In this document: positions 1 to 21,877 of the stretch, piece by piece
Numbering within the stretch: position 1 is the stretch's first letter
Layout: the number at the start of each line of letters is the position of its first letter
The notes under the pieces: generated by a model
What the model was told of the DNA's origin: nothing
Database searches by the model: none
The model's input: the letters and a program-made list of their open reading frames with translations, nothing else
Assembly: GCA_046758505.1 (NCBI GenBank)
Contig: JBHIAH010000043.1
Span: 1-21,877, forward strand
Length of the DNA stretch: 21,877 nt
Origin: Candidatus Methylomirabilales bacterium
Lineage (GTDB): Bacteria > Methylomirabilota > Methylomirabilia > Methylomirabilales > CSP1-5
Direction: 5' to 3'
Made by a program: the position numbers and the translations under genes

Positions 1-65
1 TCGCCCGCCAGGATCTGGGGCTGGTGCGTCCCGGCGAAATCGTCTACCAGTTCCGGAAGCGGTGA
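1..65 (+). CDS. ftsB: 3' end of septum formation initiator (FtsB/DivIC family), partial
   Basis: Frame from 3 reads ARQDLGLVRPGEIVYQFRKR* (TGA 63-65), matching the AR-x-LG-x-V-x-PGE-x-x-Y/F C-terminal motif of FtsB/DivIC. Only 20 codons are visible. Confidence 0.7.
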   Translation, partial: ARQDLGLVRPGEIVYQFRKR

Positions 66-256
66 CGCCACCCCTCCTTCCTTTCCCCTCCCGAGTGTAC
101 CCTGACGGCCCGGAGGTCTCAGTGCCCGGATCACGCTCCGGCCCCTCGGAACCCCGGACCTGCCCCGTGACGCGTCACGAAGGATGAAACCTCCGAGTAG
201 CGAAACACGGCGGAAGGTGGTAGGCTTTTCTTGTGGATGTCCCACGCGCGAGCGAT

Positions 257-1234
257 ATGGTCACCATCGGTCTCTTCACTCTTACCCTGCTGATCGCATC
301 GGCGTGCGCCAGCAGGCCAGGGGAGACGTGGCACAGCTCCCCTGGGCGAGATCACCCACTCGCAGGACAGATCTGGGATGTGGGGACCGCCAGCTTCATC
401 GACGCCACGACGCTCGTCGGCCGACTGGCGCGGAGCCGTTTCGTCCTCCTGGGGGAGAAACACGACAACCCGGATCACCACCGGCTCCAGGCCCGGCTGC
501 TCAGGGCCCTGGTCGCCGCCGGCCGTCAGCCCGCCGTCGGATTCGAGATGTTCGACATCGACCAGGAGAAGGCGATTGCCCGGCATCTGGCCACCGCACC
601 GACCGACGCGGCCGGCCTCGCCGACGCCGTGCACTGGGATCGGACCGGCTGGCCGGACTGGGCCCTCTATCAACCGATCGCCGCAGTCGCCCTCGAGGCG
701 GGACTGCCGATTGTCGCGACGAACCTCTCCCGTGCCACGGCCCGGGCCCTGAGGGAGCACGGCCCGGACGGCGTGGAGGCAGGCCTCGTGACCCGGCTGG
801 GCCTCGACCGACCGCTCGCTCCCGACACGCACGCGGCGATGGCGGCCGAGATCCGGGAGTCCCACTGTGGCTACGCCTCCGAACCAATGGTCGAGGCGAT
901 GATCACCGTACAGCGAGCCCGGGATGCGCAGATGGCGGAACGGCTCGCCGCGGCGAGCCGGCAGGATGGTGCGGTATTGATCGCGGGGCTGGGGCACGTC
1001 CGCACCGACTGGGGCGTCCCGGCGTACCTCGCCGCCCCGCTGCCGGGAACTACGGTGGTCAGCCTCGCCTTTGTCGAGGTCGGCAAAGGCGACACCGAGC
1101 CCGCGGCGTACGCCTCCCGGTTCGGACGCGGTCCGGCGCCCTTCGATTACGTCTGGTTCACACCGCGGGTCGATGATCTCGACCCCTGCGAGAAGTTCCG
1201 CAAGCAGCTCAAAGGCCTGCGGAAGAAACCTTGA
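257..1234 (+). CDS. ChaN-family (haem-binding uptake/Tiki superfamily) lipoprotein
   Basis: Hydrophobic signal with lipobox LIASAC; motifs VLLGEKHDNPDHH, VGFEMF, W-x-x-Y-x-P, Q-x-x-RD-x-x-MA, IAG-x-GH. Start placed at ATG 257 (the ORF track opens at 233). Confidence 0.85.
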   Translation: MVTIGLFTLTLLIASACASRPGETWHSSPGRDHPLAGQIWDVGTASFIDATTLVGRLARSRFVLLGEKHDNPDHHRLQARLLRALVAAGRQPAVGFEMFDIDQEKAIARHLATAPTDAAGLADAVHWDRTGWPDWALYQPIAAVALEAGLPIVATNLSRATARALREHGPDGVEAGLVTRLGLDRPLAPDTHAAMAAEIRESHCGYASEPMVEAMITVQRARDAQMAERLAAASRQDGAVLIAGLGHVRTDWGVPAYLAAPLPGTTVVSLAFVEVGKGDTEPAAYASRFGRGPAPFDYVWFTPRVDDLDPCEKFRKQLKGLRKKP

Positions 1235-1283
1235 GGCCGGGACGCCCGACGAGCACGCGATGACACGACGAGGGCCAGGTGAG

Positions 1284-3260
1284 ATGAAGGAATACGTCCT
1301 GAAGACGCCGAAAACCCCCGTCGACCTCTCCGCGTACGAGGCCGCCCTCAACCCCGCGCAGCTTCAGGCGGTGACGGCTGGCCGCGGCCCCCACCTGGTT
1401 ATCGCCGGCGCGGGGAGCGGCAAGACCCGGGTGATCACCTACCGGGTCGCCTATCTTATCGACCAGGGCACGGATCCGTCCCGGATCCTCCTGGTCACCT
1501 TCACCAACAAGGCGGCCCGCGAGATGCTTCGCCGGGTGGCCGAGCTCGCCCGAGGCGACAGCCGCCAGGTCTGGGGGGGCACCTTCCACCACATCGGCAA
1601 TCTCATCCTCCGCCGCCATGCCCCCCTCGTCGGCCTCACGAGCGGCTACACCATCCTCGATCGCGAGGACGCCAAGGAACTCCTCCAGGCCTGTGTCACC
1701 GATCTGGGAATGGCCGCGACGAAACACCGCTTCCCGAGGGGGGATGTACTCCAGGACATCCTGAGTACCGCCGTCAACACCGAGCGCTCGGTCCCCACGG
1801 TCCTGCAGGACCGGTATCCCTTCTTCACTCTCTTTGAGGCAGAGATTCTCGCCATCGCCCGCCGCTACCAGGAGCGGAAACACAGGGACAACCTGGCGGA
1901 CTACGACGACCTTCTCGCCCACTGGCTCCGCCTCCTCCGGGAGCAACCGGAGGTGCTCGACAGCTACCGGCAGCGGTTTCTCCACGTCCTCTGCGACGAG
2001 TATCAGGACACCAACGCCCTGCAGGGCGAGATCCTGGACCTCCTCGCCTCGCATCACCGGAATCTCATGGTTGTCGGAGATGACGCGCAGTCGATCTTCG
2101 CGTTCCGGGGAGCGAACTACGCGAACATTCTCCGCTTCACCGACCGCTACCCCGACGCCGAGGTCCACAAGCTGGAGACCAACTACCGGAGTACCCCCGA
2201 GGTGCTCGATCTCGCCAATGCCAGCATCGCCCACAACGTCGACCAGTATCACAAGACCCTCAGGCCGGTCCGGCCCACCGGGCCCACGCCGGCCCTGGCC
2301 CCCCTTACCGACGAGGAAGAACAGGCGGCCTTCGTCGCCCAACGGGCCCTGGAGCTTCGGGACGAGGGCATCCCCCTGCATGAGATGGCCGTCCTCTACC
2401 GCGCCCACTTCCAGAGCATCCAGCTGCAGCTCGAGTTGACGAGGCGCGGCATCCCCTTCGAAATTCGCTCCGGGCTCCGGTTCTACGAGCAGGCCCATGT
2501 GAAGGATGTGCTCGCGTATCTCCGGATCGTGGCCAACGCGCGGGACGAGCTGGCCTGGAAGCGGGCGGTCAAGCTCCACCCGGGCATCGGCAACGCCACA
2601 GCCGATGAGATCTGGCAGGGGATCCCGGTACAGGGTGAGCAGGTGGATCTCGCGGCACTCCGGGGGCTCTTGCCGCGCCTGGGACCCCGAGCCCGGCGGG
2701 GGTTTCAGGAGTTCCTGGCCCTGCTCGAACAGCTCCTCGCCCTTCCGCACGCCCCGGCACAGATGATCGAATCGGCGCTCGAGGGGGGCTATCGGGAGAC
2801 CCTGAAGGCCCGCTACCCGAACTGGGCCTCCCGGGCGGAGGATCTCGAGCAACTGGCCACCTTTGCCCTGCGCTATGAATCCCTGGAAGCCTTTCTCGTC
2901 GACCTGTCCCTCCTCGGCGTGCTCACCGGGGAGGACGTCCTCTGGGACGAGCCCCGCGATGAACTGCTGATCCTCTCCTCCGTGCACCAGGCCAAGGGAC
3001 TCGAGTGGAGCGCGGTCTTTCTCATCTGGCTGGTCGACGGATGGTTTCCCTCCGCCGCGGGACTGCGCGAAGAGGGAGGGCTCGAGGAGGAGCGACGCCT
3101 CTTCTACGTGGCGGTCACACGGGCCAAGGACCATCTCACCCTCTGTCACCCGCAACGCGCGACCGATCTCCGGAAGCGGGAGCTGATCCTGAAGCCGTCC
3201 CGATTCCTCCAGGAGATTCCCGAACACCTGGTCGAGCGCTGGCACGTCCGGGTAGAGTGA
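1284..3260 (+). CDS. ATP-dependent DNA helicase, UvrD/Rep/PcrA (SF1A) family
   Basis: Walker A AGAGSGKT, TFTNKAA, DEYQDTN, VGDDAQSI, NYRS, SVHQAKGLEW, EERRLFYVAVTRAK. ATG 1284 follows AGGTGA; ATG 1260 is an alternative. Confidence 0.95.
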   Translation: MKEYVLKTPKTPVDLSAYEAALNPAQLQAVTAGRGPHLVIAGAGSGKTRVITYRVAYLIDQGTDPSRILLVTFTNKAAREMLRRVAELARGDSRQVWGGTFHHIGNLILRRHAPLVGLTSGYTILDREDAKELLQACVTDLGMAATKHRFPRGDVLQDILSTAVNTERSVPTVLQDRYPFFTLFEAEILAIARRYQERKHRDNLADYDDLLAHWLRLLREQPEVLDSYRQRFLHVLCDEYQDTNALQGEILDLLASHHRNLMVVGDDAQSIFAFRGANYANILRFTDRYPDAEVHKLETNYRSTPEVLDLANASIAHNVDQYHKTLRPVRPTGPTPALAPLTDEEEQAAFVAQRALELRDEGIPLHEMAVLYRAHFQSIQLQLELTRRGIPFEIRSGLRFYEQAHVKDVLAYLRIVANARDELAWKRAVKLHPGIGNATADEIWQGIPVQGEQVDLAALRGLLPRLGPRARRGFQEFLALLEQLLALPHAPAQMIESALEGGYRETLKARYPNWASRAEDLEQLATFALRYESLEAFLVDLSLLGVLTGEDVLWDEPRDELLILSSVHQAKGLEWSAVFLIWLVDGWFPSAAGLREEGGLEEERRLFYVAVTRAKDHLTLCHPQRATDLRKRELILKPSRFLQEIPEHLVERWHVRVE

Positions 3261-4150
3261 GGAGGAACGCCCTGGCACCCGGCAGCATCAGAATCGGGAC
3301 CGCGGGATTCAAGTATGCGGACTGGAAGGGGGCCTTTTACCCGGCAAGGCTTCCCGACCGGGACATGCTCCGCTTCTATGCAGAGTGCTTCGATGCGCTC
3401 GAGATCAACTACACCTATTACCAGATGCCGAGCCCGAAGACGCTCGAGGCCATGGCCCGAAAGGCGGGCGGCCAGATCACGTTCAGCGTGAAGGCGCACG
3501 GAGATATGACCCACCGGCGGGAAAACTTACAGGCGGCGGCCCCCCCGTTCCGCGAGGCGATCCGGGCGCTCGAGGATCGACAGGCCCTCGGGTGCGTCCT
3601 GGCGCAGTTTCCCTACAGCTTTTGGAACACCCGGCCGAACCGGGAGCATCTCCTCCGCCTCCGGGAGGCCCTGGTGGGGGTCCCCCTGGTGATCGAGTTT
3701 CGCAACGCGTCCTGGTACACCTCCCCCGTGTTCGCCTTCTTGCGGGAGCAGGCCATCGGGTTTTGCTGTGTCGACGAGCCGGACCTCCCCAATCTCCCGC
3801 CCCGGGTGGTTGAGGCGACGGGCGCGGTCGGCTACGTGCGCTTCCACGGCCGCGCGGCAGCAAAGTGGTGGGACCATACCGAGGCCGCAGAGAGGTACGA
3901 TTACCTGTATGCCGAGGGGGAGTTGGAAGAGTGGGTGCCGAAGATCCAGACGCTGGCAGCGCAGACCCGCGTCACTTTTCTCTTCTTCAACAATCACCCC
4001 CGCGGCAAGGCGGCGGCCAACGCTTACATCATGAAACACCGCCTAGGCCTTCCGGTCGGGAAGGTCCCGAGAACCCTCATTCAGCAGTTTCCCGCCCTCA
4101 AGGCGTTGAGCACCGAGGAGACCCCCCCCGGTGAGCTCCCGCTCTCGTAA
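3257..4150 (+). CDS. DUF72 (YecE-like) domain protein
   Basis: IRIGTAGFKYADWKGAFYP, EINYTYY, QFPYSF, EFRN, YVRFHGR, RYDYLY, FFNNH motifs. GTG 3257 overlaps the helicase stop (GTGA); start uncertain. Confidence 0.9.
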   Translation: MRRNALAPGSIRIGTAGFKYADWKGAFYPARLPDRDMLRFYAECFDALEINYTYYQMPSPKTLEAMARKAGGQITFSVKAHGDMTHRRENLQAAAPPFREAIRALEDRQALGCVLAQFPYSFWNTRPNREHLLRLREALVGVPLVIEFRNASWYTSPVFAFLREQAIGFCCVDEPDLPNLPPRVVEATGAVGYVRFHGRAAAKWWDHTEAAERYDYLYAEGELEEWVPKIQTLAAQTRVTFLFFNNHPRGKAAANAYIMKHRLGLPVGKVPRTLIQQFPALKALSTEETPPGELPLS

Positions 4151-4255
4151 CCGCGGGATTCGTGGCGAATCGTCGGGAACCGATCCATCGGCCCGCCCCG
4201 GGCCGTCACCACACGTCCAAAGCCACCCAAGGCCCGACGCCAAGCAATGGGCAGG

Positions 4256-4284
4256 TTGCATGGGGCGGGGGACTGTGCTAGGGT
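4256..4284 (+). promoter_or_regulatory. Putative sigma70 promoter of hflKC
   Basis: TTGCAT (4256-4261), 17 bp, TAGGGT (4279-4284) with an extended -10 TG. Confidence 0.5.
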
Positions 4285-4336
4285 CAGGCTAAATTCAATC
4301 TCATCGCAATCTCATCCTCATCGAAGGAGGTGCTCT

Positions 4337-5389
4337 ATGTCAGCACAGGGTTGGGGCCCACGAGGCGGGAGGCCTCCCCTGGACATCCGCGACCTCATCG
4401 ACCGGCTCCGTGGGCAATGGCGTGGGCGGCAGTTGCCAAACCTGGGGGGGATCGGCGGCATCGTGGTCCTGGTGCTCGCCCTGGCCCTTCTCTGGTCGAG
4501 TTGGTTCACTGTCCAGCCGGAGGAAACCGCCCTTGTGCAGCGCTTCGGAAGGGTTGTCCGCACGGTAGGCCCGGGCCTCCACTTCAAGATTCCTTACGGG
4601 GTCGAGACGGCCCGCTTCGTCCCCACCGAGCGAGTCCTCAAGGAGGAGTTCGGGTTCCGGACCGAGGAACCAGGACGGCGGACGCGCTACTCGGCGAGGC
4701 AGTTTCAGGATGAGTCCCTCATGCTCACCGGGGATCTGAACGTCATCGACGTCGACTGGATCGTGCAGTACCGCATCAGGGACCCGGTAAAATTCCTCTT
4801 CCAGGTTCGGGAGCCGGTCGAAACGATCCGGGACGTGTCCGAAGCGGTGATGCGGCGGGTCGTGGGCAACCGTCTGGGGAGCGAGGTCCTGACCGTGGGC
4901 CGGGAAGCCGTCGAAGAAAAGGTGAAAGAAGAAATGCAGAAGATTTTGACCACGTACGAGGTCGGGGTCCGCATCTCCGCGGTCAAGCTCCAGGATGTGA
5001 CACCCCCGGACCCCGTCAAGCCGGCCTTCAACGAGGTGAACGAGGCGCGGCAGGACAAGGAGCGAAGGATCAATCAGGCGCAGGAGCAGCGCAACCAGCA
5101 GATCCCCAAGGCGCGGGGAGAGGCGGGCCGGACCATCGCCGAGGCCGAGGGCTTTGCCCTCGAGCGGATCAACCGGGCCAAAGGCGAGACGAGCCGGTTC
5201 CTGGCCATCCTGGCTGAGTACCAGCGGGCCCCCGAGGTCACGCGGAAGCGGCTCTACCTGGAGGCCGTGACCCAGATCCTCCCCGAAGCCAAGGCTCTGT
5301 ACATCGTCGACGCTGACCAAAAGGCCCTGATCCCCTGGCTCTCCCTGGAATCAGGCATGAAGCCGGCGGCGGGAGGGACAAAGCCATGA
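4337..5389 (+). CDS. hflK: FtsH protease modulator HflK
   Basis: SD AAGGAGG before ATG 4337; single TM followed by an SPFH domain; MLTGDLN, PPDPVKPAFNEV, APEVTRKRLYLE; directly followed by hflC. Confidence 0.93.
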   Translation: MSAQGWGPRGGRPPLDIRDLIDRLRGQWRGRQLPNLGGIGGIVVLVLALALLWSSWFTVQPEETALVQRFGRVVRTVGPGLHFKIPYGVETARFVPTERVLKEEFGFRTEEPGRRTRYSARQFQDESLMLTGDLNVIDVDWIVQYRIRDPVKFLFQVREPVETIRDVSEAVMRRVVGNRLGSEVLTVGREAVEEKVKEEMQKILTTYEVGVRISAVKLQDVTPPDPVKPAFNEVNEARQDKERRINQAQEQRNQQIPKARGEAGRTIAEAEGFALERINRAKGETSRFLAILAEYQRAPEVTRKRLYLEAVTQILPEAKALYIVDADQKALIPWLSLESGMKPAAGGTKP

Positions 5390-6357
5390 AGAGGACTCTC
5401 ACCATCACCATTGGCATCCTCGCAATTCTGGTGCTCCTGGTCCTCTCCGGTGCCTTCTACCGCGTGGAGGAGGGTCAGCAGGCCATCGTCCTGCAGTTCG
5501 GACGGCCCGTCGGGGACCCCGTCACCGAGGCGGGACTCCATGTCAAGCTTCCGTTCGTCCAAAATGTCCGCCGCTTTGAGAAACGGCTCCTCATCTGGGA
5601 TGGGGACCCGAACCAGATCCCCACTAAGGGACGTGAGTTCATTCTGGTCGACACCACGGCGCGGTGGCGGATCACCGACCCCAAAAAGTTCCTCGAGAGC
5701 GTGGCGACGGAACAGGGGGCCCAGTCCCGCCTCGATGACATCATCGACTCCGCGGTCCGGAGCCAGGTCTCGGGCAACGAACTGGTGGAGCTGGTGCGCA
5801 GCGCCTCGTGGGTGACGCCGGAGGAGGCGGTACTTAAGGAGGTCCCGCAGGAGTTGGAGAAGGAGCTCAAGAAGAAGATCAGCCTGGGGCGGGAGGAGAT
5901 CACCCGGGCGATCGTGGCCGAGGCCCAGAAGGTCGTCCCCCAGTACGGCATCGAGCTGATCGACGTGCGGATCAAGCGCCTCAACTACATCCAGAGCGTC
6001 CGCGAGAAGGTCTACGCCCGGATGATCTCCGAGCGGAAGCGAAAGGCCGCCCTGTTCCGCTCGGAAGGTGAGGGGGACAGCGCCGAGATCCTGGGCACCA
6101 TGGAGAAAGATCTCCGCCAGATTCGATCCACTGCCTACCGCCGGGCCCAGGTGATTCGTGGGAAGGCCGATGCCCAGGCCACCCGGATCTATGGCACAGC
6201 GTTCAACAAGGATCCAGAATTTTACGCCTTCTCCCGTACGCTGGAGGCGTATAAGGAAGGACAGAACAATAACTCCGTCCTCATCCTGACCACGGACAGC
6301 GACTATTACCGGTATCTCAAGGAGGCGGTGTCGGGGGATCAGCGGCGACGCCGGTAA
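5386..6357 (+). CDS. hflC: FtsH protease modulator HflC
   Basis: ATGA overlap with hflK; GLHVKLPF, DVRIKR, RMISERKRKA, RSEGEG, DPEFYAFSRTLEAY. Confidence 0.93.
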   Translation: MKRTLTITIGILAILVLLVLSGAFYRVEEGQQAIVLQFGRPVGDPVTEAGLHVKLPFVQNVRRFEKRLLIWDGDPNQIPTKGREFILVDTTARWRITDPKKFLESVATEQGAQSRLDDIIDSAVRSQVSGNELVELVRSASWVTPEEAVLKEVPQELEKELKKKISLGREEITRAIVAEAQKVVPQYGIELIDVRIKRLNYIQSVREKVYARMISERKRKAALFRSEGEGDSAEILGTMEKDLRQIRSTAYRRAQVIRGKADAQATRIYGTAFNKDPEFYAFSRTLEAYKEGQNNNSVLILTTDSDYYRYLKEAVSGDQRRRR

Positions 6358-6362
6358 CGAAT

Positions 6363-6540
6363 AGCAGTCAGCTGTCAGCGGTCAGCAGTGAGGAGCAGTC
6401 AGCAGTCAGCCTTAATGTCGTTTGGTCGCTTTGAATTGTTGCTCACAGCTGACAGTTCGTATTTTGCTGATAGCGGACTGCTGATAGCGAAGAGCTCTGG
6501 TTTACCCCTGCTGATGGCTGATTGCTGACTGCTGATAGCT
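6363..6540. repeat. Heptamer tandem repeats in inverted arrangement (AGCNGTC)n ... (GCTGAYN)n
   Basis: AGCAGTC AGCTGTC AGCGGTC AGCAGTG (6363-6390) and 2x AGCAGTC (6394-6407); reverse-complement units GCTGATA GCGGACT GCTGATA from 6466 and GCTGATG GCTGATT GCTGACT GCTGATA from 6510. Confidence 0.85.
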
Positions 6541-6554
6541 GTATTTGAGCACTC

Positions 6555-8906
6555 CTAGAGCGTGCGATCAAACGCGAGTTTCTCGAGCATCTCGTCGAGT
6601 TGTTTCTGGGCCAGGGCCCGTCGCTCTTCCAACCGCGCGCGATCAGCGCGAAGTGCCCCCAGGCGGTTCTCCTGCTTTTCGAGTTGCCGGATGTAGCGGA
6701 GGCGGAGGGTCGCCTCCTCCGGCGTCCGGCCCAGCCGCCGGAGATTATTCCGGACCCGCTCCTGATCGCTGAAGATGCCTTTCTGCTCCTTCTCCAGGGC
6801 CACGATCTTGTTCGTTAGTTCGGCTATCCGATTCTTCCTGGCGACGATCCGCTGCAAGGCGCGCTCGATCTCGGCATCGATAGTCTTCTGCCGGACCCAG
6901 AGGGTGATCTGCTCCGGCGTGACGTTCCGGATGGCGTAGGTCGTCTGGCGGGGGTTCTCCTCGCGCACGGCCAGTTCCGTCGTGGTCTTTGGCTCGACCT
7001 TCACGCGGAAGCGGTGGTAGCTGGCCGTCGATTCAGCCGCCGGCGGGGTCTCGACCACTGTCCACCCGGCCCGCACCGGGTGCTCCACCACGACCGTGCG
7101 GGCCTTCGCATCGTTGTTGCGGATCACGTAGGTCTTTTTCTCCCTCACCTTCACATGGAGCCGCATCACCCCCCGACGAATCTGCACCCGCTCGACCCGC
7201 TCGCGCTCCGTCCCCCGGTTGGTGGTGACCTGCACCCCCAGATCGAGCGCGTAGCTCAACAGGCGGCGCTCCCCGGGGTTGATGGTTTCGGTCAGCCCCT
7301 CGCCTGCGAAGGCGTTCGAGTCAATGACGGTAAACGAGCCGGCGTCGAGGGTGAGTCCGCTCGTATTCTTGAGCCACACGGCCAGCCGGGGGCGTCGCCC
7401 TCCAGAGGCCTCGTTATACAGGGAGACCTTCTCCCCCTCAACCCCGGTGTGCAGGATGGGGAGTAGCGCCGACTGGTTCCGCCGGATCGTCACCGGCTGC
7501 CGGAGTGCGTACTCGAACTGCTCTCCCAGGGCCTGCGCCCGCGCGCCCTCGGGCGCCCGCTGACGCATCACCGCACCCAAGCGGCCAGCCACCACCTTGG
7601 CCGGGGCTTCGGCCGCGACAGAGGGGGCTCCTGGCGCCGCGAGTCCCTCGGCCTTCCCTCGCCGTCGCGCGCGGAACTCGTCCCGCGCTTTCTTTTCAGC
7701 CACACGTCCCTCTTCCACCACACCGCCGAGGGAAAAATTCAGCGCGGTGACGCGCCCGCTGTGCGCCGCAATCTCCCGATACCGTGCCTGACCGAGCGAG
7801 GGATGCACCGCCCGCACCGTGTACGTCCCCGGCGCGAGGCCGCCGATCTGAAAGCGGCCGCTCCCGTCTGTCCTCCCCTCCCCCATCACGGCGCCGGTCC
7901 GGCCCAGCACCCGCACGACGGTCCCGGGGACGGGAGCGCCGCGCGCGTCCGTCACCCGCCCGGCCACCGCCGCCTGGCCCGCCGGAACCTCCAGTGTCGC
8001 CTCGTGGGTCTGCGGCGTCACCTGAAAGCCTTGGGGCAGGGGCACGACCGGACGCCGCGCGTACAGCGGCTGCGAGAGGTTTTGCACAAAGCTCACCGGC
8101 GCCCCGGCCACGAGCGACAGCTCCACCTGGTCCCAGTTCATCGGCGTGGTGTTATCGACGATGGCCCACCCCTGGAGGAGCGGTTGTTTTTTTTCATCGA
8201 GGACGATTCGGTAGGTCGTCTTCCAGATCGGGGCCTCCGCGGTGTAGCTGACGTAGAGCTTTCGGCTGCCCGAGCCCACCGTGTGGATGTGGAGCCGGCG
8301 GACGTCGCGCCGGTGCGCCGAATCGAGGAGCTCGAGGTAGCGGCCCACATCGCCGGCCAGTTCCCGCGTGCGCAGTTTGAGGGCCCCCGCCGAGGCCAGT
8401 TCCACCGTACGTACTTCACCTTGCGCCGTGAAGACCACAACCTCGATGGCCTCCGCCACCGCGTTCGGCCCCACTTGCCTGCGCCGCACCTCGGCCCCCA
8501 TCAATTTGCCAGCCACCGGGCCGCCCGGCGCCCGGATCTCCACCTCGGTGCCGCGGACCTGATTCAGGAAGTTCACCAGGCCCTGGGTCGAGCGCAGGTC
8601 GATGGGGAGTCGGGCCAGCCGCCGGTCGAGCGGCGCCGCCGAATCGTACGTCACGCCGGCCACCTGGCCTTTTCCCAGGTCGATCACGGTGAGCGACTTG
8701 AGCACGTCGTTCAACTCGGCACTGGGGAGTACGATCTCCACGTCCTGGTCACCTCGCACTTTTCCCAGGTGCTCGAAGTACCCCATGCCGTTCTTGTAGA
8801 GGACCACCTTGCGCACGGGCAGCGGCACGGGAGATTCGGCCCCTCCCGCGTGGGGTGACGGAAACGCCACAACCAGCAATCCGACCAGCGCCATCCACTT
8901 CCGCAT
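6555..8906 (-). CDS. Secreted DUF4139-type protein with internal carboxypeptidase-regulatory-like (beta-sandwich) domain
   Basis: SD GGAGGAG before ATG 8906; signal peptide MRKWMALVGLLVVAF; VVLYKNGMGYFEH, LNDVLKSL, PIWKTTYR, LQGWAIVDNT, C-terminal coiled coil; insert VAGRVTDARGAPVPG...TDGSGRF...LAPGTYTV. Confidence 0.8.
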   Translation of the reverse strand: MRKWMALVGLLVVAFPSPHAGGAESPVPLPVRKVVLYKNGMGYFEHLGKVRGDQDVEIVLPSAELNDVLKSLTVIDLGKGQVAGVTYDSAAPLDRRLARLPIDLRSTQGLVNFLNQVRGTEVEIRAPGGPVAGKLMGAEVRRRQVGPNAVAEAIEVVVFTAQGEVRTVELASAGALKLRTRELAGDVGRYLELLDSAHRRDVRRLHIHTVGSGSRKLYVSYTAEAPIWKTTYRIVLDEKKQPLLQGWAIVDNTTPMNWDQVELSLVAGAPVSFVQNLSQPLYARRPVVPLPQGFQVTPQTHEATLEVPAGQAAVAGRVTDARGAPVPGTVVRVLGRTGAVMGEGRTDGSGRFQIGGLAPGTYTVRAVHPSLGQARYREIAAHSGRVTALNFSLGGVVEEGRVAEKKARDEFRARRRGKAEGLAAPGAPSVAAEAPAKVVAGRLGAVMRQRAPEGARAQALGEQFEYALRQPVTIRRNQSALLPILHTGVEGEKVSLYNEASGGRRPRLAVWLKNTSGLTLDAGSFTVIDSNAFAGEGLTETINPGERRLLSYALDLGVQVTTNRGTERERVERVQIRRGVMRLHVKVREKKTYVIRNNDAKARTVVVEHPVRAGWTVVETPPAAESTASYHRFRVKVEPKTTTELAVREENPRQTTYAIRNVTPEQITLWVRQKTIDAEIERALQRIVARKNRIAELTNKIVALEKEQKGIFSDQERVRNNLRRLGRTPEEATLRLRYIRQLEKQENRLGALRADRARLEERRALAQKQLDEMLEKLAFDRTL

Positions 8907-8987
8907 TGATCTCCTCCCTTCGCTTTCCTTCCCCCGCGCCCTCACTCCGTGACCCGCGTCGCTCGCCTGCATATCCCTTTTCGAGCT

Positions 8988-9003
8988 AGCAAGACGGGGG
9001 CCA
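8988..9003 (-). promoter_or_regulatory. Putative sigma54 (-24/-12) promoter
   Basis: Minus strand TGGCCCCCGTCTTGCT, exact GG-N10-GC spacing, about 80 bp upstream of the DUF4139 start. Confidence 0.55.
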
Positions 9004-9107
9004 ACATTCCACACGGCGAGGAGACTCGTAGCCCCCACCGTATTCTCAGACAAAAAGGGGCGCTTTTAGTTCCGCTCCCATAGACAATTTTCGCCCTGCC
9101 CCAGAGA

Positions 9108-9827
9108 CTAAGCTTGGCCTCCCCACCTCCGCTCTTGAGAATCCTTTCGTGCCTCGGGGGGCGACGAAGCGCTAAACCCCCGATAGGTGACCGCCACAAA
9201 CGCAATGGCGAGGGCACAGAGGAGGAGGGAAAGGGCGACTGGAACCGAGGGCAGGCGGTTGCGAAGCTCCGAGTGTAAGAGCCAGTTCAAGTACGCGATG
9301 TAGAAGTAGAAAAGCTGAACCCCGGCAAAAAAGAAGGCGAACACTGTGAACAGCGCCGCTAGTCGCTCGCGGAGCGTTTTAGAACGGTTACCGATGCGGA
9401 AAAGAAACTCGGTGAGCGACCCGGCCCGAACGGGAAAGAGCCGTTTGCGGTTCGCCAGATAAAAGGCAAACATCTGCCCGGCAAGGATCGAGACGAAGAT
9501 TTTCCCGGTCAGGCCGTACCACTTCGCCACCCAAACTCCAAAGTGCTCCACGACATTGTGCCACAGTGGATTCGCCTCGAGACCGAGATTGGGGGTGCGA
9601 TAGAGGGTAACGACATAGTCCGCGAGGTTCGCAACCAGTGCCACTCCGCCGACGATCCCCGCCGCCACCCAAACCCCACGCCGCTTTTCGGTGCGCAGGA
9701 CGTAGGACATGGCCGCCGTCCCACCTGCCACCGAGAACCACGCCAGGACAGACAGCCACACCCCTGCCTGCTCGATCATCGCCAGCAGGCGAAGTAGTTG
9801 GTCTTCAGCCATCGTCCCCGGGGACAC
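9108..9827 (-). CDS. Multi-pass membrane protein with DUF5658-like motif
   Basis: Several TM segments; LADYVVTLY...EANPLW resembles the D-x-x-x-T...E-x-NP motif of DUF5658. Start may be 9812. Confidence 0.7.
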   Translation of the reverse strand: MSPGTMAEDQLLRLLAMIEQAGVWLSVLAWFSVAGGTAAMSYVLRTEKRRGVWVAAGIVGGVALVANLADYVVTLYRTPNLGLEANPLWHNVVEHFGVWVAKWYGLTGKIFVSILAGQMFAFYLANRKRLFPVRAGSLTEFLFRIGNRSKTLRERLAALFTVFAFFFAGVQLFYFYIAYLNWLLHSELRNRLPSVPVALSLLLCALAIAFVAVTYRGFSASSPPEARKDSQERRWGGQA

Positions 9828-9829
9828 GG

Positions 9830-10408
9830 TCAGTCCCTATGCAATCGCGGGTGGGGAAAGCGGCACCGGATGGTTTCAACAAAGGTCCGGTCCGCGGAGG
9901 CCGAGAACATCTCCAGCGGCGAGTATCCCCGCTTCCACGCAAGGTAAACGGTGACCACGACCGCTGCAAAGGTAATCACAAAGTTGGGCCAGGCGTTCAA
10001 TTCCCATTGGTCCTGCCACGTCCAGTGCCAACCGTCCGAAAATGGGAGCAGGTAGTGAATGGGCCACGGGTACCCGTCCGGTCCCCGACCGCCGACAAGG
10101 TCTCCCAAGAGATGCAGGTGGAAGCTCACAACCGCAAGGGCGGCCGTCTTCCACCGGCGGGTTGCCACCAGGAAACTCACCCCCGCGACGACGAGGGCAA
10201 ATCCCAGGTTGTGTGCCAGAATATGGTGATACTTTGAGTACCACAAGAGCGGATGGTCCCACCCCCGCGTTAGCTTCTCCGCGATGGCCCCAATGCCGTC
10301 AACATCGGGCGCGACACCCGCCAGTGTCACAGCCGCTCGTTCCTTCCGGCTGAGATCCGCGCTATTGGCAACGAGCCATCCCACGAGAAAGTGGGTCGCG
10401 GGACTCAT
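9830..10408 (-). CDS. Membrane-bound metal-dependent hydrolase (YdjM-like)
   Basis: SD AAGGAG before ATG 10408; MSPATH, APDVD, HHILAH, HLLGD and P-x-x-x-x-x-P motifs. Confidence 0.85.
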   Translation of the reverse strand: MSPATHFLVGWLVANSADLSRKERAAVTLAGVAPDVDGIGAIAEKLTRGWDHPLLWYSKYHHILAHNLGFALVVAGVSFLVATRRWKTAALAVVSFHLHLLGDLVGGRGPDGYPWPIHYLLPFSDGWHWTWQDQWELNAWPNFVITFAAVVVTVYLAWKRGYSPLEMFSASADRTFVETIRCRFPHPRLHRD

Positions 10409-10491
10409 CGGTATGTACTCCTTCTGAAAAGCAAACCGCCCCTCCGGGCTGTTCGCGGCCGAAGGGGGCGGTGCAACGCCTGTGCCAGAGG

Positions 10492-10989
10492 TTAGGATAC
10501 TCGCTCGGGTTGGCTCAAGAGCGTGTGATGGCACAGCAGGAGAATATTGGCGGTCAGAAGACCTAGGAGGATCCCCAGGCCGATCGTGATCTCTTCTTGC
10601 AATAGTCTGCGACCAGTAGTGAGAAGGACCAGGTTGGAACAGGCAGCCACGAGTTTCAGTGGGCCGATTGCAATGATCAAGGCCGCCACGATGTATGAAC
10701 CTACCGCCCGATAGGAAAATGGCAAGATCAGGGCTATCCACCGTCCACGTTGCGCTATCCATTCACGGATCACGAGCAGACCGGGCCAGTACAGGGTGAG
10801 GAGCGACACCGCGATCATCAGACGGATGACGGACCAGGCGACGTATCCGTCCACGGAAAGACGGTGAACCATCGGATTGAGGTCGTACGCAAGCATATCG
10901 GGGCCAGCCGCCAACGTGGACGCCGTATCCGCCAGGAAGGCCAATATCAGGATCTTTACGGAAACCATGAAGGACTTTGAACGATTCAT
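10492..10989 (-). CDS. Membrane protein with DUF5658-like motif
   Basis: About four TM segments; LADTASTL...DLNPMV parallels the motif in 9108-9827; SD-like AGGA upstream. Confidence 0.6.
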   Translation of the reverse strand: MNRSKSFMVSVKILILAFLADTASTLAAGPDMLAYDLNPMVHRLSVDGYVAWSVIRLMIAVSLLTLYWPGLLVIREWIAQRGRWIALILPFSYRAVGSYIVAALIIAIGPLKLVAACSNLVLLTTGRRLLQEEITIGLGILLGLLTANILLLCHHTLLSQPERVS

Positions 10990-10998
10990 TGCATCCTG

Positions 10999-11538
10999 TC
11001 ACCGTAGTCCTGCCGCGCCGGGAAACCACCAGAAGTACGCAGCAAGAATGAGAACGCCGCCGCCGAGGATCCAGCGAGTCCGGCCCTGTAAGCCATCCGT
11101 CGCAGCCAGCCCCGTCGCGAGTCCAACGACAATCAACACCACGAGGTCAAAGTCCCCGGTCCATCGCAGCGCGAAGTCTTGGTCACTCAACGGCCACAAC
11201 AACTGCAGGGGCCACAGCGCAATCATATCTCCCAGCATATGTATCGAGCATCCGGCCAGGTTCAGGGCCACCAGTCGCGGGAATGGGATCTGCCTGACCC
11301 ACGAGCGTTCGATCCCGGCCAGCGCGACGGCCAGGATCATCACACCCCATATCGTGTGCGTGAAGGTGTGATGGAAGCGAGAATACACCTCGGCCCCCCA
11401 AAGATAACTGATAACATCGATGTCCGGCGCGAGGGCGGCCAGGCCCAACACCACCAGGGTCTGCCGTCACACGGCCGGGCGCGTACGCAGGGCTTGGCCG
11501 ATCAGGATGCCGGAACACGCATGCGTGAGGGCGTCCAT
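10999..11538 (-). pseudogene. Second YdjM-like metal-dependent hydrolase interrupted by an in-frame TGA at codon 24
   Basis: SD GGGAGG, ATG 11538, MDALTHACSGILIGQALRTRPAV*RQTLVVLGLAALAPDID...HHTFTH...HMLGD. TGA at 11467-11469, same frame as ORF 10999-11454. Confidence 0.8.
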
Positions 11539-11761
11539 GTCGCCTCCCAAAGCCGATCCTTTACCAGCAGAGCTAACACGTGGGGCCGAGGGCGCTCAAC
11601 AGGTCCTCTGGACCCGCCGCGAGTTAACATTCACGGAATGGCAATCGCGATGAAGATCAAGAAGACAAAGATGATCCAAAAAACTCTCATCGCTCAATGC
11701 CCCAACCACATACTCCGTTCGTGAACTGCCGTGACTTTCATCCATGCTTGCCACACATCGG

Positions 11762-11776
11762 GCAACGATTGTGCCA
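11762..11776 (-). promoter_or_regulatory. Putative sigma54 promoter for the leftward hydrolase operon
   Basis: Minus strand TGGCACAATCGTTGC, a perfect match to TGGCAC-N5-TTGC. Confidence 0.7.
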
Positions 11777-12089
11777 GACGCGAGTCATAGGCCATGACGG
11801 GTGCGGGTTCAACGGCCCGCGGTAAGCCGCTCCAAGGCTTAGATGTTCCTGCAAATCTGTGACGCACGAAATCCCAACTACGGAGATTCAGGAGGACTGC
11901 AATCCACTGCTTCAGTGGGAGGGGGTGTGACAAGAAGGCAAGAATGGCGATCCGTCGTGGGATCGTGCCGCCTCGATTCGCCGCGCTCGGAATGCTCGAT
12001 TGGGGGTATTTTCACCGCTGGTGATGGAAATGCCCACCCCATTCCCGCCCTCTTTGGGGGCCGCTCCTCTACTTTAAAGGGTTTAGTGT

Positions 12090-12105
12090 TGGCATTCTCC
12101 TTGCT
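12090..12105 (+). promoter_or_regulatory. Putative sigma54 promoter
   Basis: TGGCATTCTCCTTGCT, about 120 bp upstream of ATG 12224. Confidence 0.65.
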
Positions 12106-12223
12106 CAGCAGACGCCCCGTCCCCAAGATGATTTCATCCGCCGGACCGGGCCCTGATGCCGGAATCACCGAGTTCCATTGCCCCGCTGCCCGGGGGCCAG
12201 GTGAGGAAAGGAGACGGAAGGTC

Positions 12224-12400
12224 ATGGCATCGCCAAATCAAATCAACTCACGTCCAGGGAAGTACCGCTGCATGGACTGCGGGTACGAGATCACGGTCAA
12301 CAAAGGGGGAAGGTTCCCCCGGTGCCCTGTCCATCCTCACCCGGCGGCGTGGCTTTGGGTGCGCCAGTCTGTGCCGAAGCTCGCCCCTGCCAAGCATTAG
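12224..12400 (+). CDS. Small zinc-ribbon-like protein (58 aa)
   Basis: SD AGGAG; PGKYRCMDCG...GGRFPRCPVH...W (CxxC...CxxH), resembling YjzC-like/zinc-ribbon small proteins. Confidence 0.7.
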   Translation: MASPNQINSRPGKYRCMDCGYEITVNKGGRFPRCPVHPHPAAWLWVRQSVPKLAPAKH

Positions 12401-12504
12401 GGACTCCACCGTCGGCGTTCCCCCTCTGTACCGATGGTACATTCTTGTGCAGGCGGCGCGAACGTTGGGATCAATCGGCGGATGGAGCGCGTCACGGACA
12501 CTCG

Positions 12505-13197
12505 TTAATTTCGAAAGGAATCCGGTGAGGGGAGTTCCTCCCTGCACAGGCGATCCACGACATCCCCGATGAAGGCCGCCTGTGATGGCGTGGGACCGAG
12601 GAACTGGATTCCCATCCCGGTGAGGAGCCCCGGCCCTGTTGCTTTTCCACGCGTCCACACGACCCGCGCTCGCACCCGGAGAGGGCTGCGCAGGTCCGGC
12701 AGCGTGAAATGGAGCGTGACCTCTGTCTCCGGCGGGGCCGGGTGGGTGGTTGCGACGAACATCCCTCCCCGGCTCAGATTCAGGCACGTCCCGGTACTCG
12801 GCACTCCCGCGTCGGCGTACTCGACGGCGAACCGGACCGGGACCCGGATATCAGGGTGCCGTTTGGCCTGAGACAACCAGTGGCGGACCACGGCGGAGTC
12901 CACCGGTTGCTGGAAGGCCACTCCGTGGGGAAACGTCGTCCGCAGGTCGGCCCGGGTACCTCGCCCGACCCACACAATGAGGCCCCGCAGTGGGTCCCCT
13001 CGCCAGACCCGGACCACCAGGGGGCTTCCGGCGGGAAGGGCCTCGGGCAGCAGGAGTGCGAGTCCGCCGACACCGACGCTCCGGGTCTTGCCGGCGAGCC
13101 GTTTCGCCACGGGTCGTTCGGGACTAGGCGCGGTGCACAGCACGGGCACGTACGCTTCGAACCGGGCGTGGCCGCCCATTGCTCCATGGATAGTCAT
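12505..13197 (-). CDS. Tandem (double) PilZ-domain protein
   Basis: SD GGAGG before ATG 13197; C-terminal domain KRHPDIRVPV...NLSRGGMFV...RARVVW...GMGIQF; degenerate N-terminal domain HARF...SVGVGGL...GLIVW...HGVAF. Confidence 0.8.
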   Translation of the reverse strand: MTIHGAMGGHARFEAYVPVLCTAPSPERPVAKRLAGKTRSVGVGGLALLLPEALPAGSPLVVRVWRGDPLRGLIVWVGRGTRADLRTTFPHGVAFQQPVDSAVVRHWLSQAKRHPDIRVPVRFAVEYADAGVPSTGTCLNLSRGGMFVATTHPAPPETEVTLHFTLPDLRSPLRVRARVVWTRGKATGPGLLTGMGIQFLGPTPSQAAFIGDVVDRLCREELPSPDSFRN

Positions 13198-13248
13198 GGC
13201 TTCCCTCCACCCCGACCAGCGGCGAAAAGAGGACGAGGGGCCAGCGTC

Positions 13249-13290
13249 GCAATCGTCATGCCAGATTTGGATATTGCTAACCCCTTGAAA
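13249..13290 (-). promoter_or_regulatory. Putative sigma54 promoter with upstream IHF site
   Basis: Minus strand TGGCATGACGATTGC (13263-13249); TTTCAAGGGGTTA (13290-13278) has one mismatch to the IHF consensus WATCAANNNNTTR. Confidence 0.7.
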
Positions 13291-13466
13291 AAATGGAACC
13301 CCTAAGAGGCTCGGGAGAAGGATGTCCGGTCTTCGAACAGCGGGTGTGGTGTATCGTTCGGCTACACGGTGCGCCAAGCTCCTCGGCCTCGCCTAAGAGG
13401 CGACACGCGGGCACCAGCGAGTCCACCTCCCGGCCCCCGCTGCCGCGGGACAATTGCACTTCGCCC

Positions 13467-13689
13467 TTGACACGGAGCATGCCTGTCGGATACTAAAGAC
13501 AGCACTTCGTGGTGATCGGTCGCGTGCGCAACCGGTAGAGAGGGGGAGTGCAAAGCTCCCCACGGGGCGGAGAGAGATGAAACCGGGGTGACAATAACCC
13601 CCGGCCCACCGCTGGCACAATCGTTGGTGTACTTGAGACCCAGACGCCTTCCGGGCGGAGCACGGCCCGCGAAGGCGTTTTCCTTTTCT
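13467..13689 (+). ncRNA. Candidate small RNA gene with own promoter and terminator (copy A of an unrecognised family)
   Basis: TTGACA-16-GATACT (13467-13494); core 13577-13623 is 36/47 identical, ungapped, to 20141-20095 (minus); terminator-like stem ACGCCTTC/GAAGGCGT (13644-13678) plus T-rich tail; no credible long ORF. Confidence 0.6.
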
Positions 13690-14045
13690 ACCATCGGGTG
13701 AAAAAAGCGGAAAAAGCGGTGGGGCCCCAGGGAGAGGAAACGGGCGCAGAAAGAAGCACCGTCCCTTCGGGACCACGACAAATAATCGAGGCGGCTTGAC
13801 CGCACCCGCTGGCAGGCAGAGACGGTAAAGCCGCCCGCTCCCGCCCGAGGAACGAGGCATGGCCTCTGTCCCGGGGCCGAGCGTTGTTACGTATAGCATG
13901 CTGGCAAAGCCGAATGCAACTTCCTTCTCGTTGCACCAGATCGGTGCGCGCAGACTGTTCAGGGAAGAACCATCACGTCACCGATGACGCGCGTGAAAAT
14001 CCGCACGGGGAGAGCACGGGACCGGGCCGGAAGGAGGTGAAGACG

Positions 14046-14195
14046 ATGGCAAATCCACCGACCTGCATGACGTGCGGGTCCGTCCTGACGGGCTACGGCT
14101 GGAGCAACGAGCTGAGTTTCCCGGTACAGTTCTGTATCAAGTGCAAACCGCAAGGGGCCGCCGCGAAAGCGGAGGCGACACCGGAAGCGGCCTAG
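14046..14195 (+). CDS. Small CxxC-CxxC (zinc-finger-like) protein, 49 aa
   Basis: Perfect SD AAGGAGGT; MANPPTCMTCG...FCIKCKP; followed by a terminator. Confidence 0.75.
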   Translation: MANPPTCMTCGSVLTGYGWSNELSFPVQFCIKCKPQGAAAKAEATPEAA

Positions 14196-14273
14196 GCTTT
14201 TGCCGGTGAGGGATAGGGGTTACAGGCCCGGTCCCCGCTTTCCCGCCCTCACGAGTGCGACGTCGCCGGAGAA

Positions 14274-14317
14274 AAGGCGCCTTCCCGGACTGCCGGGAGG
14301 GCGCTTTCTTTCATTTT
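14274..14317 (+). terminator. Rho-independent terminator
   Basis: AAGGCGCCTTCCCGG-ACTG-CCGGGAGGGCGCTTT followed by a T-rich tract. Confidence 0.75.
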
Positions 14318-14437
14318 GTGCTTGACATCTGAATACTATATCTTGTATGTATCGTCATGGCCAACCCAAGAAATTGGGGAGGCCAGAGAGAGGCGAGATC
14401 CCCCTAAAGCGATGCGGGTGGAGGGGGATCAGAGGCA

Positions 14438-14518
14438 GTGAGTCTTGAAATCCTGGGGTTGATCACAGCGGCATTCGGTGTCCTGCTGCTCGCGAACTGG
14501 GTCGATCGCCGACGCTGA
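14438..14518 (+). CDS. 26-aa hydrophobic peptide, candidate Fst/Ldr-like type I toxin
   Basis: GTG...TGA encodes MSLEILGLITAAFGVLLLANWVDRRR: one TM helix plus a W-x-x-basic tail. SD GGAGGGGG lies in a 9-bp stem; AT-rich promoter region at 14310-14355. Below the ORF-track size cutoff. Confidence 0.6.
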   Translation: MSLEILGLITAAFGVLLLANWVDRRR

Positions 14519-14837
14519 GCCGCACGGGTGCCTTCACGGCCAAGACATCTTCCTCTCCAGACGGTGAGGGCCAGGGCTGGTTTCACCACTCCCCTCGATA
14601 GGCTCTCTCTTACCGGCTTCATCTCTTTGTTTCCCTTCCATCCCCCGCCTGACACCGCATCTCCTCCCGCTCCGGCATGGTGACCGACCTACCCAGTGGG
14701 GGTCCAGAGATGCAGGGTCGAGACCGCCTGAAGACCACCCCGCCATGGCATTGCCGGTGCCGCGCTTCCCTGCCGAAAATCGGTCAATGACATCCGACAA
14801 GACCCTTAACTCATTACAAATCCAGCGTGCCGCTTTC

Positions 14838-14853
14838 TGGCACATCCCTTGCT
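14838..14853 (+). promoter_or_regulatory. Putative sigma54 promoter of PilZ gene
   Basis: TGGCACATCCCTTGCT, a perfect match to the consensus, preceded by an AT-rich patch at 14806-14821. Confidence 0.7.
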
Positions 14854-15046
14854 ATCCCATCTTGATCGGACCATGATGCACGTCGGACGTCGATGAGGAA
14901 CGAACCCGGGGACCAAGAGACGCATCCCGGCCCTTGCCCCTGACGGCTCGCCCTCGGGATACGAAGGGTATCGCAGAGAGCGGGCCGAGGTGATCCAGAT
15001 CCGGGGGGGCGAGCTTCCGGACTGAAAGGCAGCAGGAGGAATTCCG

Positions 15047-15496
15047 ATGGGAGACGAACGGCCCGACAGACGACAATACCCCCGCGTCAGCGTAGCGGGC
15101 AGGACCAAGGGGCAAGTCAACGCCGTCTACGATGTGTCGCTCCTGGACATCAGTCTGGGGGGGGCACTCATCGAGCATGCCCAGGTCGTCCAACCGGGCA
15201 TTATCTTCGATCTGATCCTCACCCTGCAAGGATGCAGGATACAGCTCCGGTGCCGCGTGGTGCGGTCGACGGTGCATCGGCCAGAGGTGCAGGCAGACGG
15301 GGGGCGGAAGCTGATTTACCGGACGGGGTTAGAGTTTCTCCAACCCTCCACCGAGATGCGACAGGTCATCACCAGTTACATCCAGTCGATCATCGAGCAT
15401 GAGAACGGAGGCCCCCCGACCGCAGCAGACCCGCTCGAGCCGCTGGAACACGGCAGCCTGCACCTCGAAGGCCCGGCCGGCCAACGCGCGCGCTAA
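15047..15496 (+). CDS. PilZ-domain protein (c-di-GMP binding motifs intact)
   Basis: SD AGGAGG; RRQYPR (RxxxR) and DISLGG (D/NxSxxG); CRVVR...GLEF. Confidence 0.88.
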   Translation: MGDERPDRRQYPRVSVAGRTKGQVNAVYDVSLLDISLGGALIEHAQVVQPGIIFDLILTLQGCRIQLRCRVVRSTVHRPEVQADGGRKLIYRTGLEFLQPSTEMRQVITSYIQSIIEHENGGPPTAADPLEPLEHGSLHLEGPAGQRAR

Positions 15497-15582
15497 CCGG
15501 CGGCGGCGACGCGGATCGCCGGATTGAGACACCGGCCTCGCCAACAAGAGCCGTGACCTGTTCCAACACCTCGACTCTCCCC

Positions 15583-15610
15583 CCTGAACCATGAACCCTG
15601 AACACTGAAC
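15583..15610. repeat. Four tandem heptamers NNTGAAC
   Basis: CCTGAAC CATGAAC CCTGAAC ACTGAAC. Confidence 0.75.
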
Positions 15611-15932
15611 CGTCTCTGGACCTCCCCGCTCACCTATCATAGGAAAAATAAGGGCAAATGTTTTTCACACAACTGCCGTGAACGCGGTGGCTACCATGAG
15701 AAACTCGCACTCGAAGATAAATGGTAATTGTCGAGACGCGACCCCGCTCCCCGCTCTTTTCCCACACGCCTGAGGGCCTGCCAGCGCCACCCGGAATGGG
15801 TTGCATGATGGTCTTGACTTCGGCCCCGGGCGCGGCGATACTCACACCTCATGCGCGGGCTTCAGCTTCAGCGCTTCAGAGATGGAGCTGGAAACCCGAT
15901 GGTCCTGTATCGTACCAGTATGGAGCCGAAGA

Positions 15933-16730
15933 ATGAATGAAGGGCGTACGGGTTTTCACGGCGGAATCTGTGATGTGGATGGTGTGCTGGTGGCCTCTCC
16001 ACATGAACGGGCGTGGCGTGAGACCCTCGACCGCCTTTTCGAGACGGAGTGGCGAGGCATTCTCCCTCAAACGACGTATCAGCCAGAACGCTTTACGACC
16101 GCGGTGTATCAGGAGCATGTGGCCGGTAAGCCGCGGTTTAGCGGAGCGGAAGCAGCGTTAATCTACTTTGGCGTACCAGATGCCGCTGAGCGCTCACAAC
16201 GTTACGGCGAGTGCAAGCAAGCGTATTTGATTGAGTTGATTACGGCGGGGCAATTTAGGCCATTTCCCGATGGCCTGCGATTTGTTCTTGCGGTAAAAGA
16301 AATGGGAGTCCGTGTTGCGGCGGCATCATCATCGAAGAATGCCCATCTGTTCTTGGAACGAATACCACTCGATGTATTTTCTCAATCAGAGGGGAAGAGG
16401 TATCGCGTCGTCTTTCCCGGGATGACCTTGCTCGAGCTGTTTGATGCGAATGTCTGTGGGCGCTTTGAGCGAGGTAAGCCGCATCCAGAGATCTTTGTAA
16501 ACGCAGCCAATGATTTGGGCCTATCCCCCGGAGTCTGCTTTGTTGTCGAAGATGCGACGTCGGGAATCCAAGCAGCAAGGGCAGGGGGGATGGCTGCCCT
16601 GGGGGTCGCTCGACTGGATGATGAAGCCCTGCTCAGCGAGGCGGGTGCCGACCTCGTCGTGAGTTCACTCGACGACGTCGCGCTGGAGCCATTGACCCGT
16701 GGCCGGCTCGAGCGGCGACCAAAGACATAA
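15933..16730 (+). CDS. Beta-phosphoglucomutase-like HAD hydrolase
   Basis: SD GGAG before ATG 15933; HAD motifs DVDGVL, ASSSKNA, GKPHPEIF, VEDATSGIQAA; adjacent to a GH65 gene. Confidence 0.88.
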   Translation: MNEGRTGFHGGICDVDGVLVASPHERAWRETLDRLFETEWRGILPQTTYQPERFTTAVYQEHVAGKPRFSGAEAALIYFGVPDAAERSQRYGECKQAYLIELITAGQFRPFPDGLRFVLAVKEMGVRVAAASSSKNAHLFLERIPLDVFSQSEGKRYRVVFPGMTLLELFDANVCGRFERGKPHPEIFVNAANDLGLSPGVCFVVEDATSGIQAARAGGMAALGVARLDDEALLSEAGADLVVSSLDDVALEPLTRGRLERRPKT

Positions 16731-16733
16731 GCA

Positions 16734-18983
16734 ATGATTGGGAATCGAGTGACAGGGGATATCTTTCGAGTCGAGAACGATCCGCGGTGGCTTGTGACAA
16801 TTGAGGGCTGGACTCCGAAACATGAGCCTGCGGTCGAGTCGCTCTGCGCCCTCGTGAACGGGTATTGTGGCGTACGAGCGGCTGTGGAGGAAGGGAGCAG
16901 CGTCTCAAACCCGGCGACGTTTTTGAATGGCGTGTTTGACGCGGCCCACGACATGGTCGCTCAGTCTGCTGCAACACCGGAGCATCAGGTGATCGCCGCA
17001 CCCACGCCGGAGCTTGTCAAAGGCCCAGATTGGTCGCGCATCCGCGTCATGCTCGAAGGGGTCCCGTTGCAGGTCGTCGAGGATCACTTGCTGCACCACA
17101 AGCGGATCCTCGATATGCGTCGTGGTGTCCTTGTCCGCGAGTGGCGGGTACGTCACGGGACACGCACAACGTCTCTCCGTTCACTGCGCTTCGCTTCCCT
17201 GGACGATCGCCATCTGTTAGGACAGGTTCTTGAGATCACGCCGGAGGACTGGTCGGGGCAGATTGTGCTTGAAATGCTCGTTGAAGACGATGTGACAAAC
17301 GAGGGAGGGGTACGTCATTTGATCGGCCTGCAAACGCATCGAGACTCAGATCGACTACTGTTAACGGCTGTCACATCAGAAAAGGGTATTGCGATCTGTC
17401 TGGGGGCGTGGGCTCGGCTGACGACTGGACATGGAACCCAAATGGATGGTGTCCAGGAATGTACACAACAGGCTCTCATCCATCGCTGGGTCTTTCAGGC
17501 AGAACGTGGCCAATCGTATACCTGTCACAAACTATGCGCACTCTTTACTTCCCGTGATTCCCCAAAGCCCGCAGAGCGAGTGTCCAAAGAATTAGATAGA
17601 GCCGTCGTACAGGGATTCCCTGCAATACTCACAGCGAGTACCCGATCGTGGGGTCTCCGTTGGGCAAGCACTGATATTCGCATTGATGGAGATGACATCA
17701 TCCAGCACCAGACGCGGTTTGCGCTCTACCATCTGATTGGGTGTGCCAATCCCGCCGATGAGTATGCATCCCCAGGTGCTCGTTCATTGACGGGTGAACG
17801 GTATAAAGGGCACGTTTTTTGGGACACGGAAATCTTTGTTCTTCCCTTTTTCATTTTCACTCACCCGCCCACGGCGAGGGCACTGTTGATGTATCGCTAC
17901 CACACCTTGCCCGCCGCGCGGAATAAGGCTCACTCACTTGGTTATCGGGGCGCGTTGTATGCATGGGAATCGACTGATACCGGGGTAGACGTGACGCCGT
18001 CGTTCGTGATCAATGCGGCAGGCGAGCGGCTTGAGATTCTCACGGGCTTGCAGGAACACCATATTTCGGCCGATATCGGCTACGCCATCTGGCAGTATTG
18101 GAAAGCGACAGACGATACCGCGTTTTTTGTCCACGCTGGAGCCGAGATGCTGTGTGAAATTGCCCGCTTTTGGGCGAGTCGCGTCGTGCAGCGCGAAGAT
18201 GGTTGTTTTCATATCGAGGCGGCAATCGGGCCGGATGAGTATCATGAGACAGTCACAGATAATGCGTATACAAACTGCATGGCGCGCTGGGTATTGCGAC
18301 GCGCGGTGGATGCGGCCGGATGGCTGCGAATCCATCACGCCGAGCAATGGGTCGCATTATCGGAGAAGATTGGATTGGCGGATGAAGAGATTGACAGGTG
18401 GTCACACGTGGCGGAGAAGCTGGTTGATAATTGTGACCCCCACACCGGTCTCTTCGAGCAGTACCGCGGGTACTTTGATTTGGTACCAGTCGATTTAGGG
18501 GATTATGAGCCACGCGAGCAGACGATGGACGTGATATTGGGTTGGCAAGAGCTGGTCAGAACCCAGATTATCAAACAGGCGGATGTGGTGATGCTGCTCG
18601 TGTTGTTAGGACATCACTATTCCCGCAGCGTCTGGGAAGCAAACTATCGATTCTATGAACCGCGCACGTCGCATGACAGTTCATTGAGTGCGAGTATGCA
18701 CGCATTGATGGCGGCCCGACTGGGGGACCTCAACGATGCGGAGCGCTATTTTCGAAAAGCGGCTAGCATCGATTTAGATTTTGAGCACGGCGTGACGGCG
18801 GCAGGAGGAGTGCACATCGCCGCGTTGGGCGGTATGTGGCAAGCACTGGTGTTTGGATTTGGGGGCCTAATGGTGACCGATCAGGGGCCAACATTTGCGC
18901 CGCACGTACCAAAGGGGTGGGGTCCTCTGCGCATACCACTGCGATGGCGGGGGGAACAGCTTTACCACGACGTACATGCATAA
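16734..18983 (+). CDS. Glycoside hydrolase family 65 (alpha-glucoside phosphorylase; kojibiose/maltose/trehalose type)
   Basis: NGYCGVRA, YKGHVFWDTE, GALYAWES, HISADI, GPDEYH (catalytic Glu), KQAD, HDSSLS, GFGG. Substrate cannot be assigned by eye. Confidence 0.93.
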   Translation: MIGNRVTGDIFRVENDPRWLVTIEGWTPKHEPAVESLCALVNGYCGVRAAVEEGSSVSNPATFLNGVFDAAHDMVAQSAATPEHQVIAAPTPELVKGPDWSRIRVMLEGVPLQVVEDHLLHHKRILDMRRGVLVREWRVRHGTRTTSLRSLRFASLDDRHLLGQVLEITPEDWSGQIVLEMLVEDDVTNEGGVRHLIGLQTHRDSDRLLLTAVTSEKGIAICLGAWARLTTGHGTQMDGVQECTQQALIHRWVFQAERGQSYTCHKLCALFTSRDSPKPAERVSKELDRAVVQGFPAILTASTRSWGLRWASTDIRIDGDDIIQHQTRFALYHLIGCANPADEYASPGARSLTGERYKGHVFWDTEIFVLPFFIFTHPPTARALLMYRYHTLPAARNKAHSLGYRGALYAWESTDTGVDVTPSFVINAAGERLEILTGLQEHHISADIGYAIWQYWKATDDTAFFVHAGAEMLCEIARFWASRVVQREDGCFHIEAAIGPDEYHETVTDNAYTNCMARWVLRRAVDAAGWLRIHHAEQWVALSEKIGLADEEIDRWSHVAEKLVDNCDPHTGLFEQYRGYFDLVPVDLGDYEPREQTMDVILGWQELVRTQIIKQADVVMLLVLLGHHYSRSVWEANYRFYEPRTSHDSSLSASMHALMAARLGDLNDAERYFRKAASIDLDFEHGVTAAGGVHIAALGGMWQALVFGFGGLMVTDQGPTFAPHVPKGWGPLRIPLRWRGEQLYHDVHA

Positions 18984-19259
18984 GGATACGTACAGTAAGC
19001 GTGGGAGTCAGGCGGAACTTGCCCCGGTTTGACGGACACACCGAAAGGGGACACCATCCCCAAGGGGGTGTTGTACGTCTGAAACAGTGGGATGTTCCCT
19101 CTTCTGTCCGTCGATTATCTTGGTCCGCATAAAAGCCCAGACCCACTCTTGCGGGTAGGACATCCCCCACCTCTTGTCAGTGTGCGGTTAATGGTGCCAG
19201 CGGGAGACGAAGGGGGATGCCTCCGCCACTTCCATGGCTGCCCGGTTTTCCGAAGCAGG

Positions 19260-19379
19260 CTACCGGGGGTCAGTGAAGAGGCCTTCACGGAGCATCGGCC
19301 TCAGGATCACCATGGCAATGAGGATGGCAGTTGCCGGCACCAACAGTGGAAGCATGCTCGCCAATCGGCTCACCTTCAT
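19260..19379 (-). CDS. 39-aa single-pass membrane peptide
   Basis: SD AAGGAGG; MKVSRLASMLPLLVPATAILIAMVILRPMLREGLFTDPR*; upstream TTGACA-18-GATACT at 19480-19451. Not in the ORF track. Confidence 0.6.
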   Translation of the reverse strand: MKVSRLASMLPLLVPATAILIAMVILRPMLREGLFTDPR

Positions 19380-19565
19380 CATTCCCTCCTTTTCGGTTGT
19401 TCTGGAGTATGGCTAGCCTGATGCATGCCTGCCACGCCTCCGAGGGTTCAAGTATCCCCCCACGGTGGAAGGGGTGTCAAGTGCGCCGAATAGGTCACGG
19501 TGGATGCTGACCTGCGTATCCTTTCCCGCCTCCACTCTTTCACGTATAGCAGAAGAAAACACTCC

Positions 19566-19594
19566 TTGACAGGAAAAGGGGGACGTGTTATTGT
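19566..19594 (+). promoter_or_regulatory. Sigma70 promoter of cold-shock gene
   Basis: TTGACA-17-TATTGT with an extended -10 TG. Confidence 0.7.
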
Positions 19595-19753
19595 CCATCC
19601 AGCTTTCGTGATCGGCTTGTTGTGGAAACGAGAACCGCAAGGGCTTCATGGAGAGCCCGTGCGGTTTTTTTATGCCGTCGGGTCTCGTCGCGACGAGACC
19701 TCACCCCCGGGCAGTCCCCGGGGATCCTCAACAGAAAGGAGGGAGACAGGAAC

Positions 19754-19957
19754 ATGCGATACAGTGGCACCGTAAAGTGGTTCAACGACGCCAAGGGCTA
19801 CGGATTCATCGAGCGACCAGATGGTCCCGATGTATTTGTGCACTATTCGTCGATCCAAGGCGGTGGATTCAAGACGCTGTCCGAGGGGCAGTCGCTTGAG
19901 TTCGATGTCGTGGAAGGACCGAAGGGCGAGCAGGCGGCCAACGTCACCAAGCGATAG
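19754..19957 (+). CDS. cspA: Cold-shock protein, CspA family
   Basis: [15 protein letters not shown] (RNP1), DVFVHYS (RNP2), GFKTL, GPKG-x-QAANV; purine-rich SD region. The paralog letter is not determinable. Confidence 0.95.
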
Positions 19958-19980
19958 GTGGTCGAATGCAGCTCTGGGCA

Positions 19981-20019
19981 GAAAGGGCCTCGAGATTCCC
20001 GGGGCCCTTTCGCTTTTTT
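19981..20019 (+). terminator. Rho-independent terminator after csp, possibly bidirectional
   Basis: GAAAGGGCCTCG...CGGGGCCCTTTC followed by GCTTTTTT. Confidence 0.8.
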
Positions 20020-20195
20020 CGTCGGCTTGGCTGCGGGATCACCGGTGCGGCTTTGGGATCCGAGAGGTCGTCTAATAAGTAGTTGGTGCGCCGCCGATTG
20101 TGCCGGAGGTGGGCTCGGTGTTATGCCTACCCCGGGTCCATCCCTAACTCCTGTGGAGAGGGCCTAAGTATGCCCTCCCGGCCCAGGGCTGTCAA
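20020..20195 (-). ncRNA. Candidate small RNA gene (copy B)
   Basis: Minus strand TTGACA-17-CATACT (20195-20167), then AGGAG-N6-ATG GAC CCG GGG TAG and the shared hairpin core 20135-20103. The 3' end is assumed to be the csp terminator. Confidence 0.55.
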
Positions 20196-20248
20196 GCGCG
20201 GGCAGGTCAAGTCGGGTGCGGAGGAGGTGCATGGCCGATGGTCCGGTC

Positions 20249-20274
20249 AGATAATTGTACTTATCCCCATTTTC
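20249..20274. repeat. 26-bp exact direct repeat, dif-like site (copy 1)
   Basis: AGATAATTGTACTTATCCCCATTTTC, identical to 21262-21287; ATAA-N6-TTAT core. Confidence 0.85.
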
Positions 20275-20286
20275 ATTTTCATCGGG

Positions 20287-20886
20287 CTATGGTGCACAGC
20301 GAGACTGCTGCCGGACGTGGTGGATCCGAACGAGATACAGCAAGGCCCCGAGGTCGTAGCCGGCGTGCACGAAGATGGCGGGCAGCAGGTTGTCAGAGAC
20401 CATCAGCAGCCCACCGAGGTACAGGCCCAAAAGGGCTGCGATGGCCGCATAGGCCTCTGTGAGAAGATGCGCCAGCCCGAACAGGGCGCTGGCAAGGAGG
20501 AGGGCGACGAACGGGCCCAGCCAATCGGCCAGGGCGATCTGGATGACGCCCCGGAAGAGGATCTCCTCTCCCAGGCCCGCCGCGACCGCAACGAGGGTCA
20601 GCTCGAAATACGAGCACTCGGCAAAGACGGGGACGATCGTCTCAAACACCTCGTGCTGCAGGCGGCGCAAAGGCCCCCAGGACGATCGGGCGCACCACCA
20701 CATCCCCAGAAGCGGCGGCCAGATGGCGCCTATCCCCAGGACAACGGCTTGCCACCCCAGGGAGATGCGAGCAAACGGCGGATGTCCCGCCCACCAGCCC
20801 AGGCCCAGCGCCAGCCCAAGCAGGCCGCCCTCGAAGAGAACTGTTATCCACACAATCCGGCCAGAGACGGCGCGCGAGCCACTCAC
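20287..20886 (-). CDS. CPBP (Abi/CAAX, type II) intramembrane glutamic endopeptidase
   Basis: GEEILFRG, FGLAH, HAGYD motifs; several TMs; GTG 20886 follows GGGAGG. Confidence 0.9.
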   Translation of the reverse strand: MSGSRAVSGRIVWITVLFEGGLLGLALGLGWWAGHPPFARISLGWQAVVLGIGAIWPPLLGMWWCARSSWGPLRRLQHEVFETIVPVFAECSYFELTLVAVAAGLGEEILFRGVIQIALADWLGPFVALLLASALFGLAHLLTEAYAAIAALLGLYLGGLLMVSDNLLPAIFVHAGYDLGALLYLVRIHHVRQQSRCAP

Positions 20887-20910
20887 CCCCCCTCCCACTC
20901 TGCTGGGTCT

Positions 20911-21004
20911 TTGACAGCCTTCCCTCGCTGAACGATACCCAGGCCCCTTGGTAGGAGCAAGGGGGAGCCGGGGAAGGCATAGTCGATCGTCCTCCCCCGG
21001 TACA
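20911..21004 (+). ncRNA. Candidate small RNA gene (copy E, lacks the mini-ORF start)
   Basis: TTGACA-17-GATACC, then AGGCCC...AGGAG...CCGGGGAAGGCATA...CCCCGGTACA; 25/37 identical to copy B over hairpin + YACA. 3' end not defined. Confidence 0.45.
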
Positions 21005-21221
21005 CGGAGAAGAAAACGGGGAGAGCGCCGAATTTGTGACCAAACCGAAGCAGCAAAGATTGAGATTGGGATCAAGTCACTTGTCGGCCAAACTTCCCTC
21101 CTTCTCGATCCTACAGGTAAACGGGTGGGTGGCACGACATGACGCTCGTGGCCCTGTACCCCGTCTGCCGCTTAGCTCATACAAACGCATTTCATCTTGT
21201 GACAATCGAGCAATAGAGGGG

Positions 21222-21247
21222 GGAAAAGGGGACATTCAACTTTTTCG
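21222..21247. repeat. Degenerate inverted copy of the dif-like site
   Basis: GGAAAAGGGGACATTCAACTTTTTCG aligns 15/26 with the reverse complement of the 26-mer, with matches concentrated in the arms. Confidence 0.5.
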
Positions 21248-21261
21248 GGGGGTGGTGGCGG

Positions 21262-21287
21262 AGATAATTGTACTTATCCCCATTTTC
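21262..21287. repeat. 26-bp exact direct repeat, dif-like site (copy 2)
   Basis: Identical to 20249-20274. Confidence 0.85.
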
Positions 21288-21290
21288 CCT

Positions 21291-21785
21291 ATCCAGCTTC
21301 GCCAAGCCGTTCAAACAGCCTCCCTGCCCGACGCCTGGGCAGAGAAGATGCTCGGGAAGATCGAGGAATGGAAAAAGACTGAAGCCCAGGCGGCGGGCGC
21401 TGCCGCTCAACCGCTCAAAGACAGGCTCGCCGCGCTGGAGGCGAAGCTCGGCCGACTCCTCGACGGCTACCTGGACGGCGTCATCGCACGCGAGGAATAC
21501 GCGGGGCAGAAGGAAAAACTCCTATCGCAGAAGTCGGCCGTCACGGCGCGGCTTGGCCAGATTGAGCGGCAGGGGAATCACTGGCTCGAACCCTTGACAC
21601 AGTTCGTGTCAAGGGCTAACCAGGCCCATTCGGTGGCGGTCGGGGGAAATCTGGACTCGCTCAAGGAGTGGACGAGCCGGATTGGCTCGAACCACAGGCT
21701 GGCGGGCCGAACCGTGCGACTGGCATACGAAAACCCCTGGCGCCTCGTGGCCGCCAGGGGCAAAAATGACACTTGGTGGAGCTGA
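21291..21785 (+). pseudogene. C-terminal fragment of a large serine recombinase-like integrase
   Basis: Coiled coil LAALEAKLGRLLDGYLDGVIAREEY...K..L, then WLEP, GSN and PW, typical of large serine recombinase C-termini. Catalytic, recombinase and N-terminal zinc-ribbon parts are absent. The last codons overlap the tRNA 3' end. Confidence 0.65.
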
Positions 21786-21849
21786 CGGGATTCGAACCCG
21801 TGACCTCGTGACTGCCAGTCACGCGCGCTCCCAACTGCGCCACAGCCCC
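21774..21849 (-). tRNA. tRNA-Ala (anticodon GGC)
   Basis: 76 nt GGGGCTGTGGCGCAGTTGGGAGCGCGCGTGACTGGCAGTCACGAGGTCACGGGTTCGAATCCCGTCAGCTCCACCA; G3-U70 alanine determinant, TTCGA T-loop, encoded CCA. Confidence 0.98.
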
Positions 21850-21877
21850 AAAAAAGGAAGGAGAGCTGAGAGGCACC

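Follow-up and report, generated by a model that had tools for sequence, protein, structure and literature searches.

A probable ribosome-gated transcription attenuator copied ahead of unrelated genes in Methylomirabilales

Comparison of their sequences indicates that the repeats at three intergenic loci (copies A, B and E) of the window, i.e. the whole 21,877-nt stretch of DNA analysed, are gene-control leaders that stand ahead of unrelated genes and are not free small RNAs. The reading that we favour, and hold to be rather probable, is that of a portable ribosome-gated transcription attenuator, in which ribosomes slipping by −1 (or reinitiating) at a slow stop codon would reach the 5′ arm of an intrinsic terminator and allow read-through.

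RESULTS

Architecture and distribution of the leader family

The three loci described by the first-pass annotation are real: TTGACA-16/17-(G/C)ATAC(T/C) lies at 13467–13494 (+), 20195–20167 (−) and 20911–20939 (+), the 33-nt pattern was found at 13583 (+), 20135 (−) and 20968 (+), and the identities of 36/47 between A and B and 25/37 between B and E were reproduced. Rather than a 33-nt element in three copies, as had been proposed, the leader spans ~110 nt from the ATG to the U-tract, where its 3′ boundary is sharp, and about 45–50 copies (48 leader matches) are present in the source genome, one pair of copies being identical over 227 bp. Sequence comparison gives the order promoter, SD, mini-ORF (M-x-P-G-stop), linker, intrinsic terminator and unrelated gene. 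Between three and at least 150 copies per genome were found in 12 of 13 congeners, and lower numbers occur elsewhere in the Methylomirabilales and in two bins of Binatia. As Rfam gave no match at loci A, B or E with E up to 5, the description as an unrecognized multi-copy family holds; in addition, no published description was found in the literature searched, the supplements of motif-discovery papers, a possible place for a similar motif, being outside its scope.

Intact leaders lie in cis, on the same strand and before a gene, with a median of 206 nt from the leader ATG to the picked gene start (153 copies), which leaves the earlier proposals of trans-acting sRNAs, CsrA sponges or antitoxins unsupported. 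A promoter-like site was found upstream of 61/218 copies, compared with three in a downstream control, and the family is probably transcribed.

Table 1 Leader copies and neighbouring features of the window
Feature	Position	Strand	Basis or remark
Relic F, weak: 3′ linker and terminator-like hairpin just before ORF at 10408	10424..10522	−	E 0.001
Copy A sigma-70-like promoter	13467..13494	+	Sequence-predicted; −35 at 13467–13472, −10 at 13489–13494
Copy A SD-like GGAGAG	13569..13574	+	Sequence
Copy A mini-ORF1, M-K-P-G-TGA	13577..13591	+	Start and stop retained under mutation (family-wide)
Copy A G-GGG tetrad preceding stop, candidate site of −1 slippage	13585..13588	+	Slip putative
Copy A ORF2, −1 frame, 37 codons, open through terminator	13588..13701	+	Family-wide stop depletion
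Copy A second in-frame stop, codon 7, TAA	13595..13597	+	The ‘ATA’ of the first-pass annotation
Copy A weak hairpin, GGYG strand pairing with base of terminator 5′ arm	13623..13651	+	−6.7 kcal/mol
Copy A intrinsic terminator, GC hairpin and U-tract	13643..13688	+	−27 kcal/mol
Gene following copy A; 49-aa CxxC...CxxC product, no family assigned	14046..14195	+	
Relic D, weak	19129..19238	−	E 0.002; family-type promoter at 19480–19451
Cold-shock-domain gene and its terminator, convergent with copy B	19754..20011	+	Pfam CSD
Copy B mini-ORF M-D-P-G-TAG (20141–20127), linker, terminator 5′ arm	20060..20141	−	
Copy B promoter	20167..20195	−	Sequence-predicted
Copy E, decayed relic	20911..21004	+	Promoter kept; nothing after about column 43

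Copies A, B and E

Among these three copies only A is intact by sequence, and B and E are apparently relics. Copies A and B match model R1 far above chance, with 116 bits (A being within the training set) and 62 bits (B being outside it) respectively. Copy B has lost the terminator 3′ arm and U-tract and points at the cspA terminator. Copy E, with GGG in place of ATG and AAG in place of the stop, was not significant on its own in two model searches (E 0.13 and 0.54); we assign it to the family as a decayed member because the equivalent sites beside the CAAX-protease gene in genomes G009 and G012, and at the paralogous site on contig C2, hold an intact mini-ORF. The claim that none of the copies leads into a protein gene did not survive, since copy A precedes the 49-codon CxxC–CxxC gene, while its own terminator was correctly recognized. 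This gene has a leader 56–381 nt upstream in 10/22 loci tested (the window's own locus counted), and its product could be assigned to no family. The small zinc-finger protein was rejected as a trans factor: it was not found in 5/5 handles tested and occurs in only 2/18 genomes of genus g8. A 26-nt direct repeat was considered as a dif-like site and this reading set aside, about 10 similar sequences being present genome-wide.

Selection on the mini-ORF

The substitution pattern points to selection on both the start and the stop codon. Single changes from ATG gave GTG or TTG in 21 of 34 cases (22% expected, p 9e-7), and 21.4 of 46.4 changes at the codon-5 stop led to another stop codon (9.5 expected, p 1e-4); the 201 TRR copies comprise 99 TAG, 80 TGA, 18 TAA and four TGG. 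The top covarying column pair consists of the two purines of this stop codon. In genus g8 codons 2–4 vary and the codon-5 stop is kept in 25/30 copies. Codon 2 of the leaders frequently specifies K, G, P or V. A codon-7 stop occurs in 143/180 copies, with borderline selection (p 0.07). SD sequences are enriched family-wide (anti-SD pairing −6.5 compared with −4.4 kcal/mol in shuffled sequences). With an SD, a conserved start and an in-frame stop, the leader has the sequence features of a translated leader ORF. The purine-rich GGAG segment noted earlier is present and is reread as the SD of this mini-ORF, and the conserved CCGGGG-N5-ATA, likewise present, as codons 3–4 plus the second in-frame stop. 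Retention of start and stop was no better in copies with an intact terminator (p 0.13), and indels in ORF1 were not rarer than in the linker. No control-codon run of the trp/his attenuator type matched a downstream pathway.

A stop-free −1 frame

The event counts argue that the −1 frame is kept stop-free from the stop codon to the terminator foot. It is open to the terminator end in 143/162 copies, compared with 79 for the +1 frame and 96 for frame 0 after codon 7. In columns 22–66, stop-creating events in the −1 frame numbered 13.4 against 37.4 expected, with 36.6 against 38.5 and 35.6 against 35.2 in the other two frames; each of the three stops was depleted, the set ranking first of 216 triplet-set controls, and the depletion holds in the own-genome, g8, UGA and UAR subsets. 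In 103 held-out copies, which share genus and ancestry with the set on which this post hoc idea arose, there were 7.0 events against 20.6 expected (rank 2 of 216), and 6.0 against 15.1 on terminal branches. The depletion was not significant in the Binatia subset (2.0 against 3.2) and fades at columns 58–66, where the front edge of a ribosome would reach the terminator 5′ arm. Over columns 67–100 the tree test found no depletion (20.1 against 21.1; held-out copies 3.8 against 7.4), and phase permutation did (15 against 38). With dN/dS close to 1 in every frame and many frame-changing indels in the linker, only the openness of the frame appears to be selected and not a peptide; on the same dN/dS values we rejected peptide conservation for every frame, also for the Pro-Pro of the −1 frame (120/180). 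Translation of the −1 frame from upstream was also rejected (stops in 117/184).

The tetrad before the stop and fused variants

The tetrad preceding the stop is GGGG, GGGA or AAAA in 220/227 intact copies, the remaining seven having none, and one copy carries A-AAA in place of G-GGG; half of the g8 copies depart from CCGGGG. The synonymous change G9-to-A is rare (1/7) and G12-to-A common (16/19), a pattern predicted by a slip site. Together with the open shifted frame, this re-pairing site before the stop would correspond to a prfB-like shifty stop. Some natural variants, as judged from their reading frames, fuse both frames: 41/50 copies without the codon-5 stop are open from the ATG past column 56, a count that is inflated, as a +1 insertion automatically yields an open frame, and a net +1 shift is enriched among them (20/50 compared with 30/205, p 2e-4). 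The source-genome prfB carries its own CTT-TGA frameshift site. RF3 was found in none of 41 genomes of the order, so its absence does not track the leader.

Terminator and RNA structure

The predicted intrinsic terminator lies between promoter and gene and is the only helix to pass the structure tests, with 90% of cells paired and arms that pass the partner swap (0 of 200). A tree-aware covariation test across 206 copies, the larger alignment that had been called for, returned no significant pair; as this included the terminator itself, the test is underpowered. The conserved end-pairing proposed earlier found no support, the cores folding no better than shuffles (z −0.05, 0.50 and 0.39) and the helix failing the partner swap (p 0.3–0.4) without covariation. 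The weak GGYG hairpin has four pairs at 86–96% and forms more than in shuffles, but fails the partner swap (p 0.1–0.27); in copy A it is a candidate pause or antiterminator hairpin. A candidate antiterminator helix can form and fails both the partner swap and the tree-aware test (the latter being underpowered for the terminator too), and a local hairpin is borderline in the partner swap (p 0.03–0.04). Folding shifts modestly, from 0.37 to 0.5–0.65, with a masked ribosome. Neither a linker/GGYG-strand helix nor, in partner swaps, a mini-ORF/terminator helix was supported.

Downstream genes and clustering

The downstream genes share no pathway that names a signal, and PilZ genes recur among them (6/92 and 2/about 40). 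A neighbouring copy lies within 5 kb of 47% of copies (13% expected), 30/31 close pairs are on the same strand, and the flanks are slightly GC-poor. Same-strand arrays, considered here as candidate integron attC cassette arrays, are present; the assembly has 149 contigs, and all four tyrosine-recombinase (integrase-family) matches lie on contigs without a scored leader copy. No reverse transcriptase or serine-recombinase domain was found, and on these domain searches spread by a retro-element or recombinase was rejected. Viral contigs gave no exact leader match.

DISCUSSION

In the attenuator that we favour, translation would end at codon 5 for most ribosomes, freeing the tetrapeptide; the terminator would fold and the gene would stay off. 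Slow release at Pro-Gly-stop would allow peptidyl-tRNA-Gly to slip back one base on G-GGR and elongation to continue in the −1 frame; release is slow after Pro or Gly (PMC7246954, citing Pierson 2016). UGA copies may have a second entrance through reinitiation at an overlapping GUG/AUG. The weak GGYG hairpin is probably where RNA polymerase pauses, so that the frame-shifted ribosome could catch up and cover the terminator 5′ arm, and the gene would be transcribed; the ON/OFF polarity may be as proposed. What the switch would sense is termination stress, caused by scarce, unmethylated or trapped release factors or by drugs that induce frameshifts, and dozens of genes with accessory, stress and signalling roles would respond to it. 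More tentatively, and at somewhat less than even confidence, the copies, up to at least 150 of them, could together act as one regulon across the genome, in which a programmed −1 frameshift at Pro-Gly-stop is the sensor and termination efficiency, not a metabolite or transcription factor, opens terminators before accessory and stress genes; the portable cassette would also provide homology for tandem gene addition.

It is unlikely that the second frame of the same attenuator is instead entered by termination–reinitiation at overlapping R-U-R triplets (GUG/AUG over UGA; GUA or AUA otherwise), or that ORF2 translation promotes termination; with reinitiation the signal would be initiation fidelity or ribosome recycling. 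A purine occupies column 12 in 205/206 copies, the stop depletion is stronger in UGA (2.4 against 15.8) than in UAR copies (9.0 against 16.2), GUG/AUG is present in five of the seven intact copies without a slip tetrad, and uORFs coupled by ATGA-type overlaps have been described (PMC13285730). However, 135/227 intact copies lack GUG/AUG at the overlap, G10-to-A, which would improve an internal SD, is avoided (1/11), and the G9 invariance is left unexplained. Slightly more doubtful is an ordinary attenuator with a short uORF, as in vmlR or lmo0919, in which a stalled ribosome only switches helices and the second frame is untranslated. The conserved SD, start and stop suit it, as do possible competing helices (CCGGGG pairing locally or with the terminator 5′ arm, GGYG with its base) and the outline of vmlR uORF(MIN) (PMC9226507), but it does not account for the frame-specific stop depletion, and no helix besides the terminator clearly survives the partner swap, the local hairpin being borderline.

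We give little credence to an orphan ligand riboswitch or antiterminator-protein site with incidental codon-like patterns. Column rates outside the terminator differ strongly (4 to 69 changes per alignment column), the weak helix over the terminator foot resembles the design of the genome's two fluoride riboswitches, and PilZ genes recur downstream; against this, Rfam is silent, the fluoride model (RF01734) has two true matches on contig C15 and none at leader copies, which the guanidine-III (RF01763) and T-box (RF00230) models also miss, the top covarying pair is in the stop codon, and the best-linked small protein is absent from many leader-bearing genomes. Paralogous trans-acting sRNAs, CsrA-type sponges or antitoxins, as first suggested, seem very improbable. 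Terminated leaders of about 130–230 nt would be released in numbers, copy B, without a gene of its own, is antisense toward cspA, and attenuator RNAs such as rnTrpL are reported to work in trans (PMC6614838); yet the copies sit in cis with start, stop and open frame selected, the intact one is A and not B or E, no fold is conserved, and for CsrA/RsmA sequestration no Rsm/Csr family match occurs at the copies, a loop GGA being a minority variant (A1). We attach equally scant weight to a neutral mobile repeat or integron-like recombination site building gene arrays: the clustering, same-strand pairs, GC-poor flanks, sharp U-tract boundary, identical 227-bp pair and range of copy number fit it, but codon-level selection and the recombinase, reverse transcriptase and viral-contig searches do not, and it may explain the spread and not the function.

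Attenuators of the pyrBI type couple a translating ribosome that covers the terminator 5′ arm to a single open leader frame, UTP being sensed via polymerase pausing; stop-lost variants of our leader would resemble pyrBI, and the majority of leaders are stop-gated. At prfB (RF2) a +1 shift at CUU-UGA makes protein, whereas the shift proposed here is −1, uses all three stops and yields a product of unconserved sequence. As in prfB, release would compete with tRNA slippage at the stop, and natural in-frame variants exist. A review that also treats prfB (PMC5009743) describes frameshifting at ermCL (ketolide-induced) and pheL, where a shifted ribosome likewise enters the spacer and unfolds RNA, and names only these two as such cases, ermCL control being translational and drug-induced and the pheL shift being called incidental. 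In our leader, by contrast, selection acts on the new frame, and the shift would occur at G-GGR-stop and act on a transcription terminator. Should the frame change prove real, this would be a selected regulatory frameshift governing transcription termination, and it raises the question of release-factor efficiency as a global cell signal. The leader peptide MgtL of mgtA likewise starts with an acidic residue at position 2 followed by Pro 3, but depends on a further acidic residue, on Rho and on EttA (PMC11282234); no EttA exceeded the cut-off here, so that a link to it was rejected, and codon 2 is commonly not acidic. Similar in outline is Bacillus subtilis vmlR uORF(MIN), with an SD and a 3–4-codon uORF encoding a change-tolerant peptide before an intrinsic terminator; it occurs as a single copy ahead of a resistance gene and acts through stalling and an exchange of helices (PMC9226507). 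The present family differs in its dozens of copies, unrelated genes, second open frame and lack of a demonstrable anti-antiterminator. Known leader-ORF attenuators are mostly one-off, single-operon switches, and this family looks like one ribosome-read switch copied before dozens of genes, which, if true, would be a small portable termination-stress sensor with hundreds of natural variants.

A dispersed leader family

In the first-pass annotation, three intergenic copies (A, B and E, at 13.5, 20.1 and 20.95 kb) were described, and we found their promoter-like sites and the shared 33-nt pattern at the positions reported, recomputing the identities of 36/47 (A/B) and 25/37 (B/E) with the same values. 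The proposal that the family was unrecognised agrees with our Rfam search, which gave no match at the three sites at E values up to 5. The 33-nt pattern is, however, not the whole element but about its first third, and the family is much larger than three copies: in the 2.99-Mb host genome (G000), iterated nhmmer gave 44 matches at E < 0.001 and the family search model R1 gave 48. We conclude that this leader family is real and without earlier description. Its members comprise a promoter, a Shine–Dalgarno (SD) sequence, a mini-ORF (M-x-P-G-stop), a linker and an intrinsic terminator, followed by an unrelated gene.

Titled records with exact matches (46 loci) came mostly from Methylomirabilales/Methylomirabilota bins; of the others, four were from Binatia and one from Nitrospiraceae. 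R1 matches were present in 12/13 congeners, at 3 to at least 150 per genome and, taking the best 24 candidates per genome, in 22 of the 151 genomes of a phylum sample, including 8/18, 2/3 and 1/1 genomes of genera g8, g5 and g2 and 0/94 of family f9; the tallies of 12/13 and 2/3 take in the unpublished genomes G007 and G021. Two of the 66 rows of the R1 alignment (A1) probably derive from G007, identifiable loci of which were excluded from the codon and frame statistics. Two Binatia bins, with 16 and 11 matches, were the sole positives among 121 genomes of their order, so both transfer and mis-binning are possible for these copies. No leader copy was found in the viral contigs searched. From approximately 550 genus matches, 309 non-redundant copies were analysed.

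Copies in the host genome are clustered, 47% having a neighbour within 5 kb compared with 13% expected, and close pairs lie on the same strand in 30/31 cases. Same-strand leader–gene arrays reach eight units at L001 (G000:C18:25282-37514) and seven at L002 (G000:C2:1854-17457). Two copies on contig C18 that flank one gene share an identical 227-bp stretch running from the −35 box through the end of the U-tract, which could reflect either a gene captured recently or an artefact of assembly.

Anatomy of the leader and the genes behind it

A promoter-like site was detected upstream in 61/218 copies, compared with three in a downstream control, most commonly 22–26 nt before the ATG. Many copies (e.g. 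L001, L005 and L011) belong to a class with a longer 5′ region, in which a UUCG-capped hairpin (54/218) or an SD-adjacent hairpin (12/218) occurs; these extra hairpins are possibly a second layer controlling mini-ORF initiation. Between copies whose downstream DNA is unlike, similarity stops at columns 105–124 in 99/108 cases. A same-strand ORF follows 153 copies at a median of 206 nt from the leader ATG, as judged by a heuristic gene pick. The downstream genes share no common pathway (CBS, Usp, PilZ, LuxR, sigma-54 activators, methyltransferases, GYD, NmrA and transporters), and many belong to no known family. Separately, two true fluoride riboswitches (L268 and L269, on G000:C15) have an expression platform laid out like the 3′ half of the leader.

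Positions of leader parts (columns counted from the A of the mini-ORF ATG) and of features in the window
Feature	Leader columns	Window position	Strand
Mini-ORF	1-15		
Second in-frame stop	19-21		
Linker	up to 66		
Terminator hairpin, then U-tract	67-104		
49-codon CxxC-CxxC gene		14046-14195	+
Terminator behind zinc-finger gene		14274-14316	
26-codon hydrophobic ORF		14438-14518	
26-nt direct repeat		20249-20274 and 21262-21287	
tRNA-Ala(GGC) with adjoining ORF fragment		21288-21849	

RNA structure

The first-pass annotation had inferred a conserved structure from pairing of the ends of the 33-nt cores, but these folded no better than shuffled sequences. Its helix is formable across the family (90% paired), although the 5′ side hardly varies and the helix fails a partner-swap test in which arms are exchanged among copies (P=0.3–0.4). 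A short local hairpin is borderline in the same test (P=0.03–0.04), and a GGYG helix with the terminator foot, formable and likelier than in shuffles, fails it (P=0.1–0.27). By these alignment-based criteria the terminator helix is well supported, with 90% of cells paired and own arms better than swapped arms in 200/200 trials. A tree-aware covariation analysis gave no significant pair even for the terminator, and its top-ranked pair was formed by the stop-codon purines.

Signs of translation of the mini-ORF

Codon statistics were taken from 227 non-redundant copies (from 249) and substitution counts from a tree of the 309 copies. Anti-SD pairing upstream of the mini-ORF is stronger than in shuffled sequence (−6.5 compared with −4.4 kcal/mol), and codon 5 is TAG in 99 of the 227 copies, TGA in 80, TAA in 18 and TGG in four. 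On the tree, GTG or TTG is the outcome of 21/34 single changes from ATG, against an expectation of 22% (P=9e-7), and 21.4/46.4 stop-codon changes yield another stop compared with 9.5 expected (P=1e-4); for the second stop at codon 7 the figures are 18.4/68.4 and 12.8 (P=0.07). In genus g8 the codon-5 stop is retained in 25/30 copies although codons 2–4 vary. Against translation, indels are equally frequent in the mini-ORF and the linker, and start and stop were kept no better in terminator-intact copies (P=0.13). Judged from its substitutions, the mini-ORF behaves like a translated ORF. Selection does not act on the peptide: within the 5′ part, variation is lowest at the third position of the Pro codon.

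A second reading frame

The invariance of G9 raised the question of a frame change. Of 206 copies that extend over the terminator, 162 have start, stop and terminator; among these the −1 frame, which overlaps the mini-ORF stop, stays open as far as column 100 in 143, compared with 79 for the +1 frame and 96 for frame 0 after codon 7. Across columns 22–66, with the true phase of each copy, tree substitutions created 13.4 stops in the −1 frame compared with 37.4 expected (z=−5.1), and 36.6 compared with 38.5 and 35.6 compared with 35.2 in the other two frames. The deficit is distributed over at least seven codons, involves all three stop codons (the real stop set, read in the −1 frame, comes first among 216 permuted sets and frames) and persists when the analysis is limited to terminal branches or to the own-genome, g8, UGA or UAR copies; in the Binatia subset it was not significant. 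It peaks at columns 40–57 and weakens at 58–66. Within the terminator the deficit is slight in the tree test, and a phase permutation shows one that is possibly inflated by kinship.

Because the −1 frame idea was post hoc, 100 further regions were taken as a held-out set, giving 103 new non-redundant copies (of 119) that share ancestry with the first set. Here −1 stop events numbered 7.0 compared with 20.6 expected (6.0 compared with 15.1 on terminal branches; rank 2 of 216), and the −1 frame was open in 61/65 copies, compared with 38 and 44 for the other frames. In every frame dN/dS is approx. 1: it is the openness of the −1 frame that matters and not its product.

How ribosomes might enter this frame was considered in three ways. 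Translation arriving from upstream in the −1 frame is ruled out by stops within 45 nt in 117/184 copies. Reinitiation at the overlap is possible for the UGA copies, but 135/227 intact copies have no GUG or AUG there. The tetrad before the stop is GGGG, GGGA or AAAA in 220/227 intact copies, and changes to A make up 1/7 at G9 and 1/11 at G10, yet 16/19 at G12. Given this tetrad, this pattern of change and the many overlaps lacking GUG or AUG, a −1 slip fits best as the route of entry.

Stop loss was analysed in 255 anchorable copies (of 309), some rows being mis-anchored. Of 205 stop-intact copies, 204 have a −1 frame that continues open beyond column 56. Of the 50 copies without the codon-5 stop, 41 are open from the ATG, and these 50 copies more often carry a net +1 shift (20/50 compared with 30/205). 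Frame-fused copies fall into 16 groups on a short-sequence tree, a number that probably exceeds the true origins. In one subfamily (L358, L359, L381, L407 and L070), found in genus g1 and a Binatia bin, CGA replaces the stop and a one-base insertion creates a single continuous leader ORF.

Copies and relics within the window

Copy A is whole and, contrary to the earlier claim that no copy leads into a protein gene, precedes the CxxC-CxxC gene; a leader lies 56–381 nt upstream of such a gene at 10/22 loci spanning two genera. The 49-aa protein family has no Pfam match and occurs in 16/151 phylum-sample genomes, often with paralogues. Copy B keeps the promoter, mini-ORF, linker and terminator 5′ arm, has lost the 3′ arm, and points at the terminator of a cold-shock gene. 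Copy E alone is not significant (E=0.13) and has lost both start and stop codons; next to the CAAX-protease gene, the corresponding site carries an intact mini-ORF in G009 and G012 and on contig C2. Two further relics, with weaker matches, are at 19.2 and 10.5 kb. The terminator that follows the zinc-finger gene is similar to that of the family (E=0.009) and may be a relic copy.

The hydrophobic ORF behind the same zinc-finger gene has no PHROG match and has a look-alike in the same place at L033. The exact direct repeat, with its two units 1013 nt apart, encloses the CAAX-protease gene and copy E, and ~10/15 fuzzy genome matches to it look like the same motif. The minus-strand tRNA-Ala(GGC) adjoins an ORF fragment weakly matching a PHROG integrase C-terminus (E=1e-4), and this region is probably the scar of an integrated element. 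Leader copies on C1 and C27 likewise lie <1.4 kb from tRNA genes.

Proposed mechanism and comparison with known systems

In the mechanism that we propose, quick release at codon 5 would leave the terminator free to fold and the gene off, whereas slow release would allow the ribosome to slip, read on and reach and block the terminator 5′ arm, turning the gene on. Alternative routes would be closed by the second stop and by a stop that is often seen at column 26 in the +1 frame. According to PMC7246954, citing Pierson 2016, release proceeds slowly after a Pro or Gly residue and slower still without methylation. RF1, RF2 and EF-P are present; a search of 41 genomes of the order gave no RF3, and prfB (G000:C23:8385) has its own CTT-TGA frameshift site.

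The leader belongs to none of the Rfam families tested, and literature searches of main texts found no published description of it. The main-text portions of PMC11109978 do not mention the host lineage and require that a uORF candidate be followed by the same gene consistently, a feature absent from the leader family. A DUF1127-gene attenuator is said, in 10.1101/2025.01.31.635925, to monitor translation efficiency. The vmlR uORF attenuator, as outlined in PMC9226507, is similar in outline, and ketolide-shifted ermCL, as presented in PMC5009743, shares with our family the use of a new frame. The competition between release and slippage that we propose has its counterpart in prfB. In the pyrBI attenuator the terminator is covered by the ribosome, and the same covering would operate in the leader family.

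Follow-up and report, generated by a model that had tools for sequence, protein, structure and literature searches.

What are the short, oriented repeats that surround a membrane protease gene near the end of this contig, and which enzyme would act on them? The window analysed here is the entire 21,877-nt contig C43 of a Methylomirabilota source genome (G000), the assembly of which comprises 149 contigs. Positions 20249-20274 and 21262-21287 carry identical 26-mers offset by 1013 bp, and an inverted, diverged copy at 21222-21247 ends 14 bp short of the second 26-mer. Between the two direct copies, on the minus strand, lies a gene for a CPBP/Rce1-like intramembrane protease (20287..20886; PF02517, E = 8e-18), which probably starts at the GTG codon at 20886; a tRNA-Ala(GGC) gene is found next door (21774..21849, minus strand). 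The repeats, the CPBP gene and the adjacent tRNA had all been correctly described in a first-pass annotation, which interpreted the arrangement as a set of dif-like sites. The genome-wide site search that it called for, performed with a matrix built from 26-mer-type sites, recovers 45 sites in the genome compared with none in a locally shuffled genome. By whole-genome count, the exact 26-mer occurs twice in the 2.99 Mb, at 20249 and 21262, and nowhere else; allowing up to 3 mismatches gives 6 copies, and up to 6 mismatches 13.

The source genome contains 12 Y1 transposase genes (PF01797), and all 12 proteins retain the HUH motif and the catalytic Tyr. In each of these genes, an inverted repeat (at least 16/18 positions) links the upstream region to the stop codon; the sequence of the repeat is specific to the gene. 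The repeat of the gene on contig C31 (10149-10835), which is located between sites at 10130 and 10872 in inverted orientation, is the window 26-mer; its downstream copy overlaps the stop codon, with the TAA embedded in the A-rich inner end. In intact elements, the A-rich (inner) end of such a terminal inverted repeat (TIR) faces the gene, and the CCCC end is directed outwards. The expectation that the window holds dispersed, oriented sites of a DNA-rearranging enzyme encoded elsewhere thus proved correct, although the enzyme is a Y1/HUH protein. From these sequence matches, the three window repeats are almost certainly solo TIRs of TIRYT-type Y1/HUH transposase genes.

TIR1 (20249..20274, plus strand; CCCC core ending at 20268) is a solo type-A TIR of the C31-type transposase and shares its first 20 nt, without a mismatch, with the TIR upstream of the C31 gene. 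TIR3 (21262..21287, plus strand; core ending at 21281) is a solo type-A TIR with the same sequence as TIR1. Because a copy matching this 26-mer at 25 of 26 bases is present on contig C9, the identity of the pair requires no local copying. TIR2 (21222..21247, minus strand; matrix score 32) is a solo type-B TIR, back to back with TIR3. Its core is present in 6 genomic copies, compared with none for the reversed control, and none of the 12 Y1 genes of the assembly carries an exact TIR2-type TIR. The segment 21222-21287, previously viewed as an empty module, is better read as a TIR dimer with no gene inside. A probable degenerate TIR of the C25-type family (21066..21090, minus strand) was recognized through its similarity, weak by blastn (70%, E = 0.02), to a site of C25 type on contig C50. 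Across G000, a strict search with 13 cores identified 75 TIR sites, versus none for reversed controls, and the solo copies occur as singles, dimers and groups. TIRs of different families also adjoin each other outer-to-outer, back to back or in tandem (C11:20342-20420, C125:293-349, C14:2852-2909, C9:21362-21427), as if TIR ends attracted other TIRs.

The C31 protein is short (228 aa) and carries HWH and the Tyr, with YxxxNG instead of the class-2 YxxxNP, and its score of 66 falls below the NCBIfam RAYT cut-off of 80. Pfam HTH domains were not matched in the C31 and C14 Y1 proteins, and the single long Y1 protein scanned (313 aa) gave weak HTH_23 and HTH_28 matches. A PDB sequence search with the C31 protein returned no meaningful match. 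The short Y1 proteins of 228-231 aa (L005, L008 and L012) all have a terminal GRP motif, absent from the nine longer ones, and TIRs with T-rich outer tails; we take the GRP motif of the C31 protein to be AT-hook-like.

The Y1 genes of G000 are divergent, the closest pair standing at 57%. The association between Y1 genes and TIRs was also found in other genomes. We collected 79 related loci, 5 of which were dropped for short flanks; an inverted repeat of at least 18/20 is present in 56 of the 74 evaluable loci and in none of the 74 controls. Type-A TIRs accompany 36 of the 48 loci at 56% protein identity or above, versus 1 of the 31 below this value. On a quick protein tree (75 rows, with 7 of the 79 loci excluded for lack of a typed TIR), the TIR type changes 3 times, compared with 25 times for shuffled labels, with several phyla spanned; since kin share labels, this match represents clustering rather than co-evolution. 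The exact type-A pattern was found in 4 of 251 genomes of the phylum, all four belonging to the source genus. A metagenome scan with 20 nt of the site produced one match, which looks unrelated, and viral scans produced none for the TIR site. Two unpublished genomes (G007 and G021) contribute only to tallies and to the pooled breakpoint loci described below, and no claim depends on them.

The polarity of intact elements has a direct consequence for the CPBP gene. The outer ends of TIR1 and TIR2 both point at it, and the gene is therefore flanking host DNA rather than cargo. Homologues with 82-85% DNA identity are present in G009, G012 and G006 as well as on contig C2 of G000, and DNA homology to them starts at about 20270-20283, the outer end of TIR1. 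None of the four intact homologues is bracketed by type A or B sites; in one, a TIR belonging to a different family lies about 170 nt away from the 3' end. Judged by the geometry of intact elements, the CPBP gene is external to the TIR pair, which speaks against a CPBP module. The first-pass annotation had further suggested that the direct repeats could release a circle of about 1013 bp. The repeats are indeed identical, direct and 1013 bp apart, but neither an excision joint nor a circle was detected in contigs from four runs of one study, in which rare variants are dropped. Similarly, no empty allele of the locus was found among homologous loci or run contigs. One joint connecting 20104 to 21187 was set aside: it is weak, seen in a single contig with a 21-nt side, and links two other repeats.

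The outer ends of the TIRs often carry duplications. Exact tandem duplications over the outer end are present at 37 of 129 gene-anchored TIRs. The corresponding counts are 1 of 129 for inner ends, 15 of 2456 for random places and 5 of 363 for places matched for CCCCT. The outer boundaries of all 37 duplications are located 5-12 nt beyond the CCCC core, whereas the inner boundaries vary from -1 to -28; for the 16 units of at least 14 nt, the boundary clustering is significant under a simple uniform null (p about 1e-4). Among the 75 sites of G000, duplications affect 15 outer ends versus 1 inner end, with boundaries 5-13 nt out. TIR1 is one of these 15, with a 6-nt tandem duplication at 20269-20280.

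Neighbouring genes and repeats are cut at TIR outer ends as well. Next to TIR3, a large serine recombinase gene is represented by its C-terminal 163 codons (21294..21785, plus strand; 85% identical to residues 318-480 of P0001), with the truncation 12 nt beyond the CCCC of TIR3. Two longer copies in G248 match the window at the DNA level from exactly 21294 onwards. A search of the assembly did not recover the missing N-terminal portion, and viral scans gave no matches to the remaining piece. The left 42 bp of a MITE-like genome repeat (21176..21217, plus strand) match other copies up to 10 nt beyond the CCCC of TIR2, and the copies on contigs C68, C30, C50 and C42 run on past this breakpoint. 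In G006, the CPBP copy is truncated 8-9 nt past a duplicated TIR. Comparison of G009 and G012, which are about 95% identical, revealed three differences at TIR outer ends, at +3 to +7: a TIR common to both genomes with outer flanks diverging after 3 nt; an indel of 6 bp at +7; and, at +5, the exchange of about 850 bp for a TIR that is accompanied by about 150 bp of its inner flank. In a pooled count, homology of the outer flank sets in 0-14 nt out for 11 of 123 anchors, compared with 21 of 709 controls; the 11 are not independent and include two discovery anchors and three duplicated pairs. On the inner side, homology ends 15-60 nt beyond the TIR at none of the 123 anchors.

We propose, with a probability of roughly two in three, that these duplications and junctions result from cutting by the transposase. 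A TIRYT transposase would bind the TIR and nick a single strand at a distance of about 5-12 nt outside the CCCC core; the nicked end would be rejoined elsewhere by HUH strand transfer. Rejoining nearby would generate a short tandem duplication, and rejoining at a distance would lead to deletion of adjacent DNA or to movement of the TIR together with DNA on its inner side. Such a mechanism would explain the cut serine recombinase gene and the cut MITE-like repeat. Precedent comes from TnpA-REP of E. coli, which nicks through a 5'-phosphotyrosine, performs strand transfer in vitro and has been proposed to amplify its own repeats (PMC3333891). Several observations nevertheless weigh against the mechanism. 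The excess of pooled breakpoints is modest (11/123 versus 21/709) and not independent. Integron-integrase fragments mostly lack TIRs at their breaks: of 31 integron-integrase-like loci, 2 have a TIR core before the truncation, on C23 (19 nt) and C86 (81 nt), both outside the 5-12-nt zone. No empty allele was found, nor was the cognate gene of TIR2 in the assembly, and the C31 protein has YxxxNG rather than YxxxNP, with a score under the NCBIfam RAYT cut-off. Finally, the TIRs do not fold beyond shuffled sequences (z from -0.1 to 1.0), which makes recognition by a single-strand enzyme hard to explain.

The same data could be read as passive debris, with TIRs left by old insertions of whole elements, duplications arising through replication slippage at C/T tracts and truncations caused by host deletion in an unstable island. 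We consider this explanation unlikely, but well worth keeping in mind, given that the island is full of other debris, that breakpoints, counted without bias, are enriched only about threefold and are not independent, and that no activity is visible in the run contigs. It sits poorly with the duplications, whose frequency falls about 20-fold at CCCCT-matched places and almost to nothing at inner ends, and with the outer boundary being capped at 12-13 nt while the inner one varies. It is much less probable that the repeats are operators bound by the TIRYT protein or a host factor, with a regulatory role for solo copies. Upstream TIRs often abut TTGAC, a -35-like word, before the transposase gene, so that autoregulation at that gene is plausible; however, the second TIR either overlaps the stop codon or comes after it, TIR1 in the window is situated past the CPBP stop, the gene that follows TIR3 lacks its 5' part, and the one-sided duplications and cut genes would be left unaccounted for. 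That the identical pair is an assembly duplication is scarcely credible: the window comprises one entire contig out of 149, and Logan contigs end at repeats in the vicinity, but 26 bp is far below the read length, the flanks differ, TIR1 is spanned without differences by contigs from four runs of one study (one run possibly from the source sample), and the 25/26 copy exists on C9. Among the contig pieces listed, none spans TIR3.

The original interpretation, namely, dif-like 11-6-11 sites recombined by a tyrosine recombinase, with one CPBP module and one empty module, is largely refuted and now appears highly improbable. The ATAA-N6-TTAT layout on which it was founded holds for both direct copies, which favours the model, but is missing from the inverted copy and found in only 7 of the 45 sites. 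The conservation profile does not fit an 11-6-11 build: across the 45 sites, information content stays at or below 0.2 bits over the five outer positions of the left arm, whereas the supposed 6-bp spacer at the centre is conserved at 0.9-2.0 bits (the centre columns being part of the search matrix). None of the 79 TIR-gene loci has a tyrosine recombinase within up to 3 kb, contrary to the suggestion that a different tyrosine recombinase acts here; the site belongs, as a TIR, to a Y1/HUH transposase gene. The genome contains four PF00589 matches, which correspond to two full tyrosine recombinases and two integron-integrase fragments, with no full integron integrase, and the location of both fragments less than 100 nt from a TIR speaks for the model. 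The lack of bracketing in the four intact CPBP homologues and of skip or circle joints in the run contigs speaks against it, as do the strain differences, which fall outside the site and not in its centre. TIR ends of the TIRYT type can evidently pass for dif sites. The two C-terminal integron-integrase fragments, L003 (C23:32077-32421) and L004 (C86:10711-10887), are each positioned just behind a TIR. A general integron link was dropped: of the 31 loci, only these two G000 fragments fit, and two other core matches are not at truncations. As for the dif site of the host, a single-copy dif-like 28-mer (C127:977-1004, L273) on a 3.6-kb contig shares 15 of 28 bases with TIR1. Among 65 relatives, it has only chance-like matches and hence is unconfirmed as the host dif; a thirteenth Y1 gene, which is partial, lies about 470 bp away.

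The tRNA-Ala gene is the likely anchor of an accessory island in which the lone TIR and the back-to-back TIR dimer are embedded amid debris of mobile elements. The MITE-like repeat is about 130 bp long with inverted ends, occurs at least 5 times in G000 and once in G010, and shows high depth in the runs (L139, L140, L142, L150). An IS-end-like repeat at 19007-19052 has copies on contigs C14, C19, C20, C21 and C120, and the C21 copy is truncated at a duplicated TIR outer end. Another element, present at 20061-20157 (minus strand) and 13565-13651 (plus strand), has about 46 genomic copies of roughly 100-170 nt with promoter-like boxes, a conserved core and a terminator-like hairpin; a conserved ATG-NNN-CCN-GGN-stop motif is found in 22 of the 46, and in 32 of the 46 the next ORF is on the same strand. 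It has no Rfam match and is a candidate leader RNA or riboswitch not listed there; it may resemble c-di-GMP-II, a likeness to which Rfam lends no support. An Rfam scan of 18900-21877 detected the tRNA and a weak cspA leader, and nothing else. A cold-shock gene with its leader (19600-20020; L144, L145) is multi-copy in the genus, often near tRNA-Ala, with at least 4 close copies in G000 and 3 within 7 kb in G005; in G006 it adjoins CPBP in a different arrangement. Further upstream (15801-18983), a HAD hydrolase gene is located beside a GH65 glycoside phosphorylase/hydrolase gene, a pair kept in G006 at 86%.

Extending the cutting mechanism, we speculate that TIRYTs perform one-ended gene shuffling, in which a solo TIR would be a live cut site that moves with its inner DNA while genes on the outer side are trimmed and rejoined, so that about a dozen enzyme-TIR pairs per genome would remodel islands. 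We regard this broader scenario as improbable. Were it true, accessory islands would be built and remodelled as by integrons, but through HUH chemistry acting on hairpin-less repeats.

The closest known counterparts are the TIRtrons and their TIRYT proteins (Di Nocera, De Gregorio, Rocco 2013, PMC3733652), with RAYT-like Y1 genes placed between TIRs that are unrelated to REPs and overlap the gene ends. As in TIRtrons, solo TIRs form singles, dimers or groups, and several gene-TIR types coexist per genome. The TIRs studied here read GGGGATAA and GGGGACAT rather than following the GGGGWSAS consensus, with type A deviating at 2 positions and type B at 1; this motif characterizes the majority of the described TIRs, not all of them (PMC3733652). 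The accessible text of that paper makes no mention, for TIRtrons, of duplications at outer ends, of a fixed zone for boundaries or of neighbours that are truncated, and gives no test of TIRYT binding or cleavage. Openly accessible publications on TIRtrons and TIRYTs yielded neither a substrate or cut site nor a biochemical assay for the class. No outer-end duplications were found in the accessible literature on HUH/Y1, TnpA-REP and RAYT group 1 proteins, including PMC5581495 and bioRxiv 2024.07.17.603846.

TIRYTs are also discussed by Quentin et al. 2018 (PMC6006769), where, according to the accessible portions, subclass 2.1 TnpA-Y1 occurs in 14.9% of strains and all 20 TIRYT examples of this subclass possess a C-terminal HTH domain. 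Our proteins resemble subclass 2.1, or RAYT group 1 (PMC6006769; Bertels et al. 2017, PMC5581495), in being class-2 Y1 enzymes without REP hairpins, encoded by several divergent genes per genome; the HTH_23/HTH_28 matches of the 313-aa protein are weak. The C31 protein differs in its short length (228 aa), the GRP end and YxxxNG, and gave no Pfam HTH match.

The E. coli REPtron with TnpA-REP and BIMEs (Ton-Hoang et al., PMC3333891) similarly pairs an HUH enzyme with repeats, cleavage and strand transfer being features described for E. coli. REPs, as presented there, are GTAG-tagged single-strand hairpins cleaved at CT over more than 400 nt, whereas the TIRs examined here do not fold and leave footprints 5-13 nt from one end. 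Acinetobacter dif sites are described as 28 bp long, an 11-bp arm lying on either side of a centre that varies (Mindlin et al. 2019, PMC6449649). The window shares with pdif modules a gene between inversely oriented short sites and, in two of the three sites, the ATAA-N6-TTAT layout; it differs in having no 28-bp 11-6-11 build, a conserved centre, no linked tyrosine recombinase and a gene that is unbracketed in homologues. Although the class itself was already known, the clue to its cut site provided by outer-end duplications is new. Taken with the junctions, the one-sided duplications lead to the prediction of a nick 5-12 nt outside the CCCC, for which the C31 gene and the 26-mer form the pair. 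TIRYT-like proteins make up a large group, hence the value of such a concrete cut-site prediction.
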